Source of the DNA: a virus
Virus record (IMG/VR): IMGVR_UViG_3300028384_000657
Location: 1-64,000 of that record
DNA length: 64,000 nucleotides
Direction: 5' to 3' (one strand)
Shown: positions 1 through 64,000 of the stretch, piece by piece
How the letters are laid out: each line of letters starts with the position of its first letter
Numbering within the stretch: position 1 is the first letter of the stretch
Translations under genes and position numbers: made by a program
Notes under the pieces: generated by a model
Seen by the model: only the letters and a program-made list of their open reading frames with translations
Databases searched by the model: none
What the model was told of the DNA's origin: nothing

Positions 1-1023
1 GAGTATTTTCTGTACAATCCAAAGGGTCTCAAGAACTCCACTAATCAGGGCATGAAAATTGCACCCGATTCGGTGACTTACTGCCATTCAGGAATTCAAG
101 ACCTGAATAAGAACATGACTCTTAGTCACCTACATAAAGCAATCAAGGCAGTAAACCAACTGCGTATGATTGAGGACTCTCTGGTTATCTATCGTCTATC
201 CAGAGCTCCTGAGCGTAGAATTTTCTACATTGATGTTGGTAATCTTCCCAAGAACAAAGCAGAACAATATCTGCGTGAGGTCATGGGACGTTATCGCAAC
301 AAACTTGTATATGATGCTAACACGGGTGAAATCAAAGACGATAAGAAATTCATGTCCATGTTGGAAGACTTCTGGCTTCCTAGACGCGAGGGAGGGCGCG
401 GGACTGAAATTACTACCCTTCCTGGCGGGCAGAATCTCGGTGAATTGGAAGATGTCAAATACTTCCAAAAGAAGTTATACAAAGCTTTGAACGTGCCCTC
501 ATCGAGACTAGAAACTGAGACTACATTCAATATCGGTCGTGCTGCTGAAATTACTAGGGACGAAGTAAAATTCCAGAAGTTCATCGCACGTCTAAGAAAG
601 CGTTTCAGCGAACTGTTTATGGACTTGCTGAAAACTCAACTCATTCTGAAAGGAATTGTTTCTATTGAAGAATGGGATGAAATGAAGACCCATATTCAGT
701 TCGACTACATCGCGGATAACTATTTCACTGAACTGAAAGAAATTGAGATTCGCAATGAGCGTATGAATCAGGTTAATACTATGGATCCTTACGTCGGCAA
801 GTACTTCAGTGTTGAGTATATGCGTCGTCAGGTTCTCAAGCAAACAGACGTTGAGATGAAAGAAATTGATGAACAAATTAAATCTGAGATGGAATCTGGT
901 GTTATTGTTGATCCTGCAGCGGAAATGGATCCCGCTATGGCTGCTGGCGATGCCGCTTCCCCAGAAGGTCAACAACCAGAAACTGGGGTAGAACCTGGTG
1001 ATGCGAGTCGCGGAGAGTTCTAA
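1..1023 (+). CDS. g20: portal vertex protein gp20 (5' truncated by window edge)
   Basis: T4 gp20 motifs YRLSRAPERRIFYIDVGNLP and EDFWLPRREGGRGTEITTLPGGQNLG; frame open from base 1. Confidence 0.97.
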   Translation, partial: EYFLYNPKGLKNSTNQGMKIAPDSVTYCHSGIQDLNKNMTLSHLHKAIKAVNQLRMIEDSLVIYRLSRAPERRIFYIDVGNLPKNKAEQYLREVMGRYRNKLVYDANTGEIKDDKKFMSMLEDFWLPRREGGRGTEITTLPGGQNLGELEDVKYFQKKLYKALNVPSSRLETETTFNIGRAAEITRDEVKFQKFIARLRKRFSELFMDLLKTQLILKGIVSIEEWDEMKTHIQFDYIADNYFTELKEIEIRNERMNQVNTMDPYVGKYFSVEYMRRQVLKQTDVEMKEIDEQIKSEMESGVIVDPAAEMDPAMAAGDAASPEGQQPETGVEPGDASRGEF

Positions 1024-1054
1024 ATAAACTAAATAATATTATTCGGAGTATATT

Positions 1055-1387
1055 ATGCCAAGTGAAATTTCAAAACAAATCGTTGACCAAATTTTTGGTG
1101 GCGATAGAGCAAAGGCAATTGATTCAGTAAATGATGCATTGTCTGCTGCTGCATTTGATGCGATTCAACAGCGTAAAGTTGATTTCGCACAAAGTATGGG
1201 ATTTGAATTAGATGATACTGCTCAGGATGCTGCTGATCAAATTGCAGATGAACTTCCTGACGGAACTGAAGAACCTGAAACTGTAGAAGTTGATGGTCGC
1301 AAACCCGAAGATCCTCCCGCTGATGAAGTGGAGCAACCTACTGCCGAACAAGAACCTGAGGAACAAACCGATGAGACTGATAGCTGA
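1055..1387 (+). CDS. acidic prohead core-like protein (gp67/gp68 position)
   Basis: Acidic 110-aa ORF between g20 and g21; TAAATA late promoters at about 1021-1036; GGAG RBS. Confidence 0.7.
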   Translation: MPSEISKQIVDQIFGGDRAKAIDSVNDALSAAAFDAIQQRKVDFAQSMGFELDDTAQDAADQIADELPDGTEEPETVEVDGRKPEDPPADEVEQPTAEQEPEEQTDETDS

Positions 1388-2015
1388 AGAAATTACAAAC
1401 ATCGATTTTCTCTGCGAAGAAAAGGATGGTAAAAGAAATTACTTCATTGAAGGTATCTTCCTGCAATCGGAAATCAAAAACCGTAATGGCAGAATGTACC
1501 CTCAGAAAACTTTAGCGCGTGAAGTTGCTAAATATGACGAGAACTACATTCAAAAAGGGCGTGCCCTTGGAGAATTAGGTCATCCCGATGGTCCATCCAT
1601 CAACCTAGATCGTGTCTCACACAAGATCATTTCCCTCACAGAAGACGGAAATAACTTTGTCGGTAAGGCAAAATTACTCGACACTCCTATGGGTAAGATC
1701 GCTAAAGATCTTCTCGGAGAAGGTGTGAAACTAGGCGTTTCGTCTAGAGGCATGGGTTCTATTCGTAAAGAAGAGAACTGTAGTGTTGTTTGTGATGACT
1801 TTATGCTCGCTACTGCTGCTGATATTGTAGCAGATCCTTCTGCACCTGATGCATTTGTTGATGGAATCATGGAAGGTAAAGAGTGGGTTTGGGATAATGG
1901 CGTCTTGAAAGAATCTGCAGTAGCAGAAATCAAACAAGAAATCGATCAAGCAACCCTTATCAATCTTCAAGAGCGCAAAATTTCCGCGTTTGCAAAGTTC
2001 CTGAAGAGTTTGTAA
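1371..2015 (+). CDS. g21: prohead core protease gp21
   Basis: IEGIFLQSEIKNRNGRMYP, ALGELGHP, GVSSRGMGS, DIVADPSAPDAFV; start taken at ATG 1371 (MRLIAEE). Confidence 0.96.
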   Translation: MRLIAEEITNIDFLCEEKDGKRNYFIEGIFLQSEIKNRNGRMYPQKTLAREVAKYDENYIQKGRALGELGHPDGPSINLDRVSHKIISLTEDGNNFVGKAKLLDTPMGKIAKDLLGEGVKLGVSSRGMGSIRKEENCSVVCDDFMLATAADIVADPSAPDAFVDGIMEGKEWVWDNGVLKESAVAEIKQEIDQATLINLQERKISAFAKFLKSL

Positions 2016-2026
2016 GGTTATTAATT

Positions 2027-2034
2027 TATAAATA
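2027..2034 (+). promoter_or_regulatory. T4-type late promoter (TATAAATA) for g22/g23
   Basis: Exact gp55 late consensus about 35 nt upstream of g22. Confidence 0.8.
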
Positions 2035-2070
2035 AACATAGACAACGCAAAGTACAACGGAGACCTAGAA

Positions 2071-3096
2071 ATGTCTGAGACCCTCAACACTGTAGATAAT
2101 ATGGAAGAAGTGAACGAAGGCTCTAACGTCGTTACCAAGAATGCAAAGCCTGGTGAAAAAATTGACACCTCTAAAGGTGGCGCTGCCAAGGTTATTGACG
2201 TTAACACCGATTCCATGGAAGGTGCAAAGGGCACCAAGAACGCTGGTGCAAGCGCATCGGGTGCTGTAAAGCACGAAGGTTCTAAATCCCTTTCAACAAA
2301 ACCTTCTGATGCATCTGCTAAGATGGAGGAAACCGATGGCGAAGAAGAAGAAACAATCACTGAAACCAAATACGACTTTAGTGAAGATGTTGACGCTCTT
2401 GTCGCTGGTGAAGACCTCTCAGAAGAATTCAGAGAGCGTGCAGTAACGATCTTTGAAGCAGCGGTCACCGCAAAAGTCAATGCTGAAACAGCTGCGTTGC
2501 AAGAGGCATTTGAATCTACTCTGACTGAAGAAGTCGAACAGATCAAAACAGAATTGGCCGAGAAAGTAGACGACTATCTCACTTATGCCGCCGAGTCCTG
2601 GATGAAGGAGAATGCTCTCCAGATCGAGCACGGCATTAAGACTGAGATGGCAGAGTCGTTCTTCTCTGGCCTCAAGTCTCTCTTTATGGAGCACAATTTT
2701 AGTGTTCCCGAAGAGAAGTTCAACCTGCTGGATGGAATGGCAGGTGAGCTTGATGAAATGGAAGCTAAACTCAACGAGCAAATCGACACCAACGTTGCAT
2801 TGAATAAGCAACTTGGTGAGTTTGTTAAAATGGAGATTGTGAACGAATGTGCCGCTGGTCTTGCAGAGACACAGAAGGAGAAGCTTGCTTCTCTGGCAGA
2901 GGGTGTTGAGTTTGAAACTGAAGAAGACTTTAGAAATAAGGTCAGTACGATTAAGGAATCATACTTCACTAGGAAGGCTGAACTTGCAGAATCTGTAAGC
3001 GACCCCACCGAAGAAGCTGCTGAACCCCTTGTCGAATCTACAGCGAGCGGCTCGATGTCGAAATACGTCGATGCATTAGCACGTTGGTCCAAATAA
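2071..3096 (+). CDS. g22: prohead scaffold protein gp22
   Basis: Acidic coiled coil, LSEEFRERAVTIFEAAV, VDDYLTY; located between g21 and g23. Confidence 0.93.
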   Translation: MSETLNTVDNMEEVNEGSNVVTKNAKPGEKIDTSKGGAAKVIDVNTDSMEGAKGTKNAGASASGAVKHEGSKSLSTKPSDASAKMEETDGEEEETITETKYDFSEDVDALVAGEDLSEEFRERAVTIFEAAVTAKVNAETAALQEAFESTLTEEVEQIKTELAEKVDDYLTYAAESWMKENALQIEHGIKTEMAESFFSGLKSLFMEHNFSVPEEKFNLLDGMAGELDEMEAKLNEQIDTNVALNKQLGEFVKMEIVNECAAGLAETQKEKLASLAEGVEFETEEDFRNKVSTIKESYFTRKAELAESVSDPTEEAAEPLVESTASGSMSKYVDALARWSK

Positions 3097-3128
3097 TTAA
3101 TTATCTACTTTAAACCTCGGAGACAACA

Positions 3129-4508
3129 ATGTCCTTACAACAACTCCAGGAGAAGTGGGCACCCGTTCTGAATCACGAAGCTCTGCCCGAGATCGAAGAT
3201 TCCCATAAGCGTGGCGTAGTCGCACAACTCCTTGAAAACCAAGAAAAAGCAATCACTGAAGAAGCTTCCGTTCTCAACGAAACTCTTCAAACCACTGGTT
3301 ATACTGGCGCATCGACCGCTACTGGTCCTGTTGCTGGTTTTGACCCCGTTCTGATCTCCCTGATCAGACGCTCCATGCCTCAACTGATCGCTTACGATAT
3401 CGCAGGCGTTCAACCGATGACTGGTCCTACTGGACTGATCTTCGCAATGCGTACTAACTATGGCGCAGAGCGTGATCCCGCAGCATCTGGCTACGATGAA
3501 GCATTCTTCAACGAGCCTAACGCTGGTTTCTCTGGTGGTGCAGGTTCTGCTTACGATCCTGGCGCATCCAGTTCTGCAAACAACGATGCTGAAGGCACTA
3601 ACCCTTCACTGCTTAACGATTCCCCCGCTGGAACCTATGAGCAAGCAGACGACGCAACTGGCATGACCACTGCAACTGTAGAAGGTCTGGACGATTCCTC
3701 TTCTAACACGGCATTCCGTGAGATGGGTTTCTCGATCGAGAAGGTTACTGTAACCGCTCGTGCTCGTGCGCTGAAGGCAGAATACAGCATCGAACTCGCA
3801 CAAGACCTGAAGGCGATTCATGGTCTGGATGCTGAGCAAGAGCTCGCTAACATTCTCAGCACTGAGATCCTCGCAGAAATCAACCGCGAAGTTGTTAGAA
3901 CCATTTACACCAACGCTGTAAAGGGTGCTCAGAACAACACTGCAAATGCAGGTATCTTCGACCTCGACGTTGACTCCAACGGTCGTTGGTCTGTTGAGAA
4001 GTTCAAGGGTCTCCTGTTCCAGATCGAAAGAGATGCTAACGCTATCGGTCAGCAAACTCGTAGAGGGAAGGGTAACATCCTGATCTGTTCTGCTGACGTT
4101 GCTTCTGCACTTGGCATGGCAGGCGTTCTGGATTACTCCCCTGCTCTGAACGGCAACAACGCTCTGACTGGCGTTGATGATACCTCCAGCACTCTGGTTG
4201 GTACTCTGAACGGTCGCATCAAGGTCTATGTTGATCCTTATTCTGCTAACGTTGCTGATAAGCACTACTACGTTGCAGGTTACAAGGGCACTTCTCCTTA
4301 TGACGCAGGTCTGTTCTACTGCCCTTACGTTCCTCTCCAGCAGGTTCGTGCAATCAACCCTGACACCTTCCAGCCCAAGATCGGATTCAAGACTCGCTAC
4401 GGCATGGTCTCGAACCCCTTCGCACAAGGTCTGACTCAAGGTTCTGGTGCTCTGACTGCAAACACCAACCGTTACTACAGACGTGTTCAGGTTGCTAACT
4501 TGATGTGA
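3129..4508 (+). CDS. g23: major capsid protein gp23
   Basis: KWAPVLNHE, GVQPMTGPTGLIFAMR, RALKAEYSIELAQDLKAIHGLDAE, FQPKIGFKTRYG. Confidence 0.99.
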   Translation: MSLQQLQEKWAPVLNHEALPEIEDSHKRGVVAQLLENQEKAITEEASVLNETLQTTGYTGASTATGPVAGFDPVLISLIRRSMPQLIAYDIAGVQPMTGPTGLIFAMRTNYGAERDPAASGYDEAFFNEPNAGFSGGAGSAYDPGASSSANNDAEGTNPSLLNDSPAGTYEQADDATGMTTATVEGLDDSSSNTAFREMGFSIEKVTVTARARALKAEYSIELAQDLKAIHGLDAEQELANILSTEILAEINREVVRTIYTNAVKGAQNNTANAGIFDLDVDSNGRWSVEKFKGLLFQIERDANAIGQQTRRGKGNILICSADVASALGMAGVLDYSPALNGNNALTGVDDTSSTLVGTLNGRIKVYVDPYSANVADKHYYVAGYKGTSPYDAGLFYCPYVPLQQVRAINPDTFQPKIGFKTRYGMVSNPFAQGLTQGSGALTANTNRYYRRVQVANLM

Positions 4509-4528
4509 TATTGGTTCACATATTTCAC

Positions 4529-4554
4529 AGAGACCCTACGGGGTCTCTTTTTTT
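4529..4554 (+). terminator. rho-independent terminator after g23
   Basis: AGAGACCC-TACG-GGGTCTCT hairpin followed by a T run. Confidence 0.9.
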
Positions 4555-4713
4555 ATGTTTACATAAGATGTGTATTCTGATGTATAAAAAATAAGAGTTA
4601 TTATTAGTCATACTAATTTCGTCAGAATTTGCTGACATTTGGTATAGATAGTATCAGAATTATGCGAGGTGTAAAAATGAATCCTATCCTTAACTATATT
4701 ATGCCAATCGATT

Positions 4714-4899
4714 ATGGAGAAGATCATGCACAATTTAACTTCGCGCAATCAACTGGATGAGTGGCGTCATTTTGAAGATACCATTGATGAAATGGATATG
4801 GAAATGCAAAGAATGAATGACTACTATGAATGCTTAATTGAATGCGACTCCCTAAATCAACATGAATGTAAAAAAATCTGCAAGAGATTACTTCTTTGA
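4714..4899 (+). CDS. small protein with C-terminal CxxxC...CxxxC motif
   Basis: 61 aa ending YYECLIECDSLNQHECKKICK; resembles a recurrent picocyanobacterial/cyanophage small protein (from recall). Confidence 0.7.
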   Translation: MEKIMHNLTSRNQLDEWRHFEDTIDEMDMEMQRMNDYYECLIECDSLNQHECKKICKRLLL

Positions 4900-4910
4900 T
4901 ACAAAACCCT

Positions 4911-4968
4911 TATAAATAAAACTACCGTGTGAAGGAAGTGACCGAGGGGATTCGTCCCCTCTTTTTTT
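4911..4968 (+). ncRNA. candidate late small RNA (late promoter, about 20-nt leader, terminator)
   Basis: TATAAATA at 4911, then ACTACCGTGTGAAGGAAGTG, then GAGGGGA-TTCG-TCCCCTC and T7; no ORF inside. Confidence 0.5.
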
Positions 4969-4999
4969 ATGCTAAATAATTTTACTCTGTAATTACATC

Positions 5000-5197
5000 A
5001 TGGATTATAAACCATACACACCAGAGTGGCATAGAAAGAGATGTCTAAAAGAAGCATTAGATCAATACTTAGATGATTATGTTTCTAACGAAGTAATTCG
5101 CAACGACATCTTTGATATTCTCACAGAACGATCCGATGCAGCATATGCGGATTGGAACAAAACTGAAGAATTGACATCGATGTTAGAATCTAAATAA
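5000..5197 (+). CDS. hypothetical protein
   Basis: 65-aa ORF after CTAAATA late promoter. Confidence 0.7.
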   Translation: MDYKPYTPEWHRKRCLKEALDQYLDDYVSNEVIRNDIFDILTERSDAAYADWNKTEELTSMLESK

Positions 5198-5218
5198 CAC
5201 TGTATCTGGTGTATTTTT

Positions 5219-5533
5219 ATGCTCTCGACTGCGTACAGACTCCGCCTGGAGTCCATCTGTAGGTGCATTGCTAACAAAGAACAAGTTCCTTTAGAAGATA
5301 TGATCTGGGCAGAGAAACTTGCCAAGGCACACACTCTTGCAAGGGACTGGTTGCAGAAAGCAAGACGCCAAGCTTCTCAAGATATTGAAGAAGGTAGCAC
5401 AGACGATTTTCTCAATAGGATGGGTCTTGGGGACCCCGATCCATCCAATCACAAAACGGGGTTCTCTGGAGCCGATGAAATTATAGATTGGTTTCAACGT
5501 GACAAACCTGATGACTGGAGACAACGCGACTAA
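5219..5533 (+). CDS. conserved cyanophage hypothetical protein
   Basis: MLSTAYRLRLESIC...DWFQRDKPDDWRQRD; late promoter at about 5190. Confidence 0.75.
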   Translation: MLSTAYRLRLESICRCIANKEQVPLEDMIWAEKLAKAHTLARDWLQKARRQASQDIEEGSTDDFLNRMGLGDPDPSNHKTGFSGADEIIDWFQRDKPDDWRQRD

Positions 5534-5536
5534 ATT

Positions 5537-6133
5537 ATGAACATTCAAGATTATTACTTTGAAGACTTTATCGGAGTTTTCGATACTGACTATGATACTA
5601 GACCACTAATTGAATATTGGAAGTATCAAGACAAGTGTGGATCAACATTTCAAAGATACGGCATTTTTGGTAAACCTGAAAGAAAGGCACATCAAAGAAA
5701 AGATAGATGTCTTGCTACCGAAGATTTCATGCTCGATCATCAATGCGGGTACGAATATATGCAGCAATATAATATGATTATTGGTGCATGTTTAGAAAAA
5801 TACGTCAATGAATATGAAGCTCTGATCGACTATAGATATCAGCAAGTATATCTAAATGTTCAAAGGACATTACCTGGTGAAGGATTTCATGCTTTTCACT
5901 TCGAGAAAGGATCTTTAGGTAGTAACCGTCGCATCGCGGCAACAATGATGTACCTAAATACAGTTGAAGAAGGTGGAGAAACCGAGTTTCTTTATCAACA
6001 TAAAAGATTCAAACCAGTTGCAGGACAAGTTCTTATTTGGCCAGCAGGTTTCACTCATGTTCATAGAGGTCTTCCTCCATTAAAAGAGGAAAAGTATATC
6101 GCCACTTCCTGGTTAGAAAACATAAACGCATAA
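5537..6133 (+). CDS. 2OG-Fe(II) oxygenase
   Basis: FHFE (HxE), YLNTVEEGGETEF, WPAGFTHVHRG, KYIATSW. Confidence 0.9.
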   Translation: MNIQDYYFEDFIGVFDTDYDTRPLIEYWKYQDKCGSTFQRYGIFGKPERKAHQRKDRCLATEDFMLDHQCGYEYMQQYNMIIGACLEKYVNEYEALIDYRYQQVYLNVQRTLPGEGFHAFHFEKGSLGSNRRIAATMMYLNTVEEGGETEFLYQHKRFKPVAGQVLIWPAGFTHVHRGLPPLKEEKYIATSWLENINA

Positions 6134-6134
6134 T

Positions 6135-6701
6135 ATGTCAAGTTGGTATAACTCTCAAATAGAAAATAGGAACTACTTGTCTCCTGTAGGATTTGTCTTT
6201 CTGCTAGAAAAAGCACGAAAGGTCTCTTTCTTATGTCAGCAAGCAGAGATTCCTACAATGTCAATCTCTGAGATTGTTGTTCCAACACCAGGTTTTGTTC
6301 AGTTGCCGCTTCCTGATGGACAAGCAACATTTGCAAATCTGGATATCCAATTTATTGTTGATGAAAACTTAGAAAATTATATGCAGATTCATAACTGGAT
6401 GAGAGCAATCTCAACTCCAGATGCGTATGTAGATCGCTTCCAATGGATTGATGATAACTCTAGAGAGTCTTCTCTTGGTTCGGATACTGCACAATCGTTT
6501 ATATCTGATGGAACACTTCAAGTCTTGAATAATAATAATCTCGCAAACTTTGATGTTACCTTTAGGAACATGTTTCCTGTTGCATTATCATCTCTACCAT
6601 TTGATGTTACCCAAACAGATAATTCATACTTTACAGCAACTGCAACTTTTCAGTATACTAGCTATGAAATGTTGAAGGTTAACACCAATATCAGATTATG
6701 A
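6135..6701 (+). CDS. g3: tail completion/sheath stabilizer gp3
   Basis: NRNYLSPVGF, FIVDENLENYMQIHNWM, SDGTLQVL, F.NMFP..LSSLPFD. Confidence 0.88.
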   Translation: MSSWYNSQIENRNYLSPVGFVFLLEKARKVSFLCQQAEIPTMSISEIVVPTPGFVQLPLPDGQATFANLDIQFIVDENLENYMQIHNWMRAISTPDAYVDRFQWIDDNSRESSLGSDTAQSFISDGTLQVLNNNNLANFDVTFRNMFPVALSSLPFDVTQTDNSYFTATATFQYTSYEMLKVNTNIRL

Positions 6702-6859
6702 TAGAATGGAAACAGCACATCCTAGACCATTGGGTTATCACACCTGAAGAAAGAAAACTTCTAAAGGAAGGACCTAAAAGTTTAGCACAAGCATGGCACC
6801 TCCAAGCACTTAAATATCGTTATGAATCTAGAAACACTCCAGAGCATGTGGAAGACTGA
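6698..6859 (+). CDS. small hypothetical protein (53 aa, not in ORF track)
   Basis: MIEWKQHILDHWVITPEERKLLKEGPKSLAQAWHLQALKYRY; ATGA overlap with g3 stop. Confidence 0.65.
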   Translation: MIEWKQHILDHWVITPEERKLLKEGPKSLAQAWHLQALKYRYESRNTPEHVED

Positions 6860-7250
6860 TTCCAAACTGGATGATGACTTACATGATAATGACTCATTAG
6901 CAATTCCTCAACTCCATATGAAATACATGGAGTTTCATAATACTTACTCTCTAATGAAAAAAGATCGAGAGTTGGAAATGAAGAGGATGCTCAAAGATAA
7001 ATGGATTTACTATAAAGGTAAAGCACCATCCTCTGTGTACAAAGAAATGCCATTCGATCTCAAACTGACTACTAAGGAAGAGATCAGTATGTTTATCGAA
7101 GCAGACGAAGACGTTCAAAAACTACAATACAAGATAGGATACATAGACCAGGTTCTCTTCTTTCTTGACGGTGTGCTGCGAATGATTAATAGTCGCACAT
7201 ACCATATCAAGAACTCTATTGAATGGAAGAGGTTTCAATCAGGTATGTAA
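6822..7250 (+). CDS. uvsY: recombination mediator UvsY
   Basis: IPQLHMKY, WIYYKGKA, INSRTYHIKNSIEWKRF; upstream of uvsW. Confidence 0.92.
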   Translation: MNLETLQSMWKTDSKLDDDLHDNDSLAIPQLHMKYMEFHNTYSLMKKDRELEMKRMLKDKWIYYKGKAPSSVYKEMPFDLKLTTKEEISMFIEADEDVQKLQYKIGYIDQVLFFLDGVLRMINSRTYHIKNSIEWKRFQSGM

Positions 7251-7795
7251 TGAACTACGGACTGTTATGGAAAGAAGTTGTCTTCAATCGTAAGGCAATG
7301 GATATTGTAAATAAAGCAACTAATGCTGAATTGACATGGCATCAAGGTAAAATACACAACAGTCTAAAAGATAATAGAAGTTCTAATGTTGCATGGATAG
7401 GAGATCAAGATCTCTTGTCCATGCTTTTGCGTATGGTGAAAAAAATAAACAGAGATGCTAGATGGAATTTAAATATTACTGGAGTAGAAGCAGTTCAATA
7501 TGGAGTCTATGGTAAGGGAGACTTTTATGACTGGCATGTGGATCAACATCCAAAACCTGTCAGGGGTGTAGTAAGAAAGATTAGTATGACACTATTCCTA
7601 AACGACGACTACGAAGGTGGCGACTTTGATTTGGAGATATATAGACCAGATGCGGACCCAAGATACAAAACTTTTAAGTTGGAATCTGGGTCTGCTATTT
7701 TTTTCCAAGGGGATCAATGGCACAGGGTTCGCCCCGTCACTTCTGGATTGAGAAAGTCACTTGTAGCATGGTTTTATGGACCTCCTTATTCGTAA
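7250..7795 (+). CDS. 2OG-Fe(II) oxygenase (prolyl-4-hydroxylase-like)
   Basis: YDWHVD, RKISMTLFLNDDYEGGDF, HRVRPVTSGLRKSLVAW. Confidence 0.9.
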   Translation: MNYGLLWKEVVFNRKAMDIVNKATNAELTWHQGKIHNSLKDNRSSNVAWIGDQDLLSMLLRMVKKINRDARWNLNITGVEAVQYGVYGKGDFYDWHVDQHPKPVRGVVRKISMTLFLNDDYEGGDFDLEIYRPDADPRYKTFKLESGSAIFFQGDQWHRVRPVTSGLRKSLVAWFYGPPYS

Positions 7796-9248
7796 GAAAA
7801 ATGAAGTATATCTCAAGGTTGAGGCAGAACCTGGATTAAATTATGAACTGTCAGACTTTTTCACATTCGAGATAGAGTCTGCAAAGTACATGCAAAAGAC
7901 TCGTCGCTATAAAGGATGGGATGGAAAGATTCGTCTTTACTCTCCAGCGACAGGTGAAATTTATGTTGGTCTTATTGATTACCTTTTAGACTGGGCGGAT
8001 AAGAAGGGATACAAATATCGAATGGAAGACTGTCCTTATTTTGGACATCCATTAGAACGAGATGATATGATCACTCCCAGGTCGGTTGTAGGGTTCGTAA
8101 AATCACTGTGCCTACCCCCGAATCTTCAGGTTCGAGATTATCAATATAAGGCGATATACGAAGCGTTACGATATAACAGACGATTGTTGTTATCCCCAAC
8201 AGCATCAGGCAAGTCTCTGATGATCTACGCATTGGTTAGATTTCATACTAATGTGGATAGGAATGTTTTAATTGTCGTTCCCACTACCTCTCTTGTCGAA
8301 CAAATGTACAAAGACTTTGAGGAATATGGATGGATGGCGACCAAAGATTGCCACAAAATATATGCGGGGCAAGAAAAATACACGGATCATAGCGTGGTAA
8401 TTACCACTTGGCAGTCTATCTACAAGGAACCGCGTAAGTGGTTTGATAGGTTTGATGTCGTCATTGGAGACGAGGCGCACCAATTCAAAGCTAAATCTCT
8501 TACTACGTTGATGTCTAAGTTGCATGAATGTAAATACAGGATTGGTTTTACTGGAACGTTAGATGGTGCTAATGTAAATCAACTAGTATTAGAAGGATTA
8601 TTTGGACGTTGCTCTCAAGTAACTAGAACTAATGAATTGATGAAACAGGGATATGTCGCAAAACTAAAAGTAAAAATTATATTGTGTAAGCACGAAGAAA
8701 AAATATTTGAGGGATATCAAGACGAGATTGGATATCTAGTCGAACATGAAGGTAGGAATAAATTCATTCGTAATTTAGCATTAGATCTCGAAGGAAATAC
8801 TCTGGTCCTTTTTAACTATGTAGAACGCCATGGCATCCCTCTGTATGAACTGATAAATAGTTCCACGGACAAACCAGTTCATTTTGTTCATGGTGGTGTG
8901 GATGTAGAAGATCGCGAAGAGATTCGCAGATTAACGGAACTTTCCACAAACTCCATTATTATTGCCTCGTATGGAACTTTCTCTACAGGCATCAACATTA
9001 AAAGATTACACAATGTGATTTTTGCCAGTCCGTCTAAGTCCAGAGTGAGGAACCTTCAATCTATAGGTCGTGTTCTAAGGAAAGGGGAAAATAAATCACA
9101 AGCAACATTATATGATATTGCGGATGACATCTCTACTGATAGAGGTAATAATTACACCCTCAATCATTTGACAGAGAGAGTCAAGGTATATAACGAAGAA
9201 AAATTTCAGTATGAAATCATAGACGTAAAATTAAAAGCTTATGATTAG
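7776..9248 (+). CDS. uvsW: SF2 DNA helicase UvsW
   Basis: SPTASGKS Walker A, DEAH, GFTGT, QSIGRVLR. Confidence 0.97.
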   Translation: MDLLIRKKNEVYLKVEAEPGLNYELSDFFTFEIESAKYMQKTRRYKGWDGKIRLYSPATGEIYVGLIDYLLDWADKKGYKYRMEDCPYFGHPLERDDMITPRSVVGFVKSLCLPPNLQVRDYQYKAIYEALRYNRRLLLSPTASGKSLMIYALVRFHTNVDRNVLIVVPTTSLVEQMYKDFEEYGWMATKDCHKIYAGQEKYTDHSVVITTWQSIYKEPRKWFDRFDVVIGDEAHQFKAKSLTTLMSKLHECKYRIGFTGTLDGANVNQLVLEGLFGRCSQVTRTNELMKQGYVAKLKVKIILCKHEEKIFEGYQDEIGYLVEHEGRNKFIRNLALDLEGNTLVLFNYVERHGIPLYELINSSTDKPVHFVHGGVDVEDREEIRRLTELSTNSIIIASYGTFSTGINIKRLHNVIFASPSKSRVRNLQSIGRVLRKGENKSQATLYDIADDISTDRGNNYTLNHLTERVKVYNEEKFQYEIIDVKLKAYD

Positions 9249-9678
9249 TTACGCAAAACACGACGAAGAATTTTACGGTATCTTCAAACTCGTCAATGGA
9301 GAGGAAGTACTTGGTAAAGCAATCCTAACTCAGGATGAAGTGGAGAGTCTTGTCTTCATTCAAGATCCTGTCTGTGTTCAAGTTGTTACCAAAGAAAATG
9401 AAGATGGTAAGATGACACGCGGTATGGGATTCACAAAGTGGATGCAGTTATCTGACGAAGACTTTTATATTATCAGAGAAAAAGATATTATTACAGTATC
9501 TTCTATGAGTAAAGAAGTTATATTCATGTATGAAAGTTTTGTATCGGATGACGACCCGCTCCTAGGAAAAAAGAAACTTAAGACTGATCCCGATAACGCT
9601 CTAGGGTATGTCGGAACTATTGATCAAGCAAGAAAATTGTTTGAAAAGATCTTTAAAGATAAGCCTAGTAACTCTTGA
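9241..9678 (+). CDS. conserved hypothetical protein (Sm-like fold suspected)
   Basis: FKLVNGEEVLG N-terminus; usual T4-like position between uvsW and g55. Confidence 0.7.
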   Translation: MISYAKHDEEFYGIFKLVNGEEVLGKAILTQDEVESLVFIQDPVCVQVVTKENEDGKMTRGMGFTKWMQLSDEDFYIIREKDIITVSSMSKEVIFMYESFVSDDDPLLGKKKLKTDPDNALGYVGTIDQARKLFEKIFKDKPSNS

Positions 9679-9692
9679 ACCCTTACATGGTT

Positions 9693-9721
9693 ATTCTACT
9701 GAGAATTGACACTTCTGTCAA
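9693..9721 (-). promoter_or_regulatory. divergent minus-strand sigma70-type promoter overlapping the g55 promoter
   Basis: Minus-strand TTGACA (9721-9716), 17 nt, TAGAAT (9698-9693). Confidence 0.55.
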
Positions 9722-9733
9722 GTGTGCTATAAT
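9706..9733 (+). promoter_or_regulatory. sigma70-type promoter for g55
   Basis: TTGACA-16-TATAAT with extended -10 (TGC). Confidence 0.8.
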
Positions 9734-9753
9734 AAACACAAAGCAAAGACATT

Positions 9754-10254
9754 ATGAAAACTGGTAGACAAAAGAAACAACACTACGTTGATAACCAAGA
9801 GTTTCTCGCTGAGATCATTAAGTATCGTGATCTTGTTCAACTAGCAGAAGCAAAAGGTCTGCCAAAACCTCGTGTCAATAATTATATTGGTGGTTGCTTT
9901 CTAAAGATTGCAACACATTTATCATACAAACCAAATTTTATCAACTACATGTATAAGGATGACATGATTTGTGATGGAATTGAAAACTGTATTCAGTATA
10001 TCGATAATTTTAATCCAGAGAAATCTAGAAATCCTTTCGCATATTTTACTCAGATTGTGTACTTTGCTTTCTTGAGACGTATTGCAAAGGAAAAACGTCA
10101 GATGGATATTAAAGAGAAGATCATCGAGAAGTCAGGCTACGACGAAGTTATGCATATTGACGGCGATTCAAAAACCGAGTATAATTATATTAAGTCTAGA
10201 ATTGAATCAAATTCTAGGAATGTCCAACGCCGAGATCAACGTCGCGAATCCTGA
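9754..10254 (+). CDS. g55: late transcription sigma factor gp55
   Basis: HYVDNQEFL, LSYKPNFINY, DMICDGIENC, NPFAYFTQI. Confidence 0.97.
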   Translation: MKTGRQKKQHYVDNQEFLAEIIKYRDLVQLAEAKGLPKPRVNNYIGGCFLKIATHLSYKPNFINYMYKDDMICDGIENCIQYIDNFNPEKSRNPFAYFTQIVYFAFLRRIAKEKRQMDIKEKIIEKSGYDEVMHIDGDSKTEYNYIKSRIESNSRNVQRRDQRRES

Positions 10255-10257
10255 TTA

Positions 10258-11292
10258 ATGAAAGTCCTCCTGATTACTGATCAACACTTTGGTGTTCGTA
10301 ACGACAATCAGTTTTTTATAAATCATTATAAAAAGTTTTATGGTGAAATTGTAATTCCTTTTTTGAAAGCATCTGGTATCTCCACAGTCATCTGTCTTGG
10401 AGATACCTTTGATCGTCGTAGATCAATTAACTTTATGTCTCTAGATGAGGCGAAGAAGATGTGGTTTGATCCTCTAGAGGAAATGAGTGTCAAAATGCAC
10501 ATGCTTGTAGGAAACCATGATATCTACTACAAAAACACTTTACGAGTTAACGCCCCAAGTGAATTACTTGGACAGTACAGCAACATCACAGTCCACGATA
10601 GACCTACTACCATTGACGTTGATGGTCTTCCTATACTTCTTTTGCCTTGGATATGTGACGAAAACTACGACGAATCCTTACGATCTATTACAGAAAGTCC
10701 TGCTACTGTCGTTATGGGCCATCTTGAGTTTAACGGGTTTGAAGCACATCCTGGTCATATGATGGAAACGGGAATGGATCATTCCATTTTCAAAAAGTTT
10801 GATAAAGTGTTCAGTGGGCACTATCATATGAAGTCGAAGCGTGATAATGTAGTCTATCTTGGTAATCCATATCAACTGTATTGGAATGACTACGCATCAA
10901 AAAGAGGATTCCACGTCCTCGACACTGACACTCTCAAAACTACTTTTTACAGAAATCCCTTTACTACTTTTCATAAGTTGTATTATAATGACGGGGTTGC
11001 TATACCAGATCACCGAGAACTGGAGGGAACATTCGTCAAACTAATCGTAGAAGATAAGGGAGACTATGCTAAGTTTGATTATGCCGTGAATCAACTTCAA
11101 AGCATGGGTTTAGCAGATCTAAAAATTATTGAAGATCTCAGTCTGGACCTTGAAAACGGCAATGCTGTGGTAGAATCCGAAGATACTTTGTCTTTGTTAG
11201 ATAACTACATAGATGAGATAGACCTTAAAGTTAACAAGGGAAATGTCAAATCTGTTATGCGTTCACTCTACATGGAAGCATCGGAGCTATAA
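10258..11292 (+). CDS. g47: recombination endonuclease subunit gp47 (Mre11/SbcD-like)
   Basis: TDQHFG, LGDTFD, VGNHD, SGHYH metallophosphoesterase motifs. Confidence 0.96.
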   Translation: MKVLLITDQHFGVRNDNQFFINHYKKFYGEIVIPFLKASGISTVICLGDTFDRRRSINFMSLDEAKKMWFDPLEEMSVKMHMLVGNHDIYYKNTLRVNAPSELLGQYSNITVHDRPTTIDVDGLPILLLPWICDENYDESLRSITESPATVVMGHLEFNGFEAHPGHMMETGMDHSIFKKFDKVFSGHYHMKSKRDNVVYLGNPYQLYWNDYASKRGFHVLDTDTLKTTFYRNPFTTFHKLYYNDGVAIPDHRELEGTFVKLIVEDKGDYAKFDYAVNQLQSMGLADLKIIEDLSLDLENGNAVVESEDTLSLLDNYIDEIDLKVNKGNVKSVMRSLYMEASEL

Positions 11293-11553
11293 ATGTTTAT
11301 TTTAACAGAAGAATCCACTGGCGGAGTCTTTGCTGTACAAGACAAACGGAACGAATTTAAAAGAATCGTTCAATGTTTTGAAGATAAAGATGACGCTGAA
11401 AGATATCTGGTATTATTAGAAGGTGATAACTATCCAGATCAATTACAAATTATGGAAGTAGAACCAGAAGTCATCGCTTTTAATTGTGTAAACCATGGTT
11501 ATGAATATACTGTTGTAACTCCTAACGACTTTGTGATCCCCGACATACTATGA
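11293..11553 (+). CDS. conserved hypothetical protein
   Basis: FEDKDDAERYLVLLE; abuts g47 and g46. Confidence 0.7.
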   Translation: MFILTEESTGGVFAVQDKRNEFKRIVQCFEDKDDAERYLVLLEGDNYPDQLQIMEVEPEVIAFNCVNHGYEYTVVTPNDFVIPDIL

Positions 11554-13271
11554 TTGTATTTGAAACTATCCGCTGGAAGAATTTTTTATCTACAGGTGAC
11601 CAGTGGACAGAAATTAAACTAGACGAAACAACATCAACGTTGATCGTCGGACAGAATGGTGCTGGAAAATCGACTATGCTCGATGCACTGTGTTTTGGTC
11701 TGTTCAATAAACCATTTAGAAAAATCAACCGTGGACAGTTGGTAAACAGTATCAACGAAAAGGGTCTGAAGGTTGAAGTGTGCTTTACTATAGGTCGTGA
11801 TGATTATCGGGTATTCCGAGGAGCAAAACCAAATGTCTTTGAACTTTATCGAAACAATAAACTGGTCGATCAGGACGCTGCTGCCAAAGACACGCAGAAG
11901 TACTTGGAGCAATCAGTGCTCAAACTCAATTTCAAAAGTTTCACTCAAGTCGTTATACTCGGATCATCAACTTTTGTCCCCTTCATGCAACTCCCTGCCT
12001 CTCACAGGCGAGAAGTTATTGAAGATCTACTTGACATCAACATCTTCTCAAACATGAATTCTTTGCTGAAGGATCGTATCCGAACAGCACAAGGACAGAG
12101 TAAAGATTGCGTTCATATGTTGAGTCTTGCAGAAGAGAAAGTTAATAGTCAAGAGAGACTAATTGAATCTCTCCAGCAAGTTAATAATACACGTCAGAAA
12201 GAGAAGTTAGAAAAATATACCAACAATAAGAATTTAATTGCTGAACACCAGCAAGCAAAAGTATCTAAAGAGAATGAACTTTCTGAGTTAGAATCTCAGA
12301 TCAAAGACGTTACTAGTCACAAAGAACTCTTGAGTAGTTTGAGACAGTCACAGTCTGATATCAACTCGGAACTGAAATCTGCTGCCAAAGAATTAAAGTT
12401 CTTTAAATCACATGACGAGTGCCCTACTTGCTCTCAGCAGATTGAACCTGCATTTAAGAATGCTGTAATCGGTGGTCTTGAGGGTAAAGGTAAGAACCTA
12501 ACTAAGCAGTTTAAGTCTATCACCACCGAGATTGCTGATGCTGTATCGATTGTAGAAAAGATGGAAGATCTTTCTACCAATTGTCATAATGTTCGATCTC
12601 AGATTAGTTCTTCTGAGAGAGAAGTTGTACGTCTAGAGATGGAGAATCTTCAACTTGATAAGGAGATGATCGAACTACAAACTAACACTCCTAACCTTGA
12701 TAAGGAAAAATCATCTCTGGTTGAGTTTGAAGGTCAGTTGAAATCTACAAAAAACGACTGTAGTGAGATCAATCAAACCTTAGATGAGTATCAGGTTGTG
12801 TCATCTTTGTTGAGAGATTCTGGAATCAAAAGTCAGATTATCAAAAAATATGTGCCTGTATTCAATAATCTTATCAATAAATACCTGCATAGCATGGATT
12901 TCTTTGTCAACTTTACCCTTGATGAAGAATTTAATGAAGTTATTAAAAGTAGATTTCGTGATGAGTTCTCATATGCTTCCTTCTCTGAGGGAGAGAAGCA
13001 AAAGATCGATCTCGCTTTGCTTTTTACATGGCGAGAAGTCGCTAGGATGAAAAATAGTGTTGCCACCAATCTACTCATACTTGATGAGGTATTTGATAGT
13101 TCTCTCGATACAGAGGGCACTAATGAACTGTTTAAGATTTTGCGTAGTCTTGGGAGTGATACTAATGTCTTTGTTATTTCGCACAAAGGGGATATTCTTG
13201 TAGATAAATTTTTAAGGACAATCAAATTTGAAAAAGTCAATGACTTCTCAAAAATGTCAGACGATTCGTAA
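11550..13271 (+). CDS. g46: recombination ATPase gp46 (Rad50/SbcC-like)
   Basis: GQNGAGKST, CPTC zinc hook, FSEGEK signature, LILDEVFD. Confidence 0.97.
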   Translation: MIVFETIRWKNFLSTGDQWTEIKLDETTSTLIVGQNGAGKSTMLDALCFGLFNKPFRKINRGQLVNSINEKGLKVEVCFTIGRDDYRVFRGAKPNVFELYRNNKLVDQDAAAKDTQKYLEQSVLKLNFKSFTQVVILGSSTFVPFMQLPASHRREVIEDLLDINIFSNMNSLLKDRIRTAQGQSKDCVHMLSLAEEKVNSQERLIESLQQVNNTRQKEKLEKYTNNKNLIAEHQQAKVSKENELSELESQIKDVTSHKELLSSLRQSQSDINSELKSAAKELKFFKSHDECPTCSQQIEPAFKNAVIGGLEGKGKNLTKQFKSITTEIADAVSIVEKMEDLSTNCHNVRSQISSSEREVVRLEMENLQLDKEMIELQTNTPNLDKEKSSLVEFEGQLKSTKNDCSEINQTLDEYQVVSSLLRDSGIKSQIIKKYVPVFNNLINKYLHSMDFFVNFTLDEEFNEVIKSRFRDEFSYASFSEGEKQKIDLALLFTWREVARMKNSVATNLLILDEVFDSSLDTEGTNELFKILRSLGSDTNVFVISHKGDILVDKFLRTIKFEKVNDFSKMSDDS

Positions 13272-13485
13272 AGCGTGGCGAGTCTGGGCAAAAGCATTAG
13301 GGCAGAAAGATGGACGAAACGACAGAGAGGCTGATACTATTGCTGGCATACGCACCCTTATTTTTGTTTCTTACATGGTTACAAACATCGCTATTGTGGC
13401 TAATGCAGTAAGACATTGGGACAATCGACAAACTGTCCCCATGGTGGACCATGCCATTGACGATCGTGTTATACTTAACAAGTAA
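13228..13485 (+). CDS. small membrane protein (start uncertain)
   Basis: WRVWAKALG.K.G..DREAD.IA.IRT...VANAVRHW, one hydrophobic helix. Confidence 0.6.
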   Translation: MKKSMTSQKCQTIRKAWRVWAKALGQKDGRNDREADTIAGIRTLIFVSYMVTNIAIVANAVRHWDNRQTVPMVDHAIDDRVILNK

Positions 13486-13497
13486 TCGAAAGAAAGC

Positions 13498-15657
13498 ATG
13501 ATCAACACCGAAGTCAAAGGAACCCTCGCCAAATTGTTGGCAACCGAAAATCTGACTGTGGAACACCGCAAAGTCAGTACTGCATACTTTGATGTTGATG
13601 AACGGGTTCTGTGTCTTCCTATCTGGGAGCGTGCTTCTAGCACTGTATATGATCTCCTGGTAGGTCATGAGGTTGGTCATGCTCTCTACACCCCTCCAGA
13701 GGACTACTCAGACGCTCCTAAGGCGTTTATGAACGTCCTAGAGGATGCTCGTATCGAGCGTATGATGAAGCAGACATATCCTGGTCTTCGTCAAACTTTC
13801 TTTGAAGGTTACAAAGAATTGTGGGAAGATGATTTCTTCGGAGTCTCGGAAGATGAACTTCCCTACATCCCATTCATCGATCGTATCAACCTGTATTTCA
13901 AAGGTAATAACCTGGTTGAATTTTCTGATGAAGAGATGCCATATGTTGTACGTGCTGGACAAACTAAGACTTTCCGAGAAGTTATTGACCTTGCTGTAGA
14001 GATCTATGAGTTCTCTAAGCAGAAGCAAGAGGAAAAGGATGATGATTTCCAAACACCTCCTGAACGAGATACTGATAATAACACCACTGCAGATGATGAA
14101 GTTCAGGTAGGTAATACTGAGGATGAAGATAAAGAGTGGCCTACAGAGAGCGATCCAGAAAGTGATCATCGTAGTGATCGAGACTTTTCTGATGATGAGG
14201 ATCCCGATTTAGATACTCCTAGTTACAGTCAGGAGGAGACTGGTGGTAGCGACTTTGATGAAACTGAAAGTATCACCGACAGCGCACTTCAAGAGTCTCT
14301 GTCACGTCTTATCTCTGATGATGCTAAGGAATGGGTCTATCTAGATCTGCCTCAGTTCAATTATCGTGACTTTACTGAAGGATATGATGACATTCAAAAA
14401 GATCTGAAGAAGTGGTTTGATCGTAGTATTGACGGATTTGTTGATATTGACAACTATGATTACTTCCATAAAAATGTTGCATACGCCGTAGACAAATATA
14501 CTTCCTTTAAGAAAGATGCACAGAAGTCTGTGAACTATCTTGTTAAACAGTTTGAGATGAAGAAGTCTGCTGATGAATACAAGCGTTCTGCAACTTCTAA
14601 GACAGGTGTTATTGATACAAATAAACTGTTCAAATATAAGTTGACTGATGATATCTTTAAGAAAGTTACTGTTGTGCCTGAAGGTAAGAACCATGGTTTG
14701 GTGATGTATCTGGACTGGTCTGGTTCTATGCAGTATCAATTGCTTGATACATTAAAGCAAACTTACAACCTCATTTGGTTCTGTCGCAAGGCAAATATTC
14801 CCTTCCGTGTGTATGGATTCCAAAGTGGATTGCGTCCAGAACAAGCTCCTCCCGTTAATCATAATAGGGGTGTTGGTATTACTCTTGCTGAGGACTTCAA
14901 ACTTTTTGAGTTCTTCTCTTCTCGTCAGAATCGACAGTCCCTGGATGAATCCATGCGACTAGTTTGGACTCAAGTATTTGCTTTTGCTGGTCATCGTATT
15001 CCATATTGCAACAAGTACACACTTGGCGGAACTCCTTTGGTCGAAGCGGTTCTTTGCACTCGTCAGATTGCACAAGAACTTAAAAAGGTTGAACAAGTTC
15101 AGAAGGTTACTATCATCTCTCTTACTGATGGTGAGTCTAATCCAATGATGTTTGCTCAGAAAATTGACGCTAGTAATGATTATCTTGGCAGAGAATATAA
15201 GAACACCTATCTGTGTCATCAGATCAGTAAAGTCTTTATTCTTCGTGATCCTGTTACTGGGTATTCTCGTAAAATCAATCCCTCTGCATATTACACTACT
15301 AAAGAGATTGTTTCTTTCTATAGAGAGATTACTGATTACAATTGGATTGGTATTCGTATCTGTAATAAAGGTGAACTCACACGTCTAATTCGTTACTTCG
15401 ATATGCAAGTTGATGAAGATGCCATCGATAAGCAGTGGAGGAAGGATAAGTTTGCCTCTCTGAAGAATGTTGCTGGATTTACTGAGTCTTTCTATATGCC
15501 TGATAAGAATACGGGCATGGGAACTACAGAACTTAATGTCAATCAGAAGAGTGAAGTTGCTACTAAATCTGAGTTGACTCGTGCTTTCAAAAAGCATATG
15601 GGTTCTAAGATGATGAACAAGACTGTTCTGAATGCATTCATAGACCAGATCGCATAG
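13498..15657 (+). CDS. zincin-like peptidase domain plus VWA domain protein (CobT-like partner of CobS)
   Basis: GHEVGHALYT (HExxH) with NVLEDARIE; acidic linker; MIDAS motifs LDWSGSM, GGTPL, LTDGE. Confidence 0.85.
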   Translation: MINTEVKGTLAKLLATENLTVEHRKVSTAYFDVDERVLCLPIWERASSTVYDLLVGHEVGHALYTPPEDYSDAPKAFMNVLEDARIERMMKQTYPGLRQTFFEGYKELWEDDFFGVSEDELPYIPFIDRINLYFKGNNLVEFSDEEMPYVVRAGQTKTFREVIDLAVEIYEFSKQKQEEKDDDFQTPPERDTDNNTTADDEVQVGNTEDEDKEWPTESDPESDHRSDRDFSDDEDPDLDTPSYSQEETGGSDFDETESITDSALQESLSRLISDDAKEWVYLDLPQFNYRDFTEGYDDIQKDLKKWFDRSIDGFVDIDNYDYFHKNVAYAVDKYTSFKKDAQKSVNYLVKQFEMKKSADEYKRSATSKTGVIDTNKLFKYKLTDDIFKKVTVVPEGKNHGLVMYLDWSGSMQYQLLDTLKQTYNLIWFCRKANIPFRVYGFQSGLRPEQAPPVNHNRGVGITLAEDFKLFEFFSSRQNRQSLDESMRLVWTQVFAFAGHRIPYCNKYTLGGTPLVEAVLCTRQIAQELKKVEQVQKVTIISLTDGESNPMMFAQKIDASNDYLGREYKNTYLCHQISKVFILRDPVTGYSRKINPSAYYTTKEIVSFYREITDYNWIGIRICNKGELTRLIRYFDMQVDEDAIDKQWRKDKFASLKNVAGFTESFYMPDKNTGMGTTELNVNQKSEVATKSELTRAFKKHMGSKMMNKTVLNAFIDQIA

Positions 15658-15723
15658 TGGCACATGGGGTGGTCACACCCCACATACATCTGCTATAATT
15701 AATTCATACAAACAAACAATCCA

Positions 15724-16803
15724 ATGCCTTTCGCCCCAAATCCTGTTACTACCGAAGACCTTGTTCAGTATCTCAATGAGCATGTCGGAACTGAAGTCGG
15801 ATGTAAGAACATCCGTGAGGCAGCAAAGCAATTGAACGTATCTTACGCTACTGCTTGCAAACGTCTTAAATCTTATAAATCAGGTACGGGCAAGTGGAAC
15901 CTGACCGCTCAAGAAATTGAGCGAGCATATGATGCTCCTTCTGCTCAACCTGCCGTCGAAATCTCTTACATCCCTGACACCGATGATTCCTACGTCCAGT
16001 TTGGTAACTTCGCTACTGTTAAAAAAATTATTCAGTCCCGTCTATTCTACCCTGCATTTATCACGGGTCTCTCGGGTAATGGTAAAACGCTCTCTGTTGA
16101 GCAAGCGTGTGCCTCAACAAAGCGAGAGTTGATTCGTGTCAACATCACCATCGAAACGGACGAAGATGATCTTATTGGCGGTTTCCGTCTCGTCAATGGC
16201 GATACTGTTTGGCACAATGGTCCTGTCATCGAAGCTCTGGAGAGGGGAGCTATTCTTCTTCTAGACGAGATCGACCTTGCCTCTAACAAGATTCTCTGTC
16301 TTCAGTCTGTCCTTGAGGGCAAGGGAGTGTTCCTCAAGAAAATTGGTAAATATGTAAAACCCGCTAAAGGATTCAATGTTATTGCAACTGCAAATACTAA
16401 AGGTAAAGGCAGCGATGACGGTCGCTTTGTTGGAACCAATGTTCTTAATGAAGCATTCCTTGAGCGTTTCCCAGTCACCTTCGAGCAAGATTATCCCGTT
16501 GCCTCTGTTGAGACAAAGATCCTTTTGAACGCTGGTGCTGACCAAGACTTTGCTGATAACCTGGTCAAGTGGGCAGGTGTGATCCGTAAAACTTTCTTCG
16601 ATGGTGGGGTTGATGAAGTCATTACCACTCGTCGTCTAGTTCATATTGTTCAGGCATTCGGTATCTTTGGTAATCGCTTGAATGCAATCAAGGCATGTGT
16701 CAATCGTTTTGATGATGACACTAAGCAATCCTTCCTGGATCTTTATACAAAGGTTGACGCAGGAGAGGAAACAGAGTACAATGATGAAGATGAATCCATC
16801 TGA
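15724..16803 (+). CDS. cobS: CobS-like MoxR-family AAA+ ATPase
   Basis: GLSGNGKT Walker A, LLLDEID Walker B, ATANTKGKG, NEAFLERF; N-terminal HTH-like segment. Confidence 0.9.
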   Translation: MPFAPNPVTTEDLVQYLNEHVGTEVGCKNIREAAKQLNVSYATACKRLKSYKSGTGKWNLTAQEIERAYDAPSAQPAVEISYIPDTDDSYVQFGNFATVKKIIQSRLFYPAFITGLSGNGKTLSVEQACASTKRELIRVNITIETDEDDLIGGFRLVNGDTVWHNGPVIEALERGAILLLDEIDLASNKILCLQSVLEGKGVFLKKIGKYVKPAKGFNVIATANTKGKGSDDGRFVGTNVLNEAFLERFPVTFEQDYPVASVETKILLNAGADQDFADNLVKWAGVIRKTFFDGGVDEVITTRRLVHIVQAFGIFGNRLNAIKACVNRFDDDTKQSFLDLYTKVDAGEETEYNDEDESI

Positions 16804-16805
16804 TT

Positions 16806-17084
16806 ATGAAATACAATGAAGAGGAGCTCCTTAAGGAGATCCGAGACTATATCATTGGCACTTACAAACAGCACTATGCAACTGATAGTATTCAGACGCT
16901 AGACTTGATTGATGCCTGTGGAGACGCTGAAGCATTCTGTCGGAGTAATATTCTGAAGTATGCATCTCGATATGATAAGAAGGGAACTGCTCGTCGTGAT
17001 ATCATTAAGATCCTTCACTACGGTCTTCTCCTTCTTCATTTCAACGACAAATACGCATCCCCTACTGAAACTTATCCTCAATGA
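16806..17084 (+). CDS. conserved hypothetical protein (DUF3310-like)
   Basis: TYKQHY, FCRSNILKYASRYDKKG..RRDIIKILHY. Confidence 0.75.
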   Translation: MKYNEEELLKEIRDYIIGTYKQHYATDSIQTLDLIDACGDAEAFCRSNILKYASRYDKKGTARRDIIKILHYGLLLLHFNDKYASPTETYPQ

Positions 17085-17746
17085 CCGTAATTTCCCGCCC
17101 AACAATTGAAGTCCTTAAGAACTTTTGTTCAATCAATAAATCGATCGTTATCAAACCTGGTAATCAAGTTGCCACTCTCAGCATCAACAAAAACATTCTT
17201 GCTATTGCTGAAGTAGAAGAACAGTTTGATTCGCAGATTTCTATTTACGATCTGGGTGTATTCATTGGAGGTTTGTCTCTCTTTAACGAACCCAAGATCG
17301 ATACAACTCAAACTAACTTTATCACTGTAAGTGATGAGAGGGGTAAGTCTAAGACTCGTTATTTCTACGCTGATCCTGATGTTATTGTTCAACCTCCTGA
17401 GAAAGAGATCTCTCTACCCTCTGTAGATGTTGAATTCACTCTCTCTTCTAACACACTGGCACAATTGCAGCGAGCGGCATCTGTGTATGCTCTGCCAGAT
17501 CTCTGTCTGTATGGATTCAATGGATCGTTGCAACTTTGTGTGACTGACAAAAAGAATGATACCTCTAATAGTTACTCTGTTGAAGTTGGTGAGACCAACG
17601 ACAATCAGTTCTGTTATTGTTTCAAAGTAGAGAATCTCAAACTTCTTCCTGGTGACTACAAAGTTTCTATCAGTAAGCAAAACGTAGCACTCTTTGAAGG
17701 TGAAAACATCAAGTACTATATCGCACTTGAACCCTCTGTTTCCTGA
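17081..17746 (+). CDS. g45: sliding clamp gp45
   Basis: LKNFCSINKSI, IYDLGVF, FKVENLKLLPGDY, YYIALE. Confidence 0.96.
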   Translation: MTVISRPTIEVLKNFCSINKSIVIKPGNQVATLSINKNILAIAEVEEQFDSQISIYDLGVFIGGLSLFNEPKIDTTQTNFITVSDERGKSKTRYFYADPDVIVQPPEKEISLPSVDVEFTLSSNTLAQLQRAASVYALPDLCLYGFNGSLQLCVTDKKNDTSNSYSVEVGETNDNQFCYCFKVENLKLLPGDYKVSISKQNVALFEGENIKYYIALEPSVS

Positions 17747-17760
17747 TTTATTTTTTTATT

Positions 17761-18702
17761 ATGAATGATTTCCTCTGGGTAGAAAAGTATCGTCCTCAGA
17801 AAGTTGAGGAGTGCATTCTACCCGAATCTGTGAAGCACACCTTCCAGAGTTTTATTGATCAGGGTGAGATTCCTAATCTCCTGCTTTCTGGAACTGCTGG
17901 TGTTGGTAAGACTACTATTGCTAAAGCACTCTGTAACGAACTAGGAGCAGATTATTATGTTATCAATGGGTCCGATGAAGGTCGATTCCTGGATACTGTA
18001 CGCAATCAAGCAAAAAACTTTGCTTCTACTGTGTCTCTCACTGCTTCTGCTCGTCACAAGGTTCTTATCATCGATGAGGCAGACAATACAACACCTGATG
18101 TTCAACTTCTACTCAGGGCGTCGATTGAGGAGTTTCAAAAGAACTGTCGATTCATCTTTACTTGTAACTTCAAGAACAAGATCATCGAGCCGCTACATAG
18201 TAGGACGACTGTCGTAGAGTTCAATGTTCGTGGACAGACTAAGCAAGAGTTGGCAGGTGCTTTCTTCAATAGGTGCCAAGATATCCTCAAACGCGAGGAG
18301 GTCGCCTTCCAACCTAGAGTTGTTGCTGAAGTCGTACAGAAATACTTCCCCGACTTCCGACGCACCCTCAACGAACTCCAGCGATATGCAAGCACAGGGT
18401 CTATCGACACTGGCATTCTGGCGACGCTAGGTGATGCAAACATCAACACCCTGGTCGATAGTCTCAAGAACAAGAAATTCAACGATGTAAAAAAGTGGGT
18501 AACACAGAACCTTGATTCTGATCCCACATCTATCATGCGTAAACTCTATGATAATCTGTCTACTGTGATGGACGGTCCTAGTGTTGCCGCTGCTGTTCTA
18601 ATTATTGCTGAGTATCAATACAAGTCTGCATTTGTTGTAGACCAAGAAATTAATCTGCTCGCTTGTCTTACTCAACTAATGCTGGAGTGTAATTTCAAAT
18701 GA
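17761..18702 (+). CDS. g44: clamp loader large subunit gp44
   Basis: LWVEKYRP, GTAGVGKTT, IIDEAD, PLHSR, FPDFRR. Confidence 0.97.
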   Translation: MNDFLWVEKYRPQKVEECILPESVKHTFQSFIDQGEIPNLLLSGTAGVGKTTIAKALCNELGADYYVINGSDEGRFLDTVRNQAKNFASTVSLTASARHKVLIIDEADNTTPDVQLLLRASIEEFQKNCRFIFTCNFKNKIIEPLHSRTTVVEFNVRGQTKQELAGAFFNRCQDILKREEVAFQPRVVAEVVQKYFPDFRRTLNELQRYASTGSIDTGILATLGDANINTLVDSLKNKKFNDVKKWVTQNLDSDPTSIMRKLYDNLSTVMDGPSVAAAVLIIAEYQYKSAFVVDQEINLLACLTQLMLECNFK

Positions 18703-18995
18703 AAGATGTGAAACTGATTAGGATGATCACTGGAGAGGAGATCATCGCTGAAGTCCTTGATTGGAAAGATGGTGTTCTTACTATCAAGAATGCCTTGCTA
18801 GTAATTCCTCAGCAGAATCAAGTTGGGTTTGCTCCCTGGGCAACGGTAATCGATCCAGAGCATCCCGAGATTGGTCTTGATATGAAACATGTTATCTACA
18901 GTGTTGAGGTAGCACCAGCAGTTGCAGACCAGTACAATCAAATCTTTGGCAACAAAATTATTACTACTCCCGAAGAGAAGAAACTTATTCTATGA
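18699..18995 (+). CDS. conserved hypothetical protein (Sm-like fold suspected)
   Basis: VKLIRMITGEEIIAE...GFAPW; ATGA-coupled to g44. Confidence 0.7.
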   Translation: MKDVKLIRMITGEEIIAEVLDWKDGVLTIKNALLVIPQQNQVGFAPWATVIDPEHPEIGLDMKHVIYSVEVAPAVADQYNQIFGNKIITTPEEKKLIL

Positions 18996-19825
18996 CCGCT
19001 CTGAAAACTCCCCTTCGTTATCCTGGTGGGAAGTCTCGTGCTGTCAAAAAGATGGCACCCTTCTTTCCGCTCTTCAAAGACTATACTGAATATCGTGAAC
19101 CATTTCTCGGTGGTGGTTCTGTAGCACTTTATATCACTCAGATGTATCCTCATCTAGATATTTGGGTGAACGATCTCTACGAACCGCTTTACAATTTCTG
19201 GCGTGAACTACAGGAGAATCCTGATGAAATTAGGTCCCAACTCATCCAACTTAAACAAAGGCACCCTGACCCCTCTTCCGCAAAATATCTTTTCAAGGAG
19301 TCTAAAGAGTATCTCGGGAATGACCCCCGACGCTGTGATGCTACGGCTCGTGCTGTCAGTTTCTATATTGTTAACAAGTGCTCTTTTTCTGGTCTCACTG
19401 AATCCTCGTCCTTTTCAAAACAGGCGTCCGATAACAACTTCTCCTTCAGGGGATTTGACAAACTGCCATACTACTCACAAGTCATCAGAAACTGGAAGAT
19501 CACAAATCTTTCTTACGACGCCTTGATGACCGATGACAAAAAAACTTTTGTTTATCTAGATCCTCCGTACGATATTAAGTCAAACCTGTATGGTAAAAAG
19601 GGTGACATGCATAAAGGGTTTGACCATGACGAATTTTATTATACTTGCGATCGATATACCTGCGATCAAATGGTCTCCTATAACTCTTCTAATCTTATTA
19701 AGTCTAGATTTATTGACTGGAAACCTCTTGAATACGATCATACTTACACCATGCGATCCGTTGGTGAATACATGCAAGAACAACAAACCCGTAAAGAACT
19801 CCTGCTCCTAAATTATGTCGTATGA
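18992..19825 (+). CDS. dam: DNA adenine methyltransferase (Dam family)
   Basis: PLRYPGGKS, YREPFLGGGSV, YLDPPY. Confidence 0.93.
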   Translation: MTALKTPLRYPGGKSRAVKKMAPFFPLFKDYTEYREPFLGGGSVALYITQMYPHLDIWVNDLYEPLYNFWRELQENPDEIRSQLIQLKQRHPDPSSAKYLFKESKEYLGNDPRRCDATARAVSFYIVNKCSFSGLTESSSFSKQASDNNFSFRGFDKLPYYSQVIRNWKITNLSYDALMTDDKKTFVYLDPPYDIKSNLYGKKGDMHKGFDHDEFYYTCDRYTCDQMVSYNSSNLIKSRFIDWKPLEYDHTYTMRSVGEYMQEQQTRKELLLLNYVV

Positions 19826-20216
19826 TGAAAGGTATCCTCTTAAGGATTATCTAAATACCATCAATCAAACTAAACAGTATTTGATGGATGAAGATCCTGG
19901 TTGGGAAAAGAACTATCCTGCTTATGTAATTAATAAGTGTATGTCGCAACACATGGACACCATCATGTATGCGAATGAAATGAATCAGTATCAAGGTCTA
20001 GACAAGAAATTACAATATGATTTCTTTATAAATATCGTCAGACCCCGCAAGAGATTCTCTCCTTGGGGTAAGAAACAAAAGGTGAAAGATCTTGAACTTG
20101 TCAAGCAATATTATGGTTACTCAACCGAAAAAGCATTGCAGGCATTGCGGATTCTATCTCCTGAACAACTTGAAATTATCCGAGATAAATTGAATAAAGG
20201 GGGTAAGACCAGATGA
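19815..20216 (+). CDS. g62: clamp loader small subunit gp62
   Basis: YLNTINQTK, NEMNQY, RPRKRFSPW, VKQYYGYS.EKA. Confidence 0.94.
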   Translation: MSYDERYPLKDYLNTINQTKQYLMDEDPGWEKNYPAYVINKCMSQHMDTIMYANEMNQYQGLDKKLQYDFFINIVRPRKRFSPWGKKQKVKDLELVKQYYGYSTEKALQALRILSPEQLEIIRDKLNKGGKTR

Positions 20217-20644
20217 GTGAACTTAACGAAGTTCAGTGGACAAAAGATGATATGGTTGAGGTGAACCTAAAGGAACCAGATGATTTCCTGAAGGTCCGTG
20301 AAACTCTTACCCGTATTGGTGTCGCGTCGAGAAAAGAAAAGAAACTTTATCAATCCTGCCATATCTTACATAAGAAGGGTCAGTATTATATCGTTCACTT
20401 CAAGGAACTATTTGCGTTGGATGGTAAGAAAGTAAATCTTTCTGAAAATGATGTTCAACGTAGAAATAGAATTGTAAAACTTCTTTCCGACTGGGGATTG
20501 GTAGAGATTGTAAAGGAGGCAGTTGTCTCTGATGCTGCTCCACTCAGTCAGATTAAAGTGATCGCCTATAAAGATAAGGGCGAATGGATTCTAGAATCCA
20601 AATATAACATTGGGAAGAAACGTCAAACAAATGAGCACTCATGA
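20213..20644 (+). CDS. regA: translational repressor RegA
   Basis: DDFLKVRETLTRIGVAS, LYQSCHILHK.G.YYIVHFKELF. Confidence 0.98.
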   Translation: MSELNEVQWTKDDMVEVNLKEPDDFLKVRETLTRIGVASRKEKKLYQSCHILHKKGQYYIVHFKELFALDGKKVNLSENDVQRRNRIVKLLSDWGLVEIVKEAVVSDAAPLSQIKVIAYKDKGEWILESKYNIGKKRQTNEHS

Positions 20645-21272
20645 ATTTGAAATCAAACCACACTGGATACAACAACCAGGATGGTTATACGCAGTTGTTC
20701 CTGACTCAGTTAAGGAAGAACTGATTAAATCCATGGAGACCCCTGGAGAGGACGCTAGAAGCACTCTCAGGGGTCATCTCAAAGAAGAGTATTCACTTCC
20801 TCTAACCGAGGAAGTTTCTCAGTTTACACGGTTCCTATCGTATCAGTACATCGAAACCTTTGGTGTGCAAGCGAATATGGGAATCCAAGAAGATTTTCAA
20901 AGAAAGGATCCTGACTTTGAGTTAGGTCAACTATGGGTTAACTATCAAAGTAAGTATGATTTTAATCCAAGTCATATTCATTCGGGAGTTTTTTCATTCG
21001 TTATCTGGGTGAAGCTCCCTTACAATTGGCAAGAAGAGAGAGAAAGATATCCAAAAGCAAATGGTAATGAGACTGCTGCATTTTATTTTACATATAGCAG
21101 TCCTATGGGAGGACTAGATGCACATTACATCAACTTAGATTCTGCATGGGAGTGGTCTATGGTGTTCTTCCCTGCCAGAATGTATCATGGCGTGAACCCA
21201 TTTTATACATCTGACGAGAAACGCATATCGATCTCGGGTAATATATACGTTGTAGACAAATCATATTCCTAA
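20631..21272 (+). CDS. putative 2OG-Fe(II) oxygenase (TIGR02466-like)
   Basis: WVNYQ, FNPSHIHSG, FFPARMYHGV, RISISGN. Confidence 0.82.
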   Translation: MSTHEFEIKPHWIQQPGWLYAVVPDSVKEELIKSMETPGEDARSTLRGHLKEEYSLPLTEEVSQFTRFLSYQYIETFGVQANMGIQEDFQRKDPDFELGQLWVNYQSKYDFNPSHIHSGVFSFVIWVKLPYNWQEERERYPKANGNETAAFYFTYSSPMGGLDAHYINLDSAWEWSMVFFPARMYHGVNPFYTSDEKRISISGNIYVVDKSYS

Positions 21273-21296
21273 ATAGAGCTGCCACGCTATCTACTA

Positions 21297-21587
21297 ATGA
21301 AAGATACAAAACCTCAGGTAGATGAGAAGGGAGATGACGATGATAAGAGTGAAGTTCTTGGTAACTTAGTTAAAGTTGTTGTTCTTATATGGTCTGCCTC
21401 TCTACTAACGTTCTCTTACGTTAGACTTCCTAACGGTCAAAAAATTCTAGATTTTGATCCGACGTTTATAGCCTCGGTATTTTCTGGATCTTTAGCTGCG
21501 TTCGGATTGAGTCCTGCTAAAAATGGTAGTTCTGCTAAGAAAGCACCCGAGATCAAGAAAAAAGAAGAAGTTGAACCAAAGGTATAA
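21297..21587 (+). CDS. small two-TM membrane protein
   Basis: VVVLIWSASLLTFSY and DPTFIASVFSGSLAAFG; late promoter at about 21269. Confidence 0.75.
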   Translation: MKDTKPQVDEKGDDDDKSEVLGNLVKVVVLIWSASLLTFSYVRLPNGQKILDFDPTFIASVFSGSLAAFGLSPAKNGSSAKKAPEIKKKEEVEPKV

Positions 21588-21589
21588 TT

Positions 21590-21832
21590 ATGCAAAAAAT
21601 TATTAATACACTAGCAGTGCTCTCTTTCATCGGTGTCTCAGGCATCGTCGGTGGTGGAGCATATGTTTATTTCCAAAGAGATGCACTGATTGAATCCGCT
21701 AAGGCGAAGATCACTGCAGCGGCAGCAGAGGCGCTTACAGGAGCACTTCCTGGTATGTTAGATAGCGCAGTTCCTAAGGCTATGCCTGGGGCGACAGGTC
21801 TGCCTGTTCCCGTTAAACTACCAGGACAATGA
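21590..21832 (+). CDS. small membrane-anchored protein
   Basis: N-terminal hydrophobic helix, Pro-rich tail. Confidence 0.72.
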   Translation: MQKIINTLAVLSFIGVSGIVGGGAYVYFQRDALIESAKAKITAAAAEALTGALPGMLDSAVPKAMPGATGLPVPVKLPGQ

Positions 21833-22389
21833 AACCCCTACACTGGTTCGCAGGTGGGCTCGGTGTCATTCTTGGCATTGGGCACATTGGCATGATTGGG
21901 ATGATTGCTCGTAATAATACGTTTCCAACTATCAATCCACCTGTAGGAGAGTACTCTTCTTATAAAGCAAAGGTTGGACCTGATGGATATGAGATCGATT
22001 ACAAAGGTAACGATCCTAAAACCATGGAGGTTGAAAAGTTTGTCGATAAGAAGAATGGATTCTTCGGTATCGGTGGTAAATCTGTTGTAACCTTCAAAGA
22101 AGAATATACTATGGATGGTCAACGCCACCTAGGAGGTAACGGCGAGGGAAAGTTAACCGCTGCCAAACTCGCATGTATCGAAACGGTGGGAGGTGGCAAA
22201 CAGACTGGTCGTGTCGTCGGCGCTAGCATGGGTGCCGCTGCTGCTCCTGCTGTGACGGGGATACCCTTCGTAGGACCCGTTCTAGGCGGTCTGGTTGCTA
22301 TCTTCGCATCTGATAAGGGTGCTGAGGTTGGTGGTGAAATTGCTACTGAATTAAGTGAGGACTGTGAGGATGGAGATACCAAAGATTAG
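21829..22389 (+). CDS. membrane protein with C-terminal glycine-zipper-like region
   Basis: N-terminal TM helix; GRVVGASMGAAAAP..GIPFVGPVLGG. Confidence 0.75.
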   Translation: MKPLHWFAGGLGVILGIGHIGMIGMIARNNTFPTINPPVGEYSSYKAKVGPDGYEIDYKGNDPKTMEVEKFVDKKNGFFGIGGKSVVTFKEEYTMDGQRHLGGNGEGKLTAAKLACIETVGGGKQTGRVVGASMGAAAAPAVTGIPFVGPVLGGLVAIFASDKGAEVGGEIATELSEDCEDGDTKD

Positions 22390-23149
22390 TATTCCCCGTA
22401 GGGAGATTGGCGTTAAGCAGATCCCTAGGGTATACACTCCACAATGGTTAAAGGAAGCACCTACGGTTATTCCTCCCAATCCTCCAGTAACTAGTCAGAT
22501 TGGTGTGCCTATCATCAATCTGCCTGGTTGTGTTGAAGCACATGAACAGAATAGTGGTAAAGAGAAGAGTGGTATTCTTTCTGCAGATGACCCTAAAGGT
22601 GTTAAGGTCTTCTGTGACTCTGGTGTGCCATCTTTCAATCCTATTGATTATGACAAAGATAAATTAAAGTTTCCTCCGAAGAAAACAGAACCTCCGAAGA
22701 TTGCACCACCAAAACCTCCAGAGACTAAAACACCAGAGGTTCCCAAAACAGAGAAACCTGAGTGTCCTACAAAAGTGCAGAAGATTGAAGCACCTGTAGG
22801 TACGTTGACTGATGCTGGTAAGAAAAAGATTGTAGAGTATAGACTGGTCGAGAAGCAGTGTGTTGCGATCAAAGAAGATTTAAAAATACCTGATCAAATT
22901 GTCAAAGCAATTCCATCAGTAGGGCAGGTTACAACTACAGCAGGTATCACCATCATTGCAACTGCTGCAGCAACTGCAACACCATTCTTACTGAAAGTTG
23001 TTAAACCTATTGTTAAACAGATAATCAAAAAAATTAAGAAGGCACTCGGAAAAGAACCTCCTAAGTTATCTCAGAGCGAAGTTCGTGCCAATAAGTATAG
23101 AGAAAAGAAAGGGTTGCCTGAACTCAAGCAACCCAAAAAGAAGAAGTAA
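22370..23149 (+). CDS. Pro/Lys-rich protein with C-terminal TM helix
   Basis: PIINLPGCVEAH, Pro-rich linker, TTAGITIIATAAATATP, basic tail. Confidence 0.75.
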   Translation: MEIPKISIPRREIGVKQIPRVYTPQWLKEAPTVIPPNPPVTSQIGVPIINLPGCVEAHEQNSGKEKSGILSADDPKGVKVFCDSGVPSFNPIDYDKDKLKFPPKKTEPPKIAPPKPPETKTPEVPKTEKPECPTKVQKIEAPVGTLTDAGKKKIVEYRLVEKQCVAIKEDLKIPDQIVKAIPSVGQVTTTAGITIIATAAATATPFLLKVVKPIVKQIIKKIKKALGKEPPKLSQSEVRANKYREKKGLPELKQPKKKK

Positions 23150-24037
23150 TTATCTCTTTTTCTCTATAGGAGGACCTAAGTCCTCTGCTTTTGTAGAAAC
23201 TTTTCGGGGAATCTGATGAACGTGTGGTGCAATAGCATTTTTATTTTGCACTACGATATCTTGGCACAGACGATAATAAGGACTCCATGATGCGAAGGAG
23301 ATACCTTTCTGTGCCATTTCACCGCACTTGGTTAATCTTGTAAGCTCAAATTCCAATCTACGATTAGCAGTCATTTGACTACGCAATTCATTATGGTGTT
23401 GTGCAGCTTCTTTACAAAGTTGTTGTTGCTTTCTATCTAATGGCCAAGAGATAGTAGCAGAGAAACCTGCGTTCCAGTTATAGTTATCTTTCTGACCAGT
23501 TCTTATTCTTCGATGATATAATATCTCTCCTGGGCGATCGGGAATTCCATCCCCAACTGCATTTCCATCAGCATCAAAATCACCTTCTAGATCCAGTACA
23601 TTATATACAGGATCATCATAGTGAGATTCAAATGGAAACTGCCAACTATAGCTTCGTGTCACATATGGAGTCACATTAAGTGTAGGACCCTGACAACTAA
23701 TGCCGTCTCCGTAAGTGTTAGTGATATAAGGACCTTGTAAAACCTGAATGGCTTGATTGGTCACTGAGCCAGAGCTATTCGCGACTGGAGCTGCTGTTGC
23801 ACTTACACCCCCTACAGTTTCCGCCAGTGTGGCAGGGGCAGTCGCAATTGATGTTAGACATAGTGCTATTGGGTAAAGATACTTGTGGTGTCTGTTACGC
23901 TTTGAATTTTTGTTGTTCTCTCGATAATTGTATGGTTCGAGAGACCTGGAGCCATGTAAGATTCTACGAACGAGAATTGTCCTCCAGGAGTTGTTTGACT
24001 CCATGTTGGTCTCGTTCCCATATTCAATCCTGTCCAT
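23150..24037 (-). CDS. secreted/outer-membrane-like protein (start uncertain)
   Basis: Signal-like IALCLTSIATAPATLA then ETVGGVSATAAPVANSSGSVTNQAIQVLQG; beta-rich, with a Cys-bearing helical tail. Confidence 0.72.
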   Translation of the reverse strand: MDRIEYGNETNMESNNSWRTILVRRILHGSRSLEPYNYRENNKNSKRNRHHKYLYPIALCLTSIATAPATLAETVGGVSATAAPVANSSGSVTNQAIQVLQGPYITNTYGDGISCQGPTLNVTPYVTRSYSWQFPFESHYDDPVYNVLDLEGDFDADGNAVGDGIPDRPGEILYHRRIRTGQKDNYNWNAGFSATISWPLDRKQQQLCKEAAQHHNELRSQMTANRRLEFELTRLTKCGEMAQKGISFASWSPYYRLCQDIVVQNKNAIAPHVHQIPRKVSTKAEDLGPPIEKKR

Positions 24038-24348
24038 GTCGAAGAAATACCATTACTATTAGTTGTTGATGCAGGAGCTCTTACGCTCTGCTGTTCTGTT
24101 CCCGAAGGGGCAATATTGCCGCCAGAAGGTTTTACCCCATGACCACTTACAGAATATGTATATCCTGTGTTGTAGTCCATCGAGTTAATAACCTCAACCA
24201 CCTCAGATGTCGTCTCTGTGTGAGTCGTCATTTGGCCCTGCTGGAAATTTGGGACCACGGGGACCGCCTGGGCAGGTGCAGCAGAAATTAAGACTACCAC
24301 CGCACTTGTCGCAGTAAATATGAAGGTCTTTCCAGAAAGGATGCTCAC
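23866..24348 (-). CDS. secreted Ser/Thr-rich protein
   Basis: Signal peptide ending AQA, then VPVVPNFQQG. Confidence 0.75.
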   Translation of the reverse strand: MSILSGKTFIFTATSAVVVLISAAPAQAVPVVPNFQQGQMTTHTETTSEVVEVINSMDYNTGYTYSVSGHGVKPSGGNIAPSGTEQQSVRAPASTTNSNGISSTWTGLNMGTRPTWSQTTPGGQFSFVESYMAPGLSNHTIIERTTKIQSVTDTTSIFTQ

Positions 24349-24359
24349 GAGGATTCTCC

Positions 24360-24845
24360 TTACTTGATGAGGAGCTCACTAGAGAACTGTCCGATTGCAG
24401 ATGTTCCTGCGCCGCCAGCTGTCAGTGACATTGTTCCTGACGAATCGATCGTTCCAGCTAAGGATCCAGCAGATCCAGCTGCATTACTCGTCATGATACC
24501 GAAGTTTTGAACTTCTCCAGTAGTCGCTGCGCTTGTGGGGATGGCGTCAGCTTGTGTGAACGAGGCAGTGAAAGAAAATGCTTCTCCAGCAGTTGCTTGG
24601 GTTGCTGAAATAGAACCAGGAGAATATACACCAGACGTGATACCGCCAGTAGAGATTGTATTGACAGTTGTACCGTCTGTAGTGTTTACATTATTACCTG
24701 TGATACTGTATGAATTTCCTAATCTCGTCGCTTGTGTTGCTGCTGAATTCACTTGCAGTTGAACACTAGAAGATAGTCGATGGGTGATATCAGCGTGTGC
24801 TGGTGCTGCCATCAAGAGCATAACGAATGGTAAAATTTTACGCAT
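24360..24845 (-). CDS. secreted Ser/Thr/Gly-rich protein
   Basis: Signal peptide MRKILPFVMLLMAAPAHA then DITHRLSSSVQL. Confidence 0.8.
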   Translation of the reverse strand: MRKILPFVMLLMAAPAHADITHRLSSSVQLQVNSAATQATRLGNSYSITGNNVNTTDGTTVNTISTGGITSGVYSPGSISATQATAGEAFSFTASFTQADAIPTSAATTGEVQNFGIMTSNAAGSAGSLAGTIDSSGTMSLTAGGAGTSAIGQFSSELLIK

Positions 24846-24887
24846 TTTTCCATCGATGAGGGTGCTATTCTATATAGGGAATTTAGC

Positions 24888-24916
24888 TTGACATACCCTG
24901 TTCAAGATGCTACCAT
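24888..24916 (+). promoter_or_regulatory. sigma70-type promoter for nuclease-methyltransferase pair
   Basis: TTGACA-17-TACCAT with TG extension. Confidence 0.6.
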
Positions 24917-25422
24917 ATGTGAGTAACGCAACGGACCCTGCCTTGGACTCCACCACACTCCCCGAAATCAACTACGATGAGGTCTACCAGTTTGATCTGA
25001 CTAGTCAAGTCAAGTTCTGGAAACTGCCTCAAGAAGAAGTCTTTGAACTCTTCCGTGATGGTCGAACTGCGTCTCGTTTTCTTGAGCGCATGGTCCCTCG
25101 TCTCTTTGCTGACTTTAAGTATGTTGATGAGAAAGGTTATGATTGGTTGCGTAGGGCGATTGAAAAGGTAGAAGGTAAGTGTGTGACCAAGAATGGTTGT
25201 AAGTTCGCTCCTTCTGCTATGGTTGGATCTGGTCGTAAGATCATTCCTGAAGAAGTAAAGGAACATATTGAAGAGAATGACCTTGACTATATCCTCATGG
25301 ATATTGTAGAATTCCCTTTGGTTCGTATGCGATTTGTGAAGGGTAGCGATCTGATTGCAACTCATCCTAATTGTGATATCTCCAAAGCAAAGAAGTGGCG
25401 CACCAAGTATTTCAACGTATGA
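24907..25422 (+). CDS. putative PD-(D/E)XK nuclease (start may be TTG 24943)
   Basis: FLE...GYD...KVEGK spacing fits a PD-(D/E)xK core; ATGA-coupled to a methyltransferase. Confidence 0.55.
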   Translation: MLPYVSNATDPALDSTTLPEINYDEVYQFDLTSQVKFWKLPQEEVFELFRDGRTASRFLERMVPRLFADFKYVDEKGYDWLRRAIEKVEGKCVTKNGCKFAPSAMVGSGRKIIPEEVKEHIEENDLDYILMDIVEFPLVRMRFVKGSDLIATHPNCDISKAKKWRTKYFNV

Positions 25423-26207
25423 TTTATTTGAAAGATTGTCTAGAAGGAATGAAAGAACTGGAGGATGGAAGCATTGATGCTATCATCACTTCTCCTCCGT
25501 ACAATCTCAATATTAAATATGGAAGGTATTCTGACAACAAACCTCGTCAAGAATACCTTTCTTGGTTGGTAGATATTTTTCGTGAAGCAAAACGTATTCT
25601 TGCAGATGATGGTCATCTGTTTGTCAATATGGGATATTCTAATATCGATCCTTGGATTGGTATGGAAGTAGGTCTTGCACTTCGCGAAGACTGGATTCTC
25701 CAGAATCATATCAACTGGGTCAAATCTATTCATGTAAATGGAAAGACCTCTGGACATTTCAAACCAATCAATAGTAAAAGGTTTGTATGTCCTACCTGGG
25801 AACATCTGTTTCACTTTACCAAGGATGGTAATGTTGAGATCGATCGTCTCTCTGTCGGTGTTCAATATGAGTACTATGAAGCAAACATTCGCGGCAACAA
25901 CACAGCAGAAACAAAACCAAATCTACGAGACAAGGGTAACTGTTGGTTCGTGCCGTATGAAACTATTAACAGTAAAGAACTCAGAGGAAAGCATCCTGCC
26001 ACCTTCCCTGTCAAACTTGCTGAAGACTGTCTGAAACTCACTGGAAAGGATACTGGTATTGCTCTAGATCCTTTTATGGGCACAGGCACGACTGCTGTGG
26101 CAGCACAGATCCTTGGATGGGATTGCATTGGTTATGACATTGATGAAGATTATATTAAGTTTGCTAATAATCGACTGAATCGGGGATTGACATCCTTCTT
26201 AAGTTGA
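25419..26207 (+). CDS. beta-class amino-methyltransferase (N4-C/N6-A)
   Basis: DCLEGMK, ITSPPYN (SPPY) precedes HPATFP and LDPFMGTGTT. Confidence 0.92.
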   Translation: MIYLKDCLEGMKELEDGSIDAIITSPPYNLNIKYGRYSDNKPRQEYLSWLVDIFREAKRILADDGHLFVNMGYSNIDPWIGMEVGLALREDWILQNHINWVKSIHVNGKTSGHFKPINSKRFVCPTWEHLFHFTKDGNVEIDRLSVGVQYEYYEANIRGNNTAETKPNLRDKGNCWFVPYETINSKELRGKHPATFPVKLAEDCLKLTGKDTGIALDPFMGTGTTAVAAQILGWDCIGYDIDEDYIKFANNRLNRGLTSFLS

Positions 26208-26215
26208 TATATAGT
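26187..26215 (+). promoter_or_regulatory. sigma70-type promoter for 26278 gene
   Basis: TTGACA-17-TATAGT; AGGAGG RBS downstream. Confidence 0.7.
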
Positions 26216-26277
26216 TCTGTTGCTGCAATGGACAACTGTCCGCAGTGATTTCACTACTATATCCATAGGAGGATATC

Positions 26278-27342
26278 ATGACTCGAAAGAGAAAGACGAT
26301 GGAAGATATCGTCACGGGATTGAACGTATCCCAAAATCCTGGTTCGACAGGTAGACCACTGAAGATCGAAGAGTGTGATAGAGAAAAAGCACTTCGTTTC
26401 TTCGTTGACCCTTTGTACCAACGACTTATTTCCCCTGCGAAACTGCAGAGTTATGGGCAGTTAGATTTTAATCTGCTTGTTCCTGTTGTTGTATCGCGCC
26501 GCCCTCTGTCTCTTGGTGAACTGCTTGCAGGTGACCACGTTATTGATGGGCAAAATAAAGTCGCCAAGTTTCTCCTGAGTCTGGTAGAGACTGGGTTGAC
26601 TATTGCTATCTTGGAGCATGATGAAGATGCAACTTATGAAGAGGTGCTGGAAAAAGAAGCACTTGTCTTCAATCGCCTGAATACCTGGCGCAAGAAACTA
26701 ACTACCATTGACAACCTTCGTTCTGAAGTTTGTTTTGGTGATCCTACTGCATGTCACATTGAGAATGTTATGAAAACTCTCAATGTTGTTGCACAACCAG
26801 ATACCTTTGGTTCTGACAAAAAGAATGCTTTCCCTGTAAAGTCTTTCACCCACTTCTACTATTGTGTGAAGGATGACTATGATCTTAGTGAAGATGGAAC
26901 ACTGGCTCTTTCCGAAGGGTATGAGTTCTGGAAGTCCATTTATGGTTATGCTGGTTCTAGTGATGTTGTAAGCATCATTCCTGCTGCTTTCATGCATGGA
27001 ACTGCATTCCGTGCTATCTGTTTCCTCAGAGAGTTTATTGAGAATGGTTTACACAACGGTAAGCAGTCTCTGTTCCGTCAGTGGTGCCAGTCTCGAATTC
27101 CATTTATTTGGACGCAAGCAAAACTCGTTAAGGGTTTTGGATCTTTTGCATCTCCTCGTTGGATCCTGTATCGTATCATCGAAAAGTATAATGAGGAAAT
27201 CTCTATTAATGGTTCTGGAGCACAGACACTTGGACCTAAGACTTTGGTCGAAGCATCCCGAGTGAACTTTGACTTCTCACATCCTGATGAAGATCAGTGG
27301 CAGCGTATTGTTAACCCTCCAAAAAAGAAGGACGCTAAATAA
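26278..27342 (+). CDS. ParB/Srx-like N-terminal domain protein
   Basis: VDPLYQR, VVVSRR, HVIDGQNK (cf. IDGQHR), EALVFNRLN. Confidence 0.65.
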   Translation: MTRKRKTMEDIVTGLNVSQNPGSTGRPLKIEECDREKALRFFVDPLYQRLISPAKLQSYGQLDFNLLVPVVVSRRPLSLGELLAGDHVIDGQNKVAKFLLSLVETGLTIAILEHDEDATYEEVLEKEALVFNRLNTWRKKLTTIDNLRSEVCFGDPTACHIENVMKTLNVVAQPDTFGSDKKNAFPVKSFTHFYYCVKDDYDLSEDGTLALSEGYEFWKSIYGYAGSSDVVSIIPAAFMHGTAFRAICFLREFIENGLHNGKQSLFRQWCQSRIPFIWTQAKLVKGFGSFASPRWILYRIIEKYNEEISINGSGAQTLGPKTLVEASRVNFDFSHPDEDQWQRIVNPPKKKDAK

Positions 27343-27420
27343 TATTGTCGCCTTCGTGCGCGACCGCTACAAACGGAATATACGCTACTATGAGACGGGT
27401 TTCACCACCCGTCTTTTTTT
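27336..27420 (+). ncRNA. candidate late small RNA ending in a terminator
   Basis: CTAAATA, GTCGCC-TTCG-TGCGCGAC hairpin, CGCTAC repeated twice, GAGACGGG-TTTCACCA-CCCGTCT plus T run. Confidence 0.45.
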
Positions 27421-27495
27421 GTACAATCTGTTAAATACTATTGGTTGCCTTCGGGGACCACACAATCAAACTCGCTTACAAAAGGAGCATAACAA

Positions 27496-27942
27496 ATGAC
27501 TGGACTTAGAAAGTTCACCAGTAAAGATCTTGGTGCCATCGTAGACGCTGCAGAAAGATATAGCGTCGGACTCGATGATGTTTTTTATAGATTACATTCC
27601 TATGGAATGGGAACAGCAAACAATGCATATCCTCCATATAACTTAGTACAGGAATCAAATATTAAATGGAGGATTGAAGTAGCACTTGCTGGTTGGTCGA
27701 AGGACGAGATTGAAGTCTCTACAGAATCGAACGTCCTCCTAATCAGGTCTAAGACAGCGAAGAATAAAGGAGAAGAGGAATACATGCACAGAGGTATTTC
27801 TACTCGCACCTTCGCTAGAGGTTTCAACTTGTCAGACGATGTTGAGATTGGTGATGTGGCATTTAATAATGGAATGCTGACAATTGAGTTAAAGAAAATT
27901 ATCCCAGAGCACCAGAAACTTCGTGTCTATGACATAGACTAA
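27496..27942 (+). CDS. hsp20: small heat-shock protein Hsp20
   Basis: YPPYNL, IEVALAG, YMHRGISTRTF.R.F.L, NGMLTI. Confidence 0.95.
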   Translation: MTGLRKFTSKDLGAIVDAAERYSVGLDDVFYRLHSYGMGTANNAYPPYNLVQESNIKWRIEVALAGWSKDEIEVSTESNVLLIRSKTAKNKGEEEYMHRGISTRTFARGFNLSDDVEIGDVAFNNGMLTIELKKIIPEHQKLRVYDID

Positions 27943-27959
27943 TCAAAGTTTATTGATAC

Positions 27960-28004
27960 CTTAAACTACCCATAACTCAATTGTAGCAGTAAGTATGCTA
28001 TATT
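27960..28004 (+). promoter_or_regulatory. putative Pho box plus extended -10
   Basis: CTTAAACT-ACC-CATAACTC resembles the cyanobacterial PyTTAAPyPy(T/A)-N3 repeat; TGCTATATT downstream; heads the pstS operon. Confidence 0.55.
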
Positions 28005-28054
28005 ACTTGGGCGATCGATCGGGGTCGCTTAAGTATACTTCACATGTAAAAGAA

Positions 28055-28429
28055 ATGAAAAAAGCACTGGCACTTTCTGCCCTGGCAGCACTCTCCGCTG
28101 CTTCCGTAGCACCTGCTATGGCTGGTCCTTACCTCACCACCAAAGTCGGAGTCAAGGGCGAAGGAAGCGAATTTGATAAGTCCTATGTAGAAACTCGTGT
28201 TGGTTATGAAACCAAGATGGGTAACCTTAAGCCTTATATCGAAGTTGGTCCCGCATGGGAAACTGGTAATGGTGAGGAGACTGAGAACTTTGGTCAACTC
28301 GAAGTTGGCACCAAGATCAAACTGACGGACAACCTGTCTTCTAAAGTCAAGGCAGAGTTCACCAACGCATTTGAGTCTGGTACAGATATGGAATGGAAGT
28401 ACGAAGCAACTCTAACTTACGACTTCTGA
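28055..28429 (+). CDS. small outer-membrane beta-barrel-like protein (paralog of 61229 gene)
   Basis: Signal peptide ending AMA-GPY, alternating beta strands, C-terminal LTYDF. Confidence 0.75.
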   Translation: MKKALALSALAALSAASVAPAMAGPYLTTKVGVKGEGSEFDKSYVETRVGYETKMGNLKPYIEVGPAWETGNGEETENFGQLEVGTKIKLTDNLSSKVKAEFTNAFESGTDMEWKYEATLTYDF

Positions 28430-28471
28430 TCTATTAATATTTTCCTGTAAACACTTCCTCACGAATCTAAA

Positions 28472-29437
28472 ATGAAAGCAATCGCCGCTATTGCTCTGGG
28501 AGCCACCGCTATGGTCGCTCCTATGGCAGCTCAAGCAGGATCGTTGGACGGTGCTGGAGCATCGTTCCCTGCTCCAATCTATCAACGTTGGTTCAAGGAT
28601 TATACCGATAAGACAGGCAACCAAGTCAACTATCAAGCAGTTGGTAGTGGTGCTGGTGTCCGTCAATACAAAGCAGGCACTACCGACTTCGGTGCGTCTG
28701 ACAAAGCAGTTTCTGATAAGAAACTTGCTGGCATCTCCCGTCCTATGGTTCAGATCCCTATGACTGGTGGTGCAATCGCTGTTGCATACAACAAGCCTGG
28801 TTGTGACCTCAAACTGTCCCAAGTCGAACTCGCTAAGGTCTTCTATGGACGTATTGATAACTGGTCGCAGCTCGGTTGTGCTGCAGGTCCTATCACTGTC
28901 GCTGTTCGCTCTGATGGTTCGGGCACGACCGCTGGTTTCACCAACTCTCTTTCTGCTTTCTCGCCTTATTGGGCAATCAAAGTAGGACGTGGTAAGTCGG
29001 TTGCATGGCCCGCTGCTGGCACTGTTGGTGGTAAGGGTAACTCTGGTGTTGCTGGTGTTATCAAGAACACCCCTGGTGCGATTGGTTACTTGAACTATGG
29101 TTATGTTGTTGGTGGCAAGTTCCAACAGGCTGCTGTTCAAAACAAAGCAGGTAACTATGTGAAAGCAAGTGGAGAAACCTCTGCTGCTGGTCTGTCCCAG
29201 ATCAAACTGGACAGCAAACTGCGTGGATCCGACGCTAATCCCGCTGGTGCTAACGCATTCCCTATCGTTTCTCTGACCTGGATCCTTGCTGAACCTGGTC
29301 ATAAGACCGATGCAGTCAAACCTGCTCTTCGTTATATGCTGAGTGAAGAAGCACAAGGTATTTCAGATTCTCTGGGATATGTACCTCTCCCCGAGTCTCT
29401 TCGACAGAAGTCCCTTGCTGCTGTGGAGGGTCTTTGA
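28472..29437 (+). CDS. pstS: phosphate-binding protein PstS
   Basis: GAGASFPAPIY, NYQAVGSGAG, DFGASD, RSDGSGTT. Confidence 0.97.
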   Translation: MKAIAAIALGATAMVAPMAAQAGSLDGAGASFPAPIYQRWFKDYTDKTGNQVNYQAVGSGAGVRQYKAGTTDFGASDKAVSDKKLAGISRPMVQIPMTGGAIAVAYNKPGCDLKLSQVELAKVFYGRIDNWSQLGCAAGPITVAVRSDGSGTTAGFTNSLSAFSPYWAIKVGRGKSVAWPAAGTVGGKGNSGVAGVIKNTPGAIGYLNYGYVVGGKFQQAAVQNKAGNYVKASGETSAAGLSQIKLDSKLRGSDANPAGANAFPIVSLTWILAEPGHKTDAVKPALRYMLSEEAQGISDSLGYVPLPESLRQKSLAAVEGL

Positions 29438-29438
29438 T

Positions 29439-30698
29439 ATGATTATTGAGCTCCTCAAACTGGTAGCAGTACCAGTAGCAATTGGTGGAGCATTGGTTGG
29501 GGCGGATATCACCGCCCTTTCTAGTGCTATCGCTGGACCTGCTTTTGAGCAGGTTGGTCAGTATGGAGTCGGTGAAGATTCCGCTGCTGAAATTATTGCA
29601 TCTGATGGAAAAAACCTCGCATACACCAATTCGGATAAAGGAAGTGTTGACTTCGTTAACATTTCTGATCCTTCTAACCCTACCGCTATCACTGCTGTGG
29701 ATGTCGGCGGTGAACCAACCAGTGTGGCGATCCACGACGGATATGCGGTTGCGGCTGTTAACACCTCATCATCCTACACGAATCCATCGGGCAAGGTGGT
29801 AGTGATTGATATGTGGGACTATAAAGTAGTAAAGGAGATTTCTCTTGCTGGTCAACCAGATGCTGTGTCTATTAGTCCCGATGGCAAGTTTGCTGCTATT
29901 GCTATTGAAAATGAACGAGACGAAGACCTCAACGATGGACTGATTCCTCAGTATCCTGCAGGTAACGTCGCTATTGTAACTCCTGGGGGTGAAGTAACTT
30001 ATGCAGATGTTCGTGGTCTCGCTGGCATTGCTCCTAGCGATCCTGAACCTGAGTTTGTTGACATCAATGACAAAGGTGAAATTGTTGTTACTCTTCAAGA
30101 GAACAACCATATGGTTGTTCTTGATTCCAGTGGTAATGTCATCTCCGATTTCGATGCTGGCAAGGTAGACTTGTATGATATTGACGACACCAAAGACGGT
30201 TATTATATGCCTGTTGGTTCTCGTCAGGGTGTACGTCGTGAGCCTGATGCTGTTGCTTGGATCGACAACGATCACTTTGTTACTGCTAATGAAGGTGACT
30301 ATAAACTGAAGCGTCGTGGTGAGCACAAGCGTGGTGGATCCAGAGGGTTTACAATCTTCCATAAGGATGGTAGTATTGTGTATGACTCAGGTAACACCTT
30401 TGAGAATACTCTCGCCAAGGCAGGTTACTGGAACGACAAGCGTGCTGAGAAGAAAGGTGTTGAACCTGAATCCGTCACGGTTGGAACTTACGGTGGCACT
30501 CGTATGCTGTTCGTAGGTGCTGAGAGAGCAAACGCTGTTGGTGTTTATGACATCACTGACCTGTCTGCTCCTAAACTCCTCCAGATCCTCCCTACGGGTA
30601 AGGCACCTGAGGGTCTTCTCGCTCTAGAAGATGAAGGTCTCTTCATTACTTCTAACGAGAAGGATGCCAAAAACTCTATTTCTATCTTTAAATTCTGA
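29439..30698 (+). CDS. phoA: alkaline-phosphatase-like beta-propeller protein (cyanophage PhoA type)
   Basis: GEPTSVA, QPDAVSISPDG, IENERDE, EPEFV, TANEGD, KGVEPE, APEG; directly after pstS. Confidence 0.75.
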   Translation: MIIELLKLVAVPVAIGGALVGADITALSSAIAGPAFEQVGQYGVGEDSAAEIIASDGKNLAYTNSDKGSVDFVNISDPSNPTAITAVDVGGEPTSVAIHDGYAVAAVNTSSSYTNPSGKVVVIDMWDYKVVKEISLAGQPDAVSISPDGKFAAIAIENERDEDLNDGLIPQYPAGNVAIVTPGGEVTYADVRGLAGIAPSDPEPEFVDINDKGEIVVTLQENNHMVVLDSSGNVISDFDAGKVDLYDIDDTKDGYYMPVGSRQGVRREPDAVAWIDNDHFVTANEGDYKLKRRGEHKRGGSRGFTIFHKDGSIVYDSGNTFENTLAKAGYWNDKRAEKKGVEPESVTVGTYGGTRMLFVGAERANAVGVYDITDLSAPKLLQILPTGKAPEGLLALEDEGLFITSNEKDAKNSISIFKF

Positions 30699-30907
30699 TG
30701 AATTGTGACCCCAAGTGGAAGAAGTGGTGTATTGCCTGCTGCTCATCGCAACTATGGATATTCCCAATGCTTCTACTTGGGATTCTTATTGTTATTGAAG
30801 GTGTTCATACCGATGCTCACCGAAAGATGGAAATGGATGTTCATAACTATTGCAAACAAAATGCAGAACATCAAGAGAATTTGAAATTTAATGATGATGA
30901 TTGGTAA
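30698..30907 (+). CDS. small membrane protein
   Basis: 69 aa, one TM helix, coupled to phoA stop. Confidence 0.6.
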   Translation: MNCDPKWKKWCIACCSSQLWIFPMLLLGILIVIEGVHTDAHRKMEMDVHNYCKQNAEHQENLKFNDDDW

Positions 30908-30928
30908 ATGTATACATAATACATAATT

Positions 30929-30953
30929 AAAGAGACCCTCAGGGTCTCTTTTT
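30929..30953 (+). terminator. terminator closing the pho operon
   Basis: AAGAGACCC-TCA-GGGTCTCTT followed by Ts. Confidence 0.85.
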
Positions 30954-30966
30954 ATTTGAGGTTAGT

Positions 30967-31197
30967 ATGAACATTTATCTAAACCTAAAACCGAATAACT
31001 ATGATGGAGAATCAGATCTCCTAACACTAGACTTGCCGCAAAATTATCTTGATGATATAATGAGGTATGTTCGTCCTATTGCTGAACAAAAAGAAACTTC
31101 AGACATGAAAGTTCTGAAGGAATTATTTAAAGAAGCAGCATTTGAAATTTCAAGGAGATCCAATGAGCGTAAAAATCGTAAGAACAAAAGGCGGTGA
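30967..31197 (+). CDS. hypothetical protein
   Basis: GAGG RBS, 76-aa ORF. Confidence 0.65.
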   Translation: MNIYLNLKPNNYDGESDLLTLDLPQNYLDDIMRYVRPIAEQKETSDMKVLKELFKEAAFEISRRSNERKNRKNKRR

Positions 31198-31537
31198 AGA
31201 CATCATCTGCGACTTACACGAAGTTGTAACCAAAGATGAACAGCAAAGTGTTGTAGGTTTTCAATTCAGTAAACCATATTCGGTTTATCTGGAAAGTGCA
31301 AATCAACGTGAGTTTCTGATTGAGGGCGACAGTCCAATTCAAGAGGAAGCAGAACCTATTCTGATGATGGAACCCTGGGTTCCTCTTGCAGCAAAGCAGC
31401 ACGTTATCGTTCGAGCAGATGAGGTTGTCACCGCATATGACCCTCTGCCCGAAGTAATTAACAAGTACAATGAATTAGTGGAGGCAACCCATGGAAGAGT
31501 CACAGGTGAAATTGATCCTGTTGAAAACAAGGAATGA
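31163..31537 (+). CDS. conserved hypothetical protein (Sm-like fold suspected)
   Basis: VKIVRTKGGEDIICD...PWVPL. Confidence 0.7.
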   Translation: MSVKIVRTKGGEDIICDLHEVVTKDEQQSVVGFQFSKPYSVYLESANQREFLIEGDSPIQEEAEPILMMEPWVPLAAKQHVIVRADEVVTAYDPLPEVINKYNELVEATHGRVTGEIDPVENKE

Positions 31538-31736
31538 GTATCTGATTGGTAAAGTTACTCAACTGGATGAAGAACCAAGTTGTTTGATTGAAAACTGTAT
31601 GCAAGTGACGGAAGACGACACCCTGGTGCCATTTCCTCGCTTCACAGAACAACGTGACATGTTCTTGACTTCTGACATGATTCTGACTATACTGGATCCG
31701 AGTCCTAAAGTCTTGGAAACATACAAGAACGCATGA
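31491..31736 (+). CDS. conserved hypothetical protein
   Basis: 81 aa directly upstream of g43. Confidence 0.7.
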   Translation: MEESQVKLILLKTRNEYLIGKVTQLDEEPSCLIENCMQVTEDDTLVPFPRFTEQRDMFLTSDMILTILDPSPKVLETYKNA

Positions 31737-34231
31737 GTTCCTTCTATACAAACATTCAACTGGCAGGAGATACTATCCTTTATCGGGGATACGAGAACGG
31801 CGAACCAGTTCAGTTTCGCACACAGTTCTCTCCTACTCTGTATGTCTTGTCTAATAAGAAGGAAGAGTTTCAAACACTGGATGGGCGATATGTGTCTCCC
31901 ATTCAGTTTGGTGTAGCAAGAGAAGCACGGGACTTCATCAAAAAGTATGAGGGTGTGCAAGGATTTGAAGTTCATGGATATGAACGTTTTGTATATCAAT
32001 ACATCCGACGTGAGTTTCCTGGTGAAGTTCAATATTCAATCCCTCAGATGAAAATCTATGCACTGGATATTGAGGTCCAGTGTGAGAATGGATTCCCTGA
32101 TGTAGAAGCGGCAGCAGAAGAAATGCTGTCGATCACTGTTAAAGACATGGTGTCCAAGCAATATTATTGCTGGGCAATGAGAGAGTTTACACCACCTGAA
32201 GGTGTCAAGCATAAAATTTTCTGGACAGAAAATGAAATGCTGCAAGACTTCATTACCTGGTGGTCACATAATACACCTGATATCCTTACGGGTTGGAACG
32301 TGAATCTTTATGACGTTCCATACATCGCCCGTAGGGTTAATCGTGTACTTGGGGAGAAATGGATGAAGAGTCTATCTCCCTGGAACCGAGCAAACGAAAG
32401 GGAGGTCTATGTCCAAGGTCGTAAAAATTATGCTTACGATATCTCTGGTGTCAATATTCTTGACTATCTGGATCTATATCGAAAGTTTACGTACTCAAGT
32501 CAAGAGTCTTACCGACTTGACCATATCGCTTTCATCGAACTTGGGCAGCGAAAAGTTGATCACTCTGAATACGAAAACTTCAAAGACTTCTATACCTCTG
32601 ATTGGCAGAAGTTTATGGAATACAACATCCAAGACGTTGAACTGATTGACCGATTGGAAGATAAGATGAAGTTGCTTGAACTTGCCATCACGATGAGTTA
32701 CGATGCCAAGGTCAACTTTGAAGATGTGTATAGTCAGGTCCGCATGTGGGACACCATGATCTATAACTATCTCACCGATAGAAAAGTTGTAGTTCCCCCC
32801 CGTAAAGGTGCTAAGAAGGATGAGAAATACGCAGGAGCATATGTCAAGGAACCGATTCCTGGAAAGTATGATTGGGTTGTCTCTTTTGACCTCAATAGCC
32901 TTTATCCTCATCTTATCATGCAGTACAATATCTCGCCAGAGACACTCATTGATGCGAGACATCCCTCAGCAACGGTTGATCGAATCCTTGAGGAAACGCT
33001 AGATATTGATGGGGAATATTGTGTATGTGCTAACGGTGCTCAGTATCGTAAGGACATCCATGGTTTCCTTCCAGAAATGATGCAGAAGATTTACGATGAA
33101 CGAACCATTTACAAAAAGAGGATGCTTGCCGCTAAGCAAAATCTTGAACATGCCACCACACCTGCAGAGACCGCATCATTACAAAAGGATGTGTCCAAGT
33201 TCAACAACATCCAAATGGCAAGAAAAATCCAACTCAACTCTGCCTATGGTGCCATCGGAAACCAATACTTCCGATACTACAATCTGGCAAATGCTGAGGC
33301 AATTACCCTCTCGGGTCAAGTCTCGATTCGTTGGATCGAAGGAAAAGTAAACCAGTATCTAAACAAACTACTTAAAACGGAGAACAAAGATTATGTTATT
33401 GCCAGTGATACTGACAGCATCTATATCTGTCTTGATATACTTGTTCGCTCTGTATTTGATTCACAAGATGTTTCTTCACAGAGGATTGTCAGTTTTCTCG
33501 ACGCGGCGTGTCAGAGTAAGATCGAACCATTCATCGACAAGTCCTACAAGGAACTAGCAGACTATGTTGGTGCCTATGAACAGAAGATGTTCATGAAGCG
33601 AGAGAACATCGCTAACAAGGGCATCTGGACTGCTAAGAAGCGATATATCCTCAACGTCTGGGACAGCGAGGGTGTTCGTTATGAGAAACCCAAACTCAAG
33701 ATCATGGGTCTTGAGGCAGTTAAGTCTTCTACTCCTGCTGCTTGTCGCACTGCAATTAGAGATTGCATGAAAGTGATCATGAACAAAGATGAGAAAGCGG
33801 CACAGAAGTTCATCGCTGATTTTAAGGATGAGTTTTCGTCATTGCCAATCGAAGATATTTCTTTCCCACGCGGTTGTAATGGAATAAATAAATGGTCGCA
33901 TCCAGCGACAATCTATAGCAAGGGCACACCTATTCACGTTAGAGGAGCATTGCTTTACAACTTCCATAACAAGAAGAACAAACTTACTCATAAGTATCCT
34001 CTTATTCAGGACGGTGAGAAGATTAAGTTTGTGTACTTGAAAACACCCAATAAAATTGGGGAGAATGTGATCAGTTATCTGGGCACATTCCCGAAGGAGT
34101 TCGGTCTTGACAAACAGGTAGACTATGATCTACAATTCTCAAAGTCGTTTCTAGATCCTATTAAAGTAATCATGGACGTTATGGGGTGGCAACCCGAAAA
34201 AGTAGCATCACTGGAGTTTTTATTTGGATGA
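31733..34231 (+). CDS. g43: family B DNA polymerase gp43
   Basis: DIE exo I, SFDLNSLYP, KIQLNSAYG, ASDTDS, KKRY; no intein or intron. Confidence 0.99.
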   Translation: MSSFYTNIQLAGDTILYRGYENGEPVQFRTQFSPTLYVLSNKKEEFQTLDGRYVSPIQFGVAREARDFIKKYEGVQGFEVHGYERFVYQYIRREFPGEVQYSIPQMKIYALDIEVQCENGFPDVEAAAEEMLSITVKDMVSKQYYCWAMREFTPPEGVKHKIFWTENEMLQDFITWWSHNTPDILTGWNVNLYDVPYIARRVNRVLGEKWMKSLSPWNRANEREVYVQGRKNYAYDISGVNILDYLDLYRKFTYSSQESYRLDHIAFIELGQRKVDHSEYENFKDFYTSDWQKFMEYNIQDVELIDRLEDKMKLLELAITMSYDAKVNFEDVYSQVRMWDTMIYNYLTDRKVVVPPRKGAKKDEKYAGAYVKEPIPGKYDWVVSFDLNSLYPHLIMQYNISPETLIDARHPSATVDRILEETLDIDGEYCVCANGAQYRKDIHGFLPEMMQKIYDERTIYKKRMLAAKQNLEHATTPAETASLQKDVSKFNNIQMARKIQLNSAYGAIGNQYFRYYNLANAEAITLSGQVSIRWIEGKVNQYLNKLLKTENKDYVIASDTDSIYICLDILVRSVFDSQDVSSQRIVSFLDAACQSKIEPFIDKSYKELADYVGAYEQKMFMKRENIANKGIWTAKKRYILNVWDSEGVRYEKPKLKIMGLEAVKSSTPAACRTAIRDCMKVIMNKDEKAAQKFIADFKDEFSSLPIEDISFPRGCNGINKWSHPATIYSKGTPIHVRGALLYNFHNKKNKLTHKYPLIQDGEKIKFVYLKTPNKIGENVISYLGTFPKEFGLDKQVDYDLQFSKSFLDPIKVIMDVMGWQPEKVASLEFLFG

Positions 34232-34383
34232 ACAGAACACGATTTGTAGTCACATATCAAAATGCTTTTGGATTCTCTCCTAGAGAAGAAAAAGTTTTTG
34301 AAGATCATAAAGAAGCAGAATGGTTTGAACGTGCCATGAAACGTTCTAATTACATCACAACATTATTGGAGGTTAAAGAGTGA
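34228..34383 (+). CDS. small hypothetical protein
   Basis: 51 aa, overlaps g43 stop and uvsX start. Confidence 0.6.
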
Positions 34384-35390
34384 ATTTTTTACAGGATGTA
34401 GCAAAGGAGATTGGTAATGAGTATGCAGGACTTGTCAGCGATGGTGTCGCAGCAGGAGACACTTCTGATTTCATTGACACTGGTAGTTACATTTTCAATG
34501 CTTTGGTTAGCGGTTCAATCTACGGTGGAGTCCCCTCAAACAAGATCACTGCTATCGCTGGTGAGTCTTCTACTGGCAAGACTTTCTTTTGCCTTGGGAT
34601 TGTCCAGCATTTTCTTGACAGCAATCCCGACGCTGGGGTAATTTATTTTGAGTCTGAGTCTGCTATCTCAAAGCAGATGATTGAGGATCGTGGTATTGAT
34701 TCTTCTCGTATGATGATCGTGCCAGTTGCAACCATTGAACAGTTCCGAACTCAGTCTTGCCGTATCCTTGACAAGTATATGGAGCAGGATGCTGCTGACC
34801 GCAAACCTCTGATGTTTGTCCTGGATTCTCTGGGTATGCTCTCCACTGAGAAGGAGATTGCAGACGTTGCTGCTGACAAGCAGGTTCGTGACATGACTAA
34901 GAGTCAGTTGATCAAGGGTGCCTTCCGTGTGCTAACGCTCAAATTGGGTAAGGCAAACGTTCCAATGCTTGTTACCAATCATACATATGATGTAATCGGA
35001 AGTTATATTCCCACAAAAGAAATGGGAGGAGGAAGTGGACTCAAATACGCTTCATCGACAATTATATATCTATCAAAGAAGAAGGAAAAGGATGGTACGG
35101 AGATTGTTGGTAATATTATCAAATGCAAAGCACAGAAATCTCGATTAACAAAGGAGAACTCACAAGTTGAAACACGTCTTTATTACGATCGTGGACTTGA
35201 CAGGTATTACGGACTACTGGAACTGGGTGAGAAATACGGAGTCTTCACCAAGCGTGGGAATCGCATCGTCGTTGGTGAATCTACTGTTTATCCTAAGTCT
35301 ATTCTCTCTGATCCGCAGAAGTATTTCACCCCCGAAGTGATGGAACAACTCGACGAAGCTGCAGCAAAGGAATTTCGTTATGGAACTTGA
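34380..35390 (+). CDS. uvsX: RecA-like recombinase UvsX
   Basis: [25 protein letters not shown]. Confidence 0.96.
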
Positions 35391-35940
35391 GTCTTATGTT
35401 AGAACGTATGATAATGTTCTTGTTCCAGATGTATGTAAATCTATCATCGAAGCATTTTCTAAATCCAACAGCGAGTATATTGATCGAGAGCAGCGACCTG
35501 CCTTCACGCACTTAAACATATCCAGACCATATAAAGAAAATGACATTCTATGGGTGAAACATCATGACACTATTATGAATGTCTTTGATGAATACATTGA
35601 ACAGTATGTCACTTCACTTGATTGTGGTCCTGATTTTCCATTCAATTCTTCATATGAAGAATTTCGTATGAAACGATATGTAAATGATGGGCATGATCAG
35701 TTTAAAGATCATGTTGATGTTCAGGATCACCCAACTTCTCGTAGAATGTTGGCTATGTTCATATACTTAAATGATGTATCGGAAGGTGGTGAGACATATT
35801 TCCCTAAACTTGACTTGAAAATCACACCCAGGTGTGGTAAACTCTTGATATTCCCACCTCTTTGGATGTTTAGACACGCAGGACTTCCTCCTGTGTCAAA
35901 CGAGAAGTACATTATCGGATCGTATTTGCACTACCTATGA
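35380..35940 (+). CDS. 2OG-Fe(II) oxygenase
   Basis: [35 protein letters not shown]. Confidence 0.9.
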
Positions 35941-37316
35941 ATCTTGAAGTCACAATCCTCAGTAATCTTCTCTATAATGAGAAATATGTGAGGAAGGTAT
36001 TGCCTTTCTTGAAGGTTGATTATTTTACTGATCGATCTCATAAGGTTATCTTTCTCGAAATTCATGAGTATGTGAGTCAGTATGATGCACTACCCAGTCT
36101 GAACGCAATTGGTATAGAATGCCAAGAACGAATTGATCTCACCGAGGATCAGTTCAAAGATATTATTGGAGTTTTGAATGTCCTTTCCGATGATCCCACA
36201 GACCACGATTGGCTCGTTGATACTACAGAAAAGTGGTGTCAAGAGCGTGCGATCTACCTATCTCTTATGGAATCTGTCAAGATTGCTGACGGACAGGATA
36301 CCAAGAGGGATAAAGGCGCTATTCCTCAAATCCTTTCGGAAGCTCTTGGGGTTACGTTTGATCAAAATGTAGGTCACGATTACGTTTCAAACGCAGAAGA
36401 ACGCTATGAGTTCTACCACAGAAAAGAAGACAAAATCCCCTTCGATCTTTCGTTCTTTAATAAGATTACGAAGGGCGGTCTTTCTAACAAAAGTCTTAAC
36501 ATCGCACTCGCTGGCACTGGCGTGGGCAAGTCTTTGTTTATGTGTCACTGCGCCGCTGCAGCACTCCTTCAAGGCAAGAACGTCCTTTATATCACACTGG
36601 AAATGGCAGAAGAGAAGATCGCTGAACGCATTGATGCGAATCTACTCAACGTCCCGATCCAAAAACTAGCAGAACTTCCTAAGGCAATGTTCGATAAGAA
36701 GATTGCAACTCTTGCTAAGAAGACTCAGGGCAAACTTATAATTAAAGAATACCCAACAGCATCTGCACATGTTGGACATTTTAAATCTCTTGTTAGTGAT
36801 CTTGCTCTTAAGCGGTCTATCAAACCCGATATTATCTTTGTGGATTACCTTAATATTTGTGCGTCCGAAAGATATAAGAGTAGCGTTGTCAACTCGTACA
36901 CCTATGTTAAATCTATCGCAGAAGAACTTAGGGGTTTTGCTTGTCAGTGTGGAGTTCCTATTGTCTCTGCTACACAGACCACTCGTTCAGGTTATGGTAG
37001 CACTGATGTTGATCTTACTGACACTAGTGAGTCCTTTGGTCTTCCTGCTACTGCTGATCTTATGTTTGCCCTTATTAGCACGGAAGAACTTGAGGGTATG
37101 AACCAGATTATGGTCAAGCAACTCAAGAACAGGTACAATGATCCGACAATGAACAAAAGATTCTGTGTAGGTATTGACAGAGCGAAGATGAGGTTGTATG
37201 ATGTGGAGGAATCTGCACAGGAAGATCTTCAAGATTCTGGGCAGGAAAGCGAGAAAGTCGATCTCGTAAAACGATTTACAGCAAAGAAAACATTTCAAGA
37301 TCTAAAGTATGATTGA
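35937..37316 (+). CDS. g41: replicative helicase gp41
   Basis: AGTGVGKS, TLEMAEE, VDYLNI, SATQTTR, QLKNRY. Confidence 0.97.
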   Translation: MNLEVTILSNLLYNEKYVRKVLPFLKVDYFTDRSHKVIFLEIHEYVSQYDALPSLNAIGIECQERIDLTEDQFKDIIGVLNVLSDDPTDHDWLVDTTEKWCQERAIYLSLMESVKIADGQDTKRDKGAIPQILSEALGVTFDQNVGHDYVSNAEERYEFYHRKEDKIPFDLSFFNKITKGGLSNKSLNIALAGTGVGKSLFMCHCAAAALLQGKNVLYITLEMAEEKIAERIDANLLNVPIQKLAELPKAMFDKKIATLAKKTQGKLIIKEYPTASAHVGHFKSLVSDLALKRSIKPDIIFVDYLNICASERYKSSVVNSYTYVKSIAEELRGFACQCGVPIVSATQTTRSGYGSTDVDLTDTSESFGLPATADLMFALISTEELEGMNQIMVKQLKNRYNDPTMNKRFCVGIDRAKMRLYDVEESAQEDLQDSGQESEKVDLVKRFTAKKTFQDLKYD

Positions 37317-37710
37317 CCCTAACAAGTATCTGGAGTTTGTAGATGCCGTTACGTCGGAACCATCGAAAGACCATGAAGCATTCATTTATCGTCTTCAAGA
37401 ACTCGAAGGCGAGGAGTTTCCTGCCGAGCGATTGCTTACTGCTTCTGTAGGTATGTGTGCTGAGGCAGGTGAGTTTACCGAAGTGGTAAAGAAGATTGTC
37501 TTTCAAGGCAAACTTGTCAACGAAGATAATCTGTTTCATCTGAAGCGTGAACTCGGTGACATCATGTGGTATGTTGCTCAAGCATGTATCAGTCTGAATA
37601 TCAGTCTCGATGAAGTTCTTGCTATGAATGTAGAGAAACTCTCTGCTCGATATCCTGCAGGAACTTTTGACGTTCATTTTTCAGAAAACCGTAAAGAAGG
37701 AGATGTATGA
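37309..37710 (+). CDS. mazG: MazG nucleoside triphosphate pyrophosphohydrolase
   Basis: AEAGEFTEVVKK, RELGDIMWY, NVEKL.ARYP. Confidence 0.93.
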   Translation: MIDPNKYLEFVDAVTSEPSKDHEAFIYRLQELEGEEFPAERLLTASVGMCAEAGEFTEVVKKIVFQGKLVNEDNLFHLKRELGDIMWYVAQACISLNISLDEVLAMNVEKLSARYPAGTFDVHFSENRKEGDV

Positions 37711-37853
37711 CTAAAAAACAACATATAACCAAGTCTGGAGACACCTTTGAGTGGGAAGAGACTGATGAAGTTCGTGCCGCAGTAGAAAGACTGCATCAAA
37801 CCATTCGCGAACTTGAAAAGAAAAACGCACCTGATTATGGAGTTGGAAAATGA
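37707..37853 (+). CDS. small hypothetical protein (48 aa, not in ORF track)
   Basis: MTKKQHITKSGDTFEWEET...; ATGA overlaps at both ends. Confidence 0.6.
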   Translation: MTKKQHITKSGDTFEWEETDEVRAAVERLHQTIRELEKKNAPDYGVGK

Positions 37854-38068
37854 AACTACTCACACTTGAAGATTATCAACAGGCAGGAGAAACATTCTGG
37901 CCAAAGTATTGGTATGTTGCCAAAGAACTTGGTGAAGATGTAAAACCTGAGCAAGTCTTGAAAGTCATGGAAGCGGTAGGTGGTCTTGCACTGAAACTTG
38001 CATTGGAAAAGAAAGAAAAAGAAGGACCGTTTGGTTTTAACAAACAATCTGGAGAATTTAATGAGTGA
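37850..38068 (+). CDS. conserved hypothetical protein
   Basis: FWPKYWYVAKELGE. Confidence 0.7.
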   Translation: MKLLTLEDYQQAGETFWPKYWYVAKELGEDVKPEQVLKVMEAVGGLALKLALEKKEKEGPFGFNKQSGEFNE

Positions 38069-38405
38069 AGAATCTTTGATCTATCCTGGCAAGATGCTAG
38101 GAGAACTTGCTATTGCACTTGAGAAACTAGGTTGGGACTACGGTGACGATGTTGCTGTAGAAATTGCTGGCACTCAAATCTATGAGATTGAAGGTGCAGG
38201 CACTAAGTGGGCACCTGTCAAAGGCACCCGTAAGTACAATAAAGATGCCTTCATTGTCATCAAAAATAGATCCCGAAATCCATTCGTCCCTTCGCAAGCA
38301 CCTAAAGATGACCCAGAACGACTACAACACCATTCCAAGGTGGAAGCAAGCAAGCAACAAAGCGATAGCGGAGAACCTGCTAACGAGCATAGCGGAGCTG
38401 GTTGA
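38061..38405 (+). CDS. conserved hypothetical protein
   Basis: GTKWAPVKGTRKYNKDAFIVIKN. Confidence 0.7.
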   Translation: MSEESLIYPGKMLGELAIALEKLGWDYGDDVAVEIAGTQIYEIEGAGTKWAPVKGTRKYNKDAFIVIKNRSRNPFVPSQAPKDDPERLQHHSKVEASKQQSDSGEPANEHSGAG

Positions 38406-38541
38406 TGGAAGATGGTATCGAACCGAAACCCTCGACTACAAAGGACACAGAACTAGAAAATACATCATCGAGCACGACATTACCGAAGGACCCGATAGTG
38501 CCGAGTCTAATGTTTCTGGGAGTGATAGCAGCGACACTTAG
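38308..38541 (+). CDS. hypothetical protein overlapping both neighbours
   Basis: MTQNDYNTIPRWK...KYIIEHD reads as globular; overlaps the preceding gene by about 98 nt. Confidence 0.5.
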   Translation: MTQNDYNTIPRWKQASNKAIAENLLTSIAELVDGRWYRTETLDYKGHRTRKYIIEHDITEGPDSAESNVSGSDSSDT

Positions 38542-38611
38542 TGTGATCGTTGCTGGTTACTTTAAGGGTAACATGCACATTGAGGCAGTATGGAAAACTC
38601 TCCATAGTTAA
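38402..38611 (+). CDS. small membrane protein (start uncertain)
   Basis: LMFLGVIAATLSVIVAGYF.GNMHIEAVW. Confidence 0.55.
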   Translation: MMEDGIEPKPSTTKDTELENTSSSTTLPKDPIVPSLMFLGVIAATLSVIVAGYFKGNMHIEAVWKTLHS

Positions 38612-38630
38612 TAAATAGTCAAAAAGAACA

Positions 38631-39767
38631 ATGGCAGCAGAAAAGATTGATGCTAATAGAGGGGATTTATTTGAAGCATTCTTTGCTGCTGCCGTAGCAG
38701 CACGGTTTATTAAACGTGCAAAGAGTAAAACTGAAAAAGTTCTACCTAAGATTACAGCATCTGATTGTGACCTGGTGCTGACTGAGATGATGAAGAAAGG
38801 ATTTACAAGGAAGGTAAATGATGTTGGTAGTGCAGTTATTGACACTGTGACTGTCAACGTTTCTATTCCAAAGAAAGCAAGTGCATTTCTTTCTACTAGA
38901 AATAATTGGTCGAAAGTTAGTGACCTTAGAACAGGTGCTGTAAACTTTGCTAATGGTCACTCTAGACTGAATGCTCAGGCACGAGGTTTGTCAATTAATA
39001 ATAGAGAAGACATTATCAAGATTACTGCTGCTGGTACAGAAGATCAGAAGGGAACAAAAGCAGACGTTAAGGTAGAAGTTAACTCTCCTACTAATCCAGA
39101 TAGAAGATTCCGAAATATTGATTACTCTTTGAAGGTTACTGGCGGTGAACAATTTCACCAAGTATCTGGTCTTGGGTTTGATAAGTTTGTAAATATCTTT
39201 GCTGAGATGGGATTGGATGTAAGAGAGATCGGACCAAAATATGAAAAGCAGTTAAGTGAATTCTTTGACAAGGAAGTATATACTAAAAAGTATACGAGTA
39301 GAGATCAAGCACAAAGAACTGGTGGTGGAGATAATTTAAAAGCATCTGCTCGACTTGTGTATGAATATGCAAAAGAGAAACTTCATAAAGGATTGAATGA
39401 TCCTAATCAGAATGATGTCAAGAAGAAGTTTGCTGATTATATTATCTTTGGATTATCGAGAAATGTTAAGACCGAACTTGTAAAATTTGCAGGAAATGGT
39501 CAGGTAAAGACAAGAGTAGCAGACAGAGCATTTAGAACTGTTTTGATTGGTAAAAGATTTGTTTGTGAAATGAAACCATCTGGCGATCCAAAGATTGAAA
39601 TTTATCTTGCTGATGAAGAGGGTAAGAAAATGCCAGGTAAAGATGCATTCATCATGCAAATCAGATATAAACTTGAGGTTGCTAGTGGTAAGTCTGCTGG
39701 TATGAAAGTATATAAGTTTTATCCAAGGAACTACCTGGAAGCCCAGGCAGGTATGTTCAGTATCTAA
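38631..39767 (+). CDS. late basic protein, possible PD-(D/E)XK-like nuclease
   Basis: RGDLFE...TKADV...DYSLK pattern; ATAAATA late promoter at about 38611. Confidence 0.55.
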   Translation: MAAEKIDANRGDLFEAFFAAAVAARFIKRAKSKTEKVLPKITASDCDLVLTEMMKKGFTRKVNDVGSAVIDTVTVNVSIPKKASAFLSTRNNWSKVSDLRTGAVNFANGHSRLNAQARGLSINNREDIIKITAAGTEDQKGTKADVKVEVNSPTNPDRRFRNIDYSLKVTGGEQFHQVSGLGFDKFVNIFAEMGLDVREIGPKYEKQLSEFFDKEVYTKKYTSRDQAQRTGGGDNLKASARLVYEYAKEKLHKGLNDPNQNDVKKKFADYIIFGLSRNVKTELVKFAGNGQVKTRVADRAFRTVLIGKRFVCEMKPSGDPKIEIYLADEEGKKMPGKDAFIMQIRYKLEVASGKSAGMKVYKFYPRNYLEAQAGMFSI

Positions 39768-39834
39768 ACTGGCACACTACATTATGGACTCGACTTTAAC
39801 CTGCTATAATAACGGTATAGAGACAGAGGAATCC

Positions 39835-40758
39835 TTGCCCAACACTCACCTAGATCACCTGGAAGATCTTATCTTCACGGGTCGTGGTCAGTTGCTCAAT
39901 GCTCTTCGTGAGATCTATTCTGGTGTTCGTCTCTCTGTGAAGTGGGACGGTGCTCCTGCTATTGTTTTCGGTACTGATCCTCGTAATGGCAAATTTTTCG
40001 TGGGAACAAAGTCAGTCTTCAACAAAGTCAAAGTCAAAATCTGCTACGACCAGGAAGACATCGACAAATATTATAAGGGGAATGTTGCGGACATCCTTCG
40101 TCTATGTCTGTGCCATCTGCCTCGCCTCTCTGGCATTATCCAAGCTGATTGGATCGGGGTCGGTGGCGGCAGTGTTTACTGCCCTAATACTGTGGAGTAT
40201 CGCTTTTCCTCTAAAACTTGTCGTGATATTATCCTTGCTCCACATACTTACTATGACGAAATTTCTCCGAATGCTGTGGGGCGGGGTGGCGTTAGTCTTC
40301 CTTCTGCACTTGGCACTCAGTTCCTAGGACACGAAGAAGCACATGCTGTGCTTCGTAAGAAGGTAGGATTCAACTGGATTAAATTTATGTATCGTCTTGC
40401 CCGTTGTAAGGTGCCTAGCGAGAAGGCACGTCCTCATATTCTCAAGAATATCAACGCATTTATTCGTATTGGTAGTCTGCCTTCTATGGATGTAATCTAC
40501 TCTACGTTAGATGATAAATACAAGTGTGAGATTAATGTTACAACTTTAGAGGTGTGGCACCAAATCTTCCAACTGAAACAGCGTCTACTCGATGCTATTG
40601 TCGTTAATGGAACAGTTGATTGCTACATCGATGGACATCCCTCTCAACACGAAGGGTTTGTAACTGTTTCTGATAACCCAGTAAAACTAGTAGACCGACT
40701 GACTTTTAGTAAAGCAAACTTCAACCTTAATAAGAATTGGAAGAATGAAAAAGTTTAG
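39835..40758 (+). CDS. ATP-dependent ligase-superfamily-like protein (DUF6267-like), TTG start
   Basis: NTHLDHLED, SVKWDGAPA (KxDG), HEGFV, VKLVDR. Confidence 0.65.
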   Translation: MPNTHLDHLEDLIFTGRGQLLNALREIYSGVRLSVKWDGAPAIVFGTDPRNGKFFVGTKSVFNKVKVKICYDQEDIDKYYKGNVADILRLCLCHLPRLSGIIQADWIGVGGGSVYCPNTVEYRFSSKTCRDIILAPHTYYDEISPNAVGRGGVSLPSALGTQFLGHEEAHAVLRKKVGFNWIKFMYRLARCKVPSEKARPHILKNINAFIRIGSLPSMDVIYSTLDDKYKCEINVTTLEVWHQIFQLKQRLLDAIVVNGTVDCYIDGHPSQHEGFVTVSDNPVKLVDRLTFSKANFNLNKNWKNEKV

Positions 40759-41905
40759 TGCTTTTCTAAACGAAGCCGAGAAATCATTCGCAGCAAAATC
40801 TGCAGAGAAATTAAATCTTAAGCATATTGGTTACGGTAGATATGCAGACCCTTCGGGGAATGTAACCCATATGAGTAAGGATGGAAAGCTTGTAAAATTA
40901 ACACCAGGATCAGACACAGGAGAACGTCAGCAGAATGGAGGAGAAGAAACTGCAGATGGCTCGGGTAAGGTCGATCAAGGTGCAATATCTGTTACATTTG
41001 GAAGATTTAATCCACCTACTGTTGGACATGAACGTCTCATAGCAAAAGTAGCACAAGAGGCAAAATCCAATGGAGGAGAGTATAGAATATACCCCTCAAG
41101 GTCGCAGGATCCTAAGAAGAATCCCCTCGACCCAGGCACTAAAATTAAATTCATGCGCTTGGCTTACCCTGATCATGCCAATGCGATTGTCGATAGCGAC
41201 AATATGCGTACTATTTTTGATGTTCTCACCGCCCTCGATTCTGACGGGTATAGTTCAGTTAATATTGTGGTGGGAGGCGACAGGGTTTCTGAGTTCAATT
41301 CGCTCGCAACAAAATACAACGGCAAGTTATATACATTCGATGAAATCAAAGTAACATCTGCAGGTGGACGTGATCCTGATGCTGATGGTGTGGAGGGTAT
41401 GTCTGCATCTAAGATGCGTAAGGCAGCAGTCGAAGGAGACTTTGATACATTTGATGACGGTCTTACTAAAGACTTGTCTAAGAAAGATCGAGAAGCATTA
41501 TACTTGACACTTCGTCAATCTATGCAAGTAGAAGAATCTTACGATGATTTTGCTGAAGCATCTTATGCTGTTCATGAGATTGCTCCTAAGTTAGATCCTC
41601 AAGGTCTTCGTGAAGCATACTTTGATAGTGATATGTTTCAGGTAGGATGTTTTCTTGAAAATCTTAACACAGGGATCATTGGTAAAGTCGTTAGTCGTGG
41701 TAGCAATTATGTCATCTATATTGATGAGCATGATAATGTATTTCGTTCCTGGTTGAAAGATCTGGTAGAGCGCAATGATATCAAGTATTTTAATTTCACT
41801 CCTGCTGGTGAAATGGGTACAGATAAATTAGCAAACTACATGAGAAAATTAACTCCTGGTGAGTTCATAAAGAAGATAAATAAAAAGGACAAGGTTACTG
41901 AGTAA
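40745..41905 (+). CDS. cytidylyltransferase-like (HIGH-family) nucleotidyltransferase
   Basis: [29 protein letters not shown]. Confidence 0.85.
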
Positions 41906-41906
41906 G

Positions 41907-43580
41907 ATGAACTTAAACGAATTACCTGATATGTCTGCTGCACTGAAGAAGGTTCAGCAGTTCGATGAAAAGAAAAAATTAGATCCTGTTGGCAAGGAAG
42001 ATTCCGATGTCAATAATGACGGGAAGGTAGATAGTAGTGACTCTTATCTTAAGAACCGAAGAAAAACTGTAAAGGCAGCGATTGCTAAAGAAGAGACTGA
42101 GCAAATCGATGAGATGATGCCTATCAGTATGATGAGAAATATGGGAATGAGTGGTAGTCAAATGGGTATTAAACCTGGTGGTGGTAATCCCCTTGGACTT
42201 ACTGGCGGTAAAACTGATGCTGGTGGCGGTAAAACATTTACCAATAACGCTCGTTTGTTAGCAAGAAACCCTGCTAGTTATACTAGAGGAACCGTTCCTG
42301 GTAAGTCCAAAGGTGGTAAGGTAAAAACCCGTAAGGAAGCATGGGAGTATCTCGACAATAATGTTGATGAGATTCTGGAATGGTTTGATACTGAAGGTGT
42401 AGATGTTGAGGCACTGACCGAAGAGCAACTGCAGGAACTCCTCGGCGGTATCGCTGGTGGACTCATGAACATGGGTAAGAAAGGCGGATTCATGAAGGGT
42501 GCTAGCACTGGTATTGGTGGTCTTCTTGGCAAGTCAATGGGCAACAGTCTGTTGGGATTCTCCAAGGGTGGTAAAGTCAAGAAAAAAATGAAGAAAGAAG
42601 CATTTGCATTTTCCGAAGAGGAAGAAGCATTGCTTGAAGAGCATGGTGCTGAAATCGATGAACTTACCGATGAGCAACTGGTTGACTTCTTTGTAGAAGC
42701 AATCGAAGATCTTGCTGTTGATGAAGAGGATCTGCTTGAGATCTGTGAAGAACTGGAAGCAGTAGAACTTACTGAGGCAAGTGATAAGTATTATGATTCT
42801 GCAGTCAAGGCATCCAAGGATGCTGCTAAGAGACAACGCCCCTCTCGCGTTGAGCGTATGAAGGGTGCTGCTAAGAAGGCAGCAGGTGCAGTTAAGGCAG
42901 GCGTTAAGGGTGCTGCTAAGAAAGCAATCGGTGCTGGTGCTCGTGCTGCTGGTCATGCCAAGGGTGAGTTTGAAGCGGCTCGTATTAAGTCGAAGCGTGC
43001 TTCAATGGAGAGAACTCCTAAGAAGAAAGAAGATAAGAAAGATGACGATGGTACAGGTGGTAAGTTAGACGCACTGCTGAAGGATACCAGAGGCACCTCC
43101 AGTAGCAGTTCTTCCTCTGGTGGTGGCGGGGAAAGAGACGCAGGTTCTGAAGCAAGAGAGCGTATCAAGTCTAAGAAGAAGGGTCCTGGTCTCTTGAGCA
43201 GGATTGGTGGTGCAGTTAAGAAGGGTCTGAAGAAAGCGGTTGGTAAGACTGCTCGTGCCGTATCTAGCGGTAGCGACAAACTCGCTAAGCGTATGAACGA
43301 AGACTACGATAAGATTGCACATCTGCATGAGTCTGGTTTGTTCTCTATCGAAGAGATCGAGAACGTTATCGAAGAGGGTTACAAGCCCATCGATAAAAAG
43401 AAAGAAAACAAGATGTATCGCAGAGCAGGTAACCTGAGTCGTGAAGCACTTAGTAAAGGAATGAGTACTAAGGAAGGTTCTAAGGCACAGGACAAGTCTG
43501 GTAAGATTGTAAGCGCAATCTCTCGTCAAAAAGAGAAAGAGCGTTTCGATAAAATGGTAGACCACGACGCGAGGAAATGA
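41907..43580 (+). CDS. low-complexity probable internal head protein
   Basis: Late promoter at about 41876; [14 protein letters not shown] loop; alternating acidic and Gly/Lys/Ala blocks; many (I/L)xE sites. Confidence 0.7.
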
Positions 43581-44262
43581 TGTTATCTTTTAACGAACTA
43601 CAAGAAAAAAAATCCAAGATCAAGATCAATCCTAAAAAAGATGATGTCATGGAAGGTTCTTGCGGATCCTACTCTAAGGGTGGTGAAGTAAAGAAGAACC
43701 ATGGTGAGGATTGTGATTGTCAGAAATGCGAAAAGAAACGTCGCAAAGAAGATCTTGGTGATGAAAAAACAGTATCTACGGAGGAATTAGCTTATGACAG
43801 TCAGGAAAAAGTTTCAGAAGAAGGCAATCAAGAAATCGCAGAAACTGAAATTAAAAACCTCCTGACATTCGACGAACTTCAGTACGCGAAGACGTTGAAC
43901 GAAGAACAACTTCAAGAGTTCCTCAAAGGTCTCTTTGGTGGTGGTAGCAAACCTACTTCCAGCAGCAGTGGTCAAATGCCTAACCATAGTGGTCTTGCTA
44001 GTAAATTAGGTCAGCGTCGTCAGATGTTGAATAAGGCAATGGGCAAACCAGACAACAAAGTTCTTGGTTTCTCCAAGGGCGGTAAGGTCAAGAAAGAAGA
44101 AGTTGAGCAAGTTAATGAGATCCTCGGTGGTATGTCTAAACCTGCTCCTGGTGGAAAAGGTGGTGGAGGTGGTTCTACCATGTCTAAACCACCTATCTCT
44201 TCTGGAGCACCAGATTCATCTATGGCTGCATTGAAATTATCGAAAGGTGGTAAAGTTAAGAA
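42305..44262 (+). repeat. five dispersed copies of an SKGG(K/E)VK-encoding repeat
   Basis: At about 42305, 42558, 43672, 44069, 44240; TTCTCCAAGGG(T/C)GGTAA(A/G)GTCAAGAA nearly identical at 42558 and 44069. Confidence 0.8.
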
Positions 44263-44509
44263 GAAGTCGTACAAAGAATCGTTAGAAATCTTTGGAGAAA
44301 GAAAGGAACTATCAATTGCTGATCAGATGAAAATCTCTCGCGAAGCAGCAGCGAAGAGAAAACCATATCAACCTGGTGATCGCGAAAAGCAACGTGCTGC
44401 TCAAATGAGAAATGCTGCTAAGAATGCGAAGAAGGATACTAGAACTGATGCTGAAAAGATGACTGATGCAACGGGTCCAAGACCTGGATCACGTTATAGA
44501 GGTGACTGA
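43577..44509 (+). CDS. low-complexity probable internal head protein
   Basis: [11 protein letters not shown]-terminus; three SKGG(K/E)VKK repeats; HxxxCxCxxC motif. Confidence 0.7.
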
Positions 44510-44545
44510 GCATATATAGGATAGACCCCTTTATAGGCAAAAATT

Positions 44546-44752
44546 ATGTTAGTATCTTTCCTTCTCCCATTTGCTAAAAAGATTGTAGCAGATGCAGTTT
44601 CCAAGATTCCTGATGATGCGGAACTTGGTGAAAAACTGATTGATATCTGTATCATGGTTCTGGAGAAAGCAGTCAAACTCACGAAGACAACTGCTGACGA
44701 TAAACTGTTAGAAGCAGTGAAGAAAGCACTGGTCACTCGTGACGGTGAATGA
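44546..44752 (+). CDS. small amphipathic helical protein
   Basis: LLPFAKKIV...TKTTADDKLLEAVKKAL. Confidence 0.7.
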   Translation: MLVSFLLPFAKKIVADAVSKIPDDAELGEKLIDICIMVLEKAVKLTKTTADDKLLEAVKKALVTRDGE

Positions 44753-44792
44753 TTTATAAATAACTAATACGGAATACAACGTCGGAGAAACA

Positions 44793-45374
44793 ATGTCTTT
44801 ATACGGAAGAGTTGACTCCACTGCTAACCAGACCGCTGTCGGTCTTACTATTGGTAACAGCGGTGGGTCTGTAACAAAAACAATCGTCTTTGTTGACGAA
44901 ACTGAAGCAGGTCTTGATGAGAACAAATCTCGTGGCATCACTGCTCCTGGTTGGTGGGCATATCACACCTATACTGATGTATCTGGTGCAACCCGTCACC
45001 GTGCAGAGCACCTGATGTTCCTCACGAATCCTGAGGCTAACGCTGATGAGACCCTGAGCGACGACACCATCGCAGCAGACGTAACCAACACGATTGCATT
45101 CACCACCAATAACACCGACAAGACTGCATCTGGTGGCGCAGCAACCTTCCTGGTCGCTGTTACCGTTACCAACTCTGGCACCGCTACCTTCCAATGGCAG
45201 CGCCGCACCAGCAGCACTGGTCGCTTCAGCAATATCTCTGGTGCAACCAGCACATCTCTGGCACTTACAGGTCTTACCACTGACGAAAACGGATACCAGT
45301 ATCGCGTTAAAGTCAACTCCGACAATGGTGCTGAAGAGGTAATCTCCGACGTAGCAACACTGACAGTTAGCTAA
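44793..45374 (+). CDS. virion structural protein with C-terminal Ig-like domain
   Basis: TATAAATA at about 44755; GITAPGWW; TFQWQR...ISGATSTSL...NGYQYRV. Confidence 0.78.
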   Translation: MSLYGRVDSTANQTAVGLTIGNSGGSVTKTIVFVDETEAGLDENKSRGITAPGWWAYHTYTDVSGATRHRAEHLMFLTNPEANADETLSDDTIAADVTNTIAFTTNNTDKTASGGAATFLVAVTVTNSGTATFQWQRRTSSTGRFSNISGATSTSLALTGLTTDENGYQYRVKVNSDNGAEEVISDVATLTVS

Positions 45375-45736
45375 TGAAATTTGACGAACTGAATGAGTCT
45401 AACTACGTTCTGTTCGCCATTAAACATTATGAAAACCCTCATTGCGTAACACGCGATGACTTTGATGAAGACATGAAACGCTTCAAGTATCTGAAAAGAC
45501 TCTTGAAGCGTTATCTGCGAAGAGGTCCATTAAGGATTCATTTAATTATAAATCATCTAATAATTTTGTATAATGTTTTTGGCGAAGCAGCGACTCCGCT
45601 ATTATTTTTTAAGTTTGAACAAGAGTATTGGGGTATACTAAAGACGTTCTTGGTATACTTGAATAAATACCCCATAGGAATGTTACCTGAAATAGAAATT
45701 CAGGGAGAAATCTTAGAACAACTAGAAAGGATATGA
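45374..45736 (+). CDS. conserved T4-like hypothetical protein
   Basis: FAIKHYENP.C, FKYLKRL, LIINHLIILYNVFG. Confidence 0.8.
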   Translation: MKFDELNESNYVLFAIKHYENPHCVTRDDFDEDMKRFKYLKRLLKRYLRRGPLRIHLIINHLIILYNVFGEAATPLLFFKFEQEYWGILKTFLVYLNKYPIGMLPEIEIQGEILEQLERI

Positions 45737-46290
45737 CCATGATGACTGCTGGCACTGGTGGATTTAGCGGGAGTGCTCCTGCTACAGGTCCCAATGCGGG
45801 TTTCGATCCGATTATGAAGTTTCGCAAGAAATTAAAAAAGACCAAAGTTAAACTTGCTGGCGGCAATACGAACGAATCGTTTAGTGAATCTAAGGAAAAT
45901 CCTAAGGCACCATCTAGGTTGTTTCAATACAAGGTAAAACTCCCTGAAGTTGGTGAGACTATTGTGTATGCATCTTCTCCTGCGGAACTAGCACGAAAAC
46001 TTCGTATGGTTATCGCTCCTGGACATAGAGGAGATATTGAAATTGAAAGGGTACTGCCAGCAGCAGCAGGTAAGTTCTTTATGGACAAGCGCACAAAGCA
46101 CATGCGAAATATTATGGGCGAAGAGGCGGACGGTGCTAGAGATGCTAAAGAAATGGCAGATGAAAGAGTTCGTGCTGAAAGAAAGAGAGCAGCGATGAAG
46201 AAGCAGGAACTTCAAAAAAGATTACAGACAAAGACCAGACAGTTGAAAAAGTCTGCTGCTGCAGGTCAAGCTCCGCCAGAGGAGAATTGA
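45733..46290 (+). CDS. hypothetical protein with gp23 N-arm-like motif
   Basis: N-terminal GFSGSAPATGPNAGFDPIM. Confidence 0.7.
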   Translation: MTMMTAGTGGFSGSAPATGPNAGFDPIMKFRKKLKKTKVKLAGGNTNESFSESKENPKAPSRLFQYKVKLPEVGETIVYASSPAELARKLRMVIAPGHRGDIEIERVLPAAAGKFFMDKRTKHMRNIMGEEADGARDAKEMADERVRAERKRAAMKKQELQKRLQTKTRQLKKSAAAGQAPPEEN

Positions 46291-46291
46291 T

Positions 46292-46720
46292 ATGGCATTC
46301 GGTCTAGGTAAACTTGCTGTTCTAGAAAGCAAGTTAGATATTTACGAAGACTTATCCAAAGAAATGTTGGATAAGTTAGAACGTGCTTTAACAACACTTT
46401 CAGAGAATAGTAATAAAATCTCTATTGTGTTGGAGAGGCATGAGAACCGATTGGAAGAAGGTGATAAATCTAATCTATTGATTATTAAAATGATCGAAGA
46501 GATGAAGGGTCAAGAAGAGAAGAATCATAAAGTCCTTCATGACAGAATCGATAGAATACAAAAGAAAGTAGATGCTAACCAAAGGTTTGTAATTGGTGCA
46601 GGTGCTGTGCTAGCAACGCTAGGTCTGGTGGCACAGATTGCATTTCCTATTTACAGAACCTTGACAACCTCCACTCAAACGAGTATGATGGACGCACCAG
46701 CGATCCATCGAGTTGTCTGA
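46292..46720 (+). CDS. coiled-coil protein with C-terminal TM helix
   Basis: Heptad pattern then FVIGAGAVLATLGLVAQI. Confidence 0.72.
   Translation: MAFGLGKLAVLESKLDIYEDLSKEMLDKLERALTTLSENSNKISIVLERHENRLEEGDKSNLLIIKMIEEMKGQEEKNHKVLHDRIDRIQKKVDANQRFVIGAGAVLATLGLVAQIAFPIYRTLTTSTQTSMMDAPAIHRVV
46661..46689 (+). promoter_or_regulatory. sigma70-type promoter for g61-nrdAB
   Basis: TTGACA-17-TATGAT. Confidence 0.75.
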
Positions 46721-47702
46721 ATTTGTAGATGAGCATTACGTCAATCTTCTTTCTGGTCGTCTAGATAAGTTTTCTAGAAAGAAGAACGGACTATATAATT
46801 TTCGGTGTCCTTATTGCGGTGACTCTCAGAAGCATCGTAACAAGGCACGAGGGTATTTCTTTCGCCTCAAAGCGGATATGGTATACAAGTGCCATAACTG
46901 TGGCGTAGGTAGAACGCTGCCAAACTTTCTTAAGGATCAGGCACCTGATCTCTATGATGAATATATCATGGAGAGATACAAGAGTGGAACGACAGGTAAA
47001 GGATCTTATGTTCCCAAACCAAAATTTGAGAAACCTAAGTTTAAGAAAAAAGGTGAACTACAATCGATTGCCGATCTAAATAGTGATCACCCAGCAAAAG
47101 GATATCTACTTGGCAGAAAAATCCCTGAACAATTTTTTAAAGAAATTTTCTACGCAGAAAGATTCTGTACATGGGTTAACACACAAAAACCATGTTTTGA
47201 AGAGGTCACTCGCGATCACTCTAGAATCATTATCCCGTTCATCGGAAGAGATAACGAATGGTTTGGATTCCAAGGACGATCCCTCCGACCAGATGACAAA
47301 CTCAGATACATAACTATCATGTTGGACGAGAATCGTCCAAAAGTGTATGGACTAAATCGTGTTGATTTCAACAAAACGATCTATGTCACCGAAGGACCAT
47401 TCGATAGTCTATACATAGATAACGCAATCGCCATGGCAGGTGCTGATGTAGATTGGAACTTGCTTGAAGGGAGAGATGCTGTCTTTGTTTATGATAATGA
47501 ACAGCGAAACAAACAAATCATCGACCGTATTAGTCAAACAATTGATAAGGGATACGAAGTCGTTATTTGGCCAGATAATCTAGAAGAGAAAGATCTCAAT
47601 GACATGTATATCGCTGGACATAACGTTCAATCTCTGGTAGAATTCAACACATACTCAGGCTTAGAGGCACACATTAAATTAACTGAATGGAAAAAGGTAT
47701 GA
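46713..47702 (+). CDS. g61: DNA primase gp61
   Basis: FRCPYCGDS, KCHNCG, TEGPFDS, YDNE, KDLND. Confidence 0.96.
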   Translation: MSEFVDEHYVNLLSGRLDKFSRKKNGLYNFRCPYCGDSQKHRNKARGYFFRLKADMVYKCHNCGVGRTLPNFLKDQAPDLYDEYIMERYKSGTTGKGSYVPKPKFEKPKFKKKGELQSIADLNSDHPAKGYLLGRKIPEQFFKEIFYAERFCTWVNTQKPCFEEVTRDHSRIIIPFIGRDNEWFGFQGRSLRPDDKLRYITIMLDENRPKVYGLNRVDFNKTIYVTEGPFDSLYIDNAIAMAGADVDWNLLEGRDAVFVYDNEQRNKQIIDRISQTIDKGYEVVIWPDNLEEKDLNDMYIAGHNVQSLVEFNTYSGLEAHIKLTEWKKV

Positions 47703-49996
47703 AAGAAATTCATGTAATCAAGCGTAGTGGTGAGAAAACACCCCTAGACCTTGATAAGATCCATGCAATGGCAGAACACGCCTGTAGAGGTCTTGCAGGT
47801 GTCTCTGAGAGTCAGGTTGAGATGAATGCCAACCTGCAATTTTTTGATGGTATTAAGACTTCGGACATTCAAGAAATCTTGATCCGTTCGGCAAATGATT
47901 TGATTTCCCTGGAGTCTCCAAACTATCAGTTTGTTGCTGCTCGTCTTCTCTTGTTTAGTTTGAGAAAGGCAGTGTACAATGGTCATCCTGATGGGCACCC
48001 TCCTTTACTAGAGCATGTCAAAAAGTGTGTGGACATGGGCGTCTATGATGATGGTATTCTCAGCAAATACTCTGAGGAGGAGTGGGAGAAACTGAATAGT
48101 TTCATGGATCATGACCGAGACTATTTGTTTACATATGCTGGCATTAGACAAGTAGCAGATAAATACCTTGTACAAGATAGAAGCAGTGGCGAAGTTTACG
48201 AAACGCCCCAGTTCATGTATATGATGGTGGCAGCGACACTGTTCCAAGATGATGATAAGTTCTATCGTCTCGAATACGTCAAAAAGTATTATGACGCAAT
48301 CTCCAAACACCGACTCAACATTCCCACACCTATCATGGCAGGGGTGCGAACTCCACTTCGACAATTTGCGAGCTGTGTTCTTGTTGATGTTGATGACACC
48401 CTCGATAGCATCTTTAGTAGCGACATGGCTATTGGTCACTACGTTGCACAACGTGCTGGTATCGGCATCAACGCAGGCAGAATCAGGGGTATCAACGCTA
48501 AAATCAGGGGCGGTGAAGTTCAGCACACAGGCGTTATTCCATTTCTCAAAAAGTTTGAGGCAACTGTCAGATGCTGCACTCAAAATGGAATCCGAGGTGG
48601 ATCAGCTACTGTCCACTTTCCAATCTGGCACCAAGAAATCCAAGACATCATCGTCCTAAAGAATAATAAAGGAACTGAGGACAACCGAGTCCGTAAGTTA
48701 GACTACAGTATTCAGTTCAGTAAACTCTTCTATGAGCGATTCATCTCCAACGGTATCATCTCCCTCTTCAGTCCTCACGACGTGCCAGGTCTTTATGATG
48801 CTTTTGGTACTGATTCATTTGATAGTCTCTATGTGGACTATGAATCAGATCTCTCTATTCCAAGACAGACTATCGGCGCTCAAGAACTCATTCTTAGTCT
48901 CCTGAAGGAGAGAGCAGAGACTGGTCGTATTTACATTATGAATATTGACCACTGTAATACTCACTCGTCCTTTAAGGATAAGGTTACTATGTCTAACCTT
49001 TGTCAGGAGATTACTCTTCCGACTGATCCTATCAATCATATTGATGGGTTGGGTGAGATTGCTTTGTGTATCCTGTCTGCTATCAACGTTGGTAAACTGA
49101 AGTCTCTTGATGAACTGGATGAACTGTGTGAACTGGCAGTTCGTGGTCTGGATGCTCTGATTGACTATCAGCAATATCCTGTTAAGGCAGCAGAGAATAG
49201 CACTAAGAATCGTCGCTCTCTTGGTATTGGGTTCATTGGTCTGGCACATTATCTTGCTAAGCATGGTGCCAACTATGATTCGCAGAAGGCGCATGACCTC
49301 GTTCATAAACTCACTGAGAGGTTCCAGTTTGCTCTTCTAACAGCGTCTAATCGTATGGCAATGGAGAAGGGTCCTTGCGGTTATTTTGGTAAAACCAAAT
49401 ACGCTGATGGAATACTTCCTATCGATACATATAAGAAGGAAGTGGACGAAATTGTACCGAATGATCTTTCATGTGATTGGGAATATCTCAGGGGACGGAT
49501 TGTTGAGTACGGACTACGGCACAGCACGTTGTCCGCACAGATGCCTTCGGAGAGCAGCTCCGTTGTGTCAAACGCTACCAATGGAATCGAGCCGCCTCGC
49601 GACTACTTGTCCGTTAAGAAATCAAAGAAAGGACCTCTTAAGCAAATTGTGCCATCTTATACAACCCTCAAGGGAGCATACACCCTCCTCTGGGACATGC
49701 ACAACAACGACGGATACATCAAAGTTACCGCCGTAATGCAGAAGTTCTTTGATCAGGCAATTAGTGGTAACTGGAGTTACAATCCAGAGAATTATTCTGA
49801 TAATGAAGTGCCTGTTTCTGAGATGGCAAAAGATCTTTTGACCACTTACAAGTATGGTTGGAAGACATCTTATTATCAAAACACATATGATAATAAGAAA
49901 GACGGAGAAGAGGTTGAACAAACTCCATCCGTAGATAATTTAATTGACCAACTTATCACAGAAGAGGAAGATGACTGCGAGTCCTGTAAAATCTGA
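47699..49996 (+). CDS. nrdA: class Ia ribonucleotide reductase alpha subunit
   Basis: ATP cone VIKRSG, PTPIMAG, FASCVL, SNLCQEI, MPSESSS, C-terminal CESCKI. Confidence 0.98.
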   Translation: MKEIHVIKRSGEKTPLDLDKIHAMAEHACRGLAGVSESQVEMNANLQFFDGIKTSDIQEILIRSANDLISLESPNYQFVAARLLLFSLRKAVYNGHPDGHPPLLEHVKKCVDMGVYDDGILSKYSEEEWEKLNSFMDHDRDYLFTYAGIRQVADKYLVQDRSSGEVYETPQFMYMMVAATLFQDDDKFYRLEYVKKYYDAISKHRLNIPTPIMAGVRTPLRQFASCVLVDVDDTLDSIFSSDMAIGHYVAQRAGIGINAGRIRGINAKIRGGEVQHTGVIPFLKKFEATVRCCTQNGIRGGSATVHFPIWHQEIQDIIVLKNNKGTEDNRVRKLDYSIQFSKLFYERFISNGIISLFSPHDVPGLYDAFGTDSFDSLYVDYESDLSIPRQTIGAQELILSLLKERAETGRIYIMNIDHCNTHSSFKDKVTMSNLCQEITLPTDPINHIDGLGEIALCILSAINVGKLKSLDELDELCELAVRGLDALIDYQQYPVKAAENSTKNRRSLGIGFIGLAHYLAKHGANYDSQKAHDLVHKLTERFQFALLTASNRMAMEKGPCGYFGKTKYADGILPIDTYKKEVDEIVPNDLSCDWEYLRGRIVEYGLRHSTLSAQMPSESSSVVSNATNGIEPPRDYLSVKKSKKGPLKQIVPSYTTLKGAYTLLWDMHNNDGYIKVTAVMQKFFDQAISGNWSYNPENYSDNEVPVSEMAKDLLTTYKYGWKTSYYQNTYDNKKDGEEVEQTPSVDNLIDQLITEEEDDCESCKI

Positions 49997-51137
49997 AGTA
50001 GAAGGAATGACCGTATTTAACAAAACCAAAGTAGACACAAAAAATCAACCTATGTTCTTTGGGCAACCTCTTGGTGTCCAAAGATATGACGAATATAAGT
50101 ATCCTGTATTTGACAAATTGACCCAGCAGCAACTGGGATATTTCTGGAGACCAGAAGAAGTATCATTACAAAAGGACCGCAGTGATTACCAAACTTTATC
50201 GGAACAGCAAAGGCACATTTTTACCAGCAATCTTAAATACCAAATCATGCTGGATTCTGTACAAGGGCGCGGTCCTGGGATGGCTTTTATCCCTTACTGC
50301 TCACTCCCTGAACTAGAAGCATGTATGACAGTATGGGAATTTATGGAGATGATCCATAGTCGTTCCTATACATATATTATTAAGAATGTATATTCTAATC
50401 CTGGTGATGTCTTTGACACTATCTTGGATGATGAGAATGTAATGTCTCGTGCCTCATCAGTTACTGAATCGTATGATAGTTTCATCGAACATGCTCATCA
50501 GTATGATGGCAGCACTATGTGGGATCTTGCAAGAGAAGGTCACCAGGGTGGACAATGGGAACGCCGTGAGTTGAAGCGTAAACTCTATAGAGCAATTGCT
50601 AATGTCAATATCCTCGAAGGAATCCGTTTCTATGTGTCGTTTGCGTGCTCGTTTGCTTTTGGCGAGAATAAACTTATGGAGGGCTCGGCTAAGATTCTCT
50701 CTCTTATCGCTAGAGATGAAAGCCAACACCTGGTTATCACGCAAAATATCCTCAGAAAATGGTCAGAAGGAGACGACCCAGAAATGAAACTGATTGCTCA
50801 GGAGGAGCAATCATATGTCACTGAAATGTTTAAGCGTACTGTAGAAGAAGAGAAAGCGTGGGCTAATTATCTTTTCAGAGATGGTAGTTTGATTGGACTT
50901 AACGATCGTTTGTTGTATAACTATGTTGAGTGGATTGCAAATCGTAGGATGAAGGCAGTCGGTATCAAACCGATTTACGACATTCCTGCAAAGAACAATC
51001 CTCTTCCTTGGACTGAGCACTGGCTCAATTCTAAGGGACAACAAAACGCACCTCAGGAAACGGAGATTGAATCGTATGTCGTCGGAGGAATTAAACAAGA
51101 TGTCACAGCAGGAACCTTCGCTGGATTCTCTTTGTGA
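49971..51137 (+). CDS. nrdB: ribonucleotide reductase beta subunit
   Basis: FWRPEEV, EMIHSRSY, LEGIRFY, RDESQH, APQETE. Confidence 0.98.
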   Translation: MTASPVKSEVEGMTVFNKTKVDTKNQPMFFGQPLGVQRYDEYKYPVFDKLTQQQLGYFWRPEEVSLQKDRSDYQTLSEQQRHIFTSNLKYQIMLDSVQGRGPGMAFIPYCSLPELEACMTVWEFMEMIHSRSYTYIIKNVYSNPGDVFDTILDDENVMSRASSVTESYDSFIEHAHQYDGSTMWDLAREGHQGGQWERRELKRKLYRAIANVNILEGIRFYVSFACSFAFGENKLMEGSAKILSLIARDESQHLVITQNILRKWSEGDDPEMKLIAQEEQSYVTEMFKRTVEEEKAWANYLFRDGSLIGLNDRLLYNYVEWIANRRMKAVGIKPIYDIPAKNNPLPWTEHWLNSKGQQNAPQETEIESYVVGGIKQDVTAGTFAGFSL

Positions 51138-51381
51138 AGATGCTATCTATGATGCAGCAGAACATGGTTGGGATGATCTTTTAGATAAGACAGACCAACC
51201 TGGTAACCCCTTTGCAGAAGACCTTTGGGAAATGGAAAAGAAAAAAGCACAACAGCAAGAACGTAACACTCGACACAGTGTTGATAAGGGTAAAGATTTT
51301 ATTGAATCTGGTATGACCCTTATCACTGATGTAGAATCTGACAAATACTTAAACAGAAATCGTAAAACGGTATCAGATTGA
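51100..51381 (+). CDS. hypothetical protein
   Basis: Acidic ORF overlapping nrdB end; SGMTLITD motif. Confidence 0.6.
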   Translation: MSQQEPSLDSLCEDAIYDAAEHGWDDLLDKTDQPGNPFAEDLWEMEKKKAQQQERNTRHSVDKGKDFIESGMTLITDVESDKYLNRNRKTVSD

Positions 51382-51428
51382 ACTACATTTATTGTGAATT
51401 CATGGTATAAATATAAATGTAGCAATAC

Positions 51429-51444
51429 TGTATTAGTCGCTACA
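51429..51444 (+). promoter_or_regulatory. NtcA-binding site downstream of TATAAATA (repressor position)
   Basis: TGTA-TTAGTCGC-TACA is a perfect TGTA-N8-TACA; TATAAATA at about 51406. Confidence 0.7.
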
Positions 51445-51684
51445 ACTTATACGTTCATCCAATGTTTAGTATCTTACTGGCATTGACCCTTGCCCATCAT
51501 AATGACGGGTCACCTTATGGGTGGCACATGAGTTGTGAAAGGTTTCTACAGAGAAGAGTTGAAATCCTTATGGATGACAACTTAGATCGTCGCACCAAGT
51601 ATAACCTTATTGGTTATCTTAAGTCGAAGGTAGAAGGTCAGTGTGATAGTATGCTAATCTAGGACGCAAGTAAGTCGCGGAACG
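51445..51684 (+). ncRNA. glutamine-riboswitch-like aptamer 1 (glnA/Downstream-peptide family), P2 loop containing ORF 51462-51662
   Basis: CGTTCA-TCC (51452-60) ... GGA-CGCAAGTAAGTCGCG-GAACG (51662-84); P1 CGTTC/GAACG. Confidence 0.6.
51462..51662 (+). CDS. small two-Cys protein nested in aptamer 1
   Basis: MFSILLALTLA...SCERF...GQC, 66 aa. Confidence 0.65.
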   Translation: MFSILLALTLAHHNDGSPYGWHMSCERFLQRRVEILMDDNLDRRTKYNLIGYLKSKVEGQCDSMLI

Positions 51685-51687
51685 GAG

Positions 51688-51866
51688 CGTTCATCCCATG
51701 TTTGAGTTATTACTCTATTCTAATATTGCTTGTGCTGATGCTATCGAAATGATCGAGCGTATCAGCAAACATGAGCATATGGAAGCAGCAATCAGGACAG
51801 AGCTTATTGAAGTAATTCAAGAAGCAACCCCCGAGTGTCCATGGGACGCAAACGACTGAAGGAACG
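51688..51866 (+). ncRNA. glutamine-riboswitch-like aptamer 2, P2 loop containing ORF 51698-51859
   Basis: CGTTCA-TCCCATG (51688-700) ... CATGGGA-CGCAAACGACTGAAG-GAACG (51840-66); perfect 7-bp P2. Confidence 0.68.
51698..51859 (+). CDS. small two-Cys protein nested in aptamer 2 (53 aa, not in ORF track)
   Basis: MFELLLYSNIACADAIEMIERISKHEHMEAAIRTELIEVIQEATPECPWDAND. Confidence 0.65.
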   Translation: MFELLLYSNIACADAIEMIERISKHEHMEAAIRTELIEVIQEATPECPWDAND

Positions 51867-51925
51867 GGTAACGGATCCTCCGAGAGGAGAGAAGGTTAAT
51901 CACCCTATTATTTCAGGAGTCAATT

Positions 51926-52093
51926 ATGAACACCCTCAATCTCATTAGAAAGCAGATCAATAAAGCATCTGCCCTTCACGACGCACAGATCTTTCATACC
52001 ACATACCGTGGTGTCAAGTACGATGTAAACTGTGCTGAGCAAAAGGATGCCCATGGCACCTATTGCTATCGTGGACATGTCTATATCAAGTGA
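51926..52093 (+). CDS. DUF4278-like small protein (55 aa, not in ORF track)
   Basis: AGGAG RBS; TYRGVKY and CYRGHVY repeats. Confidence 0.75.
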   Translation: MNTLNLIRKQINKASALHDAQIFHTTYRGVKYDVNCAEQKDAHGTYCYRGHVYIK

Positions 52094-52100
52094 GGTAGAC

Positions 52101-52196
52101 ATGTTAGCACTACAAACAGTCGGATTGGTGTCTGTTGGATGTGTAGCATTCATCGGCATGATCTATGGAGAACTTATCCTTTTACAAAGAGTATAA
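52101..52196 (+). CDS. 31-aa single-TM peptide
   Basis: GAGG RBS; MLALQTVGLVSVGCVAFIGMIYGELILLQRV. Confidence 0.55.
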   Translation: MLALQTVGLVSVGCVAFIGMIYGELILLQRV

Positions 52197-52208
52197 GGAG
52201 TAGGACAA

Positions 52209-52367
52209 ATGCTGAAGGTCAGACTCGAATATGACCTTCCAGAATTTGATCCAGCGAAACACGATCCAGATAAAACGTTCGCGTTTTTAACTTATCGTGG
52301 CATACACTATGCTAAATGGGTTAATCTAAAACCCTTTGGTAGCAAATCCTGGAAGATCAAATTTTGA
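52209..52367 (+). CDS. second DUF4278-like small protein (52 aa)
   Basis: AGGAG RBS; LTYRGIHY motif. Confidence 0.62.
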   Translation: MLKVRLEYDLPEFDPAKHDPDKTFAFLTYRGIHYAKWVNLKPFGSKSWKIKF

Positions 52368-52377
52368 TTTCCACACA

Positions 52378-52401
52378 AAGGACCCAAACGGGTCCTTTTT
52401 T
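52378..52401 (+). terminator. terminator closing the nitrogen-regulated locus
   Basis: AAGGACCC-AAAC-GGGTCCTT plus T run. Confidence 0.85.
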
Positions 52402-52437
52402 GCTATCCTAAATAGGTACAACCTATACAGGAGAGTC

Positions 52438-53094
52438 ATGAAACTATTTCTGGACTGTTCTGACCCAGAACTTATTGCCTCTGCCTTCGAGACTGGTTTA
52501 ATTGATGGAGCTACTACAAACCCCAGTCTTATGCTGAAAGCGGGTAAAGACCCGATGCAAGTAATCAAAGAAATTTCCTCTATCTTCCCTTGGAATGCTT
52601 CAGTATCCGCTGAAGTTGTTGGAGATACTGCAGAGGAAATGCTTGATATGGCAGAAGATTATCTGGAGATCGGACCAAACATTACTATCAAAGTTCCCTG
52701 CACTATAGAAGGTCTAAAAGCATGTAGAGAACTTGCAGACGACGATGTACCTGTAAACGTAACACTAATTTTCAGCACGGCACAAGCATTACTAGCTGCG
52801 AAAGCGGGAGCAACATATGTTTCTCCTTTCGTTGGTCGTGTATTTGATCAACACTGGGATGGAATTCACCTTATTGAGGAGATTGCAGATGTCTTCGCTA
52901 CTCATGAACTCAAGACAGAAGTTCTTGCCGCTTCTATTAGAGAACCTGTTCAAGTCTCCGACGCTTTTAGAGTGGGAGCTGATATATGTACTCTACCGCT
53001 TCCCATCTTTTACAAACTCTATAAACATATTCTCACTGACAAGGGTTTAGAACTCTTTGATCAGGATTGGAAATCGCTTCAAGAAAAATTGTGA
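52438..53094 (+). CDS. talC: transaldolase TalC
   Basis: MKLFLD, GATTNPSL, TIKVP, VNVTLIFS, YVSPFVGR, LAASIR; late promoter at about 52408. Confidence 0.96.
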   Translation: MKLFLDCSDPELIASAFETGLIDGATTNPSLMLKAGKDPMQVIKEISSIFPWNASVSAEVVGDTAEEMLDMAEDYLEIGPNITIKVPCTIEGLKACRELADDDVPVNVTLIFSTAQALLAAKAGATYVSPFVGRVFDQHWDGIHLIEEIADVFATHELKTEVLAASIREPVQVSDAFRVGADICTLPLPIFYKLYKHILTDKGLELFDQDWKSLQEKL

Positions 53095-53102
53095 GAAACT
53101 CT

Positions 53103-53252
53103 ATGACTAAAGAAGAAGTCGAAGTTCGGATTCTAAAGTTAAAGAATGAATTATACGATGGATCCTGGAGTGCCAGGAATGGTGACTGGCATGATGGTGC
53201 CCACACAATGCTCAATCGAGTGTTGGATATTATACAAGAGTATCGTCTATGA
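53103..53252 (+). CDS. small hypothetical protein
   Basis: 49 aa, WHDGAH. Confidence 0.6.
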   Translation: MTKEEVEVRILKLKNELYDGSWSARNGDWHDGAHTMLNRVLDIIQEYRL

Positions 53253-53413
53253 ATAAAAAAAATTTAAAGACCCTCATTCATGACCTTGAGATCGCGATCA
53301 CTGAACTCAAGGCAGAAGTTTACGCTGATCCCTCTGCTTACATAGATAAAAGTAGCGAGAGGACAGCGAGTAGCTACATTGAACAAAACGACGACGACGG
53401 AGACCCCGACTAA
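53249..53413 (+). CDS. small hypothetical protein (54 aa, not in ORF track)
   Basis: MNKKNLKTLIHDLE...LKAEVYADPSAY...DDDGDPD; ATGA coupled. Confidence 0.65.
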   Translation: MNKKNLKTLIHDLEIAITELKAEVYADPSAYIDKSSERTASSYIEQNDDDGDPD

Positions 53414-53834
53414 TTATGAAAACCCCTGGATTTTTAACGGACACCCTTTTCTATCTGAGGACATTGACGACCATTTCGGTTTTGTCTATTGCATTACAAA
53501 CACACTCACTGGTAAGAGGTACATCGGGAGGAAGTACTTTCACCAATTACGAAAACCTAGAGGTGGAGGTAGGAGAGTTAAAAGTGAAAGCGACTGGAAA
53601 AAATACTACGGAAGCTCTAGTGAACTTACTGAAGATCGCAAACTCCTCGGAAATCTGGTCTTCAAACGAGACATTTTAAGCCTACATAAAACAAAGGGTC
53701 TCACAAACTTTGAAGAGACCCGACAATTATTTCTCAACAACGTACTTACGGAGGCTATGACAGATGGAACGCCTGCTTTCTACAACAGCAACATACTCGG
53801 TAGGTACATGCGAAAAGATTATTTCAACCCTTGA
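53379..53834 (+). CDS. GIY-YIG family endonuclease
   Basis: GFVYCITN...RYIGRK, WKKYYGSS, FYNSNI. Confidence 0.82.
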   Translation: MNKTTTTETPTNYENPWIFNGHPFLSEDIDDHFGFVYCITNTLTGKRYIGRKYFHQLRKPRGGGRRVKSESDWKKYYGSSSELTEDRKLLGNLVFKRDILSLHKTKGLTNFEETRQLFLNNVLTEAMTDGTPAFYNSNILGRYMRKDYFNP

Positions 53835-53859
53835 CCTAAGACCCTGAACCTGCTATACT
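53831..53859 (+). promoter_or_regulatory. sigma70-type promoter upstream of small ORF and tRNA
   Basis: TTGACC-17-TATACT with TG extension. Confidence 0.7.
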
Positions 53860-53882
53860 TACAGGGTAGTTGAGGGACACCA

Positions 53883-54047
53883 ATGCACATCGACTTTGAA
53901 CCTGAAACTGAAACCTCTCTTGAGGAACAGTATCTAGATCAACTCATCGATCAACTTCACACTCTCGCTGAGAGAGGATTTGAAGAAGACGCTAAGCGTC
54001 TCAATGTGTCTATCAACTCTGCCCATAAGATTCTAATGGGTCAGTAG
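53883..54047 (+). CDS. small hypothetical protein whose last codons overlap the tRNA
   Basis: 54-aa ORF MHIDFEPE...KILMGQ with GAGGG RBS. Confidence 0.55.
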   Translation: MHIDFEPETETSLEEQYLDQLIDQLHTLAERGFEEDAKRLNVSINSAHKILMGQ

Positions 54048-54110
54048 TTCAGCGGATAGAACAACGCTCTTCTAAAGCGTTTGTCGGGGGTTCGATTCCC
54101 TCCTGACCCG
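54038..54110 (+). tRNA. tRNA-Arg(TCT)
   Basis: GGGTCAG/CTGACCC acceptor stem, D arm, ACGCT-CTTCTAA-AGCGT anticodon arm, GGTTCGATTCC T loop; no encoded CCA. Confidence 0.93.
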
Positions 54111-54257
54111 TTGCCCTTAAGGGCAAAACGGTCCATTGAGGAAAAGCACATGACTACAACACAAAAGTTCTCGTCCTGTCTCGAAATTCTTTATGAAGCT
54201 GTTGACAGGCAAGTGACACTTGACACCTTACTAAACTTGAACAAGACCTTTTTTATT

Positions 54258-55283
54258 ATGATTGAATCAGTTCTAAAGAACGAACTTTACATGGGTTACA
54301 TCTTCGGTATCATGATACTTGGAGGTTTCATCCGAGAGTATCATGCGCTAGAAGATGTGTATTCTCTTGCTAAGAGATACATTACAGACAATAGAGTTCT
54401 GATTATGATTACCTCCCTACTGGGAGGTATTTTACCTATCCCTGGACGTGTTGCTCTTTCAGCACCACTCCTTGATGCCATCGCCCCGCCTGATAAGAAA
54501 AAGCGTTCTGCTTTCGGTGTGATTGATTACCTATCTACACACCATTACTATTGGTGGTCTCCTCTGGAGAAAACTGTTGTTCTTCCGATGGCAGTCATGG
54601 GTATCACATACTCAGCATGGTTGGGTATGGTTGCTGTTCCTCTGATTATCACTGTGGGATACACATGGTGGTATATCTTCAGCAAAGTTGACCCTAACAA
54701 CTTAGATGTTCTCCAGAATGTTCGTGAGTTTAACTGGCGTCGTGCCCTTAGAGGTTGGGCTCCATTAATTGCTACAGTTATTCTCTTGCTGAATACAGGT
54801 AAGAGTGGTGCGATTTTCTTTTTCCCATGGTTTGGTATGATGTGTGCTTATTACAGCATCATCTACAAAGATTGGAAGTGGGGACGCTGGATCGATGGTA
54901 AGTTTGCTATCGTTGCTACGATCGTCCTTGCCTTCAGTGGCATCGTTGGACAACTCAACGGACCTGTCAAGGAATACTTGGCAAACGCACCTGTTGATGC
55001 TATACTACCAGCATCCCTGGTGGCGGCAGTCGCTGCTTTCATCATGGGTTCCTCTGGTAAGTATGCTGGCATGGCATCCATCTTGATCAAGGTCTTCGGT
55101 CCTCAGTATCTTGTCTGGTTCCTTGCCACTGAGTATGCTGGTTACCTCCTATCACCAGCACACAAGTGCCTTATGATTGGGCAGCAATACTTCGGCACTC
55201 CAATCCGTAAATACTACAAAGTCATTGGCGGATTGTGTGCTATACTGATTGCATACGCAGGTCTCACTACCTTCCTTCTATGA
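54258..55283 (+). CDS. multi-pass membrane transporter-like protein (IT-superfamily-like); in-frame upstream ATG at 54150
   Basis: About 9-10 hydrophobic segments; GGILPIPGRVALSAP, GYLLSPAHKCL. Confidence 0.72.
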   Translation: MIESVLKNELYMGYIFGIMILGGFIREYHALEDVYSLAKRYITDNRVLIMITSLLGGILPIPGRVALSAPLLDAIAPPDKKKRSAFGVIDYLSTHHYYWWSPLEKTVVLPMAVMGITYSAWLGMVAVPLIITVGYTWWYIFSKVDPNNLDVLQNVREFNWRRALRGWAPLIATVILLLNTGKSGAIFFFPWFGMMCAYYSIIYKDWKWGRWIDGKFAIVATIVLAFSGIVGQLNGPVKEYLANAPVDAILPASLVAAVAAFIMGSSGKYAGMASILIKVFGPQYLVWFLATEYAGYLLSPAHKCLMIGQQYFGTPIRKYYKVIGGLCAILIAYAGLTTFLL

Positions 55284-55753
55284 ACAAAGTTGAAGTTCTT
55301 CTTGAACGATTCCCCTATCGGTATGTCTCTGTTGGGGTGCTCGAAAACGGGCACCCTGACTACCGAATCCAAAAATTCGATGAATGGACTAAACGATACA
55401 AAGACATGTATCTTCTAGACAATTCAATTCAATTGGATTATGCCATGGAAGATTTTGAATACACGAAATGGTTAACCATGACATCTTATCAAAAAGCAAT
55501 CAAAGCACTCGAAAAATGCGTCAAAGACGCAATGGAGAATGATGTTGACCCTGGTCTCCAAATGGAAATCTGGCGTCATTATCAAGGCATGAAGGCAGTT
55601 GATCGTCAACTTCCTAAACCTCCTCGCTTCTCTTTCAAACTTGATGGAGTAGATAGGGTCTTTGATGAATATGATCCTGACTATAATATCCAAGCAGCAC
55701 AACCAGTTGACTTGGGTGATACATATGGTAAGGACGTAATCACGTTCTCTTGA
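55280..55753 (+). CDS. hypothetical protein, apparently a fusion of two small genes (second ATG at 55478)
   Basis: ERFPYRYV...EYTKWL directly joined to MTSYQKAIKALE. Confidence 0.6.
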   Translation: MNKVEVLLERFPYRYVSVGVLENGHPDYRIQKFDEWTKRYKDMYLLDNSIQLDYAMEDFEYTKWLTMTSYQKAIKALEKCVKDAMENDVDPGLQMEIWRHYQGMKAVDRQLPKPPRFSFKLDGVDRVFDEYDPDYNIQAAQPVDLGDTYGKDVITFS

Positions 55754-55878
55754 TCTTTGCCAATAGATCTAAAACTAAATGGTTTTAGGCGCGACAGAAG
55801 CAAATATTCCTAGTTTACTAACTAGGTGGTGGAGTCAAGTTGACCCTTATCTGGGACGCTATATGCGTCCCTTTTTTA
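55752..55878 (+). ncRNA. candidate structured RNA followed by terminator
   Basis: GATCT/AGATC, CTAAAAC/GTTTTAG and CCTAGTT/AACTAGG stems, GGTGGAGTCAAGTTGACCC, then GGGACGC-TATAT-GCGTCCC plus Ts. Confidence 0.45.
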
Positions 55879-55879
55879 T

Positions 55880-56440
55880 ATGAACTTATCTACATTTCTC
55901 TTAGATAAAATTGGATTAATTTGTGAGCAGATTCCTCCTGAAGAATTTGAGGAACTAACTGAATGTGCGTATGAAGGATTAGAAAATAAAATTCCTCTTG
56001 GTGATAATCAATCGATATCAATCAAGGAAGAGTATAAGATGCGTATTCCAAGAAGGTTTTCTGCTTGGATGACTAATACGGTTCATGAAAAGATGACACG
56101 TCATTGTCGTGAGTATGGTTTCTACAACATGCCAAGAGAGGGACTATTCATTCCTATGATGTGGGTGAATAGAATGAAAAAGGGTGACCAACATCAAGTG
56201 CATCAACACAATAATTCATTGTACTCCTTCAGTGCATACATTTCATGTAGTGATAATGATGCTCCATTCTTTTTTATGCATTCGGATCACATTGAATATC
56301 TTCAAATCAATGAGTACAGTCGTGGGAATACTCTGATATTCCCATCTTTATTGCCGCATAGTGTAGCAATGAAGACTAGTGACGGAGAAAGAATCAGCGT
56401 TTCAGGAAATATTGTTTTTGATTGGGGCTTGACAATGTAA
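55880..56440 (+). CDS. putative 2OG-Fe(II) oxygenase (TIGR02466-like)
   Basis: MWVN, HQVHQH, IFPSLLPHSV, RISVSGN. Confidence 0.82.
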   Translation: MNLSTFLLDKIGLICEQIPPEEFEELTECAYEGLENKIPLGDNQSISIKEEYKMRIPRRFSAWMTNTVHEKMTRHCREYGFYNMPREGLFIPMMWVNRMKKGDQHQVHQHNNSLYSFSAYISCSDNDAPFFFMHSDHIEYLQINEYSRGNTLIFPSLLPHSVAMKTSDGERISVSGNIVFDWGLTM

Positions 56441-56476
56441 AGAAATGCTATATAATAGTAACAGTTCTTTACATAA
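56429..56476 (+). promoter_or_regulatory. sigma70 promoter of hli genes with HLR1/RpaB-like repeats
   Basis: TTGACA...TATAAT; GTAACAGT-TC-TTTACATA downstream and AATGTAAA in the spacer. Confidence 0.6.
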
Positions 56477-56480
56477 GACA

Positions 56481-56699
56481 ATGACCGTTACAACCAACGA
56501 ACATGGTCAGAACAATATGTTCGCCCGCGAGCCGCAAATGTACATCGACAAGACCGAAGCAGAACGCTACGGTTATGAAACATATGCAGAACGTGCCGAG
56601 AAACTGAATGGTCGCACAGCGATGCTCGGTTTTGTGGCAGCACTTATTTCATATGCTACTACTGGTAGTATCTTTTTCTTTGGTGCCTTCGGCATCTAA
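56481..56699 (+). CDS. hli: high-light-inducible protein
   Basis: AERAEKLNGRTAMLGF (ExxNGRxAMxG). Confidence 0.93.
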   Translation: MTVTTNEHGQNNMFAREPQMYIDKTEAERYGYETYAERAEKLNGRTAMLGFVAALISYATTGSIFFFGAFGI

Positions 56700-56743
56700 T
56701 GATTCCCTCACTTTTATCACTAAATTTTTATAGGAGATTTACA

Positions 56744-56851
56744 ATGACACCTGAAGCAGAAAAGTTTAACGGTTGGGCAGCAATGATTGGTATTATTGCA
56801 GCATTCGGAGCATACGCAACTACAGGACAATTGATTCCTGGAGTATGGTGA
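56744..56851 (+). CDS. hli: high-light-inducible protein (35 aa, not in ORF track)
   Basis: AGGAG RBS; MTPEAEKFNGWAAMIGIIAAFGAYATTGQLIPGVW. Confidence 0.92.
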   Translation: MTPEAEKFNGWAAMIGIIAAFGAYATTGQLIPGVW

Positions 56852-56856
56852 ACGAT

Positions 56857-56991
56857 ATGTTGGTCATAGCAGCGTCTCTCATAGGAGGATTTATAGTCGC
56901 ATCCCTATTGAATGAGGACGTAGATGATGATGATCACCATGATGGCGGAATGTTACAACCATTACCAGTCCAAGCACCTAACCCTACCTAA
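56857..56991 (+). CDS. small membrane protein with acidic DDDD-GG tail
   Basis: MLVIAASLIGGFIVASLL-NEDVDDDDHHDGGMLQP. Confidence 0.6.
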   Translation: MLVIAASLIGGFIVASLLNEDVDDDDHHDGGMLQPLPVQAPNPT

Positions 56992-57011
56992 ATAATTTCT
57001 TTGTATAGGAA

Positions 57012-57152
57012 ATGCTGACCGATCTCTATCAAGACATGGAAACCCTGAACGCTCTTTATGAAGAGTTATGCTGGAATCCAGAAACACCCTTAGAGTTTAA
57101 AGCAGATTACGAGAACGATCGTATTATCATCACGCTAAACAAAGATAAATAA
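57012..57152 (+). CDS. small hypothetical protein (46 aa)
   Basis: Late promoter at about 56988, AGGA RBS; LNALYEELCW. Confidence 0.6.
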   Translation: MLTDLYQDMETLNALYEELCWNPETPLEFKADYENDRIIITLNKDK

Positions 57153-57217
57153 AACTGAATATCGTCGTCGCATGACAACGGGGTAACTGGCACAATCCAG
57201 TTGACACCCCGTTTTTT
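57145..57217 (+). ncRNA. candidate late small RNA; its terminator hairpin overlaps the next promoter
   Basis: ATAAATA, GAATATCGTCGTCGCA, long hairpin AACGGGG...CCCCGTT plus Ts. Confidence 0.4.
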
Positions 57218-57243
57218 ATGCATTATACTATGAAGGTAGTCTC

Positions 57244-57834
57244 ATGAAACTAATGTCTATCGCAACAACTATTGGTGCCCTTACGATAGGAGCAGGTGCT
57301 CTTACTATAGGTATCCAGTCTGTTCCTGAGGCACCACCGCCAGTGGTTGAGATTACCGTCGATGAATATGAACCTAGATGGACCTTACCTGGCGGTAGTC
57401 CCAACGAAAAATATGTCCTCGAACAACTACAAGAACACACCCAAATCACCGATCGTAACGCTCTTGCTACAATCATGGGTAACATTAAACAAGAGAGCAA
57501 GTTCATTCCCAACATATGCGAGGGAGGGGATAGAGTTTCTTACTCTGATTGCCGTGTCGGGGGTTATGGTCTTATTCAATGGACAACCCTAGGACGCTAT
57601 AATAATCTCGGTAAGTTCTGTGAGAAGTATGGTTGTGACCCTAGCAGTTTGGAAGGTCAAACTCGCTACATGATCAACGAATCTGTATTCCAAAAGGTTC
57701 TTCCTGATTTTGAAGGTCATGGGCAAACTGTTAGACAGTACATGGTGCCCTCTTACTACTGGTTAGGTTGGGGTATCAAGGGCAATCGTGAGGTCTATGC
57801 CTACGAGTATGCCCAAAACCTAGTTAAATTATGA
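57244..57834 (+). CDS. lysozyme-like protein (phage tail lysozyme family) with N-terminal hydrophobic anchor
   Basis: ALATIMGNIKQES, GYGLIQWT, SLEGQTRYM; promoter TTGACA(57201)-17-TATACT. Confidence 0.75.
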   Translation: MKLMSIATTIGALTIGAGALTIGIQSVPEAPPPVVEITVDEYEPRWTLPGGSPNEKYVLEQLQEHTQITDRNALATIMGNIKQESKFIPNICEGGDRVSYSDCRVGGYGLIQWTTLGRYNNLGKFCEKYGCDPSSLEGQTRYMINESVFQKVLPDFEGHGQTVRQYMVPSYYWLGWGIKGNREVYAYEYAQNLVKL

Positions 57835-57857
57835 GTATTAATACTCTAATTTTTGTC

Positions 57858-57910
57858 TTGACGGGAAAATCGAACTCCTGTATAATAAATAGGTAAACAA
57901 ATGTAAAGCA
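57858..57910 (+). promoter_or_regulatory. composite psbA promoter (sigma70, late, HLR1-like)
   Basis: TTGACG-17-TATAAT overlapping ATAAATA; GTAAACAAATGTAAA (minus strand TTTACATT-TG-TTTACC). Confidence 0.7.
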
Positions 57911-57933
57911 CATCGCTTTTCCTTTATACTACT

Positions 57934-58037
57934 CCCCGCAAACCGAGACCTCTAGGGAGTCAAAATTACGTCTCTCATACCTCTGCTTAGGGTGCAGAGG
58001 AATAGTAACTCCACCATGTCCCTGATGGTCTTACTTA
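57934..58037 (+). ncRNA. PhotoRC-II-like structured RNA in psbA leader
   Basis: GAGAC/GTCTC, CCTCTGC/GCAGAGG and ACCAT/ATGGT stems directly upstream of a cyanophage psbA. Confidence 0.7.
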
Positions 58038-58049
58038 TTCTTATTCAAA

Positions 58050-59129
58050 ATGGCTAGTTCAACTCTGTCACGCTCTGGCGTGTCTAACTGGGAATCCTTT
58101 TGCGATTGGGTTACCAGCACTAACAACCGTCTGTATGTCGGTTGGTTCGGCGTTCTGATGATTCCTACGTTGCTTGCAGCAACCATCTGTTTCATCATCG
58201 CCTTCGTCGGTGCTCCTCCTGTGGACATTGACGGTATCCGCGAACCCGTTGCTGGTTCGCTCATGTATGGTAACAACATCATCTCAGGTGCAGTTGTTCC
58301 TTCTTCTAATGCTATTGGTCTTCACTTCTATCCCATCTGGGAAGCAGCAACCCTCGATGAGTGGTTGTATAATGGTGGTCCTTTCCAACTCGTAGTTTTC
58401 CACTTCCTGATTGGCATCTATGCTTATATGGGTCGTGAGTGGGAACTCTCTTACCGTCTTGGTATGCGTCCCTGGATCTGTGTTGCATACTCTGCTCCAG
58501 TCGCTGCAGCATCTGCTGTATTCCTCGTCTATCCTTTCGGTCAAGGTTCTTTCTCTGACGCGATGCCTCTTGGTATCTCTGGTACATTCAACTACATGCT
58601 TGTTTTCCAAGCAGAGCACAACATTCTGATGCACCCCTTCCATATGCTCGGCGTTGCTGGCGTATTTGGCGGTTCTCTGTTCAGTGCAATGCACGGTTCT
58701 CTGGTTACTTCTTCGCTGGTTCGTGAAACCACCGAAACTGAGTCCCAGAACTATGGTTACAAGTTCGGTCAGGAAGAAGAGACCTATAACATCGTCGCTG
58801 CTCATGGTTACTTCGGTCGCCTGATCTTCCAATACGCTTCCTTCAACAACTCCCGTTCGCTGCACTTCTTCTTGGCAGCATGGCCTGTTGTAGGTATCTG
58901 GTTCACTGCTCTTGGTGTTAGCACCATGGCATTCAACCTGAACGGTTTCAACTTCAACCAATCCATCCTTGATGGTTCTGGTAAGGTTCTGCCTACTTGG
59001 GCAGACGTTCTGAACCGTGCTGGACTTGGTATGGAAGTCATGCACGAGCGCAACGCTCACAACTTCCCTCTGGATCTTGCTGCTGCAGAATCCACCCCCG
59101 TCGCTCTGACTGCACCCGCTATCGGTTGA
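58050..59129 (+). CDS. psbA: photosystem II D1
   Basis: [33 protein letters not shown]; no intron. Confidence 0.99.
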
Positions 59130-59150
59130 TAGTCTAACGACATACACTCT

Positions 59151-59173
59151 AAGGACCCTACGGGGTCCTTTTT
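59151..59173 (+). terminator. terminator after psbA
   Basis: AAGGACCC-TACG-GGGTCCTT plus Ts. Confidence 0.88.
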
Positions 59174-59194
59174 ATTTCCTTGCTATGTAAAGTT

Positions 59195-59425
59195 ATGTCT
59201 CACGATCTACTAGAACTACTTACCTACTATGTAATCGTCGCTGTTGTATTTGTTGGTGCTCCTGGAGTCTTCTTCTTCATTGTCTTCATGCCTGCTCTTC
59301 AGAATACAAAAGGTCGTATGGTGGGTTACAAAGATCACAAGACCTACGGTGATTCGTCCATCTACGAGAATACACCTAGTGATACCTCAAAATTCTTCTT
59401 ACAAGTTAGCGGAAATAATTCGTGA
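59195..59425 (+). CDS. small single-TM protein between psbA and psbD
   Basis: YYVIVAVVFVGAPGVFFFIVFMPAL. Confidence 0.65.
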   Translation: MSHDLLELLTYYVIVAVVFVGAPGVFFFIVFMPALQNTKGRMVGYKDHKTYGDSSIYENTPSDTSKFFLQVSGNNS

Positions 59426-59463
59426 TACTTGGCCTCAATTGTACTATCTAAAAGGAATGAAAA

Positions 59464-60519
59464 ATGGTCGCTTCAACACTAAGTCCCCCACGGAGGGGGT
59501 GGTTCGATGTCCTCGATGACTGGCTTAAACGAGATCGTTTCGTTTTTGTTGGTTGGTCTGGACTTCTTCTTTTTCCCACTGCTTATCTTGCTATTGGCGG
59601 TTGGCTTACTGGGACTGCTTTCGTCACGAGTTGGTATACTCATGGGTTGGCAAGTTCCTATCTGGAGGGTGCAAACTTTCTTACTGCGGCAGTTTCTACT
59701 CCAGCAGACGCTATGGGTCATTCTCTTCTGCTTCTCTGGGGTCCTGAGGCTCAAGGGGATTTCGTCAGGTGGTGTCAACTTGGAGGACTCTGGAATTTTG
59801 TGGCGCTCCACGGGGCTTTCGCTCTAATTGGTTTCATGCTTCGCCAGTTTGAACTGGCACGTCTCATCGGTATCCGTCCGTACAATGCAATCGCTTTTTC
59901 TGGTCCTATTGCTGTCTTCGTTAGTGTCTTTCTCATCTACCCTCTGGGTCAATCGAGTTGGTTTTTCGCTCCATCTTTCGGGGTCTCAGCAATCTTTCGA
60001 TTCCTTCTCTTCCTACAAGGATTTCACAACTGGACTCTGAATCCATTTCATATGATGGGTGTCGCAGGTATCTTGGGTGGAGCATTGCTTTCTGCCATTC
60101 ATGGTGTTACAGTAGAAAATACTTTGTATGAAGATGGTGAGCAGGCAAATACTTTTAAGGCATTCGATTCTACTCAGGAAGAAGAGACTTATTCAATGGT
60201 TACGGCTAACAGATTCTGGTCACAGATCTTTGGCATTGCTTTCAGCAACAAACGCTGGCTTCATTTCTTTATGCTATTCGTTCCAGTTATGGGACTTTGG
60301 ACATCATCGATTGGCATCATTGGTCTGGCTCTTAATCTTCGTGCTTACGACTTTGTTTCTCAGGAGATCAGAGCGGCAGAAGATCCTGAGTTTGAAACTT
60401 TCTATACTAAAAACATCCTTCTCAATGAAGGACTGAGAGCATGGTTAGCACCAGTCGATCAACCTCATGAGAACTTCGTGTTCCCTGAGGAAGTACTTCC
60501 CCGAGGTAACGCACTGTGA
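59464..60519 (+). CDS. psbD: photosystem II D2
   Basis: [40 protein letters not shown]. Confidence 0.99.
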
Positions 60520-60651
60520 ACCCATTCTTTGTTGTCAGCACCTGAACCTGGTGAAGAAGTGATGTATGTTGATGTATCTGAAATGAATAGTCAACAATTC
60601 AATGATACTAAGCAATCATTAGAAGATCTTTACAGACAAGATGATGATTGA
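60516..60651 (+). pseudogene. apparent internally deleted, frameshifted small gene (DUF2973-like remnant)
   Basis: GTG-NPFFVVS stops after 9 codons; another frame reads APEPGEEVMYVDVS...LEDLY. Confidence 0.45.
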
Positions 60652-60657
60652 TATAAT

Positions 60658-60681
60658 AGGGGTCTTCGGACCCTTTTTTTT
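60658..60681 (+). terminator. terminator after psbD region
   Basis: GGGGTC-TTCG-GACCCT plus T run. Confidence 0.85.
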
Positions 60682-60695
60682 ATCTAAATAATATT

Positions 60696-60929
60696 ATGAA
60701 ACTGCCTAAAATTCCAAATGATAACTTGACTCCCGAACTTAGGGAGGTAGTTGGTGATGGCGATTTGGAATTTGAATCGATTGTAGACCCGATGGATATT
60801 ATGGACATTCAGATTGATCCTGATTCTTATTATGAAGATCGTCTACATGCAGCGAAGTTACTCGTAGAATCTAGGAATAATTTAAATGAGATACAAAGAC
60901 ACCATAAAGGGAGCAAAAAAGATCCTTAA
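60696..60929 (+). CDS. hypothetical protein
   Basis: Late promoter CTAAATA at about 60684; 77 aa. Confidence 0.65.
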   Translation: MKLPKIPNDNLTPELREVVGDGDLEFESIVDPMDIMDIQIDPDSYYEDRLHAAKLLVESRNNLNEIQRHHKGSKKDP

Positions 60930-61050
60930 AATAGCAAAGCAACGTCCTGAATACTATACAAAAGACGAATTACTATATGTACGTCTGATTAAAAAGCAAG
61001 CACAGAGAGCATTAGAATATAAACAGTCTAAACTTGACGGTAATCAGTAA
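60886..61050 (+). CDS. small basic hypothetical protein (54 aa, not in ORF track)
   Basis: AKKILKIAKQRPEYYTKDELLYVRLIKK. Confidence 0.6.
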   Translation: MRYKDTIKGAKKILKIAKQRPEYYTKDELLYVRLIKKQAQRALEYKQSKLDGNQ

Positions 61051-61228
61051 TCATTCGGTAACATTTATAAGTGTTAATGCTTATAAATATTCCTCGTAAC
61101 GTTACTAAATTGTAACACTTGCCTTCTCTCCAAGGTTGTGTTATAATCGTTCCAACGCAGACGTGTCGAGTCTGCTTTCATCTGCGGGTAATCACTCCGC
61201 AAGTAAAAACAAAACGAGGTATTTTCAA

Positions 61229-61600
61229 ATGATTAAAACTGCTTTCGCAGCTGCTGCTGCTCTCTCCATGTCCGCTGGCGCTGCTGTTGCAGGTCCGTAC
61301 GTCAACGTGGAAACCAATGCAGGTTGGACGGGATCGGATTACACTGGTGCCGCGACAGATTTCCATGTAGGCTACGAAGGTCCTCTGGGTGATACTGCTT
61401 CCTACTATGTTCAAGGTGGCGGTACTCTGGTGACTCCTGACAGTGGCACTGACGATTTCGTTCCTTCTGGTAAGGCAGGTGTCGGTGTTGCTCTGAGCGA
61501 TGCCCTGGGCGCATATGGTGAAGTCTCCTTCGTCGGTTCTGGCGATGAGGACATCGACCGCGGCTATGGTGCTAAACTGGGTCTGAAGTATTCCTTCTGA
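61229..61600 (+). CDS. small outer-membrane beta-barrel-like protein
   Basis: Signal peptide ending AVA-GPYVNVE, HVGYEG, C-terminal LKYSF; promoter TTGCCT-17-TATAAT and structured leader. Confidence 0.8.
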   Translation: MIKTAFAAAAALSMSAGAAVAGPYVNVETNAGWTGSDYTGAATDFHVGYEGPLGDTASYYVQGGGTLVTPDSGTDDFVPSGKAGVGVALSDALGAYGEVSFVGSGDEDIDRGYGAKLGLKYSF

Positions 61601-61624
61601 TTCCTGTCTATATAAGATAAATTA

Positions 61625-61650
61625 AGGGACTCCTGGAGTCCCTTTTTTAT
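61625..61650 (+). terminator. rho-independent terminator
   Basis: AAGGGACTC-CTG-GAGTCCCTT plus Ts. Confidence 0.85.
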
Positions 61651-61669
61651 TCTTTCGCACACATCAACT

Positions 61670-61909
61670 ATGACTAATTTTGCTGTATACACCAAACCTG
61701 GTTGTCCATACTGCACAAAAATCAAACAAGTCTTAGAGGGGAAAGGATTTTCTTATCGTGAGTATCAATTAGATAAGGACTTTGATAGAGAATCTTTTTA
61801 TGGTGAGTTCGGTGAGGGTAGCACATTTCCCCAAGTTCTGCTAAACTCAGAAAAGCTCGGCGGTTGCGTCGATGCTGTTAAATACATGCGACAAAAAAAT
61901 CTTATCTAA
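61670..61909 (+). CDS. nrdC: glutaredoxin
   Basis: CPYC, TFPQV, LGG. Confidence 0.93.
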   Translation: MTNFAVYTKPGCPYCTKIKQVLEGKGFSYREYQLDKDFDRESFYGEFGEGSTFPQVLLNSEKLGGCVDAVKYMRQKNLI

Positions 61910-62247
61910 TGAACGAAGAGTTTTACGACCTTATTGAACGATCAATTGATGTTGCGTTTAAGGATAACAAGTATCTGTTTAGATGCTACAACTACTTACT
62001 GACATCAAAGGCTACTCGTAAAGAAGTTCGTGAATTTATCCAGTCTCCAACTGCGAATAATGTCAATGGATTGGTTTCTGAACTTGATGGTTATATCAAG
62101 GGTGGTAACAAACAACTTCGTGAAGCATATGGACATTTAGGAAAACCTCATGCACGAAAGATCAAAAACTTCTTAGAAACTCTTCTAGAAGATGCATCTC
62201 GATACGAGCATGATCGCCGTCCAGGACGTAAAAAACGTTCTAAATAA
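61909..62247 (+). CDS. conserved hypothetical protein
   Basis: YIKGG.KQLREAYGHL.KP.ARKI. Confidence 0.75.
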   Translation: MNEEFYDLIERSIDVAFKDNKYLFRCYNYLLTSKATRKEVREFIQSPTANNVNGLVSELDGYIKGGNKQLREAYGHLGKPHARKIKNFLETLLEDASRYEHDRRPGRKKRSK

Positions 62248-62312
62248 TGTCAGAGTTCACACATGGGAGGTTGGTTTCCATATTATTTTTTGAAAACATA
62301 GGGGAGGAAGCC

Positions 62313-62543
62313 ATGTTAATTGCACTAGCAGTTTTAGTTACAATCGGTGCGTTCATTCTAGGAATCACCGTTTCTTGGTTAGCAAAAGGGTATGTCGAAG
62401 ATTTTATCGAGAATGCTGCTTATGCTAAATCAGTCACCCATCCAGAAATGTTTGACCAGGATGGTAATATGTTACATGATGAATTGATTTACATCAGACC
62501 TGAGACTAATCTTTGGGAACTTGATGATGATGATGATGATTAA
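62313..62543 (+). CDS. small single-TM protein
   Basis: GGAGG RBS; TM helix; HPEMFDQDGN. Confidence 0.7.
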   Translation: MLIALAVLVTIGAFILGITVSWLAKGYVEDFIENAAYAKSVTHPEMFDQDGNMLHDELIYIRPETNLWELDDDDDD

Positions 62544-62555
62544 TTAACGGAGTTT

Positions 62556-63026
62556 ATGATGCCTACACGATCTATTGAAAACAGCAACTCAAGATTGCTA
62601 CTTAGTGAGATTCTTAGAAAGGTCTCTAATGCAAAAACGAAGGCAGAGAAAATTTCTCTCCTTCAGCGGTACAATTCTATCGCTCTTCGTCAACTATTGA
62701 TTTGGAACTTTGACGAGAGCGTTGTTTCTATGATTCCTGAAGGGGAAGTACCATACACACCCAATGATGCACCAGTGGGCACAGACCACACTCGCTTGGA
62801 GCAGGAGTATAGAGGTTTCTATCGCTTCGTAAAAGGTGGTCAGGATCGTCTCCCTGCAGCAAAGAGGGAGTCAATGTTCATTCAATTGCTTGAAGGTCTT
62901 TCGGCAGAAGAAGCAGAACTTGTTTGCCTAGTCAAAGACAAAAAGTTGAATAACAAGTATAAAAGAATTACTAAAGCAGTGATCCAAGAAGCATTTCCCT
63001 CAATCACCTGGGGAGGGCGCAGTTGA
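62556..63026 (+). CDS. conserved T4-like hypothetical protein
   Basis: LIWNFD, PEGEVPY, RESMFIQLLEGL. Confidence 0.8.
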   Translation: MMPTRSIENSNSRLLLSEILRKVSNAKTKAEKISLLQRYNSIALRQLLIWNFDESVVSMIPEGEVPYTPNDAPVGTDHTRLEQEYRGFYRFVKGGQDRLPAAKRESMFIQLLEGLSAEEAELVCLVKDKKLNNKYKRITKAVIQEAFPSITWGGRS

Positions 63027-63286
63027 GTAAGGTCAGAATTTTACAGCAAGGATGTGATCCCAGTGCTGCTGAGGACACATCTCTACCATACACTACGTAC
63101 TTGGTTGAATACCTTCAAGATGGTATTACCAAGTTTGATATTGTCATTGCTTCAAAGCAAGTCGATATCTTTGATTATTATTGGGATCTGTATCGAAATG
63201 ATTTCGTGACATTTAATCAAACTAATGGTAGAATTAATCCGAAGCTATGGAATGATCCCTCAAAACCAAAAGGTAAAAAGAAATGA
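63023..63286 (+). CDS. conserved hypothetical protein
   Basis: LPYTTYLVEY, IFDYYWD, GRINPKLW. Confidence 0.72.
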   Translation: MSKVRILQQGCDPSAAEDTSLPYTTYLVEYLQDGITKFDIVIASKQVDIFDYYWDLYRNDFVTFNQTNGRINPKLWNDPSKPKGKKK

Positions 63287-63564
63287 CACACAGTATTTAC
63301 GTCAGTAAACAAGGTCCTACACAGGAAGAACTTGAAGAGCAGCAAGCAGAAGCTGCTGCCGCTGCAAAGAAAGCAGAACAAGAGAAGAATGTGAAAGCAG
63401 TTGCCAAAGGTGTTGCTGCACTTGTCAAACCTTTGGTTCTTATGTTAGTATGGAACTGGTTAATGCCAGGTCTCTTTGGTTTACAAACCATTGGGTATCT
63501 CAAGGCATTCGGAATGATCATTATTACAAGTATTCTCTTTAAGAATGACGAATCAGAAAGTTGA
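63283..63564 (+). CDS. small membrane protein
   Basis: LMLVWNWLMPGLFGLQTIGYLKAFG. Confidence 0.72.
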   Translation: MTHSIYVSKQGPTQEELEEQQAEAAAAAKKAEQEKNVKAVAKGVAALVKPLVLMLVWNWLMPGLFGLQTIGYLKAFGMIIITSILFKNDESES

Positions 63565-64000
63565 ATTAGTATCCGTTACCCCAGAAGCAGAGAAGACTAT
63601 GGGGTATGTTGCACGAGTCAGCAACCCCTCTAACCAGGATAATCCTAAGGTTGCAGGTCTTCTCAAGTATTGCATCAAACACGGGCACTGGAGCGTCTTT
63701 GAGCAGGCGTTCATGACGCTTGAGATTCATACTACCAGGGGACTCGCAGCTCAACTGCTCCGTCATAGGAGTATGACATATCAAGAATTTTCACAACGCT
63801 ATGCTGATTCTTCCCTACTCACGGAGGAGATCTCTCTACCTGAACTACGCCGTCAAGACACCAAGAATCGTCAGAATTCTATTGATGATATTGACCCGTT
63901 TGTCAGGCAAGAGTTTGAGATCAAAATGAGGCAGCACTTTGATGCTGGCATGAAACTCTACAAAGAGATGCTCGATGCCAATATCGCAAAGGAGTGTGCT
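63545..64000 (+). CDS. thyX: flavin-dependent thymidylate synthase ThyX (3' truncated)
   Basis: ARVSNP, HGHWSVFE, QLLRHRSMTYQEFSQRY (RHRx7S). Confidence 0.95.
   Translation, partial: MTNQKVELVSVTPEAEKTMGYVARVSNPSNQDNPKVAGLLKYCIKHGHWSVFEQAFMTLEIHTTRGLAAQLLRHRSMTYQEFSQRYADSSLLTEEISLPELRRQDTKNRQNSIDDIDPFVRQEFEIKMRQHFDAGMKLYKEMLDANIAKECA

Follow-up and report, generated by a model that had tools for sequence, protein, structure and literature searches.

Two small genes lie within the hairpins of a putative composite glutamine riboswitch in T4-like cyanophages

The window analyzed here, a stretch of 64,000 nucleotides of viral DNA, is part of a 74-kb fragment from a T4-like cyanomyovirus. The region of interest is flanked by nrdB (49944-51137) on one side and by talC (52336-53094) on the other; a tRNA (54038) and, according to Rfam, a PhotoRC-II element (57919) are also present in the window. 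In a BLAST search, 375 cyanophage records matched the composite region. The counterparts of the two nested ORFs in phage syn9 are gp196 and gp197, and that of the following gene is gp198. The string CGTTCATCC is located at 51452-60 and 51688-96, with no further exact copies within the 64-kb window, and GGACGCAA...GGAACGG is located at 51662-85 and 51844-67. With these strings in place, the original prediction of two split glutamine-riboswitch cores, in each of which the first hairpin closes a whole ORF, was confirmed for positions 51452-51867.

All features of the composite are encoded on the plus strand. Unit 1 opens with CGUUCA (A1, 51452-51457), which comprises the putative 5' strand of an outer P1 helix (CGUUC, 51452-56) and junction A, and is unchanged in 144 distinct composites. 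The adjacent UCC (51458-51460) is the 5' strand of hairpin 1 (hp1, P2 of the outer core) and pairs with 51662-64. The loop of hp1 is filled by nested gene 1 (ORF1, 51462-51662, 66 aa), which belongs to the syn9 gp196 family (phrog_6471, E 2e-38) and which ends in a UAG stop codon that shares bases with the 3' strand of the stem. In the window hp1 is weak, consisting of 3 bp followed by an A.A mismatch and a single A-U pair. The segment 51662-51672 contains the hp1 3' strand GGA, the binding-core sequence CGC (51665-67) and the E-loop half AAGUA (51668-72). It agrees with the RF01739 consensus segment in the alignment of L035, a compact twin whose core segments equal those of the window except for one linker base and in which tetraloops replace the ORFs. 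The unit ends with AGUCG (X, 51673-51677), the 5' strand of an inter-unit helix that is complementary to 51853-57 and covaries across subtypes, and with GGAACGG (B1, 51679-51685), the 3' strand of an inner helix, which is separated by a 3-nt loop from its partner 51688-92 and is paired in the minimum-energy fold.

Unit 2 begins with the second CGUUCA (A2, 51688-51693), of which CGUUC (51688-92) is the 5' strand of the inner helix. The 5' strand of hairpin 2 (hp2), UCCCAUG (51694-51700), forms a perfect 7-bp stem with 51840-46 and holds the AUG of nested gene 2; this hairpin is predicted in both the minimum-energy and the centroid structure of the window RNA. Nested gene 2 (ORF2, 51698-51859, 53 aa) is a member of the syn9 gp197 family (phrog_504, E 2e-23). 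It begins within the hp2 5' strand and reads through the hp2 3' strand, CGC and the helix strand Y; the stop codon, UGA, straddles the boundary between Y and the E-loop GAA. The 3' half of the unit (51840-51867), composed of the hp2 3' strand (51840-46), CGC (51847-49), Y (CGACU, 51853-57), the E-loop half GAAG (51858-61) and GGAACGG (B2, 51861-67), is identical to the unit-2 3' half of the compact relative L035. The leader that follows contains a small hairpin with a GNRA loop (51878-51889), an optional insert missing in most relatives, which covaries where present (CUCC/GGAG in the window, CACC/GGUG in Syn30, CAGC/GCUG in syn9). It leads to a gene of 55 aa with two YRG motifs (51926-52093), which is DUF4278/IF17-like and belongs to the syn9 gp198 family (phrog_545, E 6e-32).

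The architecture is not peculiar to the window. A pattern scan of viral contigs yielded 74 distinct tandem unit pairs, among them 57 distinct related composites with at least one long insert. Sorted by the contents of unit 1 and unit 2, the pairs comprise 33 with a compact hairpin and an ORF, 17 with two compact hairpins, 13 with two ORFs, 8 with an ORF and a compact hairpin and 3 with a mid-size insert and an ORF. The cultured phages syn9, Syn19, S-CAM1 and Syn30 between them show all loop variants. The arrangement is kept across hundreds of related phage contigs, and at least 537 IMG/VR contig stretches encode a nested gene. When cellular genomes were searched, the strict split pattern gave 6 matches, and the output of the junction pattern was dominated by chance matches. 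Genuine composites were found there in small contigs only, the titled ones being marine MAGs or SAGs. These contigs (L126, L127, L130, L238, L276, L303 and L308) carry the phage composite and, where titled, are filed under Verrucomicrobiales, Euryarchaeota, Prochlorococcus and Dehalococcoidia; they are probably mis-binned cyanophage DNA or derive from infected cells.

The proposal that whole ORFs under coding constraint occupy the hairpin loops is borne out by several properties of these genes. BLAST links 68 of 70 nested ORFs into one set. The median dN/dS is 0.34 in the gp197 family (38 members, 482 pairs) and 0.30 in the gp196 family (17 members), and 99-100% of pairs have a value below 1. 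Across codon positions, entropy decreases in the order 3 > 1 > 2, indels are multiples of three and two cysteines are invariant. A profile-profile comparison of the gp196 and gp197 families gave an alignment that spans their entire length and in which the two cysteines coincide (probability 81%, E 1e-5); judged from these profiles, the two families are distant paralogs. AlphaFold models begin with a hydrophobic helix at the N-terminus, after which the cysteines bracket a helical hairpin (pLDDT 78); confidence is low for the tail encoded by the aptamer core. Pfam, protein atlas and PDB fold searches gave no functional lead for the nested proteins, and no clear Shine-Dalgarno sequence was found upstream of ORF1. 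In three relatives (L139, L148 and L150, at about 760-860) the gp196-family ORF has no stop before the core and continues through B1, the linker and A2, so that its stop overlaps the start of the next ORF.

The nested genes are tightly coupled to the surrounding RNA. For the gp196 family, all 67 distinct loci ascertained through the protein carry CGTTCA at most 16 nt before the ATG, and the 3' half follows the gene in 67/67. For the gp197 family, whose loci were collected with a single-protein query, CGTTCA is found in 61 of 64 protein-ascertained loci, and each of these 61 has a stem of 5 bp or longer. The ATG lies 4 nt past CGUUCA in nearly all nested genes. Unit-2 ORFs end in ...WDAND/...DAND or in ...DAKAD depending on the aptamer subtype, with these residues encoded by the core and the stop codon provided by a conserved U-R-A; unit-1 ORFs terminate within the stem or continue into the core, which is then translated as G-R-K-stop. 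One lineage of ORFs is found in both units, each time with the tail of its host unit. At the sequence level, nested start codons are thus placed in the 5' strands of the stems, and stop codons in the 3' strands or in the conserved core. For unit 2 of the window, it had been proposed that the start codon and the last codons lie within the aptamer, and both were found there: the AUG is part of the 7-bp stem 51694-700/51840-46, and W-D-A-N-D-stop is read from the hp2 3' strand and the conserved core.

The long-range stems themselves are conserved as well. When long-insert units were counted without bias, 52 of 66 reached a stem length of 5 bp or more, where less than 1% would be expected by chance. 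The mean stem length is 5.8 bp versus 4.0 and 4.6 bp with shuffled partners, and none of 5000 shuffles equalled the observed value. In homologs the hp1 stem measures 3-9 bp and covaries (UCC/GGA, UCUCAUG/..UGAGA, UCUUAUG/CAUAAGA, UCACU/AGUGA). Several pair types occur at positions 4 and 5 of the long-range stems. Residue changes from W to E and from W to I accompany changes in the 5' strands of the stems. The anticipated covariation of P2 in cyanophage homologs is therefore seen across inserts of 140-200 nt. A circular permutation built from the inter-ORF segment alone, in which the hp2 5' strand would pair with the 3' stem strand of unit 1, was also considered and was rejected as far as the hairpins are concerned, since the swapped stems average 3.0-3.5 bp compared with about 6 bp for the own partners.

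Rfam gave no match at the gathering cut-off in the window (RF01739, 35 bits; RF01704, 33 bits), and up to E 10 only noise was reported at the composite (sroH, U6atac). The expectation that covariance models miss the element was hence correct; the lack of an RF01739 match is attributed to the inserts of 139 and 201 nt. Natural compact relatives, in which a tetraloop takes the place of the ORF, were scored in place of a window trimmed in silico. Whole-pair matches to RF01739 reached 39.6-43.6 bits for five compact relatives (L035, L047, L074, L022 and L079), and single-unit matches reached 35.3-40.3 bits for L041, L006 and L049. The highest score, 43.6 bits, belongs to L035 and became 38.3 bits when a 171-nt stretch was searched again. 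Here the model aligned the compact pair as a single aptamer in the order A1, hp1, CGC-AAGUA, helix, GAAG and B2. In Syn30, unit 1 is a compact hairpin with a UUCG loop where ORF1 would be, and alone scores 26.4 bits with RF01704 (Glutamine-II) and 25.8 bits with RF01739 (Glutamine). The RF01704 cut-off of 33 bits was not reached, the best scores being 26.4 and 25.9 bits on compact relatives. The pseudoknot hairpin of RF01704 with GGAACG in its loop is not evident; the only candidate has 3 bp and overlaps the next unit.

The diagnostic features of RF01739 can be traced individually. The P1 strands CGUUC and GAACG are each present twice, and 51452-56 pairs with 51862-66 in the minimum-energy fold. 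The hairpin directly after CGUUCA covaries, with four of five pairs changing on both sides in compact forms, and its 5-bp core is kept across ORF inserts too. AAGUA (51668-72) precedes X and GAAG (51858-61) follows Y, in agreement with the E-loop motif as defined previously (PMC5393176), and a YRG/DUF4278-like ORF starts 59 nt downstream of the window composite. All core nucleotides of the type-I glutamine aptamer are accordingly present in split form: CGUUCA, the hairpin, CGC, the AAGUA...GAAG E-loop on a helix, and GGAACGG. The conserved bases also match the binding site in the type-II crystal structure, which is built from C1-C5 and A6, C17-G18-C19 and G35-G41 (PMC6698751). In cyanophage annotations such elements appear as one glnA RNA of about 99 nt (PMC9964418). 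The proposed homology to glutamine riboswitches is well supported by the compact relatives that exceed the RF01739 gathering score. In our view the leader of the DUF4278/IF17-like gene probably contains one composite glutamine riboswitch, whose hairpin loops house two real small genes. The composite would presumably bind glutamine.

The original prediction envisaged two independent, self-closing aptamers in tandem. This part is not supported, because covariation, RNAalifold and energy models favor one nested composite. In such a fold an outer type-I aptamer would be closed by pairing of 51452-56, the 5' strand of unit 1, with 51862-66, the 3' strand of unit 2. An inter-unit helix (51673-77 with 51853-57) would bear the sole E-loop, and a local hairpin (51680-84 with 51688-92) would form a second, circularly permuted core. 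This inner part contains all core bases of a second aptamer in permuted order and is closed by a loop of 3-4 nt, the length of which is conserved. Of about 150 distinct junctions, 146 are unchanged, and the other four are compensatory B1/A2 double changes: three combine GCAACG with CGUUG, and one combines GAAACG with CGUUU. A1 and the five pairing bases of B2 are unchanged in each of these variants; in L061 the G following B2 is replaced by A. The inter-unit helix, which joins the stretch following AAGUA in unit 1 to the one preceding GAAG in unit 2, shows covariation between subtypes, with length changes that are matched as well, and a second composite in L061 has a quite different inter-unit helix of 7 bp. 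Overall, 95.7% of cells are paired for the nested pairs compared with 85.5% after shuffling, and two-sided changes affect 11 pairs. Unit 1 alone carries AAGUA and unit 2 alone carries GAAG, the two strands that make up a single E-loop on a single helix in the type-I crystal construct (PMC5393176).

Structure predictions point in the same direction. RNAalifold predicts A1:B2 and B1:A2, and for the full 425-nt RNA of the window, ORFs included, the minimum-energy structure has the crosswise nested topology. Forcing the complete nested set of helices costs 0.3 kcal/mol over the minimum, versus 3.0 kcal/mol for the tandem fold. In the minimum-energy folds of 57 ORF-bearing relatives the outer helix is formed in 36 and the inner helix in 43, compared with 1-2 for the tandem helices. 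Covariation of the outer helix was not detected, since its strands are unchanged in the 144 composites. Given the near-invariance of CGUUC/GAACG, the preference for the nested over the tandem fold depends on the inter-unit helix, on the energy models and on compensatory events of which at least two are independent. The B1/A2 double changes could also be created by template switching in a DNA hairpin. Moreover, the inter-unit helix contains regular A.C and C.A mismatches in two subtypes, closure of the inner core by its C:G pair may be difficult with a loop of 3 nt, and the long-range helices would need to form against ribosome traffic. On balance, covariation and modeled energies make the nested fold fairly likely, and the two units are probably not independent tandem aptamers.

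Accordingly, we regard it as unlikely that each unit pairs its own CGUUC with its own GGAACG and closes its own ORF independently of the other. Such an arrangement would agree with the significant Rfam matches of single units and with the tandem glutamine aptamers known from other work (PMC2864571, PMC10265488), and the hairpins lie within single units under either model. However, GCAACG/CGUUG and GAAACG/CGUUU would mismatch both tandem helices, whereas the crosswise helices stay perfect. The confinement of AAGUA to unit 1 and of GAAG to unit 2, and the near absence of tandem helices from the minimum-energy folds, likewise argue against it. The tandem fold may still occur as an alternative state of the nested composite. 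Another reading would be that the inserts are untranslated spacers in which the open frames are accidental. The missing Pfam family and the missing clear Shine-Dalgarno sequence before ORF1 fit this notion, but the low dN/dS, the codon-position entropy, the in-frame indels, the invariant cysteines and the confidently modeled helical hairpins render it extremely improbable.

If the nested ORFs are genuine genes, their insertion might have broken the aptamers, the halves of which would then persist as recombination sites (cassette boundaries) or translation signals. BLAST matches to other phages indeed start and stop at the half-sites, which suggests modular exchange, and in the window hp1 is weak and Rfam finds nothing. 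Yet about 30 core bases are invariant while the median dS of the ORFs is about 1.4, the stems covary after the ORFs are in place and the full-length minimum-energy fold is the aptamer fold, so that we consider dead relics very unlikely. The ORFs could finally be passengers in a safe harbor: the loops would tolerate small or selfish genes, and the riboswitch would work despite them, with translation and sensing uncoupled. All four combinations of compact and ORF-bearing hairpins exist, endonuclease genes also reside in loops of this RNA (L061 and phage Sf-CH5) and support a passenger element in the story, and the type-II aptamer crystal construct carries an artificial tetraloop on the same stem (PMC6698751). 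Nevertheless, both small-protein families are found almost only inside the hairpins, the ATG keeps its offset of 4 nt from CGUUCA in nearly all cases, conserved aptamer bases supply the stops, and coding residues shift in favor of stem pairing, for instance from W to E. Full uncoupling of the nested genes from sensing is therefore somewhat unlikely.

The endonuclease genes are found at two different places of the composite. In L061 the second composite lies on the reverse strand at 2826-3480, downstream of the first one, and its first-unit hairpin holds an endonuclease VII-like ORF of 182 aa (L061:4100-4645:-). This ORF matches phrog_1035 in PHROGs (E 1e-17), has no Pfam match and also reads through the aptamer core. 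In phage Sf-CH5 (L211, 551-1123) a homing endonuclease gene (phrog_314) is located exactly between the units, i.e. between B1 and A2. A partial duplicate of the CGTT motif flanks the insertion, which extends the 3-nt loop to about 600 nt.

Downstream of the composite, the gene with YRG motifs scores 21.5 bits (E 3e-4) against DUF4278 (PF14105) and does not reach the cut-off of 25.3 bits; for this reason it is termed DUF4278-like only. Its YRG repeats are conserved in all relatives, and the protein starts 29-64 nt past the composite in all 72 listed relatives with enough downstream sequence. The expected position of the element ahead of a DUF4278 gene thus holds, in the form of a DUF4278-like YRG gene, for the window and these 72 relatives. 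The window leader (51868-51925) has a G run just after GGAACGG, a C-rich tract (51901-05) and an AGGAG ribosome site (51915-19). Among relatives, covariation joins the G run to the C tract in a short hairpin (GGA/UCC, GGGG/CCCU, GGGA/UCUC), which may represent the expression platform. Farther downstream in the window follow a possible hydrophobic ORF of 54 aa (52032-52196), another ORF with a YRG motif (52209-52367, phrog_6192) and a hairpin resembling a terminator (52377-98); together with the YRG gene they look like one small operon.

Upstream, at least 45 of 70 relatives have a sigma-70-type promoter (TTGACT, about 17 nt, TATAAT), the end of which precedes the first CGUUCA by 6-8 nt, for example at 8295-8337 in L035. 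With this spacing the RNA would start at the aptamer, and the predicted riboswitch would be placed at the extreme 5' end of an early transcript. The clade of the window does not have this promoter. In the window, the T4-type late-promoter-like sequence TATAAATA is present at 51406-13, followed by GTA-N8-TAC at 51430-43, which corresponds to the NtcA-site consensus and is also a hairpin-forming palindrome. In L001, L003 and L057 from the same clade the GTA-N8-TAC spacing is retained and the inner eight bases vary.

Glutamine riboswitches of the hosts are ON switches that activate DUF4278/IF17 genes upon glutamine binding (PMC6212724, PMC6698751). By analogy, and in line with the regulatory logic of the original prediction, the folded state of the phage element would hide the nested starts and open the downstream gene. 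Glutamine would stabilize the nested fold, which would bury both nested start codons and turn on the downstream gene as in the host riboswitches. Conversely, ribosomes translating either of the nested genes would melt the stems and mask the core, and those terminating on ORF1 or ORF2 would occupy core strands. Folding of the RNA and translation of the nested genes would then be mutually exclusive. We tentatively propose a two-site glutamine sensor, an aptamer inside an aptamer with a naturally circularly permuted inner core, that could work as a translational toggle. At high glutamine the RNA would be folded, with both nested starts hidden and the downstream IF17-like gene open; at low glutamine ribosomes on the nested genes would dismantle the sensor. 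This mechanism is possible, and we hold it with considerably less confidence than the architecture itself.

Compared with known systems, the element is closest to type I (glnA RNA, RF01739), with which it shares the P1 strands CGUUC/GAACG, the hairpin right after CGUUCA, the AAGUA/GAAG E-loop on the next helix, the location upstream of a DUF4278/IF17-like gene and the gathering score reached by compact phage relatives. It differs in that both hairpins hold whole genes, leaving the window invisible to the model, in that a second, permuted core replaces the loop of the E-loop helix, and in the third junction base, a C that pairs with the G after GGAACG as in type II. With Glutamine-II (Downstream-peptide motif, RF01704), which is known in marine picocyanobacteria, it has in common CGUUCA, a hairpin, CGC and GGAACGG, including the C19:G41-type pair, as well as the position upstream of DUF4278 genes; here, however, matches stay below the cut-off (26 versus 33 bits) and the pseudoknot hairpin is not evident. 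Tandem glycine riboswitches also contain two ligand-binding cores in mutual contact within one leader, a possible route to a sharper response, but have another fold and ligand, and neither a permuted core nor genes inside. Group I introns with endonuclease genes in their loops, common in T4-like phages, are structured RNAs as well, whose long-range helices must close around ORFs, and endonuclease genes sit in the loops of some relatives here. In contrast to these introns, the present RNA is a putative ligand-sensing leader and no ribozyme, nothing is spliced out of it, and its nested genes mostly encode small two-cysteine proteins found almost only at this site. Leader-peptide attenuators and the mgtA/mgtL leader likewise contain a leader ORF whose translation alters the RNA fold; these are short sensor ORFs without product function, and they are located in expression platforms, not in aptamer hairpin loops.

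Glutamine riboswitches and their tandem copies in cyanophages have been described before (PMC2864571, PMC9964418, PMC9602691, PMC10265488). For genes inside an aptamer and for the nested permuted fold no description was found in the searchable literature; a mention elsewhere is possible. Riboswitch aptamers are usually taken to be compact non-coding leaders, and search models assume so. Here a well-studied aptamer class tolerates coding inserts of 140-530 nt in its hairpins and shares start codons, stop codons and even C-terminal residues with the nested genes. Since covariance models are blind to the ORF-bearing forms, other riboswitch classes may hide similar instances. If the nested permuted two-core fold is correct, it would revise the reading of 'tandem' glutamine aptamers. 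The element is a widespread and concrete system in which the interplay of translation and ligand sensing on a single RNA can be studied, and, by way of IF17-like proteins, it connects the control that phages exert over host nitrogen metabolism with a family of two-cysteine microproteins. Should the proposed toggle exist, the sensor would read both glutamine and translation activity during infection.

Follow-up and report, generated by a model that had tools for sequence, protein, structure and literature searches.

In cyanobacteria, IF7/IF17 and the IF17-like DUF4278 proteins (gifA/gifB) are classically controlled by glutamine riboswitches, and DUF4278 proteins form a class tied to these RNAs (PMC6212724). 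In the Calvin cycle, the small protein CP12 acts as a redox switch through paired cysteines, and its cyanophage copies adjoin talC (PMC7760959). A third point of comparison is given by the eukaryotic CHCH twin-CX9C domains and plant alpha-hairpinins, antiparallel helix-turn-helix proteins whose helices are tied by two disulfides from within-helix CX9C or CX3C motifs.

Here we compare with these systems two small genes, ORF1 and ORF2, lying in a window of 64,000 nucleotides from a T4-like Synechococcus cyanophage whose closest relatives are Syn19/Syn2. Like IF7/IF17, both products are small and would be encoded on a transcript with a glnA-type or Downstream-peptide-type glutamine aptamer sequence, and as in the IF17 context they share an operon with DUF4278/YRG-like proteins (ORF3 and ORF4). 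In contrast to IF7/IF17, they are predicted to be helical and lie inside the aptamer loops, whereas the IF genes are downstream of the aptamer. Neither belongs to the DUF4278 family: PF14105 gave no match even at E 10 and the YRG motif is absent.

As in the case of CP12, ORF1 and ORF2 are small, phage-borne, have a conserved pair of cysteines and reside in a metabolic-takeover neighbourhood (nrdB, talC); CP12 is also a precedent in the host for cytoplasmic disulfides that are reversible. However, most of CP12 is disordered, and it has two Cys pairs of short range and an AWD_VEEL core, whereas ORF1 and ORF2 each carry a single long-range pair (35–36 residues apart) closing a predicted folded hairpin. 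They are not CP12 members, since the Pfam CP12 HMM gave no match at E up to 10. CHCH domains and alpha-hairpinins resemble them in the helical hairpin with Cys placed to tie the helices, but ORF1 and ORF2 have one Cys pair, where the hairpin is predicted to be open. PDB-sequence and fold searches gave neither a sequence match nor a specific fold match.

Two small genes and the RNA around them

The elements of the locus are listed below.

51452..51460, + strand: CGTTCATCC, the 5′ half of riboswitch-like unit 1, immediately preceding the ORF1 start codon (read from the sequence)
51462..51662, + strand: ORF1, 66 aa, two-Cys microprotein with three predicted helices (ORF list; phrog_6471 match)
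51662..51685, + strand: 3′ half of riboswitch-like unit 1, GGACGCAAGTAAGTCGCGGAACGG, its first base being the final one of the ORF1 stop codon (sequence; covariation of the flanking P2)
51684..51687, + strand: GGAG, Shine-Dalgarno-like, between the units and 10 nt 5′ of the ORF2 ATG (sequence inspection)
51688..51697, + strand: 5′ half of riboswitch-like unit 2, CGTTCATCCC, directly 5′ of the ORF2 start codon (sequence; P2 pairing)
51698..51859, + strand: ORF2, 53 aa, two-Cys microprotein with three predicted helices (ORF list; phrog_504 match)
51843..51867, + strand: 3′ half of riboswitch-like unit 2, GGGACGCAAACGACTGAAGGAACGG, overlapping ORF2 codons W49–D53 and the stop (near-invariant nucleotides in 64 unique sequences)

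ORF1 and ORF2 are thus arranged in tandem, in this order, with a gap of 35 nt and no overlap. Each falls into a known family over its full length: ORF1 into phrog_6471 (E 2.2e-38, residues 1–66 on profile positions 1–66 of 66) and ORF2 into phrog_504 (E 1.8e-23, residues 1–53 on profile positions 1–53 of 53), the latter match being reconfirmed within the window's own record. Among T4-like cyanophage gene clusters (T4-GC), phrog_6471 corresponds to GC 936/429 and phrog_504 to GC 430/541. Counterparts of ORF1 are Syn19_186, T4-GC 936 and syn9 gp196, and those of ORF2 are Syn19_187 and T4-GC 430; PHM1_180 and PHM1_179 are further isolate examples of phrog_504 and phrog_6471, respectively. In isolates both families are annotated as hypothetical protein. 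We collected 127 homologs of ORF1, and with isolate phage records for both genes (57 for ORF1, 227 for ORF2) and 133 diverse metagenomic clusters of ORF2 type (representatives at 50% identity), the two-Cys family extends past marine phages. The two family HMMs detected no further copy of ORF1 or ORF2 in the 74-kb record that contains the window, Pfam, NCBIfam and PDB-sequence searches with 65 family members returned no known family, and pattern scans, whose reach is close relatives only, found no relatives in 185,579 cellular species genomes. UPF0147 was considered as a family and discarded (E 0.003, under its cut-off, matched by only 2 of the 65 members searched).

The ORFs had been described as nested, a term used here for a position inside RNA loops and not for one ORF within another. 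Comparison with relatives bears this description out. Where the ORFs are missing, exactly the ORF1/ORF2 site is taken by a short P2 hairpin belonging to a glutamine-riboswitch-like unit of the glnA type. In relatives without ORF1, the CGTTCATCC motif opens a compact RF01739/RF01704-like aptamer, and CGTTCATCCC-loop-GGGACGCAAGTAAGTCGCGGAACG is carried at the ORF1 position. In two of these loci (L106 and L122) ORF2 is missing as well, GGGACGCAAACGACTGAAGGAACGG is retained and two compact units are displayed. Of an RF01739 member we asked P1 CGUUC/GGAACG, a P2 hairpin, the conserved ACG-AAGUA and GAAGGAACG joining strands and a score at or above the gathering score. Per unit, ORF-less relatives scored 25.7–32.1 bits with RF01739, short of the gathering score of 35, and loci lacking ORF1 scored 23–29 bits with RF01704; one RF01739 match in L106 and L122 reached 39.3 bits, above the gathering score, with an alignment that spans both units. 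No Rfam riboswitch match was obtained in the window itself, because the ORFs interrupt P2.

The P2 strands around ORF1 covary between lineages (CTCAC/GTGAG, CTTATG/CATAAG, CCTAA/TTAGG and CCAAATG/CATTTGG). In this window the pairing of unit 1 across ORF1 is weak, only CC/GG being contiguous. The P2 pairing of unit 2 is CCCATG/CATGGG or CCCA/TGGG in all loci, with only wobble-preserving changes. The GGAG preceding ORF2 is conserved in nearly all loci compared, and no Shine-Dalgarno sequence was found for ORF1. Judged by sequence comparison, both genes of marine T4-like cyanophages occupy the variable P2 loops of two adjacent riboswitch-like units of the glnA type. A limited literature search retrieved no precedent for protein genes inside aptamer loops.

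The C-terminus of ORF2 is dual-coded. Its last five codons and stop (WDAND*) are shared with the aptamer core and fixed at the nucleotide level: codons 50–51 are GAC and GCA in 64/64 sequences, codon 52 is AAC in 60/64, the stop is TGA or TAA and synonymous variation in codons 49–53 is almost nil. Since ORF2 reads into the aptamer core, WDAND and the stop are dictated by the RNA; riboswitch-free ORF2 relatives are devoid of WDAND. Hence the conservation of small proteins can be misread, and annotators should be aware that the strong conservation of WDAND in ORF2 reflects RNA constraint and not protein function.

Reading frames, cysteines and predicted fold

ORF1 and ORF2 are genuine conserved genes under purifying selection. 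The frequent frame disruptions by which the earlier note proposed to judge them are absent, the ORF2 frame being unbroken in 82/82 loci and ORF1 being present as unbroken 65–68-codon ORFs in 39 loci. The dN/dS values, also suggested there as a check, are 0.13 for ORF1 and 0.35 for ORF2 (codons 4–47). A different reading would be that the conserved entity is the RNA, namely a large structured P2 insertion in which the frames are incidental or translated spacers. The ends of both ORFs are RNA-constrained, the aptamer dictates the C-terminal WDAND of ORF2, and non-coding P2 insertions of ∼45 nt exist at some loci (L119, L127). Inside the ORFs, however, codon position 3 is the most variable and position 2 the least (entropy 3>1>2 in both), and the dN/dS values are low; the codon of C12 alternates between TGT (37) and TGC (27) and that of C61 between TGC (7) and TGT (6), the residue never being altered. 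Moreover, homologs of both families without a surrounding riboswitch keep the Cys pair, and the same length and pattern are retained across the 133 diverse ORF2-type clusters. The codon statistics rule out non-coding RNA as the sole cause of conservation, and we regard functionless frames as highly improbable.

The most conserved feature in each family is the Cys pair. Each protein has exactly two cysteines, as first seen in this one window: C25 and C61 in ORF1 (36 apart) and C12 and C47 in ORF2 (35 apart). This is not a chance of a single sequence. Among 70 ORF1 homologs, C25 never varies and C61 is conserved to at least 90%, and when divergent clades were added to this family only W21, C25, K56, V57 and C61 remained invariant. 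Similarly, none of 39 close homologs of ORF2 departs from C12 or C47, which are also the only invariant columns among 65 diverse ORF2-type sequences. Both families thus conserve the cysteines, whose lack of conservation would have spoken against the proposal.

An amphipathic helix-turn-helix between the cysteines had been proposed, and AlphaFold2 models back it for both proteins. Helices are predicted at residues 2–12, 25–37 and 43–54 of ORF1 (pLDDT 82.5) and at 2–7, 12–24 and 30–43 of ORF2 (pLDDT 85.5). The two models have one topology, not unrelated folds: a short N-terminal helix, an N-cap Cys that is the first residue of a 13-residue helix 2, a turn of 5 residues, a helix 3 of 12–14 residues and a second Cys in the tail, 4–7 residues past helix 3. 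By these helix boundaries relative to the cysteines, the models are consistent with a single two-Cys superfamily. After its own family, the best matches of the ORF1 model in BFVD include the ORF2-family entries A0A0E3FV70, E3SR83 and UPI0023292A76, together with E3ST30 (probably the ORF2-like protein of P-HM2). The same entries top the ORF2 list; these Foldseek cross-matches have probabilities of 0.77–0.92 and are individually weak (E 0.5–1.3, about 1). The complex prediction for an ORF2 homodimer scored 0.02, which is no evidence either way.

In such a fold the short hydrophobic N-terminal helix would be packed on an antiparallel helical hairpin, whose open end would hold the universally conserved residues, the N-cap Cys of helix 2 and the Cys just past helix 3. 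In ORF1 a 13-residue insertion (a His/Trp-rich AHH..PYGWHM loop) would separate helix 1 from the first Cys. The Cys pair may clamp the hairpin as a reversible disulfide, the reading we favour, Cys-Cys proximity being deduced from the predicted topology only; a metal site containing the pair is equally possible. A His2Cys2 site was considered as a family-wide feature and rejected, because not all ORF1 clades keep the His residues present in the ORF1 insertion. The single Cys pair is the defining and directly testable feature of the family.

Export of disulfide-stapled effectors, secreted or membrane-targeted, was part of the original suggestion and finds no support in the N-termini. These are hydrophobic in both proteins (MFSILL in ORF1, MFELLL in ORF2), in ORF1 10 hydrophobic residues are followed by T-L-A/H-H in a loosely signal-peptidase-like manner, and two invariant cysteines would fit an oxidising compartment. 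We looked by eye for a basic n-region, an h-region of 7–15 residues and an AxA site or L-[AS]-[GA]-C lipobox. In the ORF2 superfamily the first Cys comes after just 11 residues, position 3 is nearly always acidic (Glu or Asp), a basic n-region is absent, and the residues before the Cys (polar at −3, Leu or Ile at −2, then Ala/Ser/Thr/Asn) do not fit a lipobox. ORF1 is less clear, with its 10-residue h-region and T-L-A site and again no basic n-region. No hydrophobic stretch has membrane-spanning length, and the AlphaFold2 models predict the N-terminus to be helical and part of one small helical domain, not a detached leader. In addition, redox-switched Cys pairs are well known in the cytoplasm of cyanobacteria, as with CP12. 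We rejected a lipoprotein or signal-peptide reading on these sequence features; export is very unlikely, and we infer that both products are cytoplasmic.

Relationship between the two families

The two proteins had been proposed to be paralogs. Direct pairwise similarity is insignificant alone: BLASTP of ORF1 against ORF2 gave no alignment at E up to 100, hhalign with narrow family profiles gave 0.5% (E 0.12), and in an HMM-versus-sequence search over 5,440 six-frame ORFs the best cross-family match (11.7 bits, E 0.05) was not significant. The profile-profile comparison recommended in the earlier note supports remote homology when diverse profiles are used. Its probability was 64% (E 6.5e-5) for profiles A1 and A3 and 87.8% (E 3.3e-6) for A5 and A3, the latter over 48 columns at full length with both cysteines aligned; the two cysteines are thus equivalent in an alignment over the whole domain, as we asked of members of one superfamily. 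Its register is identical to that of the hand alignment made from the sequence.

The hhalign score climbs as profile diversity increases, and the controls hold. None of 200 column shuffles matched the real score (maximum 21.2 versus 24.9), reversed profiles gave 12.9–14.1 and four unrelated small-ORF families 6.7–9.2. With the cysteines masked the score was still 17.9–20.1, in unchanged register. The non-nested (non-WDAND) subset alone gave 82.7% (E 9e-6), and each ORF1 clade alone 49–59%. Such a full-length, in-register alignment of diverse profiles argues that ORF1 and ORF2 are quite probably distant paralogs, the profile-profile probabilities being 65–88% and none above 95%. The link is remote, because BLASTP and the HMM-versus-sequence search miss it. 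ORF1 would then be a divergent copy of an ORF2-type protein.

The main competing explanation is convergence, in which unrelated families sharing a Cys-ended helical hairpin were captured independently in neighbouring riboswitch loops. It agrees with the failure of BLASTP, narrow-profile hhalign and HMM-versus-sequence searches to join the families, with their separate PHROGs and T4-like gene clusters and with fold searches dominated by generic helical matches. The end frames also differ relative to the aptamer core (GGA CGC AAG TAA in ORF1 variants, TGG GAC GCA AAC GAC TGA in ORF2). Against it, the diverse-profile alignment is full-length (E 3e-6 to 9e-6), the two cysteines, the M-x-x-LLL helix at the N-terminus and the two helices of the hairpin fall in one register, and the signal outlasts Cys masking and is absent from shuffles, reversals and the four other small-ORF families. 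Moreover, it would be a notable coincidence if neighbouring units had independently captured look-alikes in equivalent loops. We therefore consider convergence unlikely and lean, with some reserve, towards ORF1 and ORF2 being real phage microproteins that are located in the cytoplasm and belong to a single, ancient family with two cysteines.

As to how the pair arose, the earlier note's duplication of aptamer and ORF as one cassette is plausible, although tandem units lacking ORFs are known (L106, L122 and L146), both protein families are also found outside any riboswitch (L088–L102; P-GSP1) and the two ORFs differ in their end frame relative to the aptamer core. Unequal recombination between repeated aptamer halves, amounting to cassette duplication, might perhaps have produced the nested pair.

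The small-gene operon and its probable glutamine control

ORF2 is followed by these elements.

51926..52093, + strand: ORF3, 55 aa, YRG/DUF4278-like (IF17-like), phrog_545 (E 6e-32)
52101..52196, + strand: small conserved hydrophobic ORF of ∼31 aa between ORF3 and ORF4 (tblastn, many loci)
52209..52367, + strand: ORF4, 52 aa, second YRG-motif protein, phrog_6192 (ORF list; phrog match; locus comparison)
52380..52401, + strand: GC-rich hairpin followed by a T-run before talC, a likely terminator of the small-gene operon (sequence inspection)

ORF3 comes after ORF2 in most loci, and its match to Pfam DUF4278 (PF14105; E 3e-4) reaches 21.5 bits, under the cut-off of 25.3. A weak Rfam sRNA match covers the hairpin at 52380..52401 as well.

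The location of ORF1 and ORF2 in P2 loops of riboswitch-like units ahead of IF17-like genes suggests that they would be transcribed under glutamine control. Both are probably co-regulated by glutamine, their translation presumably included, and they are likely partners in a glutamine-controlled IF17-like operon. Jointly with the IF17-like proteins they may remodel host nitrogen and redox metabolism.

A further possibility, which we put forward tentatively and hold to be rather doubtful, is that the microprotein genes are integrated into the metabolite-sensing RNA itself, so that nested translation and aptamer folding would be mutually exclusive. Each paralog would fill a P2 loop, with its start codon within the 5′ aptamer strand, and in ORF2 the final five codons with the stop would be aptamer core, the same nucleotides encoding a protein tail and a ligand-binding fold. 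Through such exclusion the phage would have a switch over the IF17-like genes that is coupled to translation and gated by glutamine. Recombination between the repeated halves of the aptamer would let the unit spread.

In the phrog and T4-GC catalogues, the ORF1 and ORF2 families are entered as two unrelated groups of unknown function. New relative to these are the link between the families, their invariant pair of cysteines, the position of the genes in riboswitch-like loops and a C-terminus dictated by RNA. Marine cyanophages have many conserved small genes annotated as hypothetical; two of them are thus real and, as the profile comparison suggests, linked to each other. Phage control of host nitrogen and redox metabolism is so far understood only for CP12 and a few auxiliary genes; located between nrdB and talC, in an operon that carries IF17-like genes and is putatively controlled by a glutamine riboswitch, ORF1 and ORF2 are candidates for this role. 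If functional, protein genes within aptamer loops would be a new way to couple translation with metabolite sensing.

Two small genes between nrdB and talC

The window comes from a T4-like Synechococcus cyanophage and covers part of its 74-kb IMG/VR record; over 51000-52400 it shares 89% nucleotide identity with its nearest isolates, Syn19 and Syn2. The two small genes in question, ORF1 and ORF2, lie in the order nrdB, phrog_1336 ORF, ORF1, ORF2, ORF3, small hydrophobic ORF, ORF4, terminator-like hairpin and talC.

Landmarks of the small-gene run (window positions)
49944-51137, nrdB, upstream flank
51067-51381, small ORF, phrog_1336, first of the run
51462..51662, ORF1, 66 aa, starts MFSILL, two Cys 36 residues apart
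51698..51859, ORF2, 53 aa, starts MFELLL, two Cys 35 residues apart
from about 52439, talC, downstream flank

The MF start and the exactly two Cys 35-36 residues apart were confirmed as described in the earlier note. The ORFs are in tandem and are 'nested' in the sense of lying inside RNA loops. Syn19 carries them as hypothetical proteins Syn19_186 (T4-GC 936) and Syn19_187 (T4-GC 430); both families were catalogued earlier but uncharacterised, and neither protein matched Pfam, NCBIfam or solved proteins.

Both ORFs are genes. We found 127 homologous clusters for ORF1 and 42, at close range, for ORF2, and searching 1.84 billion representatives with a profile gave 133 ORF2-type clusters at 50% identity. 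The tblastn matches to ORF2 came from 227 phage records and those to ORF1 from 57, without exception cyanophages or marine viruses. The ORF2 frame was intact in 82/82 loci and ORF1 formed intact ORFs of 65-68 codons in 39. Codon-position entropies followed the order third, first, second (0.86/0.44/0.21 for ORF1 and 1.13/0.80/0.43 for ORF2), and Nei-Gojobori dN/dS was 0.13 and 0.35, respectively. Among the metagenomic representatives, some have a frame shift or a truncation close to the 3′ end; they look like assembly artefacts, since several have adapter-like tails, and may otherwise be real variants.

ORF2-type proteins are often miscalled in databases (P0170, P0179, P0197, P0208, P0264 and others): the calls begin with false N-terminal extensions, for example ..WDASKSRNGAVHPM, which are the upstream aptamer translated; in P0264 the ORF1 C-terminus, aptamer and ORF2 are fused in one frame. 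P-GSP1, a T7-like Prochlorococcus podovirus, also has an ORF1-like coding sequence, unannotated and retaining both Cys, between its hli and psbA genes (L085:692-850). The family therefore crosses phage morphotypes.

Cysteine pair and relationship of the two proteins

The Cys residues are constant while their codons alternate (TGT/TGC 37/27 at C12, 54/10 at C47 and 6/7 at C61). In a set of 65 diverse ORF2-type sequences, whose columns average 31% identity, C12 and C47 are the only invariant columns. When the ORF1 family was broadened with clades from P-HM1, S-TIM4 and AG-345-L05, an IMG/VR clade at about 40% identity and the P-GSP1 copy, the invariant columns were W21, C25, K56, V57 and C61. 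Both pairs, C25/C61 and C12/C47, are thus clearly conserved, contrary to the non-conserved Cys that the earlier note named as refuting its reading.

The paralogy proposed in the earlier note was visible only with diverse profiles. BLASTP found no similarity between ORF1 and ORF2, an HMM-versus-sequence search across the families gave no link (best 11.7 bits) and hhalign with close-homolog profiles yielded 0.5% (E 0.12). Against the 65-member ORF2 superfamily profile, however, the narrow ORF1 profile reached 64% (E 6.5e-5) and the broadened one 87.8% (E 3.3e-6). The latter alignment follows exactly the register proposed in the earlier note: its 48 columns start at Met1 and stop at the second Cys, with a single 13-residue gap and both Cys paired. 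Shuffling the columns of the ORF1 alignment 200 times gave at most 21.2 (median 9.3), against a real score of 24.9; reversed profiles scored 12.9-14.1 and four other small-ORF families of the same operon 6.7-9.2. Masking the Cys (X or Ala) left a score of 17.9-20.1 and an unchanged register. ORF2-type subsets gave 82.7% (E 9e-6) when they lacked the riboswitch-coded tail and 83.4% when they had it, and the two ORF1 clades taken separately 49.5% and 59%. Distant common ancestry is therefore quite probable from these profile comparisons, with moderate-to-good support, short of proof.

AlphaFold2 models built with the family alignments were confident (pLDDT 82.5 for ORF1, 85.5 for ORF2) and predicted a shared fold, with helices at 2-12, 25-37 and 43-54 in ORF1 and at 2-7, 12-24 and 30-43 in ORF2. 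In both, the first Cys opens a 13-residue helix, followed by a 5-residue turn and a 12-14-residue helix, with the second Cys a few residues beyond; they differ by a 13-residue loop in ORF1 between helix 1 and the first Cys. The predicted position of the pair, at the same open end of an antiparallel hairpin, would fit a clamp, either disulfide or metal. Foldseek against viral models returned for each protein its own family first, followed for ORF1 by the ORF2-family entries A0A0E3FV70, E3SR83 and UPI0023292A76; E3ST30, probably the P-HM2 ORF2-like protein, was also listed. These cross-family matches (E 0.5-1.3, probabilities 0.77-0.92) also head the ORF2 list.

Riboswitch-like units enclosing the genes

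We aligned 80 IMG/VR loci, each with an ORF2 homolog. About half lack ORF1 and show, 5′ of ORF2, CGTTCATCCC, a 4-8-nt loop and GGGACGCAAGTAAGTCGCGGAACG. This compact glutamine-riboswitch-like unit scored 25.7-32.1 bits with RF01739 (gathering score 35) and 23.2-29.4 bits with RF01704 (gathering score 33), and its P2 hairpin covaries freely. In ORF1-bearing loci, ORF1 exactly replaces the P2 loop of this first unit, and the flanking strands covary across lineages (CTCAC/GTGAG, CTTATG/CATAAG, CCTAA/TTAGG, CCAAATG/CATTTGG). Contiguous pairing in the window is limited to CC/GG, so unit 1 may fold weakly there. Unit 2 likewise encloses ORF2 (CGTTCATCCC-ATG ... CCATGGGACGCAAACGAC-TGA-AGGAACGG). The two-ORF arrangement also occurs in Prochlorococcus phage P-HM1, S-TIM4 and one single-cell virus, and in three loci chosen via ORF3 (L106, L122, L146) both units are compact hairpins and both ORFs are absent. 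Rfam gave no riboswitch match on the window itself because the ORFs interrupt the model.

The only above-threshold RF01739 match (39.3 bits, gathering score 35) was in the ORF-less L122 (576-670). It spans both units: AAGUA comes from unit 1, AAAGGAACG from unit 2. Unit 1 gives ACGCAAGUA but without GAA before GGAACG, and unit 2 gives GAAGGAACG but has ACGCAAACG; the two E-loop halves seem split between them. The 'two tandem aptamers' may hence be one composite or interlocked structure, by analogy also at window 51452-51867.

In two loci (L119, L127) the unit-1 P2 loop is neither a tight hairpin nor replaced by ORF1 but holds about 45 nt of inserted non-coding sequence, perhaps a structured extension or what is left of a deleted gene. 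Between unit 2 and ORF3 (51860-51925), the spacer exists in a short (about 40 nt) and a long (about 67 nt) form, both ending with an AGGAG Shine-Dalgarno sequence for ORF3. The long form, found in the window, has a covarying hairpin, GGATCCTCC-GAGA-GGAGAGAAGG, then GGTTAATCACCC, resembling a degenerate third aptamer half. Upstream of unit 1 lie a T4-type late-promoter-like TATAAATA (51406-51413) and, just before the unit, a perfect NtcA-box-like TGTA-N8-TACA (51429-51444). The box is kept in Syn19; several other ORF1-bearing loci lack it and have other inverted repeats there.

The last ORF2 codons, TGG GAC GCA AAC GAC plus TGA or TAA, showed essentially no synonymous change in 64 unique sequences, the same nucleotides are present in ORF-less loci, and where phages have no riboswitch motif (L088-L102), their ORF2-type proteins have another ending beyond the second Cys. 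The conserved WDAND tail is thus an imprint of the aptamer core and not a protein requirement. Divergent ORF1 proteins run into the unit core in another frame (GGA CGC AAG TAA, giving GRK-stop).

Duplication of aptamer and ORF as one cassette, also suggested in the earlier note, is plausible: it is hard to see how else two paralogs came to occupy the equivalent loop in adjacent units, and unequal recombination between repeated aptamer halves, duplicating unit and gene, would be a reasonable route. Four observations keep it at that strength: some loci have ORF2 alone or neither ORF, members of both protein families also occur outside riboswitches (no aptamer motif was found near the P-GSP1 gene), the reading frames at the two 3′ ends differ, and the 3′ halves of units 1 and 2 are distinct and separately conserved. 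ORF1 presence on the ORF2 sequence tree requires at least 9 changes, at least 5 of them forced by supported branches (19-31 with shuffled labels), so the module has repeatedly been gained, lost or exchanged.

A limited literature search found no description of genes nested in riboswitch loops. New here are the ORF1-ORF2 relationship, at the strength given, the Cys pair as family signature, the RNA-imposed C-terminus and the documented riboswitch-loop occupancy.

Operon context and possible function

Export of the products, raised in the earlier note, found no support: the ORF2 family has 11 residues before the first Cys, an acidic position 3, no basic n-region and no lipobox fit. ORF1, with a 10-residue hydrophobic start and no basic n-region, is less clear. 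For a redox-switchable Cys pair in a protein of the cytoplasm, CP12 of host and cyanophages offers a precedent (PMC7760959). A metal site is possible in the ORF1 main clade because of conserved His near the first Cys (H12, H13, H22), not kept in all clades.

In nearly all loci ORF2 is followed by ORF3 or an ORF4-type gene. ORF3 (phrog_545, two YRG motifs; weak DUF4278 match, PF14105, E 3e-4) and ORF4 (phrog_6192, one YRG motif) are IF17-like candidates (51926-52367), separated by a conserved, hydrophobic ORF (about 31 aa, 52101-52196). Elsewhere, the window contains a PhotoRC-II RNA (57919-58013, 78.9 bits) and a tRNA gene (54038-54110).

The operon is the best-supported functional context of ORF1 and ORF2. 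DUF4278 proteins (IF17 and IF17-like) are encoded by genes under glutamine riboswitch control in cyanobacteria (PMC6212724), and glnA RNAs are known in cyanophages and in tandem (PMC2864571, PMC9964418). Given this DUF4278-like operon and the glnA RNAs of cyanophages, we propose that at high glutamine ORF1 and ORF2 would be made together with the IF17-like proteins and may act on host nitrogen or redox metabolism.
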